Shown here piece by piece: positions 1 to 64,000 of a stretch of DNA of 64,000 nt. Source of the stretch: Flavobacterium sp. (GTDB lineage Bacteria > Bacteroidota > Bacteroidia > Flavobacteriales > Flavobacteriaceae); assembly GCA_041916875.1 (NCBI GenBank), contig JAYRYS010000002.1, positions 73,865 through 137,864 of the forward strand, written 5' to 3'. The number at the start of each line of letters is the position of its first letter. The first letter of the stretch is position 1. The position numbers and the translations under genes were made by a program. A model generated the notes under the pieces. That model searched no databases. It was not told the DNA's origin and saw only the letters and a list, made by a program, of their open reading frames with translations.

Positions 1-99
1 TCGTACCTGTTCTCTGCATCGCAGGTAAGGAACCCACTGGAGAACACGCTTCGTTTCTCACTTTCATTTAACTTTGGCGACAATTACGACGAATATTAG
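1..99 (+). CDS. porV: 3' end of type IX secretion outer-membrane protein PorV (partial)
   Basis: Frame 1 reads SYLFSASQVRNPLENTLRFSLSFNFGDNYDEY*. NPLENTLRFSL is the typical PorV C-terminus, and porV-cdd-pdhA is the usual Flavobacterium order. Confidence 0.8.
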   Translation, partial: SYLFSASQVRNPLENTLRFSLSFNFGDNYDEY

Positions 100-102
100 T
101 AG

Positions 103-585
103 ATGGAAAACATCAGTATAACCACATCATTCACGGTATATGATTCGGCCAATGACCTTCCGGAACCGGTAAGGCTGCTGATGCAAAAAGCTGTTGAAGC
201 CCGCAAAAAGGCGTATGCCCCTTATTCCCGCTTTAGGGTAGGAGCAGCGCTACAGTTGGATAACGGAGAAGTAGTGCAGGGAGCCAATCAGGAAAACGCG
301 GCATACCCATCAGGACTTTGTGCCGAAAGGGTGGCAGTATTCCACGCCGGAGCCGTATATCCGGAAGCGAAGATTTTGCAGCTGGCTATATCTGCCGCAT
401 CAGATGATAAGCTGGTTGATGCACCCATACCGCCTTGCGGCGCATGCAGGCAATCCATAGCCGAATATGAGTTTAAGCAGGATACACCCATTGAAATTTA
501 CTTTATGGGCGAAACCGGCAAGGTGTTGAAATCGGATTCGCTGAGCAACCTGCTTCCGCTGGTGTTTGACAAGAATTTTTTATAA
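103..585 (+). CDS. cdd: cytidine deaminase
   Basis: AYAPYSRFRVGAAL, NQENAAYPSGLCAER and PPCGACRQ zinc motifs. Confidence 0.95.
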   Translation: MENISITTSFTVYDSANDLPEPVRLLMQKAVEARKKAYAPYSRFRVGAALQLDNGEVVQGANQENAAYPSGLCAERVAVFHAGAVYPEAKILQLAISAASDDKLVDAPIPPCGACRQSIAEYEFKQDTPIEIYFMGETGKVLKSDSLSNLLPLVFDKNFL

Positions 586-594
586 TAACGATAT

Positions 595-627
595 AGAAGG
601 GATTTTTCACAAATCCCTTTCTTTTTT
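595..627 (+). terminator. intrinsic terminator after cdd
   Basis: GAAGGGATTT-ttcac-AAATCCCTTTC followed by a T tract. Confidence 0.7.
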
Positions 628-674
628 ATAGTAAATACTTTACCTATTTTTTTTCCGAATTAAAGGGGATTAGT

Positions 675-682
675 TATTTTTG
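675..682 (+). promoter_or_regulatory. Bacteroidota -7 promoter box for pdhA
   Basis: TATTTTTG matches TAnnTTTG. Confidence 0.55.
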
Positions 683-767
683 CAATTCGCAAATTTGGTG
701 TGAGGAAACTATTTGCGTTTTTAAACATTTATTTTTTTACAATCTCATCAGCAAACAACATTAGGCA

Positions 768-1769
768 ATGAAAGAAATTACAAAGGAAGTGTATCTGAAA
801 TGGTATGAGGACATGCAGTTTTGGAGAAAGTTTGAAGACAAGCTTGCTGCATTATACATTCAGCAGAAAGTTAGAGGTTTCCTTCACTTATACAACGGCC
901 AGGAGGCAGTATTGGCCGGTGCACTGCACGCCATGAACCTGGGCAAAGACAAAATGATAACAGCTTACCGTAACCACGTGCAGCCAATAGGCATGGGCGT
1001 AGATCCTAAAAGGGTTATGGCTGAGCTTTTGGGCAAGGCTACCGGTACCAGTAAAGGTTTGGGCGGCTCCATGCACATATTCTCAAAAGAGCACGGCTTT
1101 TACGGAGGCCACGGTATTGTAGGCGCGCAGATACCTGTAGGTGCAGGTATGGCCTTTGCCGATAAATATTTTGAAACCGGCGGTGTTACCCTTACCTATT
1201 TTGGTGACGGTGCCGCACGCCAGGGCTCACTACACGAAGCATTCAACATGGCTATGCTGTGGAAGCTTCCTGTAGTATTCATTTGCGAAAACAACGGTTA
1301 CGCCATGGGTACATCTGTAGAAAGGACAGCCAACCATACAGATGTGTGGAAGCTTGGCCTTGGCTACGAAATGCCTTGCGGGCCTGTGGATGGAATGAAC
1401 CCGGTAAAAGTTGCTGAAGCCATGCACGAAGCTATGGAAAGGGCAAGAAGGGGTGATGGCCCAACTTTCCTTGAAATGAAAACGTACCGCTACCGTGGCC
1501 ACTCTATGAGTGACGCGCAGCACTACCGTACAAAAGACGAGGTGGAAGAGTACAGGAAGATTGACCCAATCACTCAGGTGCTGGACATCATAAAGGATAA
1601 AGGTTATGCTACCGATGCTGAAATTGAAGCGATGGACCAAAGAGTGAAAGACCTGGTGGACGAATGCGAGAAATTTGCTGAAGAATCTCCATATCCGGAC
1701 CTTAGTGTGATGTACGACGTTGTATACGAACAAGAGAATTATCCTTTTTTACCACATAAACTACAATAA
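768..1769 (+). CDS. pdhA: pyruvate dehydrogenase E1 alpha subunit
   Basis: GFLHLYNGQEA, TPP-binding GDGA...ENNGY, TYRYRGHSMSD. Confidence 0.97.
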   Translation: MKEITKEVYLKWYEDMQFWRKFEDKLAALYIQQKVRGFLHLYNGQEAVLAGALHAMNLGKDKMITAYRNHVQPIGMGVDPKRVMAELLGKATGTSKGLGGSMHIFSKEHGFYGGHGIVGAQIPVGAGMAFADKYFETGGVTLTYFGDGAARQGSLHEAFNMAMLWKLPVVFICENNGYAMGTSVERTANHTDVWKLGLGYEMPCGPVDGMNPVKVAEAMHEAMERARRGDGPTFLEMKTYRYRGHSMSDAQHYRTKDEVEEYRKIDPITQVLDIIKDKGYATDAEIEAMDQRVKDLVDECEKFAEESPYPDLSVMYDVVYEQENYPFLPHKLQ

Positions 1770-1772
1770 ACC

Positions 1773-3458
1773 ATGGCAAAAATCATAACCATGCCGCGCC
1801 TTAGCGATACCATGACCGAAGGTACTGTAGCTACGTGGCTGAAAAAAGTGGGTGATACCATAAAAGAAGGCGATATACTTGCCGAAATTGAAACAGACAA
1901 AGCAACAATGGAGTTTGAGGCATTTGATGCCGGAACCCTGCTTTACATAGGTGTACAGGAAGGCGATACTGCCCCTGTGGACAGCGTTCTTGCTATTATA
2001 GGTAAAGAAGGCGAAGATTATAAAGCCCTGCTGGAAGGCAAAGGTGGCGCTGAAGCTTCATCTGATAAAAAAGAAGAAGCTAAAGAAGAGCCTAAAAAGG
2101 AGGATGCCCCGGCTGAAGCCAAAGAAGAGAAATCTAACGGCTCGTCAGTAGGTGGAAAGCAGGAATTGCCTAAGGATGTAAAAGTGGTGACTATGCCGCG
2201 CCTTAGCGATACCATGACGGAAGGTACTGTAGCTACATGGCTTAAAAAAGTAGGCGATAAAGTTTCGGAAGGCGATATACTTGCCGAAATTGAAACCGAC
2301 AAAGCTACTATGGAGTTTGAATCATTCAACTCAGGTACGCTGCTTTACATTGGCATTAAGGAAGGCGAGTCAGCCCCGGTTGACAGCGTCCTTGCTATCA
2401 TAGGCCCTGAAGGAACCGATGTATCGGGTGTTGCTGAAAACTTCGGCAAAGGCGGTGCACAACCGGCTGCTGAAAGCAAATCGGAAGATAAGCCTGCTGA
2501 AGCTAAAGAAGACAAGAAAGAAGAAGCGCCTAAAGCGGATGAAACTGCCCCTGCCAATGATGGCGGAAGGGTGTTTGCATCGCCGCTGGCACGCAAGCTT
2601 GCTAAAGATAAAGGCGTAAACCTGAACCAGGTAAAAGGATCGGGTGAGAATGGCCGTATAGTGCGCAAGGATATTGAAAACTATACTCCGGCTGCCGCTG
2701 CTCCTGCACAACAGGCTGCTGCGCCATCGGCTACGGCTGCTGCCCCTGCCGCACCGGCATACACTCCAGTAGGCGAAGTGGCTACCGAAGAAGTGAAAAA
2801 CAACCAGATGCGCAAAACTATTGCGCGCCGCCTGGCTGAATCTAAATATACTGCGCCGGAATACAGCCTTACCATTGAGCTTGACATGGATAATGCCATT
2901 GCCAGCCGTAATGTGATTAACGCGGTGCCTGATACCAAAATATCATTCAACGATATGGTTATCAAGGCCAGTGCTATGGCATTGCGCAAGCACCCGCAGG
3001 TTAACACGCAGTGGAAAGATGATGTTACTGTTTACAACAAGCACATCAGCGTTGGTGTTGCCGTAGCTGTTGAAGACGGCCTTGTGGTACCGGTACTTAA
3101 ATTTACCGATAACATGAGCATGTCGCAAATTGGCGCTGCCGTAAAAGACCTTGCCGGTAAAGCACGCAGTAAAAAACTTACACCTGCCGAGATGGACGGA
3201 AGCACATTTACAGTATCTAACTTAGGTATGTTCGGTATCCAGGAGTTTACTTCTATCATCAACCAGCCTAACTCGGCTATCCTTTCAGTGGGTGCTATCA
3301 TCCAGAAACCGGTGGTTAAGAACAGTCAGATTGTGGTTGGCAATACCATGACGGTAACGCTTACCTGCGACCACAGGACGGTTGACGGCGCTACAGGGGC
3401 ACAGTTCCTGCAAACGCTGAAGCAATACATTGAAAACCCTGTAACCATGCTTGCATAA
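1773..3458 (+). CDS. pdhC: pyruvate dehydrogenase E2, dihydrolipoamide acetyltransferase (two lipoyl domains)
   Basis: Two ETDKATME lipoyl domains, ASPLARKLA E3-binding domain, catalytic DHRTVDG. Confidence 0.95.
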   Translation: MAKIITMPRLSDTMTEGTVATWLKKVGDTIKEGDILAEIETDKATMEFEAFDAGTLLYIGVQEGDTAPVDSVLAIIGKEGEDYKALLEGKGGAEASSDKKEEAKEEPKKEDAPAEAKEEKSNGSSVGGKQELPKDVKVVTMPRLSDTMTEGTVATWLKKVGDKVSEGDILAEIETDKATMEFESFNSGTLLYIGIKEGESAPVDSVLAIIGPEGTDVSGVAENFGKGGAQPAAESKSEDKPAEAKEDKKEEAPKADETAPANDGGRVFASPLARKLAKDKGVNLNQVKGSGENGRIVRKDIENYTPAAAAPAQQAAAPSATAAAPAAPAYTPVGEVATEEVKNNQMRKTIARRLAESKYTAPEYSLTIELDMDNAIASRNVINAVPDTKISFNDMVIKASAMALRKHPQVNTQWKDDVTVYNKHISVGVAVAVEDGLVVPVLKFTDNMSMSQIGAAVKDLAGKARSKKLTPAEMDGSTFTVSNLGMFGIQEFTSIINQPNSAILSVGAIIQKPVVKNSQIVVGNTMTVTLTCDHRTVDGATGAQFLQTLKQYIENPVTMLA

Positions 3459-3476
3459 GCTCTTACAGCCTCAAAT

Positions 3477-3510
3477 AAAAATGCCCCCGCAATCTGCGGG
3501 GGCATTTTGT
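3477..3510. terminator. bidirectional intrinsic terminator
   Basis: AAAATGCCCCCGC-aatct-GCGGGGGCATTTT between convergent genes. Confidence 0.85.
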
Positions 3511-3523
3511 TTATATAATCTTC

Positions 3524-4969
3524 TTATAAAATTAATGTCTGTATAGAGTGGGGCAGGCTTTCCACTTCGGCGGCCTGGCCTTTAATCCAAAGGCTGTAGT
3601 TTACTTTTTGGTCGGTTTTGTTCATTACTATTACAGCCACTTTTCCATCGGTATTGATGAATGCGGTAGCGCTTAATGCACTGCGGCTTGGCGTACAGGC
3701 TATGCGCTTAGCGCCCGGGCGCACAAATTTAGAGATGTGCCCTATGTAGTAATACTCGTTGGTAAACATCAGTTCGCCGGTTTTGGTGTTAGCATGCACC
3801 GGTGCAAAACAAAGGTTCTTTACATGGTTGGGCCCGCCGGTTTCGTCAAGCAGTATGTTCCAGTCGGTCCAGCCAGTGATACCGTTATTGAAATCGTTAA
3901 TCATGTTGGTGCCATACAATTCGCCCAGGCTCCAGTCATTTATGCGGTTAATGTCGAATTTCTCCTTACATCCTTCGGTAAATATTAGGTTGGTTTTAGG
4001 GTAGGCCTGGTTTACCAGCTTCACATTGTCAAACATCTGCTGGCCGCCACTCCAGTTCTCGTACCAATGAAAGCCAATGCCCCAAAGGTATTTAGCAGCC
4101 TGTGGATCATTAAGGATTGTTGAGGCGCGCTGGTACAACAAGTCGCGGTTATGGTCCCACGCTATGATTTTCTTGCTTCCCAGTCCTTCTTTCTGCATGG
4201 TTGGGCCAAGATAGTTCTTCAGGAAATCGCGTTCTTCTTCGCCTGTAAAAATGCATGATTCCCACACCTGCGTAGCCATAGGCTCGTTCTGTATCGAAAT
4301 ACCCCATACCGGGATGCCTTCCTTTTCGTATGCCTTTATAAATTTAGGATAATAATTGGCCCAGGCCTGGTAAAATTCAGGTTTCAGCTTTCCGCCTTTC
4401 AGCATGGTGTTATTATCCTTCATAAATGCAGGAGGGCTCCATGGTGAGGCATATAGTGTAAGCTTGCCACCAGCAGTAGTAATAGCGCGCTTTATCATCG
4501 GGATGCGGTACTGCCTGTCGTGCTCAATGCTGAAGGTCTTCAAATCCTTGTCGCCTTCCTCAACGTAGGTGTAGCTCCCGCTGGAAAAATCGCAGCTGTG
4601 TATATTGGTACGCGCCAATGTATAGCCAATACCTTTATCAGCGCTATAGTAGGCATCAATCAGTTGCTGCTGCTTGTCTTTGGGTAGTTTGGCAAAGGTT
4701 TCTGCAGATGCATCAGTTATAGCTCCGCCTATACCCATAACCGACTGAAATGTTTTGTCCGGGTCGACAAAAACTACTACCTGGCCTTCATTGGGTTGTT
4801 CCATTCGTGAAAAACCGGGTGTTGCATTAGCTTTACTAAGCCTCAAATCTGTCTTTTCGGCGGTATTGTAAATAGTTACTTTTTTATCGGTGGCGTTATA
4901 GCCTTTTTTATTTTGGGCAAATAATACCGTGCCCGAAAGCAAAAGCAATAACAGGGAAGTTTTTTTCAT
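3524..4969 (-). CDS. glycoside hydrolase family 30 (glucosylceramidase-like), secreted
   Basis: Signal peptide; GIGGAITDA, IHSCDFS, ASPWSPP, QNEP acid/base, FTEGC nucleophile, WTDWN. Confidence 0.9.
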   Translation of the reverse strand: MKKTSLLLLLLSGTVLFAQNKKGYNATDKKVTIYNTAEKTDLRLSKANATPGFSRMEQPNEGQVVVFVDPDKTFQSVMGIGGAITDASAETFAKLPKDKQQQLIDAYYSADKGIGYTLARTNIHSCDFSSGSYTYVEEGDKDLKTFSIEHDRQYRIPMIKRAITTAGGKLTLYASPWSPPAFMKDNNTMLKGGKLKPEFYQAWANYYPKFIKAYEKEGIPVWGISIQNEPMATQVWESCIFTGEEERDFLKNYLGPTMQKEGLGSKKIIAWDHNRDLLYQRASTILNDPQAAKYLWGIGFHWYENWSGGQQMFDNVKLVNQAYPKTNLIFTEGCKEKFDINRINDWSLGELYGTNMINDFNNGITGWTDWNILLDETGGPNHVKNLCFAPVHANTKTGELMFTNEYYYIGHISKFVRPGAKRIACTPSRSALSATAFINTDGKVAVIVMNKTDQKVNYSLWIKGQAAEVESLPHSIQTLIL

Positions 4970-4997
4970 GGCTTACAGTTTTAGCTATTGAAAGATA

Positions 4998-5660
4998 TTA
5001 AAAAGATGTAAGTTTTTTCAGGTCGGCAATTGTAGCTGTTGGATCCTGCGCACTAAATACGAAGTTGCCGGCTACCAATACATCGGCTCCGGCTTCCACC
5101 ATTTGTTTTGCATTTTTGTCTGACACGCCGCCATCAATCTCGATAAGCGTAGAAGCGCCATTGCGGTTGATGATCTCTTTCAGCTTACGGATTTTATCAT
5201 ACGTCCTTTCAATGAAAGACTGCCCGCCGAACCCCGGGTTAACACTCATCATGCATACCAGGTCGGTATCATTAATAACATCTTCCAGCAGGCTCACGTT
5301 AGTATGTGGGTTAATGGCAATGCCGGCTTTCATGCCTTCGGCTTTTATGGCCTGTAGTGTGCGGTGCAGGTGGGTGCAGGCTTCATAATGTACAGTAAGG
5401 TTATTGGCACCAAGCTGCGCGAAGGTTTTGATGTACTGGTCTGGGTTCACAATCATCAGGTGTACATCAATTGTTTTTTTAGCATGGCGGCTTATAGCCT
5501 GCAATACGGGCATACCAAAAGAAATGTTGGGTACAAATACGCCATCCATTATGTCAACGTGAAACCAGTCGGCATCACTGTTGTTAATCATTTCGATATC
5601 GCGCTGAAGGTTGGCAAAATCTGCCGAAAGCACTGAAGGTGCTATTAAGGTATTTTTCAT
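4998..5660 (-). CDS. rpe: ribulose-phosphate 3-epimerase
   Basis: IAPSVLSADF, HVDIMDGVFVPN, MSVNPGFGGQ, DGGV. Start corrected to MKNTL (5660); -7 box TATCTTTG at 5683-5690. Confidence 0.97.
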   Translation of the reverse strand: MKNTLIAPSVLSADFANLQRDIEMINNSDADWFHVDIMDGVFVPNISFGMPVLQAISRHAKKTIDVHLMIVNPDQYIKTFAQLGANNLTVHYEACTHLHRTLQAIKAEGMKAGIAINPHTNVSLLEDVINDTDLVCMMSVNPGFGGQSFIERTYDKIRKLKEIINRNGASTLIEIDGGVSDKNAKQMVEAGADVLVAGNFVFSAQDPTATIADLKKLTSF

Positions 5661-5859
5661 TGTGTTGTTGTGTTTTGTGAAGCAAAGATAAGGCTTAAAT
5701 ATGAAACACAATTTCTTGTAAAGTAACCCTAAACAGCAAAAAAATAATTTCTTACAAATTTTTTTGCTATACATCACAATTTTGGAACAATTGTTGCGTT
5801 TTAATAATAACATTTTCCGCCAAACAAATATAATCGGGTTTATTTATAGCGGGAAATAA

Positions 5860-5891
5860 AATAAAAAACTCCGGTAATCAGCCGGAGTTTC
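5860..5891 (-). terminator. intrinsic terminator downstream of rpoD
   Basis: Minus strand AAACTCCGG-ctgatta-CCGGAGTTT followed by a T tract. Confidence 0.8.
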
Positions 5892-6033
5892 AATCATCAA
5901 TCAAAAAACGAACAGTTATTGAACTGTTAGTGCGTTATATATTTTTATTCGGTGTATGTCCTATTAACACCGCCAAAATACAACATATATTTATATTATA
6001 AAACTTTGGTGTTAATTTTTCGCACTTTTTTAA

Positions 6034-6897
6034 TTATCCTAAGTAAGTCTTAAGAATTTTGCTGCGCGAGGTGTGTTTTAACCTCCTGATTGCTTTTTCT
6101 TTAATCTGGCGTACACGCTCACGGGTAAGGTCAAAAGTTTCGCCTATTTCCTCAAGCGTCATTGGGTGCTGGTCACCAAGCCCAAAATAAAGGCGTACTA
6201 CATCGGCTTCACGAGGCGTAAGGGTTTCAAGTGCCCTTTCAATCTCGGTACGAAGCGATTCATGTATAAGCTCACGGTCAGGGTTTGGAGATTCGCCTGA
6301 GCGTAATACATCATAAAGGTTAGAGTCTTCACCTTCAACAAGTGGTGCATCCATCGAAAGGTGGCGGCCGCTGTTCTTCATGCTTTCCTTAACGTCGTTC
6401 ACGGTCATGTCCAGCTCTTTTGCAATTTCTTCTGCAGAAGGGGCACGCTCGTTAGACTGCTCAAGAAGCGCATACATCTTGTTAATCTTGTTGATAGAGC
6501 CAATCTTGTTCAGCGGAAGGCGCACAATGCGCGACTGCTCTGCCAATGCTTGGAGTATCGACTGGCGAATCCACCATACGGCATAGGATATGAATTTGAA
6601 ACCACGGGTTTCGTCAAAACGCTGTGCCGCTTTGATAAGGCCCAGGTTGCCCTCATTGATAAGATCGGGAAGGGTAAGGCCTTGGTTTTGGTATTGTTTA
6701 GCCACCGATACTACGAAACGAAGGTTGGCTTTTGTAAGTTTTTCTAATGCCCTCTGGTCACCTGCTTTAATGCGCTGCGCCAGTTCTACCTCCTCATCCG
6801 CTGTAATCAAATCTACTTTTCCTATCTCCTGAAGGTACTTGTCCAATGAAGCAGTTTCCCTATTGGTTACCTGCTTGGTAATTTTTAATTGTCTCAT
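6034..6897 (-). CDS. rpoD: primary RNA polymerase sigma factor (Bacteroidota RpoD/SigA type lacking region 1.1)
   Basis: [14 protein letters not shown] start, [48 protein letters not shown]. Confidence 0.93.
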
Positions 6898-7098
6898 TTA
6901 AGAATATACTGAGTTTATTAAGTATTCTATCATTATACGCACAGAGAACGCAAAAAGTTACAAAACGCTATATACAAACTTAAATTTTAACATGCGTAAA
7001 TTGATTGAAACGTGTAATTATCATGTAATCAATGTGTTATTTTGATAGGCTGTTTTGTTTTTAACACCGGTAAATTATTTAATTTTCAGATGGATAAT

Positions 7099-7131
7099 AA
7101 AAAAAGCCCTGTGATGCGAAAACAGGGCTTT
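7099..7131 (-). terminator. terminator of ECF sigma operon
   Basis: Minus strand AAAGCCCTG...CAGGGCTTTTTT. Confidence 0.75.
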
Positions 7132-7158
7132 AGGTAACTCAACTAAAAAAACTGCACT

Positions 7159-8727
7159 CTACTTTTTCTTTTTCGATAGGTTAAAATTATACTGAAGGCC
7201 GGCCTGTATGGTAAATACAAACGGCTTTACATAATCAGGGGAGTCAAAATAATAACGCGCCATAGGCTCTACATTGGCCTGTATTGAAGGTGTAAATTTA
7301 TAAACCAGGCCTGCGCCCAAGCCTGCGCCAAACTTCATTTTATCGTCAACCGCTTCGCCAATATATGCCCTGCCCAGGTTGTTTTCGGCAAACATCTCAT
7401 TTTTGGTAACAAAGCGTGCTGTTACACCGCCTATTACCCCAAGCCTGAACTTGGTTCCGTAGAACGTATAGGTGGCTTCAACCGGTACATCAACAAACTG
7501 TAATTTGTGGCTGATATTGAAATTAGCATACGGCTGGCTGTTGACATCTAAGCCTTGCGTGAGCCTTTGCACTATGCTGGTGTTGCTCATGTTGGCGGCA
7601 TATTTTATGCCTGTATAGTCCGCAGGGGAACCGCTAAGGTACAGTCCATCTGTCTGTAACTCTAATTTTGTGCTGACGAATCCTGCCCTAATGCTCCACT
7701 TAGGGGTGATATTGTAGCCTAGGTACAAGCCGTAACCGAAAGCTTTTTCTACAGAGACATCACTGCCGGATACCGATGGGTCAATGTAATCGGCATCGCC
7801 GGCGCTGTACAATCCCGGTGCTACAAAACCGTACACAAACATTCTCTTGTTATCATCTGACGGCTTTTCCTGTTTCTTCTTTTTCTTCACTTCAACCAAA
7901 ACAGTTTCTTCTTCTTCGGGCTGTAAAGTATCAGCTTGCTTTTTGGTATTTTCCGTTTTTGCTTTTGCGGCAGCTGCCTTTTCTTTGCCTGCCGGTTTGT
8001 TTTCTGCAACAGCCTGTGTCTCTTCTGTGGTGATAGTATCAATAGCGGTTTCAGCATTAGCTGAAGCATCATTGGTAATGTCTACTTCGTTATTTTTAGT
8101 GGTATTGGCAGCTATGGAATTATTACCTCTTGTGTTATTCGACCTGCCGGATTTTTTTCCGGAAGAAGCAAGCCTGCCTTTTTTTACTGATGCACTATTG
8201 GTTTTGGATTTTCTCTTTTTGCTATACTTATTTGTTGTATTGCCTGAATTATCCCGGTTATTATCATTCGCGTTAGTAACCGTGTAACCTTTATTACCGG
8301 TTTTGCTGATGGCTTTTCTGTTTAAGGCATTTGTATTGCTTCCAGTTGTATATGTGCCCGCGTTAACTTCATCATTTTGTGAAGCAGTGCTTTCAGTCGC
8401 TACACTATTGCCGGTGCCAGTTGTGCGTGTTTGCCTTCCGGAAGCCCTTTGGCCTGATGCATTGGCATTTTCGGCATTCCCTGTTTCTATGTTGTTTACC
8501 TTAGGGGCATTGCCTGTGCCGTAATTTTCCCATAGCGGGTAGCCGAAAAGCCCCAGTACTAATAGTGCGGTTGGCACCGAAATGAACCACCAGAATATAA
8601 TGGCCCTACGCTTTTTCTTTTTAGGCAGGTCGTCCTTTATGGCTTGCCACACGTGGTCGCCGGGAGCCTTTTGCAGGCCATCCAGCTTTTCGCGGAACGC
8701 TTTCCCTATGTCTTTCCTATTTTCCAT
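7159..8727 (-). CDS. putative dual-membrane-spanning anti-sigma factor (cytoplasmic head, TM helix, disordered linker, C-terminal outer-membrane beta-barrel)
   Basis: Overlaps the ECF sigma stop; ~35-aa head, KKKKRR, hydrophobic helix, ~220-aa N/T/S/K-rich linker, alternating beta-strands ending AGLQYNF. Confidence 0.7.
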   Translation of the reverse strand: MENRKDIGKAFREKLDGLQKAPGDHVWQAIKDDLPKKKKRRAIIFWWFISVPTALLVLGLFGYPLWENYGTGNAPKVNNIETGNAENANASGQRASGRQTRTTGTGNSVATESTASQNDEVNAGTYTTGSNTNALNRKAISKTGNKGYTVTNANDNNRDNSGNTTNKYSKKRKSKTNSASVKKGRLASSGKKSGRSNNTRGNNSIAANTTKNNEVDITNDASANAETAIDTITTEETQAVAENKPAGKEKAAAAKAKTENTKKQADTLQPEEEETVLVEVKKKKKQEKPSDDNKRMFVYGFVAPGLYSAGDADYIDPSVSGSDVSVEKAFGYGLYLGYNITPKWSIRAGFVSTKLELQTDGLYLSGSPADYTGIKYAANMSNTSIVQRLTQGLDVNSQPYANFNISHKLQFVDVPVEATYTFYGTKFRLGVIGGVTARFVTKNEMFAENNLGRAYIGEAVDDKMKFGAGLGAGLVYKFTPSIQANVEPMARYYFDSPDYVKPFVFTIQAGLQYNFNLSKKKK

Positions 8728-9268
8728 TGCTCAAATTATAATCAGGATAAGATTGCCTGGCTTTTATTTTATCTTTTAATATCGCTTTTGCCCTTGAGAG
8801 GTTTGACTTTGACGTACTTTCGGTAATCGACAGCATTTCAGCAATTTCCCTGTGCGAGTAGTCGTCCAGTTCATAAAGGCTAAACACAAGCCGGTACTGG
8901 TCCGGCAACTGCTGCACCAGAGATAGTATGAAATCTATCGGCACATCCATTTCGCTATCAGTCACATCGGTGCTCCAGGGTATGTCATCTTTAACCGGCA
9001 CCAGCTGTATTGATTTTTTGTAGGTATCAATCGCTTTATTTATGGTAATGCGCTTCATCCAGCCTTCAAAAGAACCTTTGCCTTTATAGCTTTTTATACC
9101 GGTAAAAATTTCAATAAATGCATTGTGCAGGTTATCTTCTGCTTCCGCCTCGTTACGGCAATACTTGAGGCATAGCACAAAAAGCGCATCTTTATAGAGC
9201 ATATACAGCTCCTCCTGCGCTTTAGGGCTTTGCCTCATGCAGCCTTTTATGAGTTTTTCCGGATTCAA
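8717..9268 (-). CDS. ECF RNA polymerase sigma factor
   Basis: AEDNLHNAF, SFEGWMKRITINKAID (region 2); YSHREIAEMLSITESTSKSNLSRAK (region 4); TTG start. Confidence 0.92.
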   Translation of the reverse strand: MNPEKLIKGCMRQSPKAQEELYMLYKDALFVLCLKYCRNEAEAEDNLHNAFIEIFTGIKSYKGKGSFEGWMKRITINKAIDTYKKSIQLVPVKDDIPWSTDVTDSEMDVPIDFILSLVQQLPDQYRLVFSLYELDDYSHREIAEMLSITESTSKSNLSRAKAILKDKIKARQSYPDYNLSNGK

Positions 9269-9355
9269 AAGGTAAGGTTTAGTTTAGTTTGTTTTTAGCC
9301 CACGGCTAAGGTATGCTGTAAATCGTCCTGCTCAATATTCGTTTGTTTTCTCTAT

Positions 9356-9381
9356 AGTCTGTAAAAATGAAAAAAGGTTGC
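9356..9381 (-). promoter_or_regulatory. candidate autoregulatory ECF promoter
   Basis: Minus strand GCAACC-N15-AGACT resembles ECF -35/-10 elements, ~90 nt upstream of the ECF gene. Confidence 0.4.
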
Positions 9382-9392
9382 GTGAAAGAAAA

Positions 9393-10352
9393 CTATAGTT
9401 CCAAATTTATTTCAGTCTGTACCCGTTGCTCATACAATTCTATCTTTTGGTGAGCGCGGTTAAAAAATATTTTCCTGTCGCGCGGACCAGATTCATTCAG
9501 TGATTTGGAGTTCTTTATCTGGTGTCTGAAAAATTCATAGGCATTTTTGCACGTATCGGTATCGGATGTTATGAAATACCCAAGCATGGTGTAAGGTACA
9601 AACAGCGATTGCTTTTCGGGCGAGGTGAGCAGTACATTGTTGTTCAGTATCAGCAGCTCATTATAATACAGTTGATAGTTGGAGCCTGCTTTGCAGCAGC
9701 GGCCTTCAGCCTGGCTCAGTATTTCGTGCAGGTCCTGGCATAAATGTTTTGCATTGGTAACCGACAGCAACCCCGCCTGGAAGAAATAATAAATTTGCTG
9801 CAGTGCGCTGTTGATGGTGGTGTCGTTCCAAATTTCGCTTACCTCCACATTGTCATAAACTGATTTTAGCTTGCTGCTGTGTTCCAGCAGGCTCTGGCTG
9901 ATGCTGAAATGCTCAAAGCTTGCCTGGCTTTCAGTACCCACCAGCAGGTTCCACACATAGAGCTTGAATTTGGAGAGCAATGTGCCGCCTATGGTATGGA
10001 AAAGCGGGATGTCCTTGGCGGAATAGATCATCTGCGATTGCGGTATGCTGCCAAAGTAGGCTATCCTTTCGGCCGATTCCTTAAAGTAGGCGGCCATATC
10101 ATCCATGGTGCGTATTTCGGCGGTTTTTTCAACTATTACACTGCGAGTGTCGGTAAAAAGGGAATCCATTGAGATGGAAAAATGCCGGCACAGCTGCACG
10201 GTTTCCTCAATAGAGAATTTACTTTTTTGTGATGCCCTGCGGTGCGCGGCATCATAGCTTACAGCAAGCACGGCGGCAATCTCTTCAATTACCGACGCGC
10301 CCTTGGGCAACCTGCGCCTTATGGCAGTGAGCAATTTATCCTGGTTATCCAT
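9393..10352 (-). CDS. BetR-like HTH transcriptional regulator (Bacteroidota family)
   Basis: N-terminal HTH IEEIAAVLAVSYDAAHRRASQKSKFSIEETVQLCRHFSIS. Start corrected to MDNQDK. Confidence 0.65.
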   Translation of the reverse strand: MDNQDKLLTAIRRRLPKGASVIEEIAAVLAVSYDAAHRRASQKSKFSIEETVQLCRHFSISMDSLFTDTRSVIVEKTAEIRTMDDMAAYFKESAERIAYFGSIPQSQMIYSAKDIPLFHTIGGTLLSKFKLYVWNLLVGTESQASFEHFSISQSLLEHSSKLKSVYDNVEVSEIWNDTTINSALQQIYYFFQAGLLSVTNAKHLCQDLHEILSQAEGRCCKAGSNYQLYYNELLILNNNVLLTSPEKQSLFVPYTMLGYFITSDTDTCKNAYEFFRHQIKNSKSLNESGPRDRKIFFNRAHQKIELYEQRVQTEINLEL

Positions 10353-10373
10353 ATTTGCGAAAAACACAAATAT
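10351..10373. promoter_or_regulatory. inverted-repeat operator overlapping the regulator start codon and -7 box
   Basis: ATATTTGCG-AAAAA-CACAAATAT, 8/9 arm match. Confidence 0.5.
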
Positions 10374-10453
10374 AGTTTTTAAATTAATTCATTCTTACAA
10401 GTGTAACTGTTTTATCCGCAATAATTTCGGTGTATCATTTAAAACTTACTATT

Positions 10454-11104
10454 ATGAAAACTATTTTTTTATGGCTGGTTTGCTTTGCATCGCTTGGCAC
10501 AGCCGCACAGGATTTTGACAACCCTAGCCTTACCAGGGTGTTTAGCTTTAGCCCAATCCCCAAAAAAGTTTCGCAGGTAAATGGGATGGCGTTTGGCATA
10601 GGCCACAATTTTAAGAACGATGAGGCTTTTGCTATTATAAACGGCTTAAACCTGGAGGTGAACCCGGTTACATTGGGTATTTTTTTAATACCAAGAGCGC
10701 CCGTGCCTGCCGAGCATGCCAGTATTATTGTAAATGGGCTCCATCTATCCACAGGTGGATTTTTGAGAGATGGCGCAATCAACGGCGTTGGTGTTTCAGC
10801 TTTTGATTGTAACGTTTGGTCAAATGGGCTAAGTATAACCGCAATGTTTACAATCAGCAGAAATTTAAATGGCGTTCATATATCGTGCGTCAGTATAGAT
10901 TCGGAAAATGGTGCCGGTCTCCTAATCGCTCCTTTTAATAGTTGCGGAGATTTTACAGGATTGCAGATTGGTGCACTGACCGGAGGGAAAACTGTGACCG
11001 GCCTGCAGATAGGACTATTAAACAACGCCCAAAGTCTGAAAGGATTACAGGTAGGCCTGTGGAATAAAAACGGCAAACGCTCATTGCCATTCATTAACTT
11101 TTAA
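10454..11104 (+). CDS. LA_2272-like surface repeat protein
   Basis: Signal peptide; repeated NGL/GLQIGLLN units; C-terminal KRSLPFINF. Start MKTIF. Confidence 0.7.
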   Translation: MKTIFLWLVCFASLGTAAQDFDNPSLTRVFSFSPIPKKVSQVNGMAFGIGHNFKNDEAFAIINGLNLEVNPVTLGIFLIPRAPVPAEHASIIVNGLHLSTGGFLRDGAINGVGVSAFDCNVWSNGLSITAMFTISRNLNGVHISCVSIDSENGAGLLIAPFNSCGDFTGLQIGALTGGKTVTGLQIGLLNNAQSLKGLQVGLWNKNGKRSLPFINF

Positions 11105-11116
11105 CCTATAACTATT

Positions 11117-11719
11117 ATGAAAAACCTACCTAAATTACTTATCGGTTTCCGCCTGGTGCTGGGTCCGGTTATGATAGTACTTACTTATTGTTATGGCAAT
11201 TCTGCCCGGTTTGTTTTGGTGCTGATGCTGCTGGCCGGTATATTGTCTGACATTTTTGATGGCATCTATGCACGGATGTACCAGGTTTCCACCGAAAAGC
11301 TGCGCCGCATGGACAGCCAGGTTGATGTTGTATTTTGGCTTTGCGCCGGCTGGTGTGCCTGGATCTTAAACCCTGAAATAATAATCGATAACAGATACGC
11401 TATCATTACCACTTTTGTGATGGAAGGGCTAACTTATGTTTTCAGCCTGTTGAAGTTTGGCAAGGAAACCTGCACGCATGCGCTTCTGTCCAAGCTGTGG
11501 GGCATCACGCTGTTTGCTGCTTTTGTGTCCATATTGGGTTTTGGGTATGCGGGTGTATCATTAGCATTAGCAGTAATTTTCGGTATTATATCACATATCG
11601 ACGTGTACCTGATCATAATGTTCCTGCCCAAATGGGAGCATGATGTGCCCAGCGCCTGGCATGCCTGGCAAATACGCCAGGGACGGGAAATAAAAAAGCA
11701 TAAGATTTTTAATGGGTGA
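11117..11719 (+). CDS. CDP-alcohol phosphatidyltransferase family protein
   Basis: SDIFDGIYAR...RMDSQVD motif, multiple TM helices. Confidence 0.88.
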   Translation: MKNLPKLLIGFRLVLGPVMIVLTYCYGNSARFVLVLMLLAGILSDIFDGIYARMYQVSTEKLRRMDSQVDVVFWLCAGWCAWILNPEIIIDNRYAIITTFVMEGLTYVFSLLKFGKETCTHALLSKLWGITLFAAFVSILGFGYAGVSLALAVIFGIISHIDVYLIIMFLPKWEHDVPSAWHAWQIRQGREIKKHKIFNG

Positions 11720-11749
11720 GGAAAGCTCAATAGCATTTAAGCTCTATAG

Positions 11750-11787
11750 CTAAAAATCCTGCCGCTTTTCAGTGACAGGATTTTTAT
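11750..11787 (-). terminator. terminator, copy 1 of a duplicated element
   Basis: AAAAATCCTGCCGC-ttttca-GTGACAGGATTTTT. Confidence 0.75.
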
Positions 11788-11800
11788 TTCTATATCAGTA

Positions 11801-12676
11801 TTATTCGTAATAATAATAACGTTCCAAGTTTCTATCGGCCTGGTACGCCCCAACATATCCTGTGCCCTTAGTGTAAATGATATAACCATCTGAATCAAAC
11901 TGGCTTTCAAAGGTTATAGTTTCAGTATTACCGTAAAAGTCATTATAGGAGTAAGACTTAAGGTAATAATTACCATTTTCTACGGTAGTAATGCGCGACT
12001 CACCAAACTCAAGGAAGAGGTTGTTACGCTCGTTAACCGTTTTTTGCATGTTAATAGGCATAGATGTGTTATAATAATCAAGGCTCACTTCACCTGAACC
12101 TGTACTCAGGTTATTTTTTATTATTTTATCGCCATCATATTCTGAGTCATTTTCTATCAGGCCCATGCCGTTAAGGGTTGTTGCCCAGGTATACTGTGGC
12201 ATTACCAGCCCTGTATCTGTATCATAGTGTTCAACGGTTACATTGCCTGCTCCATAAACAAACCGGGTTAATGATGGTGATGTGGAATATGGCATGGTTA
12301 TTTTTTCTTCGATTAGCCTGCCCTGATTGTCAAAAGTATGTATAAATTCACGGAAATACATATCGCCATAATTTATAATATTGCTGTAAACTGAAAACTG
12401 GTGCACATTACCGGTGTAGGTATGAATCACTTTTCCGTCTAACACGCCTGACGCATTAAATGTACTGTCAGCCACAATTTTATTATTTTCAAAATATTGC
12501 ACATTCTTGTAACTGTCAGCCTGATTATTGTCATAAGCTGTTTTTGAAGGCGTATAAGTTACTGTTTTACGCAGCTGAAGTTCAGTATCGTTATCTACAG
12601 GTGTAGTTTCATCATCGCTACATGCGGCAAGCATTGTGATAAAAGCAAAAGCCAAGGGTGAAAATTTTAATTTCAT
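11801..12676 (-). CDS. hypothetical surface lipoprotein (YD-like beta-rich)
   Basis: Lipobox LAAC followed by acidic SDDET (Flavobacterium surface-export signal); Tyr-rich strands; AT-rich. Confidence 0.75.
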   Translation of the reverse strand: MKLKFSPLAFAFITMLAACSDDETTPVDNDTELQLRKTVTYTPSKTAYDNNQADSYKNVQYFENNKIVADSTFNASGVLDGKVIHTYTGNVHQFSVYSNIINYGDMYFREFIHTFDNQGRLIEEKITMPYSTSPSLTRFVYGAGNVTVEHYDTDTGLVMPQYTWATTLNGMGLIENDSEYDGDKIIKNNLSTGSGEVSLDYYNTSMPINMQKTVNERNNLFLEFGESRITTVENGNYYLKSYSYNDFYGNTETITFESQFDSDGYIIYTKGTGYVGAYQADRNLERYYYYE

Positions 12677-12751
12677 AAGACAGTTTTTGTTTTGTAAATA
12701 AACAAATAAAACCGGAAAAACCCTACTCTTTTAAAATCAGACCTATGCCAA

Positions 12752-12790
12752 CTAAAAAACCCTGCCGCTTTTCAGCGACAGGGTTTTTAT
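12752..12790 (-). terminator. pnp terminator, copy 2 of a duplicated element
   Basis: AAAAACCCTGCCGC-ttttca-GCGACAGGGTTTTT. Confidence 0.8.
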
Positions 12791-12811
12791 CTGAATTAAC
12801 CTTATCAGTAA

Positions 12812-15127
12812 TTAAGATTCTTGTGGGGCGTTTCCGCCGTTATCTTCATTTCTCGGTTCGCGTGGCTCGCGGTTTTCACGTGGCCTGTCGTCGCGCCTGT
12901 CCTGTCTTGGTCCACGGTCACGGGAGTTGCGGTCATCACGGCCACGGTTGTCGCGTCCGCCTTCACGCGGGCCGCGGTTTTCGCGCTGTGGTGCATTCTC
13001 ATCCCTTGGCGGGCGAGGAAGCAAAGCTTTCCTTGAAACTTTTTCTTTTCTTGTTTTAGGGTCAATGCCAATGTATTTCACATCAAACACATCACCCATA
13101 TTTACTATGTCGGTCACATTTTCGGTACGTGCCCAGTCCAGTTCGCTCACGTGAAGCAATACTTCGTTGCCTGGAGCATCCATATATTCTACCACCGCAC
13201 CAAAATCAAGAAGCTTGATTACTTTTACGCTGTAAGTTTCGCCAACTTGCGGCTTGAATATGATAGAATCGATTTTCTTAAGTACCATGTCAATGCCTTC
13301 AGGGCTTGTACCTAGGATTTCCACTTCACCCTGCTCGTTCACCTCGTTGATAACGATAGTAGTACCCGAAGCTTTCTGAAGTTCCTGGATAACTTTTCCA
13401 CCAGGCCCGATAAGCGCACCGATAAACGCACCCGGTATGGTAACCATGATGATTTTTGGAGCATGCCTTTTCACTTCTGGCCTTGGGGTGTCAATCACTT
13501 CAACCAGCTTGCCCAGTATGTGAAGGCGTCCTTCGCGTGCCTGCTCAAGGGCTTTTTCCATGATCTCATAGTTAAGGCCTTCAATCTTTATGTCCATCTG
13601 GCAGGCAGTAATACCATCAGCCGTACCGGTTACTTTAAAGTCCATATCGCCCAGGTGATCTTCATCACCAAGAATGTCGCTCAATACGGCATACCTTCCG
13701 GTTTTGTCGTCAGAAATAAGGCCCATGGCAATACCTGATACCGGTTTGATCATCTGGATACCGGCATCCATAAGTGCAAGCGTACCTGCACAAACTGTAG
13801 CCATTGATGATGAACCGTTAGATTCCAGTACTTCCGATACGATACGCACGGTGTATGGGTTGTCCTGAGGTATCATGTTTTTAAGTGCACGCTGTGCCAG
13901 GTTACCGTGACCTACTTCGCGCCTTGAAGTTCCCCTTAGCGGTTTAGCTTCGCCGGTAGAGAAAGGAGGGAAGTTATAGTGCAGGTAAAACCTTTCTTCG
14001 CCCTGCTCAGTCGGCAGGTCAATAACATTGGCTTCGCGAGATGTGCCAAGGGTTACCGTAGCAAGCGCCTGGGTTTCGCCCCTTGTAAATAATGATGAAC
14101 CGTGTGCTGAAGGAAGATAATCCACTTCGCACCAGATAGGGCGAATCTCGTTGGTTTTCCTTCCGTCAAGGCGGATACCCAAGTCAAGTATCACGTTCCT
14201 CACGGCCTCTTTTTGTGATTTGTAAAGGTATTTGCTGATAAGGTCCGCGTTTTCAAGAAGTTCTTCTTCAGTGAACGCTTCCTTAACCTCTTCCTTAACG
14301 GCAGCGAATTTTTCAGAACGCTCGTGCTTAGCTGAACTTTCCTTTGCTATGGCAAAAAACTTGTCATAAGAAAGCTCATATACTTTTGCCTTCACGGTAT
14401 CGTCGTTCCTTTCTTCCTCGTAAGTCCTTACTTCGCCTTTTCCTGCAGCAGCCTTAAGCCTTTCCTGTGCGGCAATCTGAACTTTGATGGCTTCGTGCGC
14501 AAATTTAATTGCCTCAACCATTTCTTTTTCAGATATCTCTTTCATCTCACCCTCAACCATCGCGATAGAGTCTTTTGATGCGCCTATCATCATGTCGATG
14601 TCAGATTCAGCAAGCTGAGCCTTGCTTGGGTTGATTACCAGCTGGCCGTTTACCCTTGCTACACGCACCTCAGATATAAGGGTGTGGAAAGGAATGTCAG
14701 AAATTGATAGCGCTGCCGAAGCTGCAAGCCCTGCAAGTGCATCAGGCATTACTTCTTCGTCATGGCTCATCAGCTGGATCATTACCTGCGTTTCAGCATG
14801 GTAATCGTCAGGGAAAAGCGGGCGCAGTACGCGGTCCACAAGCCTCATGGTTAATACTTCGCTGTCGCTCGGCCTTGCCTCGCGCTTAAAGAAGCCTCCC
14901 GGGAAACGGCCTGCTGCAGCAAACTTTTCGCGGTAGTCAACAGTAAGCGGCAAAAAGTCAATGCCGGGATTAGCTGTCCTTGCAGAAACCACTGTGGCAA
15001 GCAACATGGTGTTACCCATTTGTACCACTACCGACCCATCGGCCTGTTTTGCAAGTTTTCCTGTTTCGATCGAGATGCTTCGTCCATCTCCCAGATCGAT
15101 GATTTCTCTAGTTACGTTAGGAATCAT
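12812..15127 (-). CDS. pnp: polyribonucleotide nucleotidyltransferase
   Basis: [46 protein letters not shown] and S1 domains, Arg/Asp-rich tail. Start corrected to MIPNV. Confidence 0.97.
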
Positions 15128-15232
15128 AAATTCTAATTCTTGATTAAACAATGGATTCTTAGTTGTGTTGTAGTTGTTGTTGTGTAGTTGTTTAGAACCC
15201 AATGAAAAACCAAACTTTTTCTGCCGATATGT

Positions 15233-15265
15233 AAAAACAAAAAGAGGCGCGCGGGCACCTCTTTT
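15233..15265 (-). terminator. rpsO terminator
   Basis: Minus strand AAAAGAGGTGC-ccgc-GCGCCTCTTTTTGTTTTT. Confidence 0.8.
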
Positions 15266-15273
15266 CATCTCGA

Positions 15274-15543
15274 TTATTTTCTGATGTTCAATTCTTTGAT
15301 AATCTCACGATACCTGTTGATATCTTTCTTTTTCAGGTAGTCAAGAAGGCTCCTCCTTTTACCTACCAGCTTTACAAGAGAGCGCTCCGTGTTGAAATCG
15401 TGGCGATTCTTCTTAAGGTGCCCTGTAAGGTGGTTAATCCTGAACGTGAAAAGCGCAATCTGGCCTTCGGCTGAACCGGTGTTGGCTGCAGCACCGCCGT
15501 GTTTTGCGAAAATTTCTTCTTTAACTTCTTTAGTCAAGTACAT
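15274..15543 (-). CDS. rpsO: 30S ribosomal protein S15
   Basis: 89 aa: [12 protein letters not shown]...[10 protein letters not shown]...[12 protein letters not shown]. Confidence 0.98.
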
Positions 15544-15605
15544 GCTAATATTATTTAAATGATTATTATGTATATCAGGGTTTTTCCTGATTGGGTGCAA
15601 AGGTA
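15544..15605 (-). promoter_or_regulatory. rpsO promoter (-7 TACCTTTG) and 5' UTR hairpin, probable S15 ribosomal leader
   Basis: CAAAGGTA at 15598-15605; ATCAGG/CCTGAT hairpin at 15574-15591. S15 leaders are known upstream of rpsO, including a proposed Flavobacteria class. Confidence 0.5.
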
Positions 15606-15631
15606 AACTTTTTTTCTTGTTGGGCAAAAAA

Positions 15632-15722
15632 AATTTGTTTCAGGTTTCAGGTTTAAAGTTTCATGTTGCTTACTCAAACGCATAGCCGCACAGAACCTGA
15701 AACTTTAAACCTGAAACAAATT
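15632..15722. repeat. heptamer (GTTTCAG)-built inverted-repeat element without a gene
   Basis: AATTT GTTTCAG GTTTCAG GTTTAAA GTTTCAT GTT ... AAC CTGAAAC TTTAAAC CTGAAAC AAATT. Confidence 0.85.
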
Positions 15723-16176
15723 AAAACAATTTCGCCACCTCCTCATTCACAAACTCTAAAAAGCGCTCATCTCTTTCCGTAAAGGCGTCCAGTACTTCAG
15801 AGTCAATGTCTATCTGGCCTATGTTTTCGCCGTTTACAAATAATGGCACAACAATTTCAGATTTTACGGTCATGCTGCACGCTATATAATTACTTTGTGC
15901 AGTAACATCGGGCACTACAAAGTTTTTGTTGCTTACGGCTACCTGGCCGCAAATACCTTTGCCAAAAGGTATCACGGTATGGTCGGTTGGCTCGCCGGCA
16001 TAAGGGCCAAGCACCAGCTCTTCCTTATCGCCGTTGCGAAAGTAAAAGCCCACCCAGTCATAATAATCTATATTATCGTGCAACAGGTGGCACAGCTGCA
16101 ATAACTTTTCGTCCCTCAACACATCCTGGTGGTGTAGTATGTCGGTAACTTTTGGCTGTAATTCTTCAAATGTCAT
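15721..16176 (-). CDS. GAF-domain protein, free methionine-(R)-sulfoxide reductase-like
   Basis: WVGFY, LVLGPY, GKGICG, YIAC, SEIVVP, IDIDS. Start MTFEEL; -7 box TACTTTTG at 16194-16201. Confidence 0.85.
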   Translation of the reverse strand: MTFEELQPKVTDILHHQDVLRDEKLLQLCHLLHDNIDYYDWVGFYFRNGDKEELVLGPYAGEPTDHTVIPFGKGICGQVAVSNKNFVVPDVTAQSNYIACSMTVKSEIVVPLFVNGENIGQIDIDSEVLDAFTERDERFLEFVNEEVAKLF

Positions 16177-16249
16177 GGTAATAAATCTTTCGGCAAAAGT
16201 AGTTGTAAAACCGGGTTGAATTTCCATATTTTTGTTAAAAATACCATTA

Positions 16250-16801
16250 ATGGAACTTCTGCGGAAAAATAAGGCCTTCTTTATCTTCCTGGCAAAATTT
16301 GGGCTTACCTATTTGGCGCTTTCGGGAATTTATGCCCTATACCTTTCGCAGTTTGATGCCGCCCGCAATGAGCCTGACGTCATAACCGGTATAGTGGCAT
16401 ACCAAACCCAAGACCTGCTTGTGTTTTTTGGCGAAGATGCTTTTACCCGCCCCCGGCAATATGAAAACTCGTACAAGTTTTTTATAGGCGATATTGCTGT
16501 GGCCCGTATTGTAGAAGGCTGTAACGGCATTAGCGTGATGATATTATTTGTATCTTTCATCGTGGCGTTTTCTTCCACGATAAAAAAAACAATGTTATAT
16601 ATAGGTGTGGGGCTCATTACTCTGCATGTGCTTAATATAGTTCGTATAGCGCTGTTATGTGTCAGCTTTTACTATTACCCGCAATATAGCGAGGTAGCGC
16701 ATGATGTGTTTTTTCCGCTGTTTATTTACGGGGTTGTCTTTGTGTTATGGATTTTTTGGGTTGTAAAATTTTCAGGCTATGGCAAAAAAACTAAGGCTTA
16801 G
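16250..16801 (+). CDS. xrtF: exosortase family protein XrtF
   Basis: ARIVEGCNGISV (Cys), NIVRIA (Arg), AHD (His); multi-TM; followed by partner gene. Confidence 0.85.
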   Translation: MELLRKNKAFFIFLAKFGLTYLALSGIYALYLSQFDAARNEPDVITGIVAYQTQDLLVFFGEDAFTRPRQYENSYKFFIGDIAVARIVEGCNGISVMILFVSFIVAFSSTIKKTMLYIGVGLITLHVLNIVRIALLCVSFYYYPQYSEVAHDVFFPLFIYGVVFVLWIFWVVKFSGYGKKTKA

Positions 16802-17210
16802 CGGTTTTGATATTTTAGGCATAGCCCTGCTGCTGGTACTATTGGTATCGGTACGCCTGTTTCAGGACAACCTGTTTTATGACCCGCTGATTGTATTTTT
16901 TAAAAAAGATACCAAAATACTTCCGCAGATGGATGTAATGAGGTTGCTGTTAGGCTTATTATTCCGTTATGCGCTCAACACTGCTTTTTCGCTGGGCATA
17001 CTTTGGCTGGTGTTTAAGGACTGGGCTATAATCCGGTTATCGGCAATTTTGTATAGTATATTTTTTATTTTGCTGATTGTGGCATTTGTAGTTACCATCA
17101 GTATGGACAGCCCGCACCTGCTGGCATTGTTCTATGTAAGGAGGTTCCTTATCCAGCCGATTTTCCTTATCCTTTTTATACCTGCATTCTATTATCAAAA
17201 AAAAGCATAA
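16779..17210 (+). CDS. exosortase F system-associated membrane protein
   Basis: LFYDPL and FYVRRFLIQPIFLILFIPAFYYQ motifs; overlaps xrtF. Confidence 0.85.
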   Translation: MAKKLRLSGFDILGIALLLVLLVSVRLFQDNLFYDPLIVFFKKDTKILPQMDVMRLLLGLLFRYALNTAFSLGILWLVFKDWAIIRLSAILYSIFFILLIVAFVVTISMDSPHLLALFYVRRFLIQPIFLILFIPAFYYQKKA

Positions 17211-17268
17211 CACTTTCTGTAAATTTTACAGCCTGGCGAAATGATAATTTGTGTACTTTTGCCCTTGT

Positions 17269-17712
17269 ATGAAGAGTAACAGGTACATAAGCATTCTTTT
17301 ATCGGTACTGATATTGGTTTCCAATATCGGGCTGGCGCTTAATGTACACTATTGCATGGGCGAAGTATCTTCGGTATCGCTCGCTTATAAGGCAGTTGAG
17401 CCTATAAACGAGCACCACCAGCATAATGAGCATAAGCATGGCCATAAAAAAGCCTGCTGCTCTGTTACGGACGATAACCACAAAAGCTGCTGCGATAACG
17501 ACTTAGTAAAGCTACAGGACAAGAATGATGGTAAGGTAATAGTAAAATCATTCCAGCTGGATCTTGGTGCTTTTTGCGTTATGGACCAGTGGAAGCCGGT
17601 ACAGTTTTACACCAAAGTGCCTGCCCGGGCACAGCAAATCCCTTCCTTTTACTGCGAGGCCAATGCGCCCCCGCTGTTTAAACTCTATTGCCAGTACATT
17701 TTTTACGCCTAA
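17269..17712 (+). CDS. HYC_CC_PP family protein (His/Cys-rich, exported)
   Basis: NVHYCMG, ACC, SCC, NAPP, His-rich tract. Start MKSNR lies 7 nt after -7 box TACTTTTG (17254-17261). Confidence 0.85.
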   Translation: MKSNRYISILLSVLILVSNIGLALNVHYCMGEVSSVSLAYKAVEPINEHHQHNEHKHGHKKACCSVTDDNHKSCCDNDLVKLQDKNDGKVIVKSFQLDLGAFCVMDQWKPVQFYTKVPARAQQIPSFYCEANAPPLFKLYCQYIFYA

Positions 17713-17779
17713 GCATACTGTTTTTTGATATTTCCCTGATGGGGAAGCAATAAATCAATAACATTATGACTTATACATT

Positions 17780-20041
17780 ATGCGTAAATTATTTTTTATA
17801 CTACTGTTCCTGGCTGCCGGATATGCGCAGGCGCAGGAAACCATAAGCGGCAAAGTGCTTGATGAGCAAAAGCAGCCGCTACCCGGGGCCGGGGTTATAT
17901 GGGCCGGTACACAATTATCAACCGCTACTGATGAGAATGGTAGCTTTACACTGCCTTATTCTCCTGAATATACAAAGTTGGTTATAAGCTACCTTGGGTA
18001 TGCCACTGATACTTTAACCGTATCATCGCCCCAGGCCATAACCCATACCATGAAGCCTGCAAACACCAATGATATTAAGGAAGTGGTGGTAGATAAGACC
18101 CGGAAAAGCCTGGAACGTTCTTATCTTAAGACAGCTAACGTTACCAATATGGGTAGCAAGGAATTGCTAAAGGCTGCCTGCTGCAACATTGCGGAGAGTT
18201 TTGAAACCAACCCATCAATCGATGTTAATTTCAGTGATGCGCTAACCGGCAGCCGCCAGATAAAAATGCTGGGGCTTACCAGTCCGTACTTATTAATTGC
18301 CGAAGAAAACATCCCGGCAGTGCGCGGGGCATCGCAGGCTTATGGTTTGTCTTTTATTCCCGGTACGTGGGTGGAAAGCATCCAGATAACCAAAGGAGCC
18401 GGCCCTGTAATCAACGGTTATGAGAGCATCTCGGGGCAAATCAACTATGAAATCATAAAGCCGGTGAACGACGTGCCTTTTTTCCTCAACATATACGGCA
18501 GTACCGACAGCCGCTTTGAGGCCAACGCCCACGTGAACCGAAAGTTCAGCGATAAGTGGAGTTCAACGCTTTTTGTACACACCAATACCCGTGTGGGTAA
18601 AAATGATATGAATAATGACGGCTTTTTGGACAACCCTCTGGGCCAGCAAATTAACGTGATGAATCGCTGGCAATATACCAATGCCGAAAAAGGCTGGGTG
18701 AGTTTCCTGAATTTTCGCTACATGAGGGATGAGAAGCAAACCGGCGAGCTGGATTTTAACCCTGACAGGGATAAGTTTACTACCAATTATTGGGGCTCTG
18801 AGATAAATACCGACAAACTGGATGCATCGGCTAAATTAGGGTATGTATGGCCCGATATGCCTTTCCAGTCGCTTGGGCTGCAGACTGCCTACAACTGGCA
18901 CAAGCAGGAATCGTACTTTGGCTTTAATCAGTATGATATTGACCAAAAAAGCGTGTACTCTAACCTTATCTTCAATTCCATCATCAACAATACACTAAAC
19001 AAGTTTGCTACCGGGCTTAACTTCAGCTATGATAATTATGGCGAGCTGGTAACCGCGCCGCAAAATGGCATATTGCTGCCACGCGATTATAGCAGGACAG
19101 ATAATTCGGTAGGTGCATTTTTTGAATACACGTATGACAATACCAACAATTTCAGCCTTGTAGCCGGTGGCCGCTTTGATGTGCACAACCGCCTTGGCGC
19201 ATTCTTCACGCCGCGCGTACACATGCGCTACAACCCGTGGGAGAAAGCCGTACTGCGCGCATCTGCCGGAAGAGGAAAAAGGGCAGCTAACATTTTTGCC
19301 GAAAACCAGTCGCTTTTTGGTAGTTCGCGTTCGCTCAATGTGCTGAACAGTGGCGGCAAATTGTATGGGCTTGATCCGGAAATTGCCTGGAATTATGGCG
19401 TGAGCTTTATGCAGGGCTTCAGCCTTTTCAATAAAAATGCTGAGTTTGTGGTTGATTTTTACCGCACTGATTTCCAAAACCAGGTAGTGGTTGACCTTTT
19501 TGCCAGCCCGCAGCAGGCCAATTTTTATAACCTCGACGGAAAGTCTTACGCTAACAGCTTGCAGGTGGAACTGAATTATGAAATTACGCACCACTTCAAC
19601 ATACGCACTGCTTATAAATATTACGATATAAAAACACAGTACAGCACCGGTATGGAGGAAAGGCCGCTACAGGCAAAACACCGTTTCTTTACCAATATTG
19701 CCTATGAAACCCACGTTAAAGATGGGGGAGGGCAGTGGAAGTTTGACTTTACTTATAACTGGATGGGCAAGCAGCGCCTGCCATACACCGGCAGCAACCC
19801 GGCACAGTACCAGCTGGGTGAATATTCGCCGTCATTCTCACTCATGAATGCGCAGGTTACCAAGAGTTTCAGCAGTATTTTTGAAGTGTATGCGGGAGCC
19901 GAAAACCTTGGTAACTACAGGCAGGATAAAGCGATTTTGGGCAATGACGACCCTTTTGGCCCCTATTTTGACAGTAGTATTATATATGCGCCAATATTTG
20001 GGCAGATGTATTATGCAGGATTACGTTTCAAGATAAAATAA
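17780..20041 (+). CDS. TonB-dependent receptor (metal-associated, KAACC plug motif)
   Basis: Signal peptide, carboxypeptidase-regulatory-like N-domain, ELLKAACCNIAESFETN plug, barrel ending YAGLRFKIK. Confidence 0.92.
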   Translation: MRKLFFILLFLAAGYAQAQETISGKVLDEQKQPLPGAGVIWAGTQLSTATDENGSFTLPYSPEYTKLVISYLGYATDTLTVSSPQAITHTMKPANTNDIKEVVVDKTRKSLERSYLKTANVTNMGSKELLKAACCNIAESFETNPSIDVNFSDALTGSRQIKMLGLTSPYLLIAEENIPAVRGASQAYGLSFIPGTWVESIQITKGAGPVINGYESISGQINYEIIKPVNDVPFFLNIYGSTDSRFEANAHVNRKFSDKWSSTLFVHTNTRVGKNDMNNDGFLDNPLGQQINVMNRWQYTNAEKGWVSFLNFRYMRDEKQTGELDFNPDRDKFTTNYWGSEINTDKLDASAKLGYVWPDMPFQSLGLQTAYNWHKQESYFGFNQYDIDQKSVYSNLIFNSIINNTLNKFATGLNFSYDNYGELVTAPQNGILLPRDYSRTDNSVGAFFEYTYDNTNNFSLVAGGRFDVHNRLGAFFTPRVHMRYNPWEKAVLRASAGRGKRAANIFAENQSLFGSSRSLNVLNSGGKLYGLDPEIAWNYGVSFMQGFSLFNKNAEFVVDFYRTDFQNQVVVDLFASPQQANFYNLDGKSYANSLQVELNYEITHHFNIRTAYKYYDIKTQYSTGMEERPLQAKHRFFTNIAYETHVKDGGGQWKFDFTYNWMGKQRLPYTGSNPAQYQLGEYSPSFSLMNAQVTKSFSSIFEVYAGAENLGNYRQDKAILGNDDPFGPYFDSSIIYAPIFGQMYYAGLRFKIK

Positions 20042-20070
20042 TTATATTTAACCACTTAACGAAAACAACA

Positions 20071-20415
20071 ATGAAAAAACTGTTTTTAATCATGTTTGTA
20101 GCCGTGCTGGGTATTACTGCACAGGCGCAGGAAAAAGTAAAAAAGAATAAAAACCTTAAATGTGAGGTTGAGGTATATGGTAACTGCGAAATGTGCAAAA
20201 AGCGCATTGAAAAAGCAGCCTATAGCGTGCCGGGCGTAAAATCGGCGGTGTGGCACCAGGACCACCAGGACATGCACCTTATTATTGATGAGAATAAATG
20301 CAGTGTTGAGGATGTAAAAAACGCTGTGGCAAAATCAGGTCATGATACGAAAGATGTAAAAGCAAAGGATGAAGATTATGCAAAACTTCATGATTGTTGC
20401 AAATACAGGGAATAA
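20071..20415 (+). CDS. periplasmic heavy-metal-associated (HMA) domain protein
   Basis: Signal peptide, GNCEMCKKRIE metal-binding motif, C-terminal LHDCCKY. Confidence 0.9.
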   Translation: MKKLFLIMFVAVLGITAQAQEKVKKNKNLKCEVEVYGNCEMCKKRIEKAAYSVPGVKSAVWHQDHQDMHLIIDENKCSVEDVKNAVAKSGHDTKDVKAKDEDYAKLHDCCKYRE

Positions 20416-20439
20416 CCTTGTAGATGAAAAGTATATAAT

Positions 20440-20470
20440 TGCCCCCGGAATTTTCGGGGGTATTTTTTTT
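20440..20470 (+). terminator. terminator of the metal-uptake operon
   Basis: GCCCCCGG-aattt-TCGGGGGT followed by a T tract. Confidence 0.75.
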
Positions 20471-20543
20471 GAAAATATTTCCTCTGCAAAATAAATTTTG
20501 TATAAGTATTTTGATATAACTTTGTGAAACTAAACCCGAAGAA

Positions 20544-20933
20544 GTGAAACCACCAAGGAAAACAATTTACAGCAACAAAGCGCTTATGGCCTTTATGCTT
20601 GTGTTTTTTTTCCTGTTCATAGGGCTTTCCAAAAGCATGGCTTTTACGGCTGGTTCAACTAAGGCTTCTGTAAAAACCGAAGCTTCTTCATCTGTTTCCA
20701 AAACTACGCTTACTGCAATTGCCGATACGGAAGATACCGGCTACAATGTGTTGGATCCGATGGGCGATACTGATGCCGGTGATTTTGACATGGCTTTTTT
20801 TGGGAATACTGTCCTGAAATTTTTCTTTCCTGTTACTGAAAAGCAAATGTATGCTGATACCGCATCTTGCCCTTCTCGCGGCAATGTGGCGCTGTATGAC
20901 CTTTTCTGCAACTGGAAACTGCATCTTGCATAA
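20544..20933 (+). CDS. hypothetical exported protein with C-terminal LYxLFC motif
   Basis: GTG start, -7 box TAACTTTG at 20517-20524, hydrophobic N-terminal segment. Confidence 0.65.
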   Translation: MKPPRKTIYSNKALMAFMLVFFFLFIGLSKSMAFTAGSTKASVKTEASSSVSKTTLTAIADTEDTGYNVLDPMGDTDAGDFDMAFFGNTVLKFFFPVTEKQMYADTASCPSRGNVALYDLFCNWKLHLA

Positions 20934-21161
20934 TGCATAATCCCAGAGGATTGTAGCACACATTTTATCTCACAATTTTATTGTATTTGATATTGCCCTG
21001 ACTGTAAGGTTATGGCTGTGTGGTACGCTTACAAACGATTCATCTTAATTTTCATAGATTTTTTTTAAAAGCGATAATTGTTAGTTGCTTGGATACCGGC
21101 TAATAATGCCTGTTTGCGGCCGGTATCCTTTTTTTTACCTTTGTGGCGCAAACTAACAATT

Positions 21162-22514
21162 ATGGCAAAAAACAAAATTTCAAAAGCTGTTGCAGTGTTG
21201 GCTACTGTACTGGCTTTACAAACCGCTATGGCACAAACACAGCCGGAACAGCCCAAGCCTGTTGAAAATAACTTTATTAAAGACAGGAAATTTTACCTGA
21301 ATGAGGATGGCAGCAATTATGTGAAGCTTACCTTCCTTACCCAGGCATGGCTGCGTAATGCTAATTACAACCCCGGCACTACTATAAATGGAGTTGCCAA
21401 AAGCAGCGGTACTGATATTGGCATTCGCCGCTACAGGATACAGTTTTATGGACAATTGACTGACAGGGTGTTTGCCTACAGCCAGTTTGGAGAGAATAAT
21501 TTTAATAATATATCCGACAGGAAACTGGGCTTTTTTGTACATGATGCCTATGGCGAATATGCGGTTGATAAAACCATGCTTTCCATAGGTGCGGGCTTAT
21601 CGGGCTGGAGTGGGCTTACGCGTTTTGCTTCACCTTCGGCAGGGAGCATATTGGGTATTGATGCGCCCATTTACCAGCAAAGCACTGCCGATGCAACGGA
21701 CCAATTCCTGCGCAAGCTATCTATATTTGCCAAGGGTAAGATAGGCAGGCTGGATTACCGGGTGCTTATGGCACAGCCCATGGCAATACAAAAGTCAGCC
21801 GGGTGGACATCGGCTAACAGCGTTAGCCAGAATGCGCAGTTTTCGGGCAACCCGCCCAAGATGCAGTTCAACGGCTATTTTATGTACCAGTTGAAAGACC
21901 AGGAAAGCAACCTTACGCCTTACAATACCGGTACTTATTTGGGCAAGAAAAAAGTGTTTAACATTGGCGCGGGCTTTATTTACCAGGAAGATGCCATGTG
22001 GAGGCTGAATGAAACTGCCACTGACACTATTAACAGCAATTTGCTTCACCTTGCGGCTGATGTGTATTATGATGCCCCGGTGGGTAGCAAAGGGCAGGCA
22101 CTAAGCTTGTATGCCAGTGTAACGCATGCTGATTACGGTAAACGCTATCTGCGTAATCTTGGCCCTATGAACCCGGCCAACGGAAATAATGATGCCTCAG
22201 TACTTAACGGTGCCGGCACGGCGTTCCCCATGTTTGGTACTGGCACGGTGGCTTATCTGCAGGCAGGCTATAAGTTTAAGGACGATTTGATTGGCAAAAC
22301 AACGCTCATGCCTTACGTATCCATACAATATGCCGATTATGACAGGCTTAACGATAACATGGCTTACTATGATGTAGGTGTTAACTGGCTGCTGGCCGGG
22401 CACACCTCCAAGTTTACGATATCTTACCAGGACCGCCCCATATTTACAGCAGATGGAGAGCGCTCCTCAAGAAATGGTGCTGTGGTAGCACAGTATCAGG
22501 TGTTTTTTAATTAA
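21162..22514 (+). CDS. putative outer-membrane porin (phosphate-selective/amide porin-like)
   Basis: Signal peptide, DIGIRRYRIQFYG, HDAYGEY, beta-strands, C-terminal AQYQVFFN; -7 box TACCTTTG at 21136-21143. Start MAKNK. Confidence 0.7.
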   Translation: MAKNKISKAVAVLATVLALQTAMAQTQPEQPKPVENNFIKDRKFYLNEDGSNYVKLTFLTQAWLRNANYNPGTTINGVAKSSGTDIGIRRYRIQFYGQLTDRVFAYSQFGENNFNNISDRKLGFFVHDAYGEYAVDKTMLSIGAGLSGWSGLTRFASPSAGSILGIDAPIYQQSTADATDQFLRKLSIFAKGKIGRLDYRVLMAQPMAIQKSAGWTSANSVSQNAQFSGNPPKMQFNGYFMYQLKDQESNLTPYNTGTYLGKKKVFNIGAGFIYQEDAMWRLNETATDTINSNLLHLAADVYYDAPVGSKGQALSLYASVTHADYGKRYLRNLGPMNPANGNNDASVLNGAGTAFPMFGTGTVAYLQAGYKFKDDLIGKTTLMPYVSIQYADYDRLNDNMAYYDVGVNWLLAGHTSKFTISYQDRPIFTADGERSSRNGAVVAQYQVFFN

Positions 22515-22523
22515 TTGGTTAAT

Positions 22524-22552
22524 GAAAATGCCCCACATAGTGGGGCATTTTC
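22524..22552. terminator. bidirectional terminator
   Basis: GAAAATGCCCCAC-ata-GTGGGGCATTTTC. Confidence 0.85.
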
Positions 22553-22558
22553 TATTTT

Positions 22559-24904
22559 TTAGTTGAGGCTGATTGTTTTTACTTCTGATATAAGTTTGCC
22601 ATCGGCACTAAAACCTTCAAAAAGCACTTTGATTGTTTTTTGTGATGTGTAAGGGATTTTAAAGGCAAATTCTCCTTGCTGGTTGGTGTATATTTTAGAT
22701 TCCCAGTCGATAATGCCAAAGTTATCGAAGCCTTCACCGGTTGTTGAAGCATACTGGTCGCTGGTGTAACGCTTGGTTTTAGCAAAGCCGTCTTTGACAA
22801 GTATGCCGGGGTCTGAGGATGATTTGGCCGAGGTATAGTTGCTTTTCATATAGATTCGTATAATGCCAAAAGTGTTATTAATGGATGGTACCATTGCATT
22901 TGCATTCATGTAGATTTCATCTACTTCTTCAAGCGGAATATTGAAAAGCTGGCTGAAATCCATCAAAATCATATTATTCATATATACCATAGGACGGCTT
23001 CTGGCTCCCTGTATGCTGTTCCTGGCACGGCCTGTTATTGAGACATCCGCACCATTAACCTGCACGTCAAATCCGCCATTATTTCGTATAAAATCCAAAA
23101 GATAATAAGCTCCTGCTACTTCCTGCGGCGTTATTTTATACCCCCTGAGTTGCGAATGTCCCGGAGAATTTTGACGTTTCAATGGATTTATTTTTTCGTC
23201 AATCACCACTTCTTTCAAATCAATTGTTTCTCCAGCAAAAGCAGGCATTTCAATACCGCTTAGGTTATCATCAATTACAAAAGTGCATTGCACAGTTTCC
23301 GGTTTGTACATTTTGTTATAAGTGCGGAGGGCATTAAAAAATTGTACAGTAGGCTTTATGTCTTTTCTTGGCTCTCTTTTTTCAAGCACTGTTATCCCTA
23401 TCCTGGTAGAATCCTGTAGTATAAGATCTTCATATGTAACTTCCCCATTTGCGTCTGGCTGGAGTGTTTTCTGGAAAAGTTCAGGCACATAAGTTAACCG
23501 TATTACAAGATTTTTATTTTTTGCATGGTTTGCAGGCAGCTTTGCTTTAACGGTTAGCCCGCGGTCAAAATTAAATTTTTGTACCGGTGTGCCAGCCAAT
23601 ATGTCTGCCCAGCGATATTTACTTGTTTGGGATGTAAGATACATATCCAGTTCATATTGGCGTGCCTTACCTGTGTTTTCAAAAAAGTACCTGTCAGCAT
23701 GTTGCCTGTTATTTTTTATATAAGGGCTAAGGAGCAGTGAGCTGTAAAGGTTATCGCCCGATGCCAGGGTTTTTGTGTTTTCCGGCAGCACAGAGGCACT
23801 CATGGTAACCATAGGGTTGTTTAGCTTTCCTGACAAAACAATGTCATTACTTACCGGTTTTGCATTTATATCGCTAATGTCAAGTACACCGGGATGCTGA
23901 AAAATAATCCTTTCTGCTATCTGGTTCAGGTTCTCATCAATTACCCGTATGATATTTGTACCCCCAAAAATATCTTTATCAGCCAGCATTATAGTAGGTT
24001 CGGGTGATTCAGAAAAATCAAGGTTGTAAATGACTACCTTATCATCCTGATGGATTACCATATAAAGTGGTTTGCCGGCGTACTTATTTTTGGAGAACTC
24101 GTTAGTTCGTGCCTTAATAATAACCTTGCCATCCAGCGAATAATTATTTACTTCCAGGGCTACGCCTTCTATAACCGGTGCAGGCAATGCTTGCTCATGT
24201 GTTGTGTTATTTACTTTTACAATGGCTTTCAGGCCGGCCTCGTTAGGTATAAGGTCAAACCTGCCATAGCCATATTTATTTACCGGTATTGTTTTTATAG
24301 ATTCACCTTTTGCATTCTTAATTTCAAGGGAGGTAACAGGAAGTATTGTCCTGCCGCACCCGGACACCCTTACTACTATATTATTCTTAATATTCCGGAT
24401 CATGCTTCCTCCTTCAGGAAAAAATTCAATATTGGCGGCCTGGTCGCTTATCTTTTGAAGCCCTTTATCAGATCGGTTGATGACTGAAATTTCATAAACA
24501 GATGACTCATCTTCAATGAAATTGTTCATCCAGTTGGTATAAAACTGAAGGTAGTACTTGCCTGAAGGCAGGTTTTTGTCCAGCATTATATTTCCTGCAA
24601 AATCACCATATACACAATAAAAAAGTTCCGTTTTTAAGACTTTTCCTGTGCCGTCAATCAGTGCTCCGTATACATTAGTGGTCTGGTTGGGCAATTTTAG
24701 CTTTCGCTGCAAAACATAACCCCTGAACCAGGTTTCTTCTCCCGCCAGGAAAATATTTTTATCAAGGTGCACATGTATGTTTTCGCGGTCAAGGGCAAAG
24801 TAGTTAATAAGTGCTTTGTCCATGGTAGTTTTTTTGTCATCCTGCGCCCATATTTTTACAGGAATTATCAAAAAGAATAAAACAGCAAGTAAGGCTTTTT
24901 TCAT
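22559..24904 (-). CDS. secreted MG2-like/TonB-plug-like domain protein (Bacteroidota family)
   Basis: ENIHVHLDKNIFLAGEETWF, LPSGKYYLQFYTNWMNNF, IEFFPEGG, plug-like PMVYMN...GIIRIYMK, C-terminal EGFSADGKL. Confidence 0.7.
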   Translation of the reverse strand: MKKALLAVLFFLIIPVKIWAQDDKKTTMDKALINYFALDRENIHVHLDKNIFLAGEETWFRGYVLQRKLKLPNQTTNVYGALIDGTGKVLKTELFYCVYGDFAGNIMLDKNLPSGKYYLQFYTNWMNNFIEDESSVYEISVINRSDKGLQKISDQAANIEFFPEGGSMIRNIKNNIVVRVSGCGRTILPVTSLEIKNAKGESIKTIPVNKYGYGRFDLIPNEAGLKAIVKVNNTTHEQALPAPVIEGVALEVNNYSLDGKVIIKARTNEFSKNKYAGKPLYMVIHQDDKVVIYNLDFSESPEPTIMLADKDIFGGTNIIRVIDENLNQIAERIIFQHPGVLDISDINAKPVSNDIVLSGKLNNPMVTMSASVLPENTKTLASGDNLYSSLLLSPYIKNNRQHADRYFFENTGKARQYELDMYLTSQTSKYRWADILAGTPVQKFNFDRGLTVKAKLPANHAKNKNLVIRLTYVPELFQKTLQPDANGEVTYEDLILQDSTRIGITVLEKREPRKDIKPTVQFFNALRTYNKMYKPETVQCTFVIDDNLSGIEMPAFAGETIDLKEVVIDEKINPLKRQNSPGHSQLRGYKITPQEVAGAYYLLDFIRNNGGFDVQVNGADVSITGRARNSIQGARSRPMVYMNNMILMDFSQLFNIPLEEVDEIYMNANAMVPSINNTFGIIRIYMKSNYTSAKSSSDPGILVKDGFAKTKRYTSDQYASTTGEGFDNFGIIDWESKIYTNQQGEFAFKIPYTSQKTIKVLFEGFSADGKLISEVKTISLN

Positions 24905-24993
24905 AAAAATTTGGTAAGGTTTAAAATCGCGTTAAAAATATAGGATTGCTACATATAAACAAAGTATGCTTACAATAAATAATCATTAAAAAT

Positions 24994-25022
24994 AAAAAGG
25001 GAACGCAATTGCGTTCCCTTTT
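24994..25022 (-). terminator. groL terminator
   Basis: AAAAGGGAACGC-aatt-GCGTTCCCTTTT. Confidence 0.85.
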
Positions 25023-25045
25023 GTTGTATAGGTGTAAATAAAATA

Positions 25046-26689
<1,644 letters not shown>

Positions 26690-26714
26690 TTATGTTTTTA
26701 AATATTAAACAGAA

Positions 26715-26990
26715 TTAGATAATTGCAAAAATCTCTTCTTCCCTCATGATCAGGTAATCTTTACCTTCATGCTTCAGTTCTGTACCCGCATATTTGCCAT
26801 ACAATACAGTATCACCTACTTTTACGGTCATTTCATGGTCTTTTGTGCCATTGCCTACTGCCACTACAAGCCCTTTTTGCGGTTTTTCTTTGGCAGTGTC
26901 AGGAATAAAAATGCCCGAAGCTGTTTGTGTTTCTGCTGCAACCGGCTCAATCAGTACGCGGTCAGACAGGGGTTTAATGTTTAAAGCCAT
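26715..26990 (-). CDS. groES: co-chaperonin GroES
   Basis: [24 protein letters not shown]. Start corrected to MALNIK. Confidence 0.98.
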
Positions 26991-27038
26991 ATTTTTAAGT
27001 TTTTGTTTTGTTAATGAAAAATTTGCTATTCCTGATTT

Positions 27039-27078
27039 GACAGAAATTGTGCCACTTTGAAAACCTGCCAAATTTACA
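27039..27078 (-). promoter_or_regulatory. candidate sigma54-like (-24/-12) promoter plus upstream TGnnA-N3-TGGCA box for groESL
   Basis: Minus strand TGTAAATTTGGCA...TGGCAC-AATTT-CTGT; no TAnnTTTG box seen before groES. Confidence 0.45.
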
Positions 27079-27083
27079 GAATG

Positions 27084-27116
27084 AAAAATGCCAGCTTTGA
27101 CAGGCTGGCATTTTTT
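27084..27116 (-). terminator. secG terminator
   Basis: AAAAATGCCAGC...GCTGGCATTTTT. Confidence 0.85.
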
Positions 27117-27137
27117 ATGATTTTATTATGATATAAA

Positions 27138-27518
27138 TTAGTTAGCAGGAGCTGACTGTGCCGGGGCAGGTGTAGCTGCTGGCTGCGCCGCAGGAGTAGC
27201 AGCATCTTTAGCCGGTGCGCCCGGTGCTGGCTGTGTAGCTGCAGCAGGGGTAGTAGCCGATTCTTCCATTGTATCAGTTTCGCTGAACTTGTTAGAGAAA
27301 CTTAATGATGATGCAAGGATAAGGCAAATAAGTACTGTGGCAAGTGTCCAGGTACTTTTGTCAAGGAAATCAGTGGTTTTTTGAACGCCACCCATCATTT
27401 GCGATCCGCCAAGGGTTGAAGACAAGCCTCCGCCTTTAGGGTTCTGAACCATTATAACCACAATTAGAAGGAAACTTACTATTGTTATAAGTACCAAAAA
27501 AATCGAAAACTCACCCAT
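27138..27518 (-). CDS. secG: preprotein translocase subunit SecG
   Basis: VQNPKGGGLSS, FLDKSTW, two TM helices, Ala/Pro tail. Confidence 0.95.
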   Translation of the reverse strand: MGEFSIFLVLITIVSFLLIVVIMVQNPKGGGLSSTLGGSQMMGGVQKTTDFLDKSTWTLATVLICLILASSLSFSNKFSETDTMEESATTPAAATQPAPGAPAKDAATPAAQPAATPAPAQSAPAN

Positions 27519-27522
27519 TGTA

Positions 27523-28440
27523 TTAATTGTTATTTTGTTGTAAAAGTTTTATCTCTGAAATACGGTCTGCAAAGAAAACACTTTTTTCCGGATATTTCAA
27601 AATTAAAATTTCGTATGCCTGTATGGCTTTTGTATATTTTTTTTGTTCGAGGTAAACGCGCGCAAGTGTCTCAGTCATAAGGTAGGAGGTGTCCTGCGTG
27701 CTGCGCTCAATGTTGGCCAGCGGTGGCGGCGTGTTTTTGCTGGGCACAATTTTGGGGTTAGCTTCAATAAAACGGTCTATCAGTTCCAGTTTTTTGCTTA
27801 TGGCATCTTCCTGCACAGGCGCTGGTTCTTCCTGTATCGCTACGTTCTCTTTTGGCGCATCTTCCCTTTGTATCGGGGTTATTTTAGATAGCTGCAGCCA
27901 TTCCTGGAACGAGTGCTTCTCACTTTTGCTGAATTCCAGCGGTTTGCCTATCTCCAGTTTTTCCTCAATCTTTTCGGTTATTGGAGATGCATCTTCTACA
28001 ACAGCAACTTCCGGTTCCGGAATTACGGCAATTTCTTCTTCAACCGGTTCGGTAGCTTTTATGCTTCTCAGTATAGATTCCTCCAGCTTGTTGACAGGTG
28101 TGGCGGTTTCTTCTTTGGTTACAATCAGCTCCTCACCGTCATTTACCTTTATTTCGCCCAGGGCTTTTTCCTGATTTTCAAAAAAGCCTTTCTGCACGCT
28201 CTGGAACTGCTCGGTAGTAATGAACTCAAACAATACCGACCTGTCCGTAGTGTAAGCCGCCGTCTTTTTTAGCTCTGTATTATAGCGGTAGCTGTCAGCA
28301 TTGTACAGTCCTTTTAAATGTATGGCACGCGCCGCCTGCAGGTAAGGATACTCTGAAAGTACCGCCTCCAGTTCCAGCGTTTGCCTTTCGGTAAGGCTAT
28401 ACGGCTTATTGAGCAGGTATGTAAAGTCTTTTGTATTCAT
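27523..28440 (-). CDS. conserved TPR-like protein
   Basis: EYPYLQAAR; C-terminal MTETLARVYLEQKKYTKAIQAYEILILKYPEKS; conserved lptE-secG position. Confidence 0.8.
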   Translation of the reverse strand: MNTKDFTYLLNKPYSLTERQTLELEAVLSEYPYLQAARAIHLKGLYNADSYRYNTELKKTAAYTTDRSVLFEFITTEQFQSVQKGFFENQEKALGEIKVNDGEELIVTKEETATPVNKLEESILRSIKATEPVEEEIAVIPEPEVAVVEDASPITEKIEEKLEIGKPLEFSKSEKHSFQEWLQLSKITPIQREDAPKENVAIQEEPAPVQEDAISKKLELIDRFIEANPKIVPSKNTPPPLANIERSTQDTSYLMTETLARVYLEQKKYTKAIQAYEILILKYPEKSVFFADRISEIKLLQQNNN

Positions 28441-28445
28441 TTTTT

Positions 28446-28511
28446 AGTTTTCAGTCACAGTCACAGTTTTCACATGGTTAGCCTGTAAACTGCGACTGCA
28501 AACTGCGACTG
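28446..28511. repeat. hexamer (CAGTCR/CAGTTT)-built inverted-repeat element
   Basis: AGTTTTCAGTCACAGTCACAGTTTT ... AAACTGCGACTGCAAACTGCGACTG. Confidence 0.7.
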
Positions 28512-28513
28512 GC

Positions 28514-29017
28514 TTACCATTTCGCCAGCGAGTCGTTAAATATATCCTGGGTTATCCTTTCAAAAATCACTTCCAGGCCATCGTTAAGCGTTCCGCCTGT
28601 TGGCAGGTCATTTCCGCTAAAATCATAGAAAAAGCTGTAGCGCTTTTCAAAATTATCGTCTTCCTTATTCTTGTTGATGAAGCGCACGTTGATAGATATG
28701 CTCAGCCTGTTTTGTGCTGCACGCTGGTCGGCCGTGGCGGTCATGGGTGCAATGCGGTAATCTACAATCTCGCCTTCATATACCAGTTCACCGCCGCTGT
28801 TAGTAAGGCTCAGGTTTGTCTGGTTCTGTATCAGGTCCTGAAGCCTTCGGGTAAATCTCAAGTCAATCCCTGGTTCTACCAGTTCGGCGTTATTAATGAA
28901 ATAATTCACCTGGAAGGTTTTGGCATCAATAGGCTTGGCTCCTGTAAAGTTATATATGCCACATCCTTGCAGGGTGAACAAAACGGCAAAAGCCAGTATA
29001 AATTTAATTTTTTTCAT
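28514..29017 (-). CDS. lptE: LptE-family LPS assembly lipoprotein
   Basis: Lipobox LQGC, YNFTGA, QDIFNDSLAKW. Confidence 0.85.
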   Translation of the reverse strand: MKKIKFILAFAVLFTLQGCGIYNFTGAKPIDAKTFQVNYFINNAELVEPGIDLRFTRRLQDLIQNQTNLSLTNSGGELVYEGEIVDYRIAPMTATADQRAAQNRLSISINVRFINKNKEDDNFEKRYSFFYDFSGNDLPTGGTLNDGLEVIFERITQDIFNDSLAKW

Positions 29018-29030
29018 TATGTTGCCAACC

Positions 29031-30302
29031 CTACAGGTCGAATTGTTTTATTTTACGGTATAATGTCCTTTCTGATATGCCCAGCTCATCAGCCGCGGCT
29101 TTGCGCTTGCCTTTGTTTCGTTCCAGCGCTTTTTTAATCAGCTCAATCTCTTTTTCGTCCAGCCTCAGTGTTTCTTCCTCTTCCACAGTTTCGGCAAACA
29201 GGTAATTGTCGTCGTCGTCGTGGTGGTGCTCCACAACTGGTTCTTGCCTTACCGGTTTTTGCGGGGCATACACCTCGTCATGGTGCAGTTCCTCAAAGTG
29301 GCTATCGTTTTCGCCGTTGCCGTATATGCGCTGAATAAGATTTTTATTGGTTTCCTGCACTTTGCCGGTGTTGCCGCTTTGCATCAGGTCCAGCGTCAGT
29401 TTTTTTAGGTCGTTTAGGTCGGCCTTCATGTCAAACAACACCTTGTAGAGTATCTCCCTTTCGGTACTGAAATCGCTTTCCTGCTTTTTGCCCGGTATTA
29501 CGGCTGGCAGGTTGGTGCCGGCTTCCGGCAGGTAGCCACGCAGTGATGCACCGGTAATATTCCTGTTGGTTTCCAGTACTGATATCTGTTCGGCCACGTT
29601 GCGCAGTTGGCGGATGTTCCCGCTCCACCGGTATTGCGTCAGGAGGTTTACGGCATCGTCTTCCAGCTTTATGGGTGGCATTTTGTATTTGTGGGCGAAG
29701 TCTGACGAGAACTTACGGAACAGCAAATGCACATCATCCTTCCTGTCGCGCAGGGGCGGCAATGAGATTTCCACAGTGCTGAGGCGGTAGTACAAATCCT
29801 CACGGAACTTGCCTTTCTCAATCGCGTCAAACATATTTACGTTGGTGGCCGCTACAATGCGCACGTTGGTTTTTTGCACCTGGCTGGACCCAACTTTGAT
29901 GAACTCGCCGTTTTCCAGCACGCGCAGCAGGCGTACCTGTGTGGTAAGTGGCAGTTCGCCTACTTCATCAAGGAAAATGGTACCGCCGTCGGCTACTTCA
30001 AAATAACCTTCGCGGGTTGATGTTGCCCCTGTAAAGGCACCCTTTTCATGCCCGAAAAGTTCACTGTCAATAGTGCCTTCGGGTATGGCGCCGCAGTTTA
30101 CGGCGATGTATTTGCCATGCTTGCGGTGCGACAGGGCATGGATAATTTTAGGGATACTTTCCTTACCCACACCGCTTTCACCGGTAACCAGTACCGAAAT
30201 ATCGGTAGGTGCCACCTGGATGGCTTTCTCTATGGCGCGGTTCAGCTTAGGGTCATTCCCTATAATCTCGAACCGCTGCTTTATGGCTTGTACGCTTTCC
30301 AT
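29031..30302 (-). CDS. sigma54-dependent enhancer-binding protein (AAA+ plus Fis HTH, no N-terminal sensor)
   Basis: GESGVGKE, ELFGHEKGAFTGA, FLDEVGE, FREDLYYRL, AADELGISERTLYRK. Confidence 0.92.
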   Translation of the reverse strand: MESVQAIKQRFEIIGNDPKLNRAIEKAIQVAPTDISVLVTGESGVGKESIPKIIHALSHRKHGKYIAVNCGAIPEGTIDSELFGHEKGAFTGATSTREGYFEVADGGTIFLDEVGELPLTTQVRLLRVLENGEFIKVGSSQVQKTNVRIVAATNVNMFDAIEKGKFREDLYYRLSTVEISLPPLRDRKDDVHLLFRKFSSDFAHKYKMPPIKLEDDAVNLLTQYRWSGNIRQLRNVAEQISVLETNRNITGASLRGYLPEAGTNLPAVIPGKKQESDFSTEREILYKVLFDMKADLNDLKKLTLDLMQSGNTGKVQETNKNLIQRIYGNGENDSHFEELHHDEVYAPQKPVRQEPVVEHHHDDDDNYLFAETVEEEETLRLDEKEIELIKKALERNKGKRKAAADELGISERTLYRKIKQFDL

Positions 30303-30306
30303 ATTG

Positions 30307-30336
30307 TTTTGTTTCAGGTTTCAAGTTTCAGGTTAT
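30307..30336. repeat. left 30-bp inverted repeat of the four-helix-bundle cassette
   Basis: TTTT GTTTCAG GTTTCAA GTTTCAG GTTAT. Confidence 0.9.
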
Positions 30337-30722
30337 TGAAACTTGTTGCCCTTAAAGTCATTTTTATTTAGATAGACTATGAAGTTCTTTATTTTACCGC
30401 TTAACTTTTCATAGTCGTTTTTTAATTCAGCGAATTGTTCCTCGGTAATATATCCGCAATCCAGTAGGCGGTATAATTGCGAGCGTGTTTCACCCGCTGA
30501 ACCTTTCGCGATAGCAAGAAATTGCCTGAATTCAATATTTCCATCCCTTTCAAAACCTTCAGCAATATTATCCATGACCGAACCGGATGACGCCTTTACC
30601 TGTGATTTCAACCTAAAATCGGAATTAAGGTTTGTTTCAACAGATATAATATGTATGATATGTGCCAGTCTTCGTGCTTCTTTCCAAATTTCCAAATCCT
30701 CAAACCTGTTTATCGTCGCCAT
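30333..30722 (-). CDS. four helix bundle protein (23S rRNA IVS protein/Avd-like family)
   Basis: FEDLEIWKEA, DFRLKSQ, SVMDNIAEGFER, FLAIAKGSAGETRSQL. Confidence 0.93.
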   Translation of the reverse strand: MATINRFEDLEIWKEARRLAHIIHIISVETNLNSDFRLKSQVKASSGSVMDNIAEGFERDGNIEFRQFLAIAKGSAGETRSQLYRLLDCGYITEEQFAELKNDYEKLSGKIKNFIVYLNKNDFKGNKFQ

Positions 30723-30750
30723 AACCTGAAACCTGAAACTTGAAACAAAA
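30721..30750. repeat. right 30-bp inverted repeat of the four-helix-bundle cassette
   Basis: ATAAC CTGAAAC CTGAAAC TTGAAAC AAAA; its reverse complement matches the left arm at 28/30. Confidence 0.9.
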
Positions 30751-32196
30751 CTATTGCATTGATGAATATCCTACCGCTTCACCTATCAATGTTGATGTGG
30801 TGCAGTCTTCGGTAAGCACGTTCACAAAATCACCGGGCTTGTAGTTGCCTTTCGGGAAAACTACGGTGGTGTTTTGCGAATTGCGCCCGCTCCAATGCGC
30901 GGCAGATCGCTTTGATTCTTTCTCCACCAGCACTTCCACTACCTGGCCTACAAAACGCTGCGTACGTTCCAAAGCTATCTTTTGCTGCAGGTCTATAATT
31001 TCAGTAAGCCTGCGGTTTTTCACTTCGGCAGGTACATCGTCCTCCATTTTACGGGCAGCGAGTGTGCCCGGGCGTTCCGAATAGGCAAACATAAACCCGA
31101 AGTCGTACCGCACATGCTCCATCAGGCTCAGGGTATCTTTGTGGTCTTCCTCCGTTTCGGTAGGGAAACCGGTAATCATATCCTGCGATAGCGATATGTC
31201 AGGAATTATCCTGTATATATTATCTACCAGCGCCATGTATTCCTCACGGGTGTGCTGGCGGTTCATCTCTTTCAGTATGCGCGTGCTGCCGCTTTGTACC
31301 GGCAGGTGTATGTACTTACATATATTATGGTGTTTGGCCATAACCTCAATTACCTCCAGGTGCATGTCCTGCGGGTTGGAAGTACTGAAACGGAAACGCA
31401 TTTTAGGGAACGTCGTGGCAACCATGTCCAGCAGCTGTGCAAAATCTACCGCTGTGGCTTTCTGCATTTCGGTAGCTTTTACATAATCTTTCTTCAGTCC
31501 GCCGCCATACCACAGGTAGCTGTCCACGTTCTGGCCCAGCAGGGTAACTTCCTTAAAGCCTTTTGCCCACAGGTCGGCAATTTCTTCCATAATGCTTTGC
31601 GGCTCACGGCTGCGCTCCCGCCCACGGGTAAATGGCACCACGCAAAAGGTACACATGTTATCGCACCCACGGGTTATGGAAACAAAAGCTGTAACGCCGT
31701 TGCTGTTAAGGCGCACCGGCGCAATATCGCCATAGGTTTCTTCTTTTGACAAGATAACGTTTATGGCATCGCGGCCTTCTTCTACCTCTTTCAAAAGGTT
31801 CGGTATGTCCTTGTAAGCATCAGGGCCTACCACCATGTCCACAATTTTTTCTTCCTCCAAAAACTGGCTCTTAAGGCGTTCGGCCATGCAGCCCAGCACG
31901 CCTACCTTCATTCCCGGGTTTATTTTTTTTACGGCATTGTATTTTTCCAGCCTTTTGCGCACGGTCTGCTCCGCCTTATCGCGTATAGAGCAGGTATTTA
32001 CCAGCACAAGGTCGGCTTCCTCAATGTTTTGTGTAGTATTGTATCCCTGTTCCGAAAGTATAGAGGCCACAATCTCACTGTCAGAAAAATTCATCTGGCA
32101 GCCGTAGCTCTCTATGAACAGTTTTTTGGTATTTTCCGCTTTTTGCTCTAAAACAAGGCTTTGGCCCTGCTTGTTTTCTTCAATAATCTTTTCCAT
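30751..32196 (-). CDS. miaB: tRNA-2-methylthio-N6-dimethylallyladenosine synthase
   Basis: SYGCQMNFSDSE, NTCSIRDKAE, radical SAM CDNMCTFC, TRAM domain. Start MEKII; -7 box TATCTTTG at 32228-32235. Confidence 0.96.
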   Translation of the reverse strand: MEKIIEENKQGQSLVLEQKAENTKKLFIESYGCQMNFSDSEIVASILSEQGYNTTQNIEEADLVLVNTCSIRDKAEQTVRKRLEKYNAVKKINPGMKVGVLGCMAERLKSQFLEEEKIVDMVVGPDAYKDIPNLLKEVEEGRDAINVILSKEETYGDIAPVRLNSNGVTAFVSITRGCDNMCTFCVVPFTRGRERSREPQSIMEEIADLWAKGFKEVTLLGQNVDSYLWYGGGLKKDYVKATEMQKATAVDFAQLLDMVATTFPKMRFRFSTSNPQDMHLEVIEVMAKHHNICKYIHLPVQSGSTRILKEMNRQHTREEYMALVDNIYRIIPDISLSQDMITGFPTETEEDHKDTLSLMEHVRYDFGFMFAYSERPGTLAARKMEDDVPAEVKNRRLTEIIDLQQKIALERTQRFVGQVVEVLVEKESKRSAAHWSGRNSQNTTVVFPKGNYKPGDFVNVLTEDCTTSTLIGEAVGYSSMQ

Positions 32197-32399
32197 TTCC
32201 ACTCCTGTAGTGCTTTTTTCAGAACTGCAAAGATAGTATTTTATTTTAAGGTGTGACATTATGACAGCCTTACCGCTAATAAATTTTGGGCAAACGCAGA
32301 GTGAATTAAAGGTTAATGTTTTTCAAAAAAAACGACTTTTAAAATGCGCAAAAACCAATATTTAAAAAAAACCAATACTTTTGCCACTCAAAGAAAAGT

Positions 32400-34916
32400 A
32401 TGATGGCAAAGAATTTAGTGATTGTGGAGTCGCCTGCAAAGGCAAAAACCATTGAAAAGTTTTTGGGTAAGGATTACCAGGTAGAGTCCAGCTATGGGCA
32501 TATTGCCGACCTTCCATCCAAAGAAATAGGTGTTGACGTTGAAAATGGTTTTAAACCCAAATACGAAGTTTCTGCCGACAAAAAAGCGCTGGTAAAAAAA
32601 CTGAAGGACCTGTCCAAAACTGCTGAAACGGTTTGGCTGGCATCGGATGAGGACCGCGAGGGTGAGGCAATTGCCTGGCACCTGGCGGAAGAGCTGAAGC
32701 TGGATCAGAAAAAAACCAAACGCATTGTCTTTCACGAAATTACCAAGACTGCCATACAAAAAGCCATTGAAAATCCAAGAGGCATTAATTATGACCTGGT
32801 AAATGCACAACAGGCGCGCCGCGTACTGGACAGGCTGGTGGGCTATGAGCTGTCGCCGGTATTATGGAAAAAGGTAAAGACAGGCCTTTCTGCCGGGAGG
32901 GTACAATCGGTTTCCGTAAGGCTCATAGTGGAACGCGAGCGTGAGATACAGAACTTTAATGCAGAAGCATCCTACTCGGTTACTGCTGAGTTTGTAAATG
33001 AAGCCGGTAAAACTTTGAAGGCAAAGTTGCCGAAAAACTTTTCAACGAAAGAAGAAGCACAGGATTTCCTGAATAAAAATATCGGCTCTATATATAAGGT
33101 GTCAGACCTTGAAACCAAGCCGGCCAAAAAATCGCCTGCCGCACCATTCACCACATCTACGCTTCAGCAGGAAGCGGCCAGGAAATTGTATTTCCCGGTT
33201 GGTGTTACCATGATGCTGGCGCAAAGGTTGTATGAGGCGGGGCTTATCACCTACATGAGGACAGATAGCGTAAACCTTTCGCAGGAAGCCATGACGGCTG
33301 CACAGGATGAAATTACCCGATCATACGGTAAGGAATTCAGCCATCCGCGCAGCTATAACACCAAGAGCAAAGGGGCGCAGGAGGCGCACGAGGCCATTCG
33401 CCCTACGGATATGACAAGGCATTCGGTAAACATTGACCGTGACCAGGCCAGGTTGTATGACCTGATTTGGAAACGTACGCTGGCATCTCAAATGAGCGAT
33501 GCTCAGCTGGAGCGCACCAACGTAAAGATTGTAGCCAACAACCATAGCGAAGCGTTTACCGCATCCGGCGAAGTACTGAAGTTTGAAGGATTTTTGAAAG
33601 TATATCTTGAAGGGAATGACGATGAAGATACCGAACAGGAAGGCATGCTGCCGGCACTAAGGGTAAATGAGTCACTCCTTAATAATTATATAACCGCCAC
33701 CGAAAGGTTTTCCCGCCCGCCCGCCCGCTATACTGAGGCAGCGCTGGTAAAGAAACTGGAGGAGCTGGGCATAGGCCGCCCGTCAACCTACGCGCCAACC
33801 ATCTCTACCATCATCAACAGGAATTATGTAGAGAAAGGTAGCTTTGAAGGGCAGGAGAGGCAGTACCGCCAGCTTACGCTGAAAGGCGGCGCAGTGACCG
33901 AGCAGGGCCTGACTGAAAATGTAGGGTCAGACAAAGGAAAGCTGGTGCCGACAGATATCGGGATGATTGTGAACGACTTCCTGGTGAACCATTTTGAAAC
34001 GATACTGGATTATAACTTTACCGCAAAGGTAGAGCAGGATTTTGATGAGATAGCTTCGGGCAACGAAGACTGGACCAAGATGATGAAGGATTTCTATGGT
34101 CATTTTCACCCTACGGTGAAAGATGTAGAAAAGAATGCCGAAAGGGAATCGGGCGAACGCATACTGGGTACCGACCCTAAATCGGGCAAACCGGTGAGCG
34201 TGCGTTTGGGCAAGTTTGGACCGATGGCACAAATTGGCGATGCCGATGATGAGGCCAAGCAGTTTGCCAGCCTTATGCCCGAACAGAACATTGGCACCAT
34301 AACTCTTGATGAGGCATTGGGCTTGTTCCAGCTGCCAAAAGCATTGGGTACTTACAAAGGCGAAGAGGTAGAAGTGAACAATGGCCGTTTTGGCCCATAT
34401 GTGCGCTTTGGCAAAATGTTCATCTCCCTGCCAAAAGGCGAAGATCCGTTGGATGTGACCTTTGAACGCGCCAAGGAACTGATAGGAGAGAAAGAGCAGG
34501 CCGATGCGCCGATAGGCTATTATGAAGAACTGCCTGTTCAAAAAGGAGTGGGCCGCTTTGGGCCCTTCATCAAATGGAACGGCATGTTTATCAATGTAAG
34601 CAAAAAATATAATTTTGATAACCTTAGCCAGGCTGATATTGAAACGCTGATTGAAGACAAACAGCAAAAAGACCAGGACAAGGTGATTCACAACTGGGAA
34701 GCCGATGGCATAAAGGTTGAGAAAGCACGCTGGGGGCGCTCTGTAATCCTGAAAGGGAAAACCAAGATTGAACTGGGTAAGGATGTAGATGCAACGCTGC
34801 TTACGCTGGACCAGGTGAAGCAATTGATTGAAGCCAAAGCGCCGGCCAAAAAACCTGCAGCTAAAAAAGCGGCAGCCAAGCCTGCAGCCAAAAAAACGAC
34901 AGCAAAAAAGAAATAA
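32400..34916 (+). CDS. topA: DNA topoisomerase I
   Basis: LVIVESPAKAKTI, DEDREGE, SAGRVQS, ITYMRTD, Lys/Ala tail; -7 box TACTTTTG at 32376-32383. Confidence 0.98.
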   Translation: MMAKNLVIVESPAKAKTIEKFLGKDYQVESSYGHIADLPSKEIGVDVENGFKPKYEVSADKKALVKKLKDLSKTAETVWLASDEDREGEAIAWHLAEELKLDQKKTKRIVFHEITKTAIQKAIENPRGINYDLVNAQQARRVLDRLVGYELSPVLWKKVKTGLSAGRVQSVSVRLIVEREREIQNFNAEASYSVTAEFVNEAGKTLKAKLPKNFSTKEEAQDFLNKNIGSIYKVSDLETKPAKKSPAAPFTTSTLQQEAARKLYFPVGVTMMLAQRLYEAGLITYMRTDSVNLSQEAMTAAQDEITRSYGKEFSHPRSYNTKSKGAQEAHEAIRPTDMTRHSVNIDRDQARLYDLIWKRTLASQMSDAQLERTNVKIVANNHSEAFTASGEVLKFEGFLKVYLEGNDDEDTEQEGMLPALRVNESLLNNYITATERFSRPPARYTEAALVKKLEELGIGRPSTYAPTISTIINRNYVEKGSFEGQERQYRQLTLKGGAVTEQGLTENVGSDKGKLVPTDIGMIVNDFLVNHFETILDYNFTAKVEQDFDEIASGNEDWTKMMKDFYGHFHPTVKDVEKNAERESGERILGTDPKSGKPVSVRLGKFGPMAQIGDADDEAKQFASLMPEQNIGTITLDEALGLFQLPKALGTYKGEEVEVNNGRFGPYVRFGKMFISLPKGEDPLDVTFERAKELIGEKEQADAPIGYYEELPVQKGVGRFGPFIKWNGMFINVSKKYNFDNLSQADIETLIEDKQQKDQDKVIHNWEADGIKVEKARWGRSVILKGKTKIELGKDVDATLLTLDQVKQLIEAKAPAKKPAAKKAAAKPAAKKTTAKKK

Positions 34917-34919
34917 TAT

Positions 34920-36074
34920 ATGGTTTTTGACTTTTTACAACCCCTGGAACCGGAACTTCTCGATTTTATCGATGGGCTATCCATGCAGTCGCTTGGTAAA
35001 AAAGCAGTTTTGCATACTGCTGATGAGTTTCCTGAATTGGAAAGCGCAGCTATAGCTATTATAGGTGTTTTGGATAACAGGGGAGGTGAGGAAAGAAAAG
35101 ATCATGTACACCTTAATTATATACGCAAACAATTCTACAGCCTTTTTCCGGGCAACTGGGACAAGCAGATTGTAGATTTGGGCAACATACCGGCAGGCGA
35201 TTCACTGCAGGATACCTACTATGTGCTGAAAAACATTTGCGCCGAACTGATGCGCAGCAAAATTATACCTATAGTTATAGGTGGTACACAGGATTTGACC
35301 TATGCCATGTACCGTGCCTATGACAACCTGGAGCAGATGGTGAACCTGGTAGCTATTGACAGCAGGTTTGATTTTGGCAAACAGGAAGAGGAGATATCGG
35401 CGCAGTCCTACCTTACACGTATAATAGTAGAAGAGCCCAACAATCTTTTCAACTACAGCAATATTGGCTACCAAACCTATTTTAACCCACAGGAAGAGAT
35501 AGACCTGATAGAAAAATTGTTCTTTGACGAGTACCGTTTGGGCGAAGTTTGCGCTAATCCGTCAATTGCAGAACCGGTTTTCAGGGACGCCGACCTGGTT
35601 AGCCTGGACCTTACATCCGTAAAATCAAGCGATTCCGGGAATTTAGTTAATTTTATCCCAAATGGTTTTAATGGTAAAGAAATTTGTACTTTAGCACGCT
35701 ATGCGGGGATAAGCGATAAAATTACATCGTTCGGTATTTTTAACCACAATAATACCCGCCAGGAATCCGTTCTGATAGCCCAGGTGCTGTGGTATTTTAT
35801 AGAAGGTGTGCATTATCGCTCTAACGAGTACCCTTTTGGCAGCAAAGATGATTACACCAGGTACATAGTGCCTATGGAAGATGAGGAAGAACTAGTGTTT
35901 TATAAGAGCGACAGGACAGACAGGTGGTGGATTGAGATACCGTTTGTTGCCGGGGGTAATAATAAACTAAAGAGAAGCACGTTATTACCATGCATATACG
36001 AAGATTATGTGGGTGCCTGCAACAACGAACTGCCGGAGAGGTGGTGGAAAGCGCAACGAAAGAATATATTATAA
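34920..36074 (+). CDS. arginase/formimidoylglutamase-fold protein (metal motifs degenerate)
   Basis: IVDLGNI, PIVIGGTQD, AIDSRFD, SLDLTSV, C-terminal ERWW domain; conserved position before gldK. Confidence 0.8.
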   Translation: MVFDFLQPLEPELLDFIDGLSMQSLGKKAVLHTADEFPELESAAIAIIGVLDNRGGEERKDHVHLNYIRKQFYSLFPGNWDKQIVDLGNIPAGDSLQDTYYVLKNICAELMRSKIIPIVIGGTQDLTYAMYRAYDNLEQMVNLVAIDSRFDFGKQEEEISAQSYLTRIIVEEPNNLFNYSNIGYQTYFNPQEEIDLIEKLFFDEYRLGEVCANPSIAEPVFRDADLVSLDLTSVKSSDSGNLVNFIPNGFNGKEICTLARYAGISDKITSFGIFNHNNTRQESVLIAQVLWYFIEGVHYRSNEYPFGSKDDYTRYIVPMEDEEELVFYKSDRTDRWWIEIPFVAGGNNKLKRSTLLPCIYEDYVGACNNELPERWWKAQRKNIL

Positions 36075-36243
36075 AAAGACAAACATAATATAAAGGAATT
36101 GTTATAAAAACCTGCATTTTTATGAAGATTAATAACGATTAACTTTTTGTGTAGGTTTTTTTATTAAAAAAATTGTTTTTTTCAAAATAAATAAATAGGT
36201 TTACGCCCTTAAAAATAGAAGTACATAAATAACCCAAATTTAT

Positions 36244-37626
36244 ATGAAGAAGCTCATTGCATTAACAGCAACTTTATCATTCTTAATTAGCTGTGGTTCC
36301 AGTGACCGGGGGGAGCTGGTAGGTGTTAGAGGAAAAAAGTGGAGGCCTGAAAAGCCTTATGGTATGACTTTGGTTCCAGGTGGCGCTTACATTATGGGTA
36401 AGTCCGACGATGATCTGGCTAATGTTCAGGATGCTCCTACAAAGACTGTAACTGTGCGTTCATTTTATATGGACGAAACAGAGATAACGAACAGTGAGTA
36501 CCGTCAGTTCGTTGAATGGGTTAAAGACTCTACCATCAGGACAAGGCTTGCAATCCTTGCTGATGAGGTGGGTGAAACAGGTGGCGAAGGCAAAAAAGAA
36601 GGTATTGCCCAGTTTGCATTTGCTGATAAGGATACGGTAAACCAGTCGGCTTACGATAAATATATGTACGAAAATTACTATAGCGTGGGTGACGGTGATG
36701 ATCCGTATGCGGGCAGGAAGCTTAATAAGAAAGCTAAGCTTATCAAAGATCCTCAAAAATATCCGGATGAGTATTACGTGGAAGTAATGGACTCTATGTA
36801 TCTTCCTGCTTCTGAGTCTTATAACGGTCAAAGGACAATTGATGTTACTAAGCTGAAATTCAGCTATGCATGGATGGATATTGCTTCTGCTGCTAAAGAT
36901 AAATCTAAGGCTACCAGGACAAAAAGGAGTAAGTACATGAAAAAAGAACAGGTAGAGGTGTATCCTGATACTACTGTGTGGATTAAAGACTTTGCTTACT
37001 CGTATAATGAGCCAATGCATAATGACTATTTCTGGCACCAGGCTTATGGCGAATATCCTGTAGTGGGTGTTAGCTGGATGCAGGCTAAGGCTTTCTGTGC
37101 CTGGAGGACGCTTTATAAAAACTCTTACAATAAATCTAAGAAACGTTCGCAAATCAACTCTTTCCGTCTTCCTACTGAAGCAGAATGGGAATATGCTGCA
37201 AGGGGTGGGCTGGAGTCAGCTACTTATCCTTGGGGTGGTCCTTATGCTAAAAATGACAGGGGATGTTTCCTTGCCAACTTTAAGCCAAACAGGGGTGACT
37301 ATGCTGCCGACGGTGCACTTTATACGGTAGAAGCGCAATCATTTGACCCGAACGAATACAACCTTTACAATATGTCAGGTAACGTAGCGGAGTGGACAGA
37401 TTCTTCTTATGATGCATCTTCTTATGAATATGTTTCTACAATGAACCCTAATGTTCCGGACCTTGCTAACAAAAGGAAGGTAACCCGCGGCGGTTCATGG
37501 AAAGATGTGGCTTACTTCCTTCAGGTAAGTACAAGGGACTGGGAATACCAGGATTCTGCAAGGAGCTACATTGGCTTCAGGACTTGCCAGGATTACATGG
37601 GTACACAGAATACCGGTAACAACTAA
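36244..37626 (+). CDS. gldK: gliding motility/T9SS lipoprotein GldK
   Basis: Lipobox LISC, DRGELVGV, FGE-sulfatase fold (PVVGVSW, RLPTEAEWEYAARGG, RGGSWKD). Confidence 0.96.
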   Translation: MKKLIALTATLSFLISCGSSDRGELVGVRGKKWRPEKPYGMTLVPGGAYIMGKSDDDLANVQDAPTKTVTVRSFYMDETEITNSEYRQFVEWVKDSTIRTRLAILADEVGETGGEGKKEGIAQFAFADKDTVNQSAYDKYMYENYYSVGDGDDPYAGRKLNKKAKLIKDPQKYPDEYYVEVMDSMYLPASESYNGQRTIDVTKLKFSYAWMDIASAAKDKSKATRTKRSKYMKKEQVEVYPDTTVWIKDFAYSYNEPMHNDYFWHQAYGEYPVVGVSWMQAKAFCAWRTLYKNSYNKSKKRSQINSFRLPTEAEWEYAARGGLESATYPWGGPYAKNDRGCFLANFKPNRGDYAADGALYTVEAQSFDPNEYNLYNMSGNVAEWTDSSYDASSYEYVSTMNPNVPDLANKRKVTRGGSWKDVAYFLQVSTRDWEYQDSARSYIGFRTCQDYMGTQNTGNN

Positions 37627-37695
37627 AATTAAAACCAACTCTATTTTTTTTGAATATTAAATTAACTTAACTAAAAACTAAAAATTATTTTTATT

Positions 37696-38328
37696 ATGGC
37701 ACTACCTAAAAAAGTTATGAATTTCGCCTATGGTATGGGGGCAGCAGTTGTAATCATTGGAGCTCTTTTCAAGCTGATGCACTGGCCAGGAGCGAGTCTT
37801 ATGCTTATCGTTGGTTTATCTACTGAGGCCTTGATTTTCGGTCTTTCAGCTTTTGACCCGGTAGAAAAGGAACTTGACTGGTCATTAGTATATCCTGAAC
37901 TTGCAGGTGGCGAGGCCAAGAAAAAAGAAGTGAAAAAAGAAGATCCAAAAGAAGCTCAGGGCTTACTTTCTCAAAAACTGGATAACCTTCTTAAAGAAGC
38001 TAAAATTGATGGCGAACTTATGGCAAGCCTTGGCAACAGCATCAAAAACTTTGAATCTGCTGCAAAAGGTATCTCTCCAACAGTTGACTCAATAGCTTCA
38101 CAAAAGAAATATAGCGAAGAAATGTCAATGGCTGCCGCTCAGATGGAGTCGCTAAACAGCCTGTACAAAGTGCAGTTGGAAAGCGCTTCACGCAATGCTG
38201 AGGCTAACAAAGAAATCGCTGACAATGCATCAAGGCTAAAAGACCAGATGCAGGCTATGACACAAAACATTGCTTCACTAAACAATGTATATGGCGGTAT
38301 GCTTTCTGCTATGGGCAACAGAGCCTAA
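37696..38328 (+). CDS. gldL: gliding motility/T9SS motor protein GldL
   Basis: YGMGAAVVIIGALFK, STEALIF, DWSLVYPEL, LNNVYGGMLSAM. Confidence 0.97.
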   Translation: MALPKKVMNFAYGMGAAVVIIGALFKLMHWPGASLMLIVGLSTEALIFGLSAFDPVEKELDWSLVYPELAGGEAKKKEVKKEDPKEAQGLLSQKLDNLLKEAKIDGELMASLGNSIKNFESAAKGISPTVDSIASQKKYSEEMSMAAAQMESLNSLYKVQLESASRNAEANKEIADNASRLKDQMQAMTQNIASLNNVYGGMLSAMGNRA

Positions 38329-38370
38329 TTAGTGATTAATTTTAACAAAAAACAGAGAACTAATTAGACA

Positions 38371-39915
38371 ATGGCAGGAGGAAAATTAACCCCTAGGCAA
38401 AAGATGATTAACCTGATGTATCTGGTTTTCATCGCAATGTTGGCACTTAACATGTCGAAAGAAGTACTTTCAGCTTTCGGCCTGATGAATGAAAAATTCG
38501 AAAGCGTAAATGCTTTCTCTGCAGACTATAACAAAAGCTTATATGAGCAATTGGCGTCTAAAGCAGGTGAAAATGCAGCGCAGTTCGGAGAGCCTTTTAA
38601 TAAAGCTAAGCAAGTAAAGCCGGTAAGTGATGCTTTCTATAAGTATGTTGAAGAACTTAAGAAAGGCATAGCTTCTAAATTTGAAAAAGAAGAAAACGGA
38701 AAGCTACCTTACGAAGCTATGGATAAAGGTGATATGATTGATGAACAATGGTTTGAAGGTGATGGTTACTCTAAAAAGGGTAAAGAGATCATCGCTACTA
38801 TTGAAAAGTATAAGAGCGATCTTAAATCAATCATTGGTAATGATGTTAAATACAAATTTATCATTGATGATATCGAAGCTAAATTTAGCCTTAAAGATAT
38901 TAAAGATGGTGAAGGTGTAAACAAGAAATATCTTGACTACCACTACAAAGGTTTCCCTGCAATCGCTTCTTTGACAAAACTTTCTGCTATGCAGAATGAT
39001 ATCAGGAAAACAGAACAGGATATCTACAATGGCCTTATAGGTAACACGACTGCTAAGGCAGCTTCGATGAAAAACTATAAAGCTATGGTTATCATGGATA
39101 AATCAGCTTTCTTCCAGGGCGAACAAGTTGCCGGTAGGGTAGTACTAGGTCGTTATGACGAGTCAACTGTACCTACAAGTGTTACTGTAGGAGGTGCGAA
39201 TGTATCAATGGAAAGTGGTCAGGCTGTATTCAAATTCAGTGCAGGTTCAGTAGGTGAGCATGATATCAACGGTAAATTCGTTTTCGTTGAGGATGGTAAA
39301 AACGTTGACATTCCAATCGAAGGAAACTATGTTGTGGTACCTAAGCCAAATTCAGCTACTATCTCTGCTGATAAGATGAATGTTGTATATCGTGGTGTTC
39401 CTAACCCGATTTCAGTTTCATTTGCAGGTGTGTCTGCTGATAAAGTTAAAGCATCTGCTCCTGGTATGCGTGGAGGTGCTAAGCCGGGTCAGTATATTCT
39501 TAGTCCAGGTGCAGGATCCGAGGTTGTGATTAATGTTACAGCTACGCTTCCTGATGGTAAGAATGTTTCTGATAAAAAAGCATTCCGTATAAAAGGACTT
39601 CCTGCTCCGACAGGTAAGATCCGTGGAGAAGTTACTGCTAAAGGTTCCAAATCTAACCTTGAAGTATGTACTATCTCTGCTGACATGGAAGATTTTGATT
39701 TCCCTGTAAGTGTTAACGTAACCCAGTTTACCATTAAAGTTCCAGGACAGCCAACAATCGTTGTTCAGGGTAACAAAATGGATTCGAGGGCTAAGTCAGC
39801 AATTGCAAAAGCAGGTAGGGGCGATGTTGTTGTAATCGACAATATCAAAGCTAACTTCACAGGTATTGACCAGGCAGCAAAAAGGGTTTCTCCTTGTACG
39901 TTCGAAGTTCAATAA
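38371..39915 (+). CDS. gldM: gliding motility/T9SS motor protein GldM
   Basis: MAGGKLTPRQKMINLMYLVFIAMLALN, ADKMNVVYRGVPNP. Confidence 0.97.
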   Translation: MAGGKLTPRQKMINLMYLVFIAMLALNMSKEVLSAFGLMNEKFESVNAFSADYNKSLYEQLASKAGENAAQFGEPFNKAKQVKPVSDAFYKYVEELKKGIASKFEKEENGKLPYEAMDKGDMIDEQWFEGDGYSKKGKEIIATIEKYKSDLKSIIGNDVKYKFIIDDIEAKFSLKDIKDGEGVNKKYLDYHYKGFPAIASLTKLSAMQNDIRKTEQDIYNGLIGNTTAKAASMKNYKAMVIMDKSAFFQGEQVAGRVVLGRYDESTVPTSVTVGGANVSMESGQAVFKFSAGSVGEHDINGKFVFVEDGKNVDIPIEGNYVVVPKPNSATISADKMNVVYRGVPNPISVSFAGVSADKVKASAPGMRGGAKPGQYILSPGAGSEVVINVTATLPDGKNVSDKKAFRIKGLPAPTGKIRGEVTAKGSKSNLEVCTISADMEDFDFPVSVNVTQFTIKVPGQPTIVVQGNKMDSRAKSAIAKAGRGDVVVIDNIKANFTGIDQAAKRVSPCTFEVQ

Positions 39916-39952
39916 TAAGACGACGTTTATTAAAACACAAAAAGTATAGATA

Positions 39953-40864
39953 ATGAGTAGGAGGATTTTATCATTAATGGTTTTCTTCAGTCTGGTTTCT
40001 TCAGCGGCATTTGCACAGTCAAACCTGCTGAATGCCAAGTCTCCTGACCAAATCGGTAAAAAGACGGCAGCACAGGATTCGTTGGATAACGATAAGCCAC
40101 TTCCTTACGGATATGTGGGTGACAGGGATATTTTGCTTGGCAGGAAGGTTTGGGAGGTAATTGACCTTAACCAAAGGATCAATTTCCCGATGTATTTCCC
40201 GGTAGAAGACAACCTTGGCCCGGACAGGAAGCCTCTGTATGATGTTTTGACGACAGCTATACGCGAAGGAAAAATAACCGAAGTGTATGATGACAGTTAT
40301 TTTACCACGAAAAAAACACTGAAAGATATTGATGCTTCATTGTCTAAAATCGATACTACAGACGCAGGTATTGAGCAAATGAACATTGACAGGAAAGCAT
40401 ATTTGTCTGGTAAAAAGACAATTTCTCCTGAATATATCAATCGTACTGATATCAAAGCTATTGACGTATCAGGTTATGAAGTGCTTGGCTATTGGTATTT
40501 TGACAAGCGTCAGGGTGAATTGAAGTACAGGATGCTGGGTATAGCCCCTATTGTACCGGATGTTTATACCATGGACAAGGAAGAGAAAGAATACATCCGT
40601 ATCTTCTGGGTATATTTCCCGGCGGCGAGAGATGTGCTTCACAAAGCCAAAGCTTTTAATGAAGAAAACTCTGCCATGGCCATTACATTTGACCACCTTC
40701 TTAACTCAAGACGCTTTAGCGGCAACATCGTTAAAGAAGAGAACGTGTATGGCGATAGGCTTATTGAAGAATACCTGAAAGATAATGCCCAAATGCAGCT
40801 TTTAGAATCGGAGCGTATCAAAGATAAGATCCGTAACTTTGAGCAGGATATGTGGAATTACTAA
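39953..40864 (+). CDS. gldN: gliding motility/T9SS protein GldN
   Basis: SNLLNAK, PLPYGYV, WYFDKRQGELKYR, IRNFEQDMWNY. Confidence 0.95.
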   Translation: MSRRILSLMVFFSLVSSAAFAQSNLLNAKSPDQIGKKTAAQDSLDNDKPLPYGYVGDRDILLGRKVWEVIDLNQRINFPMYFPVEDNLGPDRKPLYDVLTTAIREGKITEVYDDSYFTTKKTLKDIDASLSKIDTTDAGIEQMNIDRKAYLSGKKTISPEYINRTDIKAIDVSGYEVLGYWYFDKRQGELKYRMLGIAPIVPDVYTMDKEEKEYIRIFWVYFPAARDVLHKAKAFNEENSAMAITFDHLLNSRRFSGNIVKEENVYGDRLIEEYLKDNAQMQLLESERIKDKIRNFEQDMWNY

Positions 40865-40883
40865 TCATTATATCTTAAAATAT

Positions 40884-40916
40884 AAAAACTCTTACTGTAA
40901 CAGGTAAGAGTTTTTT
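40884..40916 (+). terminator. gldKLMN terminator
   Basis: AAAAACTCTTAC...GTAAGAGTTTTTT. Confidence 0.85.
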
Positions 40917-40926
40917 ATTTATAACC

Positions 40927-41964
40927 ATGAAAGATTATTTAATTATAGGGTGTGGCCTTGCCGGAATTAGTTTTGCTGAAACGCTTTTCCGTGAAGGTAA
41001 ATCATTTGCCGTTATTGCCGACCAATCCCAAAACTCAACTTTGGTTGCCGGGGGTATTTATAATCCCGTTATTGTAAAACGCCTCAGCATGCCAGCCAAT
41101 GCTTCTGAGCACATGGCCGACATCAAGCCTTTTTATACTGAAATAGAAAACCGCCTGGGTGTAACGTTTGATCATCCTGTGCCGCTGTACAGAAAGTTTG
41201 CATCTGTTGAAGAGCAGAACGACTGGTTTATGGCTGCTGACAAACCGCATCTTTCGGAATTCCTTTCTCCATCTATTGTGCATACCAAGTACCCTTCACT
41301 GCCGTCAGCTTTTGGGTTTGGCGAAGTATTGCATACCGGTTATGTAGATACAGTGACTTTAGTACATAGCTATAAAAATTTCCTGTCTGTAAACGGCTTG
41401 CTGATGGAAGAATCATTCGACTATTCAGAACTGATCATCCATGAAAACCATATTGCTTATAAAGGCATGGAAGCAAAGCACATTGTTTTTGCGGAGGGCT
41501 TTGGCATACACGCTAACCCTTATTTCAGCCAGTTGCCTCTTGCCGGCACGAAAGGTGAATTGCTGCTTGTTAGAGCCCCTGAACTTAAATTAGATGTGGC
41601 CATCAATGCCGGTATTTTCATTCTTCCGGTAGGGAATGATTATTACAAAGTGGGTGCCACCTATGAATGGACTGATAAAACCAACACACCTACTGAGGCA
41701 GCAAGAACTGAGCTTTTGCAAAAGCTGGAGGAAATCATTACCTGCTCTTATGAGGTTATTGAGCATTATGCCGGGATACGCCCTACAACCAAAGACCGAA
41801 AGCCGTTGATTGGGACACATCCAAAATACAAAAATGTACACCTCCTAAACGGGCTGGGTACACGCGGAGTGATGCTTGGCCCACCAATGGCAAGACAGCT
41901 GTTTGATGCTATAGAATTCGGCAAGGAATTGGATAAATCAGTTGATTTGCGCCGGTTTATTTGA
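40927..41964 (+). CDS. FAD-dependent oxidoreductase (DAO family)
   Basis: IIGCGLAG Rossmann motif, KGELL, AGIRPT, NGLGTRG. Confidence 0.88.
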   Translation: MKDYLIIGCGLAGISFAETLFREGKSFAVIADQSQNSTLVAGGIYNPVIVKRLSMPANASEHMADIKPFYTEIENRLGVTFDHPVPLYRKFASVEEQNDWFMAADKPHLSEFLSPSIVHTKYPSLPSAFGFGEVLHTGYVDTVTLVHSYKNFLSVNGLLMEESFDYSELIIHENHIAYKGMEAKHIVFAEGFGIHANPYFSQLPLAGTKGELLLVRAPELKLDVAINAGIFILPVGNDYYKVGATYEWTDKTNTPTEAARTELLQKLEEIITCSYEVIEHYAGIRPTTKDRKPLIGTHPKYKNVHLLNGLGTRGVMLGPPMARQLFDAIEFGKELDKSVDLRRFI

Positions 41965-42346
41965 TGTGCTGTTGCCAGTCCTTATCATAATGGATAAAAA
42001 TGTTTATCCAGATATTCCGAGATACCCGCATGATTACCGGCATAAATATTACAAGAGATGCCACTATGGCTATAAAGGCAGTTTTGAGCCCGGTTTGAAA
42101 GAAAAAATAAGATATGACGAAAGCTGCAACACTAAAGGCAATGCCCACGCCATAGCTCACATACATTGCCCCGAAAAAGAAGGACGGTTCTATTTTGTAT
42201 TTTAAATGACAATGGGAGCACCGCTCATTCATGTCGAAAACTTTGGAAAGATGATAAGAGTTTGAATCAACATACATACTTTCCTGATGGCAGCGGGGGC
42301 AAGTTCCTGTTAAAATACTATATAGTTTGGAACCTTTTTTTAACAT
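41957..42346 (-). CDS. DUF983 family membrane protein
   Basis: CPRC...CSHC, EPSFFFGAMYVSY, two TM helices. Start MLKKG; -7 box TAACTTTG at 42367-42374. Confidence 0.85.
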   Translation of the reverse strand: MLKKGSKLYSILTGTCPRCHQESMYVDSNSYHLSKVFDMNERCSHCHLKYKIEPSFFFGAMYVSYGVGIAFSVAAFVISYFFFQTGLKTAFIAIVASLVIFMPVIMRVSRNIWINIFIHYDKDWQQHIK

Positions 42347-42396
42347 TTGCAAAAATTTTGGAATTCCAAAGTTACGCATAATACTGAAGAAGAGAA

Positions 42397-44310
42397 ATGC
42401 TGAATATACATAATTTATCAGTGTCGTTTGGCGGCACCTATTTGTTTGAAGAAGTAACCTTTCGCCTTGGGGCCGGTGACCGAGTGGGCTTAGTAGGCAA
42501 AAACGGCGCAGGCAAATCGACCATGCTTAAGATATTGTCGGGAGAACTGCAGCCGGACTCAGGGGTTATTGCCTCTGAAAAAGAGATAAAGCTAGGCTTC
42601 CTGAAGCAGGATATTGATTTTGTGAAAGGGCGTACTGTGCTGGACGAAGCTTACCAGGCTTTTGAGGAAATCAAAAAAGCTGAAGGCAAGATTGATGACA
42701 TCAACCACCAGCTGGCTACACGCACCGATTATGAAAGTGAGGAATACTCCAAGCTGATTGAAGACCTGAGCGACTACACGCACCACTACGAAATTTTGGG
42801 TGGCTACAATTATGTGGGCGATACCGAGAAGATATTGCTGGGGCTTGGCTTTAAGCGGGAGGATTTTGATAAGCTGACCGATACTTTTTCCGGAGGTTGG
42901 CGTATGCGTATAGAGTTGGCCAAACTACTGTTGCAATCTAACGATGTGCTGCTGCTGGATGAGCCTACTAACCACCTTGATATTGAGAGTATCATTTGGC
43001 TGGAGCAATTCCTGAGGAACTATCCGGGCGTGGTGGTCATTGTATCGCACGATAAGATGTTCCTGGATAATGTTACCAACCGCACCATTGAAATTTCACT
43101 GGGCAAGGCCTATGATTTCCCGAAACCTTATACCGAATACCTGGTGCTGAGGGACGAGATACGCGAAAAGCAACTGGCTACCCAAAAGAACCAGGCCAAA
43201 GAGATTGAGCGAACCGAAAAGCTGATAGAGAAATTCCGCGCCAAGGCATCCAAAGCTTCGATGGCGCAATCGCTAATAAAGAAACTGGACAAGGTAGAGC
43301 GCATTGAGGTGGATGAAGATGATAATTCGGTAATGAATATATCGTTCCCGGTTTCTATCACACCCGGACGTGTGGTGGTAGAAGCGGAGCACGTTACTAA
43401 AAAATATGGCGACAAAACCATACTGAAAGACATTAACCTACTGGTAGAACGAGGCAGCAAGATTGCTTTTGTAGGCCAGAACGGGCAGGGAAAATCGACC
43501 CTTATAAAAGCCATTACTAAAGATATTGATTATCAGGGTTCGATAAAGCTGGGGCATAATGTACAGTTAGGTTACTTTGCGCAGAATCAGGCCGAATACC
43601 TGAACGGCGAGATAACACTGCTGGAAACCATGGAAAATGCCGCTACCGATAGTAACCGCAGTAAAGTGCGCGATATGCTTGGCGCTTTCCTTTTCCGTGG
43701 GGATGATGTGGAGAAAAAGGTAAAAGTGCTATCAGGAGGGGAGCGGAACCGGCTGGCGCTTTGTAAGCTGCTTTTACAGCCCATAAATGTGCTTGTGATG
43801 GACGAACCTACCAATCACCTCGATATAAAGTCTAAAAACGTTTTAAAAGCTGCCTTGCAGAAGTTTGAGGGCACGCTGCTGCTGGTATCTCACGACAGGG
43901 ATTTCCTCCAAGGCATGAGCAACATTGTATATGAGTTTAAAGACCATAAGATAAGGGAATATCTGGGCGACATCAACTTTTACCTGGAGCAGCGCAACAT
44001 GCAGAACATGCGCGAGGTGGAAAAGCGCGATGTGGTGAAAGAGGTGCCTAAGGAAGCGCCGAAACAGCAGCAATCTTACGAAGACCAAAAGAAAGGCAAG
44101 GCGCTGCAAAACCGCCTGAGCAAGATTGAAAGCCAGATACAGCAGCTGGAGAACGACATTCAGCATGATGATAAGCGCCTGGCTGCCGATTATGAAAAGC
44201 TGATGGCCGATGCACCTTTCTTTACCGCATACGAGAATAAGAAAAAGGAACTGGACAAGCTCCTGGCCGACTGGGAAAGCGTGCAGGAAGAAATTGAGAA
44301 TGCAGGGTAA
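42397..44310 (+). CDS. ABC-F family ATP-binding protein
   Basis: Two ABC cassettes (GKNGAGKST, FSGGWRMR, DEPTNHLD; GQNGQGKST, LSGGE), no TM domain, C-terminal coiled coil. Confidence 0.95.
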   Translation: MLNIHNLSVSFGGTYLFEEVTFRLGAGDRVGLVGKNGAGKSTMLKILSGELQPDSGVIASEKEIKLGFLKQDIDFVKGRTVLDEAYQAFEEIKKAEGKIDDINHQLATRTDYESEEYSKLIEDLSDYTHHYEILGGYNYVGDTEKILLGLGFKREDFDKLTDTFSGGWRMRIELAKLLLQSNDVLLLDEPTNHLDIESIIWLEQFLRNYPGVVVIVSHDKMFLDNVTNRTIEISLGKAYDFPKPYTEYLVLRDEIREKQLATQKNQAKEIERTEKLIEKFRAKASKASMAQSLIKKLDKVERIEVDEDDNSVMNISFPVSITPGRVVVEAEHVTKKYGDKTILKDINLLVERGSKIAFVGQNGQGKSTLIKAITKDIDYQGSIKLGHNVQLGYFAQNQAEYLNGEITLLETMENAATDSNRSKVRDMLGAFLFRGDDVEKKVKVLSGGERNRLALCKLLLQPINVLVMDEPTNHLDIKSKNVLKAALQKFEGTLLLVSHDRDFLQGMSNIVYEFKDHKIREYLGDINFYLEQRNMQNMREVEKRDVVKEVPKEAPKQQQSYEDQKKGKALQNRLSKIESQIQQLENDIQHDDKRLAADYEKLMADAPFFTAYENKKKELDKLLADWESVQEEIENAG

Positions 44311-44312
44311 TA

Positions 44313-44395
44313 TTTAACCACAAGGCACACAAAGAAATCACAAGGGGCACAAAGACAATTACAGCTTTGTGCCCTTAGTGTTCCTTGTGGTTAAA
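44313..44395. repeat. CACAARG-built inverted-repeat element (may act as terminator)
   Basis: TTTAACCACAAGGCACACAAAG...GGGCACAAAG / CTTTGTGCCC...CCTTGTGGTTAAA. Confidence 0.8.
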
Positions 44396-44400
44396 AGGTT

Positions 44401-44440
44401 TGAGATTTTTCACTTCGCAAGCTCCGTTCAAAATGACAAG
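44401..44440 (-). repeat. single REP-like unit of the family at 56281-56490
   Basis: Reverse complement TTGTCATTTTGAACGGAGCTTGCGAAGTGAAAAATCTCA closely matches 56421-56459. Confidence 0.8.
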
Positions 44441-44452
44441 ATGCAAGCGGAT

Positions 44453-44761
44453 TTAATCGGTTTTAATTTCAACCTTTTTTTCCTGCCTTTTTATGGTGAC
44501 GTTGTTTTCGTTATCACCATTTTTAGTTTTGAAGTCCACGCCATCGCTTCCAACACTTAATGACGTGCCGTCTTTTTCTTCAGTGGTCGTTGTGGTTGTC
44601 GTGGTAGTTTGGGTTTGGGTTTGCGGCGCAGGTGCTGCCGGTGGAGCGGGATTTTCTACAGGTGCCGGGGTTGGCATAGGTTCCGGTGCGGCGGGTTCAT
44701 TCTTTTTGCAGGAGGCCAGTGTTATGGCGAGCATACCTGCCAGTACAATCACTTTTTTCAT
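44453..44761 (-). CDS. small Pro/Thr-rich lipoprotein
   Basis: Lipobox LASC, PA-rich and poly-Thr linker, DGTSLSVGSDGVDF. Confidence 0.8.
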   Translation of the reverse strand: MKKVIVLAGMLAITLASCKKNEPAAPEPMPTPAPVENPAPPAAPAPQTQTQTTTTTTTTTEEKDGTSLSVGSDGVDFKTKNGDNENNVTIKRQEKKVEIKTD

Positions 44762-44790
44762 AATGGTTTTTGTTTATGATTATTATTAAA

Positions 44791-45762
44791 TTATTGCGTT
44801 ATACCAATCTTTGTGCTGTGGGCAATTGCCTCGCTGCTTTCCTTAAAATAACAGGTGGCCACGCCCATGCTTTCAATATTTTTTATAGCCTTCAGGGCCT
44901 TTTCTTTTTTGTGCGATGATGTTTGCCTTATATAGACAGCCTTTACTGTAACCGGGAAAATTTTGCATATATCCTCATATAAAAATGGGTCGTGCTGGGA
45001 GTCATCGCCCATAAGCACATATTGCAGGTGCGGATAAAACTCAAGTATGTGCTTTATTTTGTCAAATTTATGATTGTGGTTGCCGCGGCCCGTCACAAAA
45101 AAATCCATGAGGCTGGTTTTTATATCTTTTAATAAAAGTACAGCGCGGGGCAGCTCATGCTTTTCGGTAAACTTTACAATAAAATTGTACAGGTTCCATT
45201 CACTGCTTGATACATAAAAGAAAGCATTTTTCTCATTCTTATTGTTTCGCCCGGCAGTGCTCAGTGCCTGGTAGTGTGGCACCACATCTTCAAATATCTT
45301 GCGCCCGTTGATGTTCTTCCAAAGCAAAATATACAGCTTCTTGAAAAAATTCCGTGTATGCGAAACCAGGAAAGTATCGTCAATATCGCTGATAATACCC
45401 AGGTTACCTTCATATGGCCTTATATAGCTACCTTTTTCAATAACTTCTTCACCCTTGTCACAAAAGCAGCTCACATAATAATCGGTCCACCCGTAGCCCA
45501 GTTCTTCCTTCAAGGGGATACAAAATTTAAAATAGCCGTCATCCAGTGTTTTGGTTCGTATCTTAATGCCGTTGTGCTCCAGATACACATCGGCATTGGC
45601 AATGGTTTTTACGCGAAACATGTTAATGATGGAACGCGCATTCTTAAAGCGTTTCTTCTCGAACTCATAAGTATTGGCGGTGTTGGGCTTAAACAGGTGG
45701 CCGAAAACTATCAGTTCTCCTTCATTGGCATATCCGCGGTATAACTTTATTATTGGCTTCAT
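44791..45762 (-). CDS. App1 family phosphatidate phosphatase-like protein (DUF2183)
   Basis: ISDIDDT, YVSSSEWNLY, LMGDDSQHDP. Confidence 0.88.
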   Translation of the reverse strand: MKPIIKLYRGYANEGELIVFGHLFKPNTANTYEFEKKRFKNARSIINMFRVKTIANADVYLEHNGIKIRTKTLDDGYFKFCIPLKEELGYGWTDYYVSCFCDKGEEVIEKGSYIRPYEGNLGIISDIDDTFLVSHTRNFFKKLYILLWKNINGRKIFEDVVPHYQALSTAGRNNKNEKNAFFYVSSSEWNLYNFIVKFTEKHELPRAVLLLKDIKTSLMDFFVTGRGNHNHKFDKIKHILEFYPHLQYVLMGDDSQHDPFLYEDICKIFPVTVKAVYIRQTSSHKKEKALKAIKNIESMGVATCYFKESSEAIAHSTKIGITQ

Positions 45763-45830
45763 CAAAATTTATAGTTTTGCTAAGAAGTTTCGTACTACAA
45801 TTTACTACTTTTAAATAAAAAAGAATCATA

Positions 45831-46709
45831 ATGAGTTCCCAAAAGAAATTCCTACTGGTTGTAAACCCTATAGCCGGGGGTAATGACAAGTCGGCCATGA
45901 TTGAGGCGGTGCAGGACTTTGCCAAAAAAGAAGCAGTTACCCTGGTTGAGTATGAAACTATCGGCGAAGATGACGAGAAGGCTATTAAAGAACTGTATGA
46001 AGAGCACAAGCCGGAGCGCATATTGGTAGCCGGTGGCGATGGCACCATAAAGATGGCTGCCGAAGCGGTGGAAAACCTGGATGTAATCATTGGGGTGCTG
46101 CCGGCAGGTTCAGCCAATGGTTTGTCGGTTGACCTTGATCTTCCCAGGGATATAGAAGAAACCATAAAGATAGCTTTCCGTAACCATTATATGGAGATGG
46201 ACATGGTGTGCATCAATGGTAAAAAAAGCCTGCACCTTAGCGATATTGGCGTGAATGCCGAGCTGATACGCAATTATGAGGGCAGCAGCATACGCGGCAA
46301 GCTGGGCTATGCCATACAGGCGTTTAATACGCTTACCGAGCTGGCACCGCCTTTTCATGCTACTATAAAGGCCAACGGGCAAACCATAGAGACAGAAGCG
46401 CGTATGGTGGTACTGGCCAACACGCAGCGCTACGGCACCGGCGTTACCATAAACCCAATAGGCATTATGGATGACGGCAAGTTTGAGGTGGTGATACTGA
46501 AAAATATGGACCTGCTGGTTATCGGCAAGATACTATCGGGCAATATACCGGTGGACAGCAACGAGGATGTAGAGATCATATCTACCCAAGAGGCGCTAAT
46601 TACTACCAATGTACCGGTGTGTTTCCAGATTGACGGTGAATATTGCGGCGAAGAATCAAAGCTGGAGGTAAGGATACTGCACCGCCAGATGAAGGTGGCA
46701 ATACCTTAA
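45831..46709 (+). CDS. diacylglycerol/lipid kinase (YegS/DgkB family)
   Basis: VNPIAG, AGGDGT, PAGSANGL, QIDGE. Confidence 0.92.
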   Translation: MSSQKKFLLVVNPIAGGNDKSAMIEAVQDFAKKEAVTLVEYETIGEDDEKAIKELYEEHKPERILVAGGDGTIKMAAEAVENLDVIIGVLPAGSANGLSVDLDLPRDIEETIKIAFRNHYMEMDMVCINGKKSLHLSDIGVNAELIRNYEGSSIRGKLGYAIQAFNTLTELAPPFHATIKANGQTIETEARMVVLANTQRYGTGVTINPIGIMDDGKFEVVILKNMDLLVIGKILSGNIPVDSNEDVEIISTQEALITTNVPVCFQIDGEYCGEESKLEVRILHRQMKVAIP

Positions 46710-47849
46710 TTATTTATAAGGGCTGCGCTCTTTCCATTCAATTTTCGGGTCAAAGTACTGGAACAGTCTTCCCATGAAAAGGTTGAGCAGCGGGTTGGTG
46801 TGCTTAATGATGCCATACACCTCTTCGGCTTTAGCGCCAACCGAGCTTTTTATCTCCATGGCTGAGCGGGCAAATATAACATGCCTGAAGCCTTTTTTTA
46901 TGGCATAGGCCACCATATCATACAGCATGTTAAGGTACAGCATTTTTTCTTTTTGTACAGAATCGTCATAGCCCAGGAAGTAGGTGTCCATATCGGCGCC
47001 GTTCTTTATCAGCGTGCTGAAGCCTACCAGTTTTCCATCAAGGAAATAGCCGTAAAATAAAAAGTCGTCCTGCAACTCTTCCTTAAATACCTCAAAATGG
47101 TCTTCGGGCAGGTGAAATGTGTTGAACGATGCATTTTGTGCCACGGTAATGTACAATTCATGTATGCGGGCTCTGTTAGCCCTGATTTCGTCCAGCTGCA
47201 ATTTGCGCTTTTCTATGCCTTCGGCTTTCTTTCGGGCGCGGTTGTACTGGGTGCGGTACTTGGTGTTGAGCGCGGCCAGGTAATCATCAATCCCTGCCCA
47301 GTTTTCATTAATGCTGAAAATCATGTTGGGCTGTGTGCAGAACTGGAAATAACCTTCAAAACCGGCGGCTTTAAAGTTGGGTAATTCTTCCGAATTAAAA
47401 TCCTTCATTGCCAGCAGGTTGATGTAAATGCACTTTTTGCGGTACTGCTTTTTCAGCTCTTCCAGCGCCTGCCTGAAAAGGGATAGGGCATCAGTTTCGC
47501 TAATACTACCATCAAGCAAATAAGCATTTTGCCCTGTAAGCGTGTTGTTGCCTATGACGATGATGTGCGATGAAAATTTCTTGAAGAGGTAATCCTTCAG
47601 GCAGAACTTTTGTTCTTCCAGCACAAAGGTGTTCACGCGGCTCAGGTTGATGTACTGCGCCAAGGCAATGCCGCAAAGCCTTTCACCTTCAAATAACCCG
47701 ATGAAATGGCATTGCATATTGGGAGGTGCCGCTTTTTGTAGAACAGCCAGGTATTGCGGAGACAGGAAAACATTGGGTGCCGATAGCCTGTCCCAACCAT
47801 TAGGGAGTGTTTCGGCACAGGTAAAAATTTTGTAGGATAGTGCGGGCAT
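46710..47849 (-). CDS. GNAT/FemAB-like acyltransferase-fold protein
   Basis: YLAALNTKYR, YFLGYD, LYLNMLYD, EIKSSVGA. Start MPALSY. Confidence 0.7.
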   Translation of the reverse strand: MPALSYKIFTCAETLPNGWDRLSAPNVFLSPQYLAVLQKAAPPNMQCHFIGLFEGERLCGIALAQYINLSRVNTFVLEEQKFCLKDYLFKKFSSHIIVIGNNTLTGQNAYLLDGSISETDALSLFRQALEELKKQYRKKCIYINLLAMKDFNSEELPNFKAAGFEGYFQFCTQPNMIFSINENWAGIDDYLAALNTKYRTQYNRARKKAEGIEKRKLQLDEIRANRARIHELYITVAQNASFNTFHLPEDHFEVFKEELQDDFLFYGYFLDGKLVGFSTLIKNGADMDTYFLGYDDSVQKEKMLYLNMLYDMVAYAIKKGFRHVIFARSAMEIKSSVGAKAEEVYGIIKHTNPLLNLFMGRLFQYFDPKIEWKERSPYK

Positions 47850-47858
47850 TGTGTATGC

Positions 47859-47891
47859 AAACCTCAAAGGTTTTTAAAACCTTTGAGGTTT
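47859..47891. repeat. 33-bp palindrome (REP-like)
   Basis: AAACCTCAAAGGTTTT-T-AAAACCTTTGAGGTTT with perfect 16-bp arms. Confidence 0.85.
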
Positions 47892-47915
47892 ATTCAGTTT
47901 AAGGAGTATATTTTT

Positions 47916-48401
47916 TTAAGCCCACTGGCAGATGATGCCGCCCATAATGGCTAGTGATACTATAAAGTACCCGGCATTGATAAGTACATACTTGGCGCTT
48001 TTCCTTTCAAACAGGGCGTTGATGGCCATGGTAGGCAAAACGATAAAAATACCCAGCATAGTGCCATGCAGGGCACCGTGCTTAAATGTCCTGAAATGAT
48101 CGGCATAATCAGCAATAAAAGCGTGGTATGAAGGCAGCGCTTTGGTTACATCTCCACCGGTAAGCTGCAAAGCACCAACCTGGTGGATTACGATTTGCGG
48201 CAGCGCAAAAGCCAGCATGATTGAAAACACGATGGCCAGGCCAAACACTTTTGCCATGTTAGCGCCTTTTGCCTTTTCTTCGGTCATGCCCGATTCGCGC
48301 ATCCAGATGGTGCCGAATACTTTAGGGTTGTACCAAATAAACCCGATTGGCAGGGTTACAAGTCCCGATGCCAGGATTACAATCCAGTTAAATTTGTCCA
48401 T
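47916..48401 (-). CDS. DUF1761 family membrane protein
   Basis: GFIWYNPKVFGTIW, FRTFKHGALHG, LFERKS...INAGY; -7 box TACATTTG at 48430-48437. Confidence 0.88.
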   Translation of the reverse strand: MDKFNWIVILASGLVTLPIGFIWYNPKVFGTIWMRESGMTEEKAKGANMAKVFGLAIVFSIMLAFALPQIVIHQVGALQLTGGDVTKALPSYHAFIADYADHFRTFKHGALHGTMLGIFIVLPTMAINALFERKSAKYVLINAGYFIVSLAIMGGIICQWA

Positions 48402-48483
48402 AATTGTTTGTTTTGTGGTTATGTTACAACAAATGTATATTTTTTTACAATACGACGACTTGGATGCCGAATTGTAACTTTAC

Positions 48484-48804
48484 CTATAAGAATTTTAGGA
48501 AATTCCAAAAAGGGCGGCTTTTAAGGAACGCTGAATCGTTTTCATGCCGGTAAGCTTCTCGCTCAAAACTGATGTTTCGGTAAGCTGCGTGCCGGTTGCG
48601 GTATTGTACCAGGCGGAGAAGATATTCCAAACCATACCAAATGTAAAAGGGCAGGATAAGCATTTCGGCCTGCTGGCGGAGGTGAATGCGCTCATGGTTG
48701 ATGATAGTGTCCTGCTTCAGCCTTTCATCCCGCAATATAATGAACGGGTACAGCGTGATGCCTGTAAAACCTTTCGGGACTAAATATTTAGAGGTGATTA
48801 TCAT
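48484..48804 (-). CDS. conserved hypothetical protein with HExxH motif
   Basis: GITLYPFI, INHERIHLRQQ, YRNISFEREAY. Start corrected to MIITSK. Confidence 0.8.
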   Translation of the reverse strand: MIITSKYLVPKGFTGITLYPFIILRDERLKQDTIINHERIHLRQQAEMLILPFYIWYGLEYLLRLVQYRNRHAAYRNISFEREAYRHENDSAFLKSRPFWNFLKFL

Positions 48805-48832
48805 GAAGAGTATGCGGATTGTTTGAATATCT

Positions 48833-48971
48833 CGCGAAGGCGCGAAGGCGCAAAGGTTTTTATTGTGATCAAATTTGGTACCTTGAGGCCTTATCGCTTC
48901 AAGGAAATATTTCCTCAATACATTAAAAGAAATCCGTGCCAATCTGCTAAAATCCGCGTCATCCGCGTTCC
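48833..48971. repeat. cluster of short tandem repeats and hairpins
   Basis: CGCGAAGG x2 plus CGCAAAGG (48833-48856); ATCCGYG-type units (48931-48971); hairpin at 48881-48904. Confidence 0.6.
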
Positions 48972-48988
48972 TTTTCTATTTATTATGA

Positions 48989-49207
<219 letters not shown>

Positions 49208-49212
49208 TAAAT

Positions 49213-49263
49213 AGTCGCAGTCGCAGTTTTCAGTACTGCCTGCTGCGATTGTGACTGAAAACT
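49213..49263. repeat. hexamer (CAGTCG/CAGTTT)-built inverted-repeat element
   Basis: AGTCGCAGTCGCAGTTTTCAG ... CTGCGATTGTGACTGAAAACT. Confidence 0.7.
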
Positions 49264-49270
49264 CATAAAC

Positions 49271-51262
49271 ATGACATTTCACCAACAGATACAGGAAGGC
49301 ATACCTTCTATACTGCCACAGCCACAGCCTTATGACCCGGCTATAAACCACGCACCCAAGCGTAAGGAAATACTTTCGGCTGATGAAAAGAAGCTGGCGC
49401 TGCGGAATGCCCTGCGCTATTTTGAGCCGGAGCACCATGCAGAACTAATCAAAGAGTTTGCCGCTGAGCTGGAAACCTATGGGCGCATATACATGTACCG
49501 CCTTCGCCCGGATTATAAAATGTATGCCAGGCCGATAGACGAGTATCCCGGAAAATCATCGCAGGCCAAAGCCATAATGCTGATGATACAAAACAACCTG
49601 GATTATGCCGTGGCGCAGCACCCGCATGAGCTGATAACCTATGGCGGCAACGGCGCGGTGTTTAGCAACTGGGCGCAATACAGGCTGACGATGAAGTACC
49701 TTAGCGAGATGACCGATGAGCAAACGCTGGTTATGTATAGCGGCCACCCTATGGGCTTGTTCCCATCGCATAAGGATGCGCCAAGGGTAGTGGTAACCAA
49801 CGGCATGATGATACCCAACTACTCCAAACCGGACGACTGGGAAAAGTTCAACGCGCTGGGCGTAACGCAATACGGGCAAATGACGGCAGGCAGCTATATG
49901 TATATTGGCCCACAAGGCATTGTGCACGGTACGACCATTACGGTACTGAACGGCGGAAGAAAAATATCAAAAGGCGGTGAAGGGCTGGAAGGCAAGGTGT
50001 TTGTAACATCGGGCCTTGGCGGTATGAGTGGTGCGCAGCCAAAGGCGGGCAACATAGCCGGCTGCATTACCGTATGTGCTGAAGTTAACCCGAAAGCGGT
50101 ACACACACGCCACTCACAAGGTTGGGTTGACGAAGTGATAACCGACCTTGATGCTTTGGTAGAAAGGGTTAGGAAAGCCAAACTGCATCAAGAAGTGGTG
50201 TCGATTGCTTACCAGGGCAATGTGGTGGATGTATGGGAAAAATTTGATACAGAAAATGTTTACATAGATCTGGGCAGTGACCAGACATCATTGCACAACC
50301 CGTGGGCGGGTGGCTATTATCCTGTTGGGCTGTCTTTAGAGGAAGCGAACACGATGATGGCAGAAAACCCTGCGGCATTTAAAGAAAAAGTACAGGAATC
50401 GCTGCGCAGGCAAGCGGCTGCCATAAATAAGCACACTGCAAAAGGAACGTATTTCTTTGATTACGGTAACGCTTTCCTTTTGGAAGCATCGCGTGCCGGG
50501 GCTGATATTATGGCGCCAAACGGCATCGACTTTAAATACCCAAGCTACGTGCAGGACATCATGGGGCCAATGTGCTTTGACTATGGCTTTGGGCCGTTCC
50601 GCTGGGTGTGTGCGTCAGGCAAGCCGGAAGATTTAGCCAAGACCGATGCCATAGCAGCATCAGTGCTTGAGGAAATGGCACGTACAGCGCCATCAGAAAT
50701 CAGGCAGCAGATGGAAGATAATATCCGCTGGATAAAAGGCGCGCAGGAAAACAAGCTGGTAGTAGGCTCGCAGGCACGCATACTATATGCCGATGCCGAA
50801 GGCAGGATAAAAATAGCCGAAGCTTTCAACAAAGCGATTGCTAACGGAGAGATTGGGTATGTTGTACTGGGCCGTGACCACCACGATGTAAGCGGTACTG
50901 ACTCGCCTTACAGGGAAACATCCAACATATATGACGGGTCGCGCTTTACGGCCGATATGGCTATACACAACGTAATTGGCGACAGTTTCCGCGGAGCTAC
51001 CTGGGTGAGTATTCACAATGGCGGCGGTGTAGGCTGGGGCGAGGTTATAAATGGCGGATTTGGTATGGTTCTTGATGGTTCTGAAGATGCATTAAGGCGC
51101 TTGCAATCAATGCTTTTCTGGGATGTGAACAACGGTATTGCCAGGAGGAGCTGGGCCAGGAACGATGAGGCTATTTTTGCCATAAAGCGTGCCATGGACA
51201 GCCAGCCGCTGCTGAAAGTTACACTCCCGAATAAGGTTGACGACGCGTTATTGGATTTATAA
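49271..51262 (+). CDS. hutU: urocanate hydratase (long form)
   Basis: HELITYGGNG, YGQMTAGS..YIGPQGIVHGT, GLGGMSGAQP, SDQTSLHN, GRDHHD. Confidence 0.96.
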   Translation: MTFHQQIQEGIPSILPQPQPYDPAINHAPKRKEILSADEKKLALRNALRYFEPEHHAELIKEFAAELETYGRIYMYRLRPDYKMYARPIDEYPGKSSQAKAIMLMIQNNLDYAVAQHPHELITYGGNGAVFSNWAQYRLTMKYLSEMTDEQTLVMYSGHPMGLFPSHKDAPRVVVTNGMMIPNYSKPDDWEKFNALGVTQYGQMTAGSYMYIGPQGIVHGTTITVLNGGRKISKGGEGLEGKVFVTSGLGGMSGAQPKAGNIAGCITVCAEVNPKAVHTRHSQGWVDEVITDLDALVERVRKAKLHQEVVSIAYQGNVVDVWEKFDTENVYIDLGSDQTSLHNPWAGGYYPVGLSLEEANTMMAENPAAFKEKVQESLRRQAAAINKHTAKGTYFFDYGNAFLLEASRAGADIMAPNGIDFKYPSYVQDIMGPMCFDYGFGPFRWVCASGKPEDLAKTDAIAASVLEEMARTAPSEIRQQMEDNIRWIKGAQENKLVVGSQARILYADAEGRIKIAEAFNKAIANGEIGYVVLGRDHHDVSGTDSPYRETSNIYDGSRFTADMAIHNVIGDSFRGATWVSIHNGGGVGWGEVINGGFGMVLDGSEDALRRLQSMLFWDVNNGIARRSWARNDEAIFAIKRAMDSQPLLKVTLPNKVDDALLDL

Positions 51263-51332
51263 TCCGGGGAAGAAAGTTAATTGCCAATGCCTGATGCAAA
51301 AAATGCTATGAACAATTAACTTTATTACAATC

Positions 51333-51875
51333 ATGAAAACAATTAAACTGTTATCGTTGCTTTTATTTACGGCGGTGGCTACATCGTGCAGCTCAGTAAA
51401 AGTAGCGTCGGATTATGATGACAATGCCGATTTCAGCGGGTACAAAACCTATGGCTTTTTTAAGGATGGTATAGACAAGGCTGACATTAGCGACTTGGAC
51501 AAGAAACGTATTATGCGCGCCATTGAGGCCGAATTCACCAAGAAAGGCTATACCAAAAGCGAAAAACCGAACCTGCTGGTAAACATTTTTACCAAATCGC
51601 GCAAGGAGGTAAACGTGAACCAAATGTATAACGGCTGGGGCTGGGGTTATGGTTGGGGCTACGGCTGGGGGCCGGGCTGGGGATGGAACAACACCTATGT
51701 GAGCACATCAACCGAAGGCACGCTGTACATTGACCTGATTGATGCCAATAAAAAAGAATTGGTTTGGCAAGGCGTTGGTACAGGTGTACTGACCATGGAC
51801 CGGAACGAAAAACAACAGCGCATTAATGAGTTTGTTGCCAAGATACTGGCACAGTTTCCGCCGGAGAAAAAATAA
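51333..51875 (+). CDS. DUF4136 family lipoprotein
   Basis: Lipobox ATSC, DFSGYKTY, GW repeats, EGTLYIDLID...LVWQG, FPP. Confidence 0.9.
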   Translation: MKTIKLLSLLLFTAVATSCSSVKVASDYDDNADFSGYKTYGFFKDGIDKADISDLDKKRIMRAIEAEFTKKGYTKSEKPNLLVNIFTKSRKEVNVNQMYNGWGWGYGWGYGWGPGWGWNNTYVSTSTEGTLYIDLIDANKKELVWQGVGTGVLTMDRNEKQQRINEFVAKILAQFPPEKK

Positions 51876-51899
51876 TTTACTTTTAGATTTAGCTTTGAT

Positions 51900-51926
51900 G
51901 AGCCCTGCAACCTGCGGGGCTTTTTT
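51900..51926 (+). terminator. intrinsic terminator
   Basis: GAGCCCTGCA-acc-TGCGGGGCTTTTTT. Confidence 0.75.
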
Positions 51927-51991
51927 ATACTATTTGTTAATGTTAAATGAAAGCAGATTTTATTAGATTTGCAGCTCATTAACAAAACGAT

Positions 51992-54298
51992 ATGAAAAAT
52001 AAATTACTCCTGATTTTATTGTTTATTAGCTGTGGCGTGAATGCTCAGATTGTGAGTATGCCTAATGAAGGTTTGAAGTCAGATTTATTGGCGATAACTG
52101 CAGCCAGTGGTGATGCAAAAGATGCTAACGGCAATAATATATCGATTGACGCGAACAATGATGGAGAAATTCAGGTAAGCGAAGCGCAGGCTGTCTGGTA
52201 TTTAAGCACAAGCGCATGGGATGATATGCAGGGTATGGAAGCATTCATTAACATCAGAGAGTTCTACTTTACAATGGGTAGTGCAACTACATTGAATTTT
52301 ACATCGTTTGTTAATCTTGAATATTTGGATCTTGATATTTATTCGGATCTCCAGTCTTTAAACATTTCAAACTTGCCGCATTTAAAAAGACTTACCATAA
52401 TGGACTCCGTCCTTTCGCAAATCATGTGGAATGGTACAAATAATTTAGAGGTTATTGAAATTACGGCTTATCTTAATGCTATTAACTTATCTCAATTTGA
52501 GAACCTCAAATCCTTTCATTATTATGGTGATCAGATTGCAATAGATGTCAGTGAAAATCATAATCTTCAAAGTTTTCGCTTTTACCTTGCACATTCAAGT
52601 GATCTGCCTTTCGTACTAACAGGGTTTGAAAATAAGCAGGAACTCACTTCTTTTACGTTGGAATTCAGTTATTGGTTACCCCCTTTTCCTCCATATCCAA
52701 ATCTGCCTGCATTGCCTCCTATTGATCTTAGTGGCTGTCCGGCGCTGAATAATTTAAGTATCGATTTGGGTCCAACTACCAGTCCACGCTATTTAAATTT
52801 GAAAAATGGGGTTACCAATTATACACTTTTTAATGTAAACCTTCATCCTACTGATTTTAGCCCGGTAACCGTATGCATTGATGATTCCAACCAGGATTAC
52901 TTTTTGCAGCATGGCTTAAACAATCCGCATATATTACTTAATAGTTATTGTTCTTCCGGGCCAGGTGGACAAACAAATACTGTTGAGGGAATACTATCTT
53001 TTGGAACTGACTGCTCTGGCAATTCACTCCCTGCTAATCTAAATAAGATGAGCATTACCAACGGTACTACCCAAAGTGTAACATTTACTGATACAGCCGG
53101 GGAGTATAAATTTTATCCTGAACAGGGAAGCTATACAGTAAGCCCACAATTTGAAAACAACTCATGGTACACAATAACGCCTCCATCAGCAACTATTAAC
53201 TTTGCCAACAATAATAACAATACTGCAACTCAAAATTTCTGCATCACGCCAAACGGGGTTCACCCAGATGTTGAGGTGGTTATTGTACCAATTGGTACTG
53301 CCCGCCCGGGATTTGATGCTCATTATAAGATTATCTATAAAAATAAAGGTAACCAAACTTTGTCAGGGTCATTAAGTATGATATATAATGACGCCGTGCT
53401 GGATTATGTGTCTGCAACACCTGCCTACGCAACTTCCGCAGCAGGGCAATTAAGCTGGAATTATTCCAATTTAGCACCTTTTGAAAACCGTGAAATAAAT
53501 GTTGTCCTTAACCTGAATGGCCCAATGGAAACGCCGCCGGCTAATATTGGAGATGCATTAAATTATACAGTAAACATAACTCCAGCAGTAGGTGACGAAA
53601 CCCCTTCTGATAATACTTTTACCTTTAACCAGGAAGTGGTAGGCTCTTTTGATCCAAATGACATTACCTGCCTTGAGGGCGATGTGGTACACCCTGATAA
53701 GATTGGGCAATACCTGCATTATAACATCAATTTTGAAAATACTGGCACGGTACCGGCTACATTTATTGTAGTGAAAGATATTATCAATGCCCAGCAGTTT
53801 GATGTTAACACATTACAGGTACTGAGCGCCTCGCATAATGTGGAAACAAGGGTTACCGGTAATAAGGTTGAATTTATTTTTGATGACATCAACCTGGCGG
53901 CACAGGGAAAAGGCAATGTGGTTTTCAAAATAAAGACCAAGCCAACTGTAGCGGTGAACTCAACCGTAACACAAAAGGCCGATATCTTTTTTGACTACAA
54001 CTGGCCTATTGTAACCAACGATGCCAACACTACTTTCACCATCCTGAGCCGTGGCGATTTTGCTATAGATAATTCGGTTAAAATTTACCCTAACCCGGCT
54101 AAAGATGTTGTGAATGTTGAAGGCAGTGCTGAGCTAAAATCCATACAGCTGTATGATGTGCAGGGCAGGCTGTTGCAATCAGTTTCAGTTTCGGGGTTGC
54201 AGTCAACTGTAAATATAGCTTCAATGCCAAAGGGTATTTATTTTATAAAGGCCTTTACTGAAAAAGGAACCAAACTGGAAAAGATAGTAAAAGAATAG
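51992..54298 (+). CDS. T9SS type A cargo protein (LRR-like N-terminus, DUF11/DUF7619-like domain)
   Basis: Signal peptide, DANNDGEIQVSEA, LRR-like repeats, GSFDPND, FENTGT, IYPNP...GIYFIK...KIVKE CTD; -7 box TAGATTTG at 51964-51971. Confidence 0.9.
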   Translation: MKNKLLLILLFISCGVNAQIVSMPNEGLKSDLLAITAASGDAKDANGNNISIDANNDGEIQVSEAQAVWYLSTSAWDDMQGMEAFINIREFYFTMGSATTLNFTSFVNLEYLDLDIYSDLQSLNISNLPHLKRLTIMDSVLSQIMWNGTNNLEVIEITAYLNAINLSQFENLKSFHYYGDQIAIDVSENHNLQSFRFYLAHSSDLPFVLTGFENKQELTSFTLEFSYWLPPFPPYPNLPALPPIDLSGCPALNNLSIDLGPTTSPRYLNLKNGVTNYTLFNVNLHPTDFSPVTVCIDDSNQDYFLQHGLNNPHILLNSYCSSGPGGQTNTVEGILSFGTDCSGNSLPANLNKMSITNGTTQSVTFTDTAGEYKFYPEQGSYTVSPQFENNSWYTITPPSATINFANNNNNTATQNFCITPNGVHPDVEVVIVPIGTARPGFDAHYKIIYKNKGNQTLSGSLSMIYNDAVLDYVSATPAYATSAAGQLSWNYSNLAPFENREINVVLNLNGPMETPPANIGDALNYTVNITPAVGDETPSDNTFTFNQEVVGSFDPNDITCLEGDVVHPDKIGQYLHYNINFENTGTVPATFIVVKDIINAQQFDVNTLQVLSASHNVETRVTGNKVEFIFDDINLAAQGKGNVVFKIKTKPTVAVNSTVTQKADIFFDYNWPIVTNDANTTFTILSRGDFAIDNSVKIYPNPAKDVVNVEGSAELKSIQLYDVQGRLLQSVSVSGLQSTVNIASMPKGIYFIKAFTEKGTKLEKIVKE

Positions 54299-54379
54299 CG
54301 CTTTGCATACTAAAGTAAGCAAGGTGCAGTTATAACTTAGGGTTCACGCCCTGTATTAGTTATCACTTTGTTTTTGTTC

Positions 54380-54407
54380 AACCGCGGCCTAGCTGCGGTT
54401 TTTTTTT
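54380..54407 (+). terminator. intrinsic terminator
   Basis: AACCGCGGC-cta-GCTGCGGTT followed by a T tract. Confidence 0.85.
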
Positions 54408-54517
54408 ATTTAATTTAAAATCATATTGAATAGCCAGTGTTTTGAAATATTATTTTTAAAGTTCGAGGATTTTAAATGAGGATTTCATAATTTTACGGTT
54501 GAAACACATGGAAATGT

Positions 54518-56278
54518 ATGGACGCAAGTTTTGAAACCAACCCTTTGATAGAAAGGCTGCCAAAGCACCTGAAACAATTCATCAAGCCCCAGGATTATGA
54601 AGACTACACCCCTATAAACCAGGCGGTGTGGCGCTACGTTATGCGCAAAAATGTAGATTACCTGAGTAAAGTAGCGCATAGCTCTTATCTTGATGGGCTT
54701 AAGAAAACGGGTATTGAGGTGGATAGCATACCCAGCATGTATGGCATGAACCGTATACTGCAGGAAATAGGCTGGGCTGCCGTGGCGGTTGACGGTTTCA
54801 TTCCGCCGAATGCGTTCATGGAGTTTCAGGCATACAATGTGTTAGTGATAGCCAGCGACATTCGCCAGCTGGAGCATATTGAGTACACCCCCGCGCCAGA
54901 CATTATTCATGAAGGTGCCGGGCATGCACCTATCATCGCCAACCCTGAATATGCCGAGTACCTGCGCCGTTTTGGCGAGATTGGCTGCAAGGCCATTTCA
55001 TCGGCACATGATTATGAAATATACGAAGCCATCAGGCTTTTATCAATACTGAAAGAGGCAGAGGGGACACCTCAGGCAGAAATTGAAGACGTTGAAAAAC
55101 GTGTGGACGAATTGCAGAACGCTGTAGTGGAACCAAGTGAAATGGCGCTGATACGCAACCTGCACTGGTGGACGGTTGAATACGGGCTTATTGGTACTGT
55201 TGACAATCCTAAGATTTACGGCGCAGGATTACTTTCCTCAATAGGGGAGAGCGCCTGGTGCATGACCGCTAATGTAAAGAAAGTGCCTTATGATATTGAA
55301 GCTGCTTACCAAAGTTTTGATATTACCAAACCGCAGCCGCAGCTTTTTGTAACGCCTGATTTTGCACATCTCAGCTTGGTACTGGAAGAATTTGCCAACA
55401 AAATGGCATTGCGTACCGGTGGCCTTTCCGGAGTGCAAAAGGTCATACAATCTAAAGCGCTGGCTACGGTGGAACTGAGCACCGGCCTGGAGATATCAGG
55501 TGTGTTTACTAATGTTATAGAGAATGATGGCAAACCGGTGTACCTGCAAACTACAGGCGGCACGGCCTTATCGTATCGTGAAAAGGAGCTTGTAGGTCAT
55601 GGTACATCTTACCATGCCGAAGGCTTTGGTAGCCCGGTAGGTAAGCTGAAAGGCATTAACCTAGCTATTGAGGATATGAGCCCCCGCGACCTGCGTGCCT
55701 ATGATATATACGAAGGCGAAAGGGTAACGCTGGAATTTGAAGGTGGCATTACCGTATCGGGCGAGATTATTACCGGTACACGCAACATTCAGGGTAAAAT
55801 CATTATTATCAGCTTTAAGGATTGTACCGTAATGCATGGTGATAAAATGCTTTTTCAGCCGGAATGGGGTATTTATGACATGGCTGTAGGCAAAAAAGTG
55901 GTTTCGGCTTTCTCCGGCCCGGCTGATGTAAACAGCTTTGACTTGGTAACGCACGTGCCGTCAAGCCAAACCATTAAGGCTAAAAAATCCGTGGAGAGGG
56001 AAGAGCTGGAAAGCCTGTATAAAAATATACGCACCATACGCGAAGGTGGCAAAGGCGATTTGAGCCTTGAGGAAACTTTTCATAAGCTGACACAAAACCA
56101 TGCTAACGACTGGCTGCTATCAGTTGAAATTGCCGAACTGCTACATAAAAACAACAATGAGCCACTATTGAATAAAGTACTGGCGCATCTTGATGCCGTA
56201 AAAGCAAATCGCCCACAGGTGGCACATCTTATTGACGGCGGCCTTGACCTTATATTTGAAAAAGAGAAAATAGCTTAA
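54518..56278 (+). CDS. phhA: aromatic amino acid hydroxylase (phenylalanine 4-monooxygenase, long form)
   Basis: YTPAPDIIHEGAGHAP iron ligands, WWTVEYGL, IYGAGLLSSIGE. Confidence 0.88.
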   Translation: MDASFETNPLIERLPKHLKQFIKPQDYEDYTPINQAVWRYVMRKNVDYLSKVAHSSYLDGLKKTGIEVDSIPSMYGMNRILQEIGWAAVAVDGFIPPNAFMEFQAYNVLVIASDIRQLEHIEYTPAPDIIHEGAGHAPIIANPEYAEYLRRFGEIGCKAISSAHDYEIYEAIRLLSILKEAEGTPQAEIEDVEKRVDELQNAVVEPSEMALIRNLHWWTVEYGLIGTVDNPKIYGAGLLSSIGESAWCMTANVKKVPYDIEAAYQSFDITKPQPQLFVTPDFAHLSLVLEEFANKMALRTGGLSGVQKVIQSKALATVELSTGLEISGVFTNVIENDGKPVYLQTTGGTALSYREKELVGHGTSYHAEGFGSPVGKLKGINLAIEDMSPRDLRAYDIYEGERVTLEFEGGITVSGEIITGTRNIQGKIIIISFKDCTVMHGDKMLFQPEWGIYDMAVGKKVVSAFSGPADVNSFDLVTHVPSSQTIKAKKSVEREELESLYKNIRTIREGGKGDLSLEETFHKLTQNHANDWLLSVEIAELLHKNNNEPLLNKVLAHLDAVKANRPQVAHLIDGGLDLIFEKEKIA

Positions 56279-56280
56279 GT

Positions 56281-56490
56281 TTCATCAGAATGACAGTGCA
56301 TACATGTTTGTCATTAGCTTCGCTGAACCACTTTGTTGGGTTTCTGAACGGAGCTTGCGGAGTGAAGAATCCCAATTGACACGAGATTCTTCCTTCGTCA
56401 GAATGACACAAGGAGATGTTTTGTCATTCTGAACGGAGCTTTCGGAGTGAAGAATCTCAGGTGACACGAGGTTCTTCCTTCTAAAATGAA
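56281..56490. repeat. REP/REPIN-like repeat cluster between convergent genes
   Basis: ~55-bp unit TTCTGAACGGAGCTTKCGGAGTGAAGAATCYCA..TGACACGAGRTTCTTCCTTC at 56342 and 56427 (85-bp period); inverted TCAGAATGACA/TGTCATTCTGA. Confidence 0.85.
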
Positions 56491-56494
56491 AACA

Positions 56495-57112
56495 CTACAG
56501 CAACACATCAATATTCCCGTCATCAACCTGCTGGTCGTTATATTGCAGTTTCCAGCCCATGGTGTTGGTCAGTATCAGTATTTTAGAAAGCTCGCTTACC
56601 AGCCTGTTCTGCGCATTGGTCTTTAACGTTGATTTTTCAATACGTTTGCGCATACTTTCCTTTACTTTCTGATTGATCTTATTGTAATCATCGCCGTCAA
56701 ACTCATTAAAACCGTTTTGCTGTATGTCATAAAACTTCAGCTGCGGGTTTATCTTTATCTCCTCTTTCGGTATGTTTTTTATGGTGATGGTCTTGCTGGT
56801 CTCATCAATATCATATTGTAGTTTGCTCAGGTCATAGCTCACGGTAACATCAGCATTCACAATCACAATAGCTTTTTTCTCGAAAGAAACCAGGTTCATC
56901 AGGTAATTTGCGCGATCCTTATAGGTAAGGACCTCGCTGAAATGCCCTTCCGTCACCACCAGCTTGCCAACATTTTTTATTTGCTCCTGTATCAGGGCCG
57001 TTTCTTCAATTTCAGGCCCATCGTCTTTTTTAAAAGTGCAATACCGGAAAAGTACAAAAATGATGATGATAGCGGCGATTATGAATATGATTCTTTTGAT
57101 AGCAGCAGGCAT
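56495..57112 (-). CDS. DUF4230 family protein
   Basis: N-terminal anchor, KNVGKLVVTEG, ADVTVSYDLS, NAQNRLVSELS. Confidence 0.85.
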   Translation of the reverse strand: MPAAIKRIIFIIAAIIIIFVLFRYCTFKKDDGPEIEETALIQEQIKNVGKLVVTEGHFSEVLTYKDRANYLMNLVSFEKKAIVIVNADVTVSYDLSKLQYDIDETSKTITIKNIPKEEIKINPQLKFYDIQQNGFNEFDGDDYNKINQKVKESMRKRIEKSTLKTNAQNRLVSELSKILILTNTMGWKLQYNDQQVDDGNIDVLL

Positions 57113-57153
57113 GGATTGATTATTTTTTATTGACTATTGATTATTTACTACTA

Positions 57154-57206
57154 ACTGAGACTGAGACTGAGACTGAACACTGAACACTGAACACTGAACA
57201 CTGAAC
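57154..57206. repeat. tandem short repeats (ACTGAG)x3 + (ACTGAAC)x5
   Basis: Directly visible in the intergenic region upstream of the DUF4230 gene. Confidence 0.95.
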
Positions 57207-57265
57207 AACTCACCTCCAAGTTACCAATAAATTACAATAATCATTATTAAATAAACCCTAAACAA

Positions 57266-57922
57266 TTAGATAATATTGTTTGTACGTGCTTTTTGCACCG
57301 CTTCAATCTTGCTGTGTACCTGTAGTTTTTTATATATGTTTTCAATATGCTTGCGTACCGTGCTGGGTGAAAGGAAAAGGTTATCGGCAATATAAGTATA
57401 GCTCAGTCCTTTGCTCAGTTGTTCCAGTACATCAATTTCGCGGGCGCTGAGCTTTACGGTATCCTGCTCGGCGATGCTTTCAATATCAATAGGGTTGCGC
57501 AGCAGCTTCAGGGTTTTCATGGCGATGGAAGGATTCATGGCCGCACCGCCTTTCAGTGTTTCAGCAATGCCGCTATACAATTCACCGGCTTCAACATCCT
57601 TGAGTAGGTAACCGTCGGCACCGGCTTTAATAGAGCGGAAGATGTTCTCATCATTATCAAAAACCGTAAGCATGATCACTTTTATATGCGGATAGCGTTG
57701 CTTGAGCTGTGCCGTGGCATCTATACCATTCATTACAGGCATTTCTATATCCATAAGCACCACATCAATATTATGGTTACTTTGTAGTTTGGTTAGCAGG
57801 TCCTGCCCATCTGCCGCGTGGAATTTCACTTCAGCCCCGTCAAAAAAGGAGAGTTTTTCCATGATGGCTTTCAACAGGAAAGTATTGTCATCAGCTATTG
57901 CTATTTTTATTTTTTGTGCCAT
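57266..57922 (-). CDS. NarL/LuxR-family response regulator (copy B)
   Basis: IADD, LMDIEMP, GADGYLLK, LSAREIDVL...TVRKHIENIYKKLQV. Confidence 0.95.
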   Translation of the reverse strand: MAQKIKIAIADDNTFLLKAIMEKLSFFDGAEVKFHAADGQDLLTKLQSNHNIDVVLMDIEMPVMNGIDATAQLKQRYPHIKVIMLTVFDNDENIFRSIKAGADGYLLKDVEAGELYSGIAETLKGGAAMNPSIAMKTLKLLRNPIDIESIAEQDTVKLSAREIDVLEQLSKGLSYTYIADNLFLSPSTVRKHIENIYKKLQVHSKIEAVQKARTNNII

Positions 57923-57937
57923 GCCTGTAATTTGGTT

Positions 57938-57985
57938 TAAAAGTAATCACTCCGTGCATTTTGCCACATAAGCCAATTGCCTTAT
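57938..57985 (-). promoter_or_regulatory. 18-bp palindromic operator + 22 nt + -7-like box, before response regulator B
   Basis: Minus strand ATAAGGCAATTGGCTTAT-N22-TACTTTTA. Confidence 0.6.
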
Positions 57986-59904
57986 TTCACCTGCATTATT
58001 ATGGTTGTGCCTTGGGCTGATGAAGCTATGCTCACTTCACCACCACAGTCTTTCATACGTTTTTTTATATTAGCCAGGCCGTTACCTGATTCCGCTGTTT
58101 CCGGATTAAACCCCTGGCCATTATCAGTAATACTGATGGAAAGTACACCTGCATTCCGTGTTATGCAAACATTGATGGTATCTGCTTCGGAGTGTTTAAG
58201 CGCATTATGGATGGCTTCCTGTATCACCCGATACAGGCTGATGCCTTTGAGCGATGAAAAAGGCAGGCTTTCATCAATAGCGCTGTCAATGGTAAAGCTG
58301 AAATTAATCCCTTTTGATGCTGCCCGGGCATTATCAATAAAATTGCTGATGCGCGTTTTAAGGTCAGCCAGCGTGATTTCCTCTTTGTTCATGGCCCATA
58401 TGGTATCGCGTAATTCGGTTATAGTCTCTTTGGTAAAATTACGTATGCCCAACAAGCGTTCCCTGAGCCCGCTTTCCGCAATGCTGAAACTGTATTTGAG
58501 ATTGTCCAGCGATGATATGATGAACGTAAGCTGTGAGCCTATATTGTCATGCAAATCTCTCGATATTTGCAGCCGCTGTTCCTGTAGCCTGTTTTGGGTT
58601 TCAATAAGCAGCAAGGCATCTTTAAGCTCGGCTTCTTTTTGCAGTTTTATGTTTTTTATCTTTTGCCTGTTGTACAGCAATAGTCCGCCCATGGCAGCCA
58701 GTGCAGCCAGGAAAAAAGCCAGGTAAATTATTTTGTTCTGCTCGTCAATCTTTAGCTGGTTTTCGGCTATCTGTGTGCGTTGCAGCAGTATATGCCGCTC
58801 GTTGCGTTCGCTTTCATACTTCTTTTCCAGTTCGGCCATTTTAGCGAAGTTCTCCCGGTTAAGTAGCGAATCTTTTATGGCTACCGACTGTACATAATTA
58901 TCATAGGCCTTGTGTATGTCACGGCTATCGGCCTGTATTTTGGAGAGCAGCTTCAGCGCATCCGAATGTTCTTTTTTGGCGCTGATGGTTTTGGTGAGCG
59001 CTACCATTTTTTGGGCGATCTTTTCTGCATCGGTATAGTTTTTCAGCCGGTAGTAAATGTCGGCCAGTATGTAGTAGCTGTTGGCGAGCCCAAACTGGTC
59101 GTTTACCTTTACACGTATTTCTATAGCCTTATTTACAAAAGTGAGCGCTTTTTTATATTCTTTCTTAATCAGGAAAATCTCCGCCATGTTATTGTAGCAA
59201 ATGCCAACTCCCTTTTCATCACGCAGGCTTTGCTTTATAGGCAATTGCCGGTTGTACATGGCTATGGCTTTGTCATATTGCTTCAGGTGCTTAAAGTAGA
59301 TGAACGCCTGGTTGATGGCCGCGCCTGATTTGCCCCGCACATCGCCCGAAAGGCTGTGGTAATGTTCTGCCTTCCTGAAATTTTCCAGCGCATCGGTAAA
59401 CCGTTCCTGCGATGTGTTTACTATACCCAGGTTTTGGTACGCGTTAGATAGTACGGTGTTGAGGTTGTACCGGTCCGCTTCCTGTATCACTTCCAGCAAT
59501 TGCGCATTCGACTTTTCGTAATCGCTCAGGTAAAAATGGGTCATGGCAATATTGTTCAGCGCATTATAATAACCTGGCTTGGCATCAGCCTGCTTAAATA
59601 ATTTTGCTGCCCGCTGAAAAACCGTTATGGCCGAATCGTACTCGCTGAGGTTACGGTAGCATAAGCCAAGCGAATTGTTGCTGGCCGCCTCCAGTTTTAT
59701 GGCGCCGGCTTTGGCTCCGTAGCCTATAGCCAGCTTAGCATATTTTTTTGACAGGGAAGGGTTATTGTACAGATAATCCTTAGCCAGCTTCCAGTTTTTT
59801 TCGGCTGAAATGGAGTCAGCTATTTGCTGCGCATGCTTATCCTGCCCGGAACAAATGCCGGAAAAGAAAACAGCTGCAATAAGGGCTAAAACCTTTTGTG
59901 TCAT
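57982..59904 (-). CDS. TPR-repeat sensor histidine kinase (HisKA_3; copy B)
   Basis: Signal peptide, periplasmic TPRs, TM helix, ISRDLHDNIGSQL, EAIHNALKHS, DNGQGF, GNGLANI. Confidence 0.93.
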   Translation of the reverse strand: MTQKVLALIAAVFFSGICSGQDKHAQQIADSISAEKNWKLAKDYLYNNPSLSKKYAKLAIGYGAKAGAIKLEAASNNSLGLCYRNLSEYDSAITVFQRAAKLFKQADAKPGYYNALNNIAMTHFYLSDYEKSNAQLLEVIQEADRYNLNTVLSNAYQNLGIVNTSQERFTDALENFRKAEHYHSLSGDVRGKSGAAINQAFIYFKHLKQYDKAIAMYNRQLPIKQSLRDEKGVGICYNNMAEIFLIKKEYKKALTFVNKAIEIRVKVNDQFGLANSYYILADIYYRLKNYTDAEKIAQKMVALTKTISAKKEHSDALKLLSKIQADSRDIHKAYDNYVQSVAIKDSLLNRENFAKMAELEKKYESERNERHILLQRTQIAENQLKIDEQNKIIYLAFFLAALAAMGGLLLYNRQKIKNIKLQKEAELKDALLLIETQNRLQEQRLQISRDLHDNIGSQLTFIISSLDNLKYSFSIAESGLRERLLGIRNFTKETITELRDTIWAMNKEEITLADLKTRISNFIDNARAASKGINFSFTIDSAIDESLPFSSLKGISLYRVIQEAIHNALKHSEADTINVCITRNAGVLSISITDNGQGFNPETAESGNGLANIKKRMKDCGGEVSIASSAQGTTIIMQVK

Positions 59905-59937
59905 AAAAAAGTAGTATTCTGCCTGTTAAATATAGCT

Positions 59938-59981
59938 AAAAATATTAGCCCTGCACTCTCACACACCTGAGAGGGCAGGGC
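59938..59981 (-). terminator. terminator after lipoprotein gene
   Basis: Minus strand GCCCTGCCCTCTCA...TGAGAGTGCAGGGC followed by an A/T tract. Confidence 0.7.
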
Positions 59982-60016
59982 ACATCCAAAAAAATACACA
60001 GGATTACCGGTAAATG

Positions 60017-60523
60017 TTACTGGAAGTTAGCCCTGAATGAGCCTTCGGTAACCGTTACGCTTTGGGTATTGTCATTAGGGTTCTTTCCGGTAAAGCTGAA
60101 AGTACCTTCCACTTTTGCGTCGTCAACAAGAGTGATTTCTACCGTGCCCGTAGCGCCATTGCCCGCAGCTGATGAGTAGGAAACAAACGGGCTGGCCTGT
60201 GTGTACAGCGCCTGGCCGTTTTGCATGTTCGATACATTGTAGCTGCCTTCGCCGTCAAAGTTCATCAGCATGATTTGTATGGCTTTGCCGCTATTGTCAC
60301 TGCCCTGCACCACAAGCGTGCTGGCGTTAGGGTGATTAGCGCCCACGGCATCAAATAATGTGGATGAAGAAAAGGCGTTGCCATTTACTTTGGCCGACAC
60401 ATACTCACCTGATGGGGTTCCGCCACCGCCGTTTGAATCGCCATCGTCATCGCTACAGGCTACAAAGCTTAGCGAGCCGAATAATAAAGTTGCCATGAGG
60501 GTTAGTTTTGTAATGCTTTTCAT
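60017..60523 (-). CDS. DUF6252-like surface lipoprotein
   Basis: Lipobox FVAC-SDDDGD, YVSAKVNG, GTVEIT...VEGTFSFTG...VTEGSF. Start MKSIT. Confidence 0.8.
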   Translation of the reverse strand: MKSITKLTLMATLLFGSLSFVACSDDDGDSNGGGGTPSGEYVSAKVNGNAFSSSTLFDAVGANHPNASTLVVQGSDNSGKAIQIMLMNFDGEGSYNVSNMQNGQALYTQASPFVSYSSAAGNGATGTVEITLVDDAKVEGTFSFTGKNPNDNTQSVTVTEGSFRANFQ

Positions 60524-60551
60524 GATGTTAGTTGAATTTAGATTAGTATCC

Positions 60552-60599
60552 CAAAATTGCAACTTGCATCAAGGCCAATCAATAAGGCAGCTGCCCTAT
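60552..60599 (-). promoter_or_regulatory. 18-bp palindromic operator + 22 nt + -7-like box, before the lipoprotein gene
   Basis: Minus strand ATAGGGCAGCTGCCTTAT-N22-CAATTTTG. Confidence 0.6.
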
Positions 60600-60600
60600 T

Positions 60601-61248
60601 TTATATCAGGTTGTTGTACCGGGCCTTTTCTACAGCTTCCAGCTTGTTGTGTACCTGTAGCTTGGCATATATATTTTCTATATGCTTGCGCACCGTGCCA
60701 CTGGATATAAAAAGGTTATCGGCTATGGCAGCATAATTGAGCCCTTTGCTCAGCTGCTCCAGTACTTCGGCTTCGCGGGTTGTAAGCTTCACCTCATTTT
60801 CATCGTCCTTATTTTTGAAGATGACAGGATTCCGCAGTAGTTTTAGCGATTTCAATGCGATGGATGGTGTCATGGCTGCGCCGCCCTCCAGCGTGTCTTT
60901 AATGCCGCGGTACAAGTCGTTTAGGTTTACTTCTTTCAGCAGGTAACCATCGGCACCGGCTTTTACGGCATTAAAAATATTCTCGTCACTATCAAACACC
61001 GTAAGCATTATGATTTTAATGTGGGGGTAGCGGTTTTTTACGTTCAGGGTTGCTTCAATGCCGTTCATTTTAGGCATCTCTATATCCATCAGTATAACAT
61101 CAATATTATGGTTGGCTTCCAGCTTTTCTATCAGTTCAGCGCCGTTGGTTACAGTAAAGCGGCAGGTAAGGTCTTCAAAAAACGAAAGCTTATCTATAAT
61201 CGCTTTTTGCAGGAAAAGGTTGTCTTCCGCTATGGCTATCTTTATCAT
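60601..61248 (-). CDS. NarL/LuxR-family response regulator (copy A)
   Basis: IAED, LMDIEMP, GADGYLLK, LTTREAEVL...TVRKHIENIYAKLQV; close paralog of 57266-57922. Confidence 0.95.
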   Translation of the reverse strand: MIKIAIAEDNLFLQKAIIDKLSFFEDLTCRFTVTNGAELIEKLEANHNIDVILMDIEMPKMNGIEATLNVKNRYPHIKIIMLTVFDSDENIFNAVKAGADGYLLKEVNLNDLYRGIKDTLEGGAAMTPSIALKSLKLLRNPVIFKNKDDENEVKLTTREAEVLEQLSKGLNYAAIADNLFISSGTVRKHIENIYAKLQVHNKLEAVEKARYNNLI

Positions 61249-63188
61249 ATTGCAGTGGTATTGGTGTGTTTAAAAAAATGCAGTTCGATGGATGTACCTT
61301 GAGCTGATGATGTGGCTGTAAAAGTGCCGCCAATATCTTCCATCCGTTTTTTCATGTTGTACAGGCCATTTCCATTTCCTGCTGATGCAGCGTCAAAGCC
61401 TTTGCCGTTATCAGCGATTATGATTTTTACGCTATCTGCTACGGGGTTGATGCTGATGTTTACCTGCTTAGCCCCGGAATGCTTTATGGCATTATTAACC
61501 GCTTCCTGTATAACACGGTATATATTCATCCCTTCTACAGATGTAAGCATTGTTGCATCCAGCGAATTATCCACTGCAAAAGTGTACTTTATATCTTCCC
61601 TGGCCGCCTGTGCTTTCTCAATAAAATTCATGATACGCGTGCCCAAATCCTCAAAACTTATTTCCTTATGGTTCATGGCCCAAACCGTATCGCGGAGTTC
61701 CTGTATGGTTGCCTGGGTAAAATTGCTGATGTTTTGCAGCCTGCCTGCTATGGCCGGATTGTTGATGGCGTAGGCATGGTTTACAGTATCTACCGAGGAG
61801 ATGATGAAGGTAAGCTGCGACCCGATATTGTCATGCAAATCTTTGGATATGGCCAGGCGCTGTTCCTGCAATTTATTCTGCGTTTCAATCTTTACTATGG
61901 TTTGCTTTAGCTCAAACTCCTGCTGCTGCTGCATGTTCTTCATTTTCTGCTGGCGATATATGAGGTAACCTATGATGATGCAGAAAAAAACCACCGCCGC
62001 AAGAATAAGTATCACCATATTGCGTTGGGTGGCTTCGGCTTCTTTCTGCTCCAGCAACCTTTGTTTTTTCTCAGCCTGGTATTTCGCTTCCATCTCCATA
62101 GCCTCGCCCAATGCTACTTTGCCCATAATGGTGTCACGGTCTGCATTCTGCCGCTCGCGGTAATAGCGGGCGCTGTCCTGCATGCCAATGGCGGAGTAAG
62201 CCGAAATCAGATCTAATTGGAGGCGTTCGGTTTCCCGGCGGTCAATCTTTTCCATGGTGCCCAGCGCTTTTACCAGGTAAGATTTGGCTTTTTCATGCTG
62301 GCCCAGTTGCTGGTACGCCAATCCCAAGCCATTATTAATCTTAGCCAGGTCATAATCGCTTTTAACCGATTGGGCTATGGCACGGCTTTTCTCCAGCACG
62401 GCAATGGCTTCCTTAGGCCTTTTCAGCTCATTGTACAAAAAGCCCAAATTAAAATAAGCGGTGGAAGCAATGGTTGGGTCGTTGACAGATTCGCCAATGC
62501 GCGCCGCTTCCTTGTAATAATATTCAGCATCGGTATATTGGTGCTGTGCCTTGTGCACGTTGCCCAGGTTTACATAAGCCATGGCCAGGTCGGCAAATCG
62601 CATTTTCTTTTTGCGGTAGGTAGCTACTTCCTTGTACAGCTTTTCGGCCTTGTCAAAAACACGCATCTTTTCATAAATCATCGCCATGTTGTTCTTGATG
62701 GCGTCGACCTGCTTGTAGTCATTGGTTTTTTCAAACCACGCCAGTGCTTTTATATAATTATTCATGGCATGGTCGCGCAGGCCGCGGCGTTCATAAACAA
62801 CACCCAAGTTATTAAGAGCAGTGGCAATACCGGCAGAATCTTTCAGCTTTTCGCGAAGCTGCAGGGTAGTGGTGTAATGTTTTTCGGCGGCATCCATAAC
62901 GCCTTTCTTAAAGTAGGCGGCACCCAGGTCGCTATGTATTTGTGCAGTAAGCTTATCATTGCCAATTTGTGGGGAAAGGGTGAGTGCCTTGTTGCCATAA
63001 TGCAGGGAAGAATCCAGCGAAATGTTAGCATAATGCCAGGCCAGGTCGGTATATATGCGGGCTTTGCGCTCGGTTGTGGGATTGCGCTTCAGGGCCGCTT
63101 TCAGGGTATCAATAGTGTAACGTGCGTTTTGTGCGCACAGCAGGGCCGGGAGTAATAAGCAGGTGATAAAGAGTACTTTCCGGGCCAT
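61245..63188 (-). CDS. TPR-repeat sensor histidine kinase (HisKA_3; copy A)
   Basis: Signal peptide (start MARKV), TPRs, TM helix, ISKDLHDNIGSQL, EAVNNAIKHS, DNGKGF. Confidence 0.93.
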   Translation of the reverse strand: MARKVLFITCLLLPALLCAQNARYTIDTLKAALKRNPTTERKARIYTDLAWHYANISLDSSLHYGNKALTLSPQIGNDKLTAQIHSDLGAAYFKKGVMDAAEKHYTTTLQLREKLKDSAGIATALNNLGVVYERRGLRDHAMNNYIKALAWFEKTNDYKQVDAIKNNMAMIYEKMRVFDKAEKLYKEVATYRKKKMRFADLAMAYVNLGNVHKAQHQYTDAEYYYKEAARIGESVNDPTIASTAYFNLGFLYNELKRPKEAIAVLEKSRAIAQSVKSDYDLAKINNGLGLAYQQLGQHEKAKSYLVKALGTMEKIDRRETERLQLDLISAYSAIGMQDSARYYRERQNADRDTIMGKVALGEAMEMEAKYQAEKKQRLLEQKEAEATQRNMVILILAAVVFFCIIIGYLIYRQQKMKNMQQQQEFELKQTIVKIETQNKLQEQRLAISKDLHDNIGSQLTFIISSVDTVNHAYAINNPAIAGRLQNISNFTQATIQELRDTVWAMNHKEISFEDLGTRIMNFIEKAQAAREDIKYTFAVDNSLDATMLTSVEGMNIYRVIQEAVNNAIKHSGAKQVNISINPVADSVKIIIADNGKGFDAASAGNGNGLYNMKKRMEDIGGTFTATSSAQGTSIELHFFKHTNTTAI

Positions 63189-63216
63189 CAAATCAGGTTT
63201 TAAGAGATAAATATAC

Positions 63217-63501
63217 TTAATTGTTTTTTTCTGCAATAATGCCCAGCAGCTCTTTCTGCAAATCGGCCACATCAGTCATTAGGGTTGTGCCGGCATGCCT
63301 AAGGTTTAGGGTAAGCCCATCTGCCAAAAGTGTTTTAAGGCTGTTGTCGGCATTATTTTCAGTCAGGTGAAGGATTATCTCACGAAGCAGTATAATCTTC
63401 TGCCTGTGGCCTGCTTCCTGTTTTCTGAGCCGGATAACCAAAACACAGATAACACCCATCAATATTGTAAGGAGAAATAAAAACACATACAGCATAGTCA
63501 T
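63217..63501 (-). CDS. small single-TM coiled-coil protein
   Basis: Hydrophobic N-terminal helix then an amphipathic region; start MTMLY just below a terminator. Confidence 0.6.
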   Translation of the reverse strand: MTMLYVFLFLLTILMGVICVLVIRLRKQEAGHRQKIILLREIILHLTENNADNSLKTLLADGLTLNLRHAGTTLMTDVADLQKELLGIIAEKNN

Positions 63502-63504
63502 AAG

Positions 63505-63535
63505 GAATAAAGAAATACGGCCGAAGCCGTATTTC
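63505..63535 (-). terminator. terminator with cUUCGg tetraloop
   Basis: Minus strand GAAATACGGC-TTCG-GCCGTATTTC-TTTATT. Confidence 0.8.
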
Positions 63536-63572
63536 CGCATGTAACCAACTTAATTTTGCTCGTCTGAAAAAA

Positions 63573-63998
63573 TTACAAAGCCTGGTAAACTCCCCTAAAA
63601 CTTCCGCTGGTTACGGTTTTGGAGTTGGCACAATTGTCATCATTTTTGCCTACAAATTCAAATGTGCCTTCAATTTTCTGGTCGTCAAGATGTGTTATAT
63701 TGATGGTTCCTCCTGCACCCTGGCAATCAGCGCTGCTGTTATAGCTTATGTTGGTGGCAAAATCCACATAAGATACATTTCTGTCGCCATTAGCTTCCAG
63801 TTGGTATGTTCCTGTGCCGGTTATGCCCAACAGGTTTATAACAACAGTGTTGGTATTTTGTGCCGAAGCCGAAATCATGATAAGCGACTGGTTGCCTACA
63901 TTGGTTTTGGTTGCCACAGCAGTGCTTTGCCCGGCTATAGATAAGGTTTCAAAAGCCTGCCCGTCAATACTTGCGCTGATGTAAGTGCCTGCCGGGAG
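63573..63998 (-). CDS. DUF6252-like lipoprotein (5' end outside window)
   Basis: Frame open to the window edge (LPAGTYISASIDGQAF...); GTINIT...IEGTFEFVG...VTSGSFRG; paralog of 60017-60523. Confidence 0.8.
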   Translation of the reverse strand, partial: LPAGTYISASIDGQAFETLSIAGQSTAVATKTNVGNQSLIMISASAQNTNTVVINLLGITGTGTYQLEANGDRNVSYVDFATNISYNSSADCQGAGGTINITHLDDQKIEGTFEFVGKNDDNCANSKTVTSGSFRGVYQAL

Positions 63999-64000
63999 GT

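Follow-up and report, generated by a model that had tools for sequence, protein, structure and literature searches.

A four-helix-bundle gene framed by inverted heptamer arrays at a Flavobacterium operon junction: candidate master gene for REPIN-like repeats

The junction between miaB and a sigma-54 activator gene of a Flavobacterium sp. was found to be filled, on the minus strand, by a 129-codon gene for a four-helix-bundle protein that lies inside inverted arrays of the heptamer GTTTCAR. The locus belongs to a stretch of 64,000 nucleotides of contig JAYRYS010000002.1 (assembly GCA_041916875.1), hereafter called the window, to which all coordinates refer. Comparison of homologous loci showed that residue 60 of the encoded protein changes together with the fifth heptamer base, next to the gene as well as in arrays dispersed through the genomes. 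The explanation that we prefer, and to which we give about an even chance, is that the gene product recognises the arms of its own cassette and serves a REPIN-like family as master gene, while host recombination or repair does the strand work. Three things go beyond the initial annotation: the turnover of the junction contents, the link between residue and base in cis and in trans, and a homing-like pattern at the strain level.

The upstream host gene, miaB, was assigned by profile search to a tRNA methylthiotransferase (30751..32259, minus strand) and ends with the stop codon TAG at 30753-30751. The 5' arm, a T-rich GTTTCAR array (30721..30750, minus strand), begins directly 3' of this stop and ends with the first two bases of the ATG of the four-helix-bundle ORF (30333..30722, minus strand; 129 aa, TIGR02436 / PF05635). 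The 3' arm, an A-rich array of CTGAAAC/TTGAAAC units (30307..30336, minus strand), overlaps the stop codon of the ORF, starting with A-TAA, and ends 4 nt before the ATG at 30302 of the downstream host gene (29031..30302, minus strand), for which the profile search gave a sigma-54 interaction domain and a Fis-type HTH. The precise framing described in the initial annotation was therefore confirmed at this locus, where the arms abut the miaB stop and include the start and stop bases of the gene itself. Its suggestion that the arms meet the start codon by design did not extend to the family, since the last repeat lay no more than 5 nt from the ATG in only 6 of 85 homologues (median spacer, 44 nt). 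A repeat search placed the arms at 30303-30336 and 30721-30754, with 91% complementarity over 34 nt. The cassette has room for one ORF only, the PF05635/TIGR02436 gene, and Pfam and NCBIfam profiles revealed no transposase between the terminal inverted repeats; the reported lack of a transposase holds for the cassette itself. The proposed 4-bp target duplication was not supported. AATA does occur at both sides of the cassette, but each copy overlaps the stop or start of a neighbouring gene, and inspection by eye found no consistent flanking duplication around six elements of the repeat family in this genome.

As an RNA duplex, the arms paired at 29 of 30 positions with -38.8 kcal/mol. The fold of the 501-nt region had z = -3.18, with 0 of 100 shuffles equally stable, and the terminal stem was present in both the MFE and the centroid structures. 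Such a stem could make the cassette an mRNA intervening sequence: RNase III would cut the 30-bp stem, the ORF would be released as a separate RNA, and the operon transcript would be split or destabilised, so that the RNA structure and not the protein matters. The stability of the stem favours this explanation, and the 28-bp heptamer stem in Coxiella's intervening sequence (IVS) is cut by RNase III in vitro, according to the accessible text of PMC4990558. On the other hand, the last three codons of the ORF, Lys-Phe-Gln (30336..30344, minus strand), spell a heptamer, and a short local hairpin possible at this end competes for the 3' arm. Cleavage without religation would also part co-transcribed genes, such as sufB-sufC-sufD at homologous loci. 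Moreover, an excision that is not followed by religation would leave the operon transcript in pieces, and so cannot explain the spread of the DNA. We regard this explanation, which can coexist with the master-gene one, as unlikely, and further points against it arise below.

The window protein matched TIGR02436 with an E value of 2e-28 (98.7 bits, cut-off 24) and PF05635 with 4e-32 (111 bits, cut-off 33.8). Pfam and NCBIfam gave four-helix-bundle families only, and no GIY-YIG domain. The predicted structure was a four-helix bundle with a pLDDT of 91. Its best fold matches were 2GSC (Z 18.2, TM 0.8) and then 2RLD (Z 15.7), followed by Avd of diversity-generating retroelements (PDB 4DWL and 8UB7; Z 13.5-13.9, TM 0.73), which shares the predicted fold at an identity of about 11-12%. 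No nuclease, recombinase or other enzyme fold was present among the top matches of a wide fold search, a result that is compatible with an activity all the same. These results bore out the stated links of the family, to the proteins of rRNA IVSs and, through its fold, to Avd. Avd binds RNA, and Avd-like genes with tandem repeats have reportedly been called 'XID elements' in a thesis or preprint. Neither a reverse transcriptase nor a TR/VR pair was found in the cassette or its immediate neighbours. The solved relatives 2GSC and 2RLD contain five chains per entry, and we infer by analogy that the window protein would form an Avd-like pentameric ring. The between-species dN/dS of the four-helix gene ranged from 0.044 to 0.072 in the 7 unsaturated pairs of 10, the three pairs with the window gene being saturated and left out. 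Among the lineages compared, the protein was thus shown to be under purifying selection between species, with dN/dS about 0.05, which argues against an explanation in which only the RNA structure counts. The closest homologues of the window protein were Flavobacterium records.

The repeat family extends beyond this gene. The empty copy reported at 15632..15722 (no strand assigned) proved to be real: this gene-less hairpin has 29-nt arms with 86% complementarity and a 33-nt loop, is bounded by the stop of a GAF-domain gene on one side and the upstream region of rpsO on the other, and on the minus strand a T run comes after it. About 15 loci in the genome carry arrays of the window type, as hairpins or single arms. 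Many members are single arms without a partner, a further point against excision from mRNA. Joints that skip the ORF were considered as evidence of excision and rejected; their sides were shorter than 30 nt, and their foreign spacers identified them as other gene-less hairpins. Reads from two RNA-labelled runs did not cover the cassette. There were six PF05635 matches in the genome, whose assembly is 61% complete and in which the suf operon was not found. Five of these paralogues were inspected by eye, and all had periodic flanks with different 7- or 8-base units; two of the five were broken.

The arms also have a polarity. Among 23 strictly defined arms in the genome, 17 were either T-rich arms placed right behind a stop or A-rich arms right ahead of a start, while the opposite polarity accounted for 5 placements, some arms counting both ways. 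This fixed polarity beside stops and starts would suit a post-transcriptional regulator adopted by the host, which binds the stop/start arrays and tunes translational coupling or termination, whose own arms autoregulate it and whose spread is selected by the host. The presence of PF05635 in all 41 Flavobacterium genomes searched (1-11 matches each) is compatible with such a role, and a repeat-binding regulator was proposed by MacGregor for TAACTGA arrays (PMC4679880, accessible text). However, the close subfamily of the window gene was patchy, occurring in 54 of 251 genomes, and the broken paralogues do not suggest a gene that the host maintains. With the rapid turnover among unrelated cassettes and the drifting allele described below, we consider host adoption improbable, and the least favoured of the explanations weighed here.

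The miaB-activator junction was then compared among relatives. The four-helix gene was absent from this junction in all of the best-scoring 29 of 36 congeners. Within the same 29, the junction held a GxxExxY (PD-(D/E)XK) gene in inverted 10-mer arrays in 12 and a YcxB-like gene in 3, and it was without an ORF in 14, with gaps of 11-134 nt. The ORF-less junctions mostly contained hairpins of several units, down to bare gaps of 11-12 nt. Likewise, none of 34 metagenomic miaB-activator junctions of the nearest lineage carried the four-helix gene; there were 6 GxxExxY matches and 7 YcxB matches, and miaB was missing upstream in 4. Four hosts that carry close homologues elsewhere had different contents at the miaB-activator junction, and in one of them arms enclosed an apparent remnant of the end of a YcxB-like gene. 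The idea that YcxB is captured cargo was rejected as unproven, a similar gene being found at the miaB-activator junction also without arms. In near-identical strains from three other studies the cassette was present with a 3' arm one heptamer shorter. Arm length differed between strains by whole units, which again tells against a conserved RNA stem as the selected feature. No conspecific empty allele of this junction was found. These comparisons showed that, across the genomes sampled, the window cassette is accessory, being absent here in the relatives and recurring at other operon junctions, as the initial annotation had proposed for a repeat-bounded cassette. They also show, at the level of genome comparison, how unrelated cassettes with repeat arms take turns at a single operon junction.

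The same observations raise another explanation, in which the four-helix gene is a co-inherited passenger: the arrays would spread by slippage, gene conversion or another enzyme (e.g., the GxxExxY nuclease), and the contents of a junction would be swapped by homologous recombination via the flanking genes. That the one junction holds GxxExxY cassettes, palindromes and a YcxB-like gene, be it armed or armless, speaks for this explanation. The GxxExxY genes have their own, different 10-mer arms, however, and a gene conserved at a dN/dS of this order is hard to reconcile with mere co-inheritance. We judge it unlikely.

Most homologues carried the same architecture. Inverted flanks with a match score of at least 14 were found in 76 of 102 homologues, whereas none of 102 shuffled flanks reached this score and 11 of 102 did so when matched in direct orientation, so the claim that homologues carry inverted arms stood. 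The remaining 26 of 102 fell below the inverted-match threshold, which argues against a strict need for an RNA stem. The 134 homologue loci, a count that includes some duplicates between searches, comprised 63 at sufC-sufD and 15 at sufB-sufC, a pRiA4b-ORF3/NA37 junction accounted for another 10, and close homologues occupied 14 junction types. The gene was co-directional with both neighbours at 125 of 127 homologue loci. Each four-helix lineage kept its own repeat unit across sites and genomes, which speaks against a passenger gene; the paralogues with different units agree with the earlier claim that the repeat unit tracks the protein lineage. On a quick tree from which 6 duplicate rows had been dropped, the site labels clustered, with 20 changes compared with 42.5 for shuffled labels. 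Much of the spread is consequently compatible with inheritance at a site followed by loss, and jumps would be rare relative to inheritance or exchange at a site; this strong link of site and clade is a point in favour of co-inheritance. A homologue follows miaB in seven other genomes of several genera. The window copy grouped with two sufC-sufD copies (support 92/86), and the 8 copies at the miaB site could still share one origin according to the AU test (p 0.152). We accordingly do not claim that the window copy entered the miaB site independently, despite the sufC-sufD grouping.

A homing-like trace was seen within the species. One conspecific contig, spanning 30031-31029, was compared with the window. 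The four-helix gene showed 0 synonymous and 5 non-synonymous differences (79 synonymous sites), while the flanks showed 21 synonymous and 2 non-synonymous differences (126 sites); 4 of the 32 differences in this contig are not itemised here. The flank differences resumed at 30279 and 30769, within about 30 nt of the arms in this one contig, and divergence elsewhere in the region was patchy, at 0-6%. The low-divergence tract of the strain pair ends near the arms and does not extend into the flanks, in contrast to what a swap via the flanking genes would leave. All changes in the gene of the conspecific allele alter amino acids, mostly at conserved positions, which is also not what would be expected of a regulator kept by the host. 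From this strain pair, the flanks look far older than the cassette alleles that they enclose, and one allele appears to be drifting. The homing-like pattern would fit lateral overwriting followed by decay.

That the protein itself deals with the repeat is suggested by residue 60. Its codon in the window gene, for Asp60, lies at 30543..30545 (minus strand), in the loop after NIAEGFER, between the predicted helices 36-58 and 62-88. Position 60 was Asp at all 58 GTTTCAR-armed loci, while at the 24 GTTTAAR-armed loci Asn was the commonest residue (19), followed by Ser (2) and Gly (2). When the units were called by a second method, the link between residue 60 and the fifth base held at 92 of 96 loci: 65 combined Asp with C and 27 non-Asp with non-C, against 3 with Asp and A and 1 with Asn and C. 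Position 60 was the best of 129 columns for covariation with the heptamer base over these 96 loci; positions 112 and 126 also covaried with it (88%). As a matter of general chemistry, aspartate favours cytosine and asparagine adenine. We infer that the protein would read the repeat, with Asp60 for C and Asn60 for A. The independent pairs for this link numbered 1 on well-supported branches and 5-8 when every branch was counted (sign test, p 1), which gave the test little power. With so few independent contrasts, shared descent could explain the link, and this counts in favour of a co-inherited gene. Residue 60 followed no simple rule among 21 clusters of distant subfamilies, mostly singletons, and a general residue-60 code over these subfamilies was rejected.

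The link was also found away from the gene. Dispersed arrays were counted after subtracting the gene's own flanks in 47 readable genomes of 49 examined, out of 54 with a match; 6 had fewer than 5 arrays. C-type arrays outnumbered A-type arrays in 22 of 24 genomes with Asp60, and A-type arrays were dominant or tied in 14 of 17 non-Asp genomes. The type of the dispersed arrays followed the resident gene in 36 of 41 informative genomes, in which kin are not independent (Fisher p 2e-6, uncorrected for kinship). Dispersed arrays that match the resident protein would also suit a host regulator acting on the arrays. The median number of GTTTCAR doublets per genome was 48.5 with the closest gene class, compared with 1 in 197 genomes without a match at E<=1e-35, a threshold that leaves room for other paralogues in these 197. 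At least 50 GTTTCAR doublets were present in 18 of the 197, and such array-rich genomes without this gene class are a point for arrays that spread by other means.

On the master-gene explanation, the four-helix protein would bind its own repeat, with ssDNA, RNA or duplex as the target, and would maintain gene-less hairpins genome-wide, as RAYT does for REPINs. Since the protein has no recognisable nuclease fold, copying or insertion would probably rely on recombination or repair by the host where the protein is bound to the arms. A new junction seems to be reached rarely, and an occupied one seems to be overwritten laterally more often. Insertion would probably be tolerated and nearly neutral, because the T-rich arm follows a stop and the A-rich arm precedes a start. 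When paired, the arms would join the flanking stop and start closely, and the unpaired 3' arm would provide A-rich sequence for initiation. Where the gene is lost or decays, gene-less hairpins would be left.

The closest known arrangement is the 23S IVS of Coxiella burnetii, in which a PF05635 ORF lies within a stem with tandem heptamers (PMC4990558, accessible text). The two elements are alike in protein family, in length (428-444 nt compared with 448 nt here), in the stem (28 and 30 bp), in stem heptamers that vary in number between strains and in an ORF in the transcript sense, as far as that source describes them. The layout of a gene in a stem with heptamers has therefore already been published, and the word 'undescribed' in the initial annotation does not hold for it; what stands is that no gene-in-inverted-heptamers design outside rRNA was found by full-text searches of the literature, subscription papers and supplements aside. 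The Coxiella IVS lies in rRNA, whereas the window cassette lies between protein-coding genes and not inside an rRNA gene. Furthermore, the Coxiella ORF is reported in the same text to be degenerating, whereas the window-type ORF is under purifying selection between species, and the window family has gene-less copies dispersed through the genome.

The dispersed copies bring the family close to REPINs and RAYTs, in which a gene within inverted repeats is accompanied by dispersed intergenic gene-less doublets that match the resident gene (PMC3116915, accessible text); dispersed intergenic inverted doublets matching the flanks of the window gene are likewise present. RAYT, however, is an HUH (Y1) tyrosine transposase, while the window gene encodes a helical-bundle protein, and REPINs are short palindromes, while the window arms are tandem 7-mer arrays with stop/start polarity. 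Ssn with its NTS/SRM repeats is similar in being a small gene flanked by a cognate repeat, with more genomic copies and gene-specific variants (PMC11893778, accessible text). The accessible text describes Ssn as a GIY-YIG ssDNA nuclease, whereas the window protein is all-helical and matched no nuclease, and its repeats are built differently.

Intergenic heptamer arrays as such have been described as an open puzzle. TAACTGA arrays occur in Beggiatoaceae, Cyanobacteria and Bacteroidetes, oriented upstream of start codons, and it was suggested that a repeat-binding protein might be a mobile element (PMC4679880, accessible text). Their unit differs from GTTTCAR, and that text does not describe a gene enclosed by inverted arms; the terms 'four helix', 'intervening', TIGR02436 and PF05635 do not occur in its main text.

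PF05635 proteins form a large family without an assigned function, and the pattern of Asp60 or Asn60 with C or A joins this question and the heptamer-array puzzle in one predicted specificity switch. A broader proposal, possible but on balance doubtful, is that PF05635 proteins are sequence-specific readers of short tandem repeats with a simple residue-to-base code and drive a transposase-free class of selfish element, which would home into operon junctions and seed the puzzling intergenic heptamer arrays of bacteria, with the rRNA IVS as a special case and Avd as a recruited member. If it is true that the protein reads and spreads repeats without a nuclease, this would represent a new route of mobility, and the protein would also be a new, small Avd-related scaffold for reading nucleic acids.

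Across the whole of G000, the assembly that contains the window, 28 arrays with a period of 7 were counted, built from many different units, and each of the other periods from 5 to 12 was represented by 0 to 11 arrays. Most of the period-7 units of this assembly can be spelled as a purine followed by two T residues and four variable bases.

Further repeats occur within the window. At 57154-57208, in the interval that separates a response regulator gene from a DUF4230 gene, an array of 6-mers (ACTGAG) passes into 7-mers (ACTGAAC); it is likely a single arm belonging to a different repeat family. Three 8-base units resembling CGCGAAGG lie at 48832-48853, inside an ORF (48484-48942) for which no match was found in Pfam. 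Upstream of this ORF, a gene-less arm at 48945-48972 looks by eye like the inverted arms that the GxxExxY gene of G000 (contig C1, about 6800-7300) has of its own.

GxxExxY genes (TIGR04256/PF13366) enclosed by inverted 10-mer arrays were also found in the miaB-activator gap of relatives, at loci L004, L005, L013, L014, L016, L018-L021, L024, L025, and L030, and likewise at L223, L225-L227, L234, and L237. The copy at L014 is frameshifted. Other palindromic repeats, a G/C-rich palindrome or REP-like palindromes, were present in this gap at L170 (genome G277), L019, and L026.

At L162 (genome G007) the four-helix gene shares the space within the arms with a second ORF, and at L117 about 550 nt of inserted sequence split the gene. 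In sequencing run X6, a contig of depth 3.7 lacks one base of this gene at window position 30545; either a disrupted allele or a mistake in assembly may account for this. Genome G032, whose gene encodes Asn60, departs from the rule that dispersed arrays match residue 60 of the resident gene, with both array types very numerous in it (332 and 146); perhaps it holds a second paralogue.

The gene-less hairpin at 15632-15722 lies upstream of rpsO and is followed on the minus strand by a T run, so that intrinsic termination could be a second role of this hairpin. In the miaB-activator gap of L172 (genome G276) and L235, the arms surround a short sequence similar to the 3'-terminal part of the YcxB-like gene, which is present whole at L171. 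These arms around an apparent remnant suggest that gene-less hairpins can arise through internal deletion.
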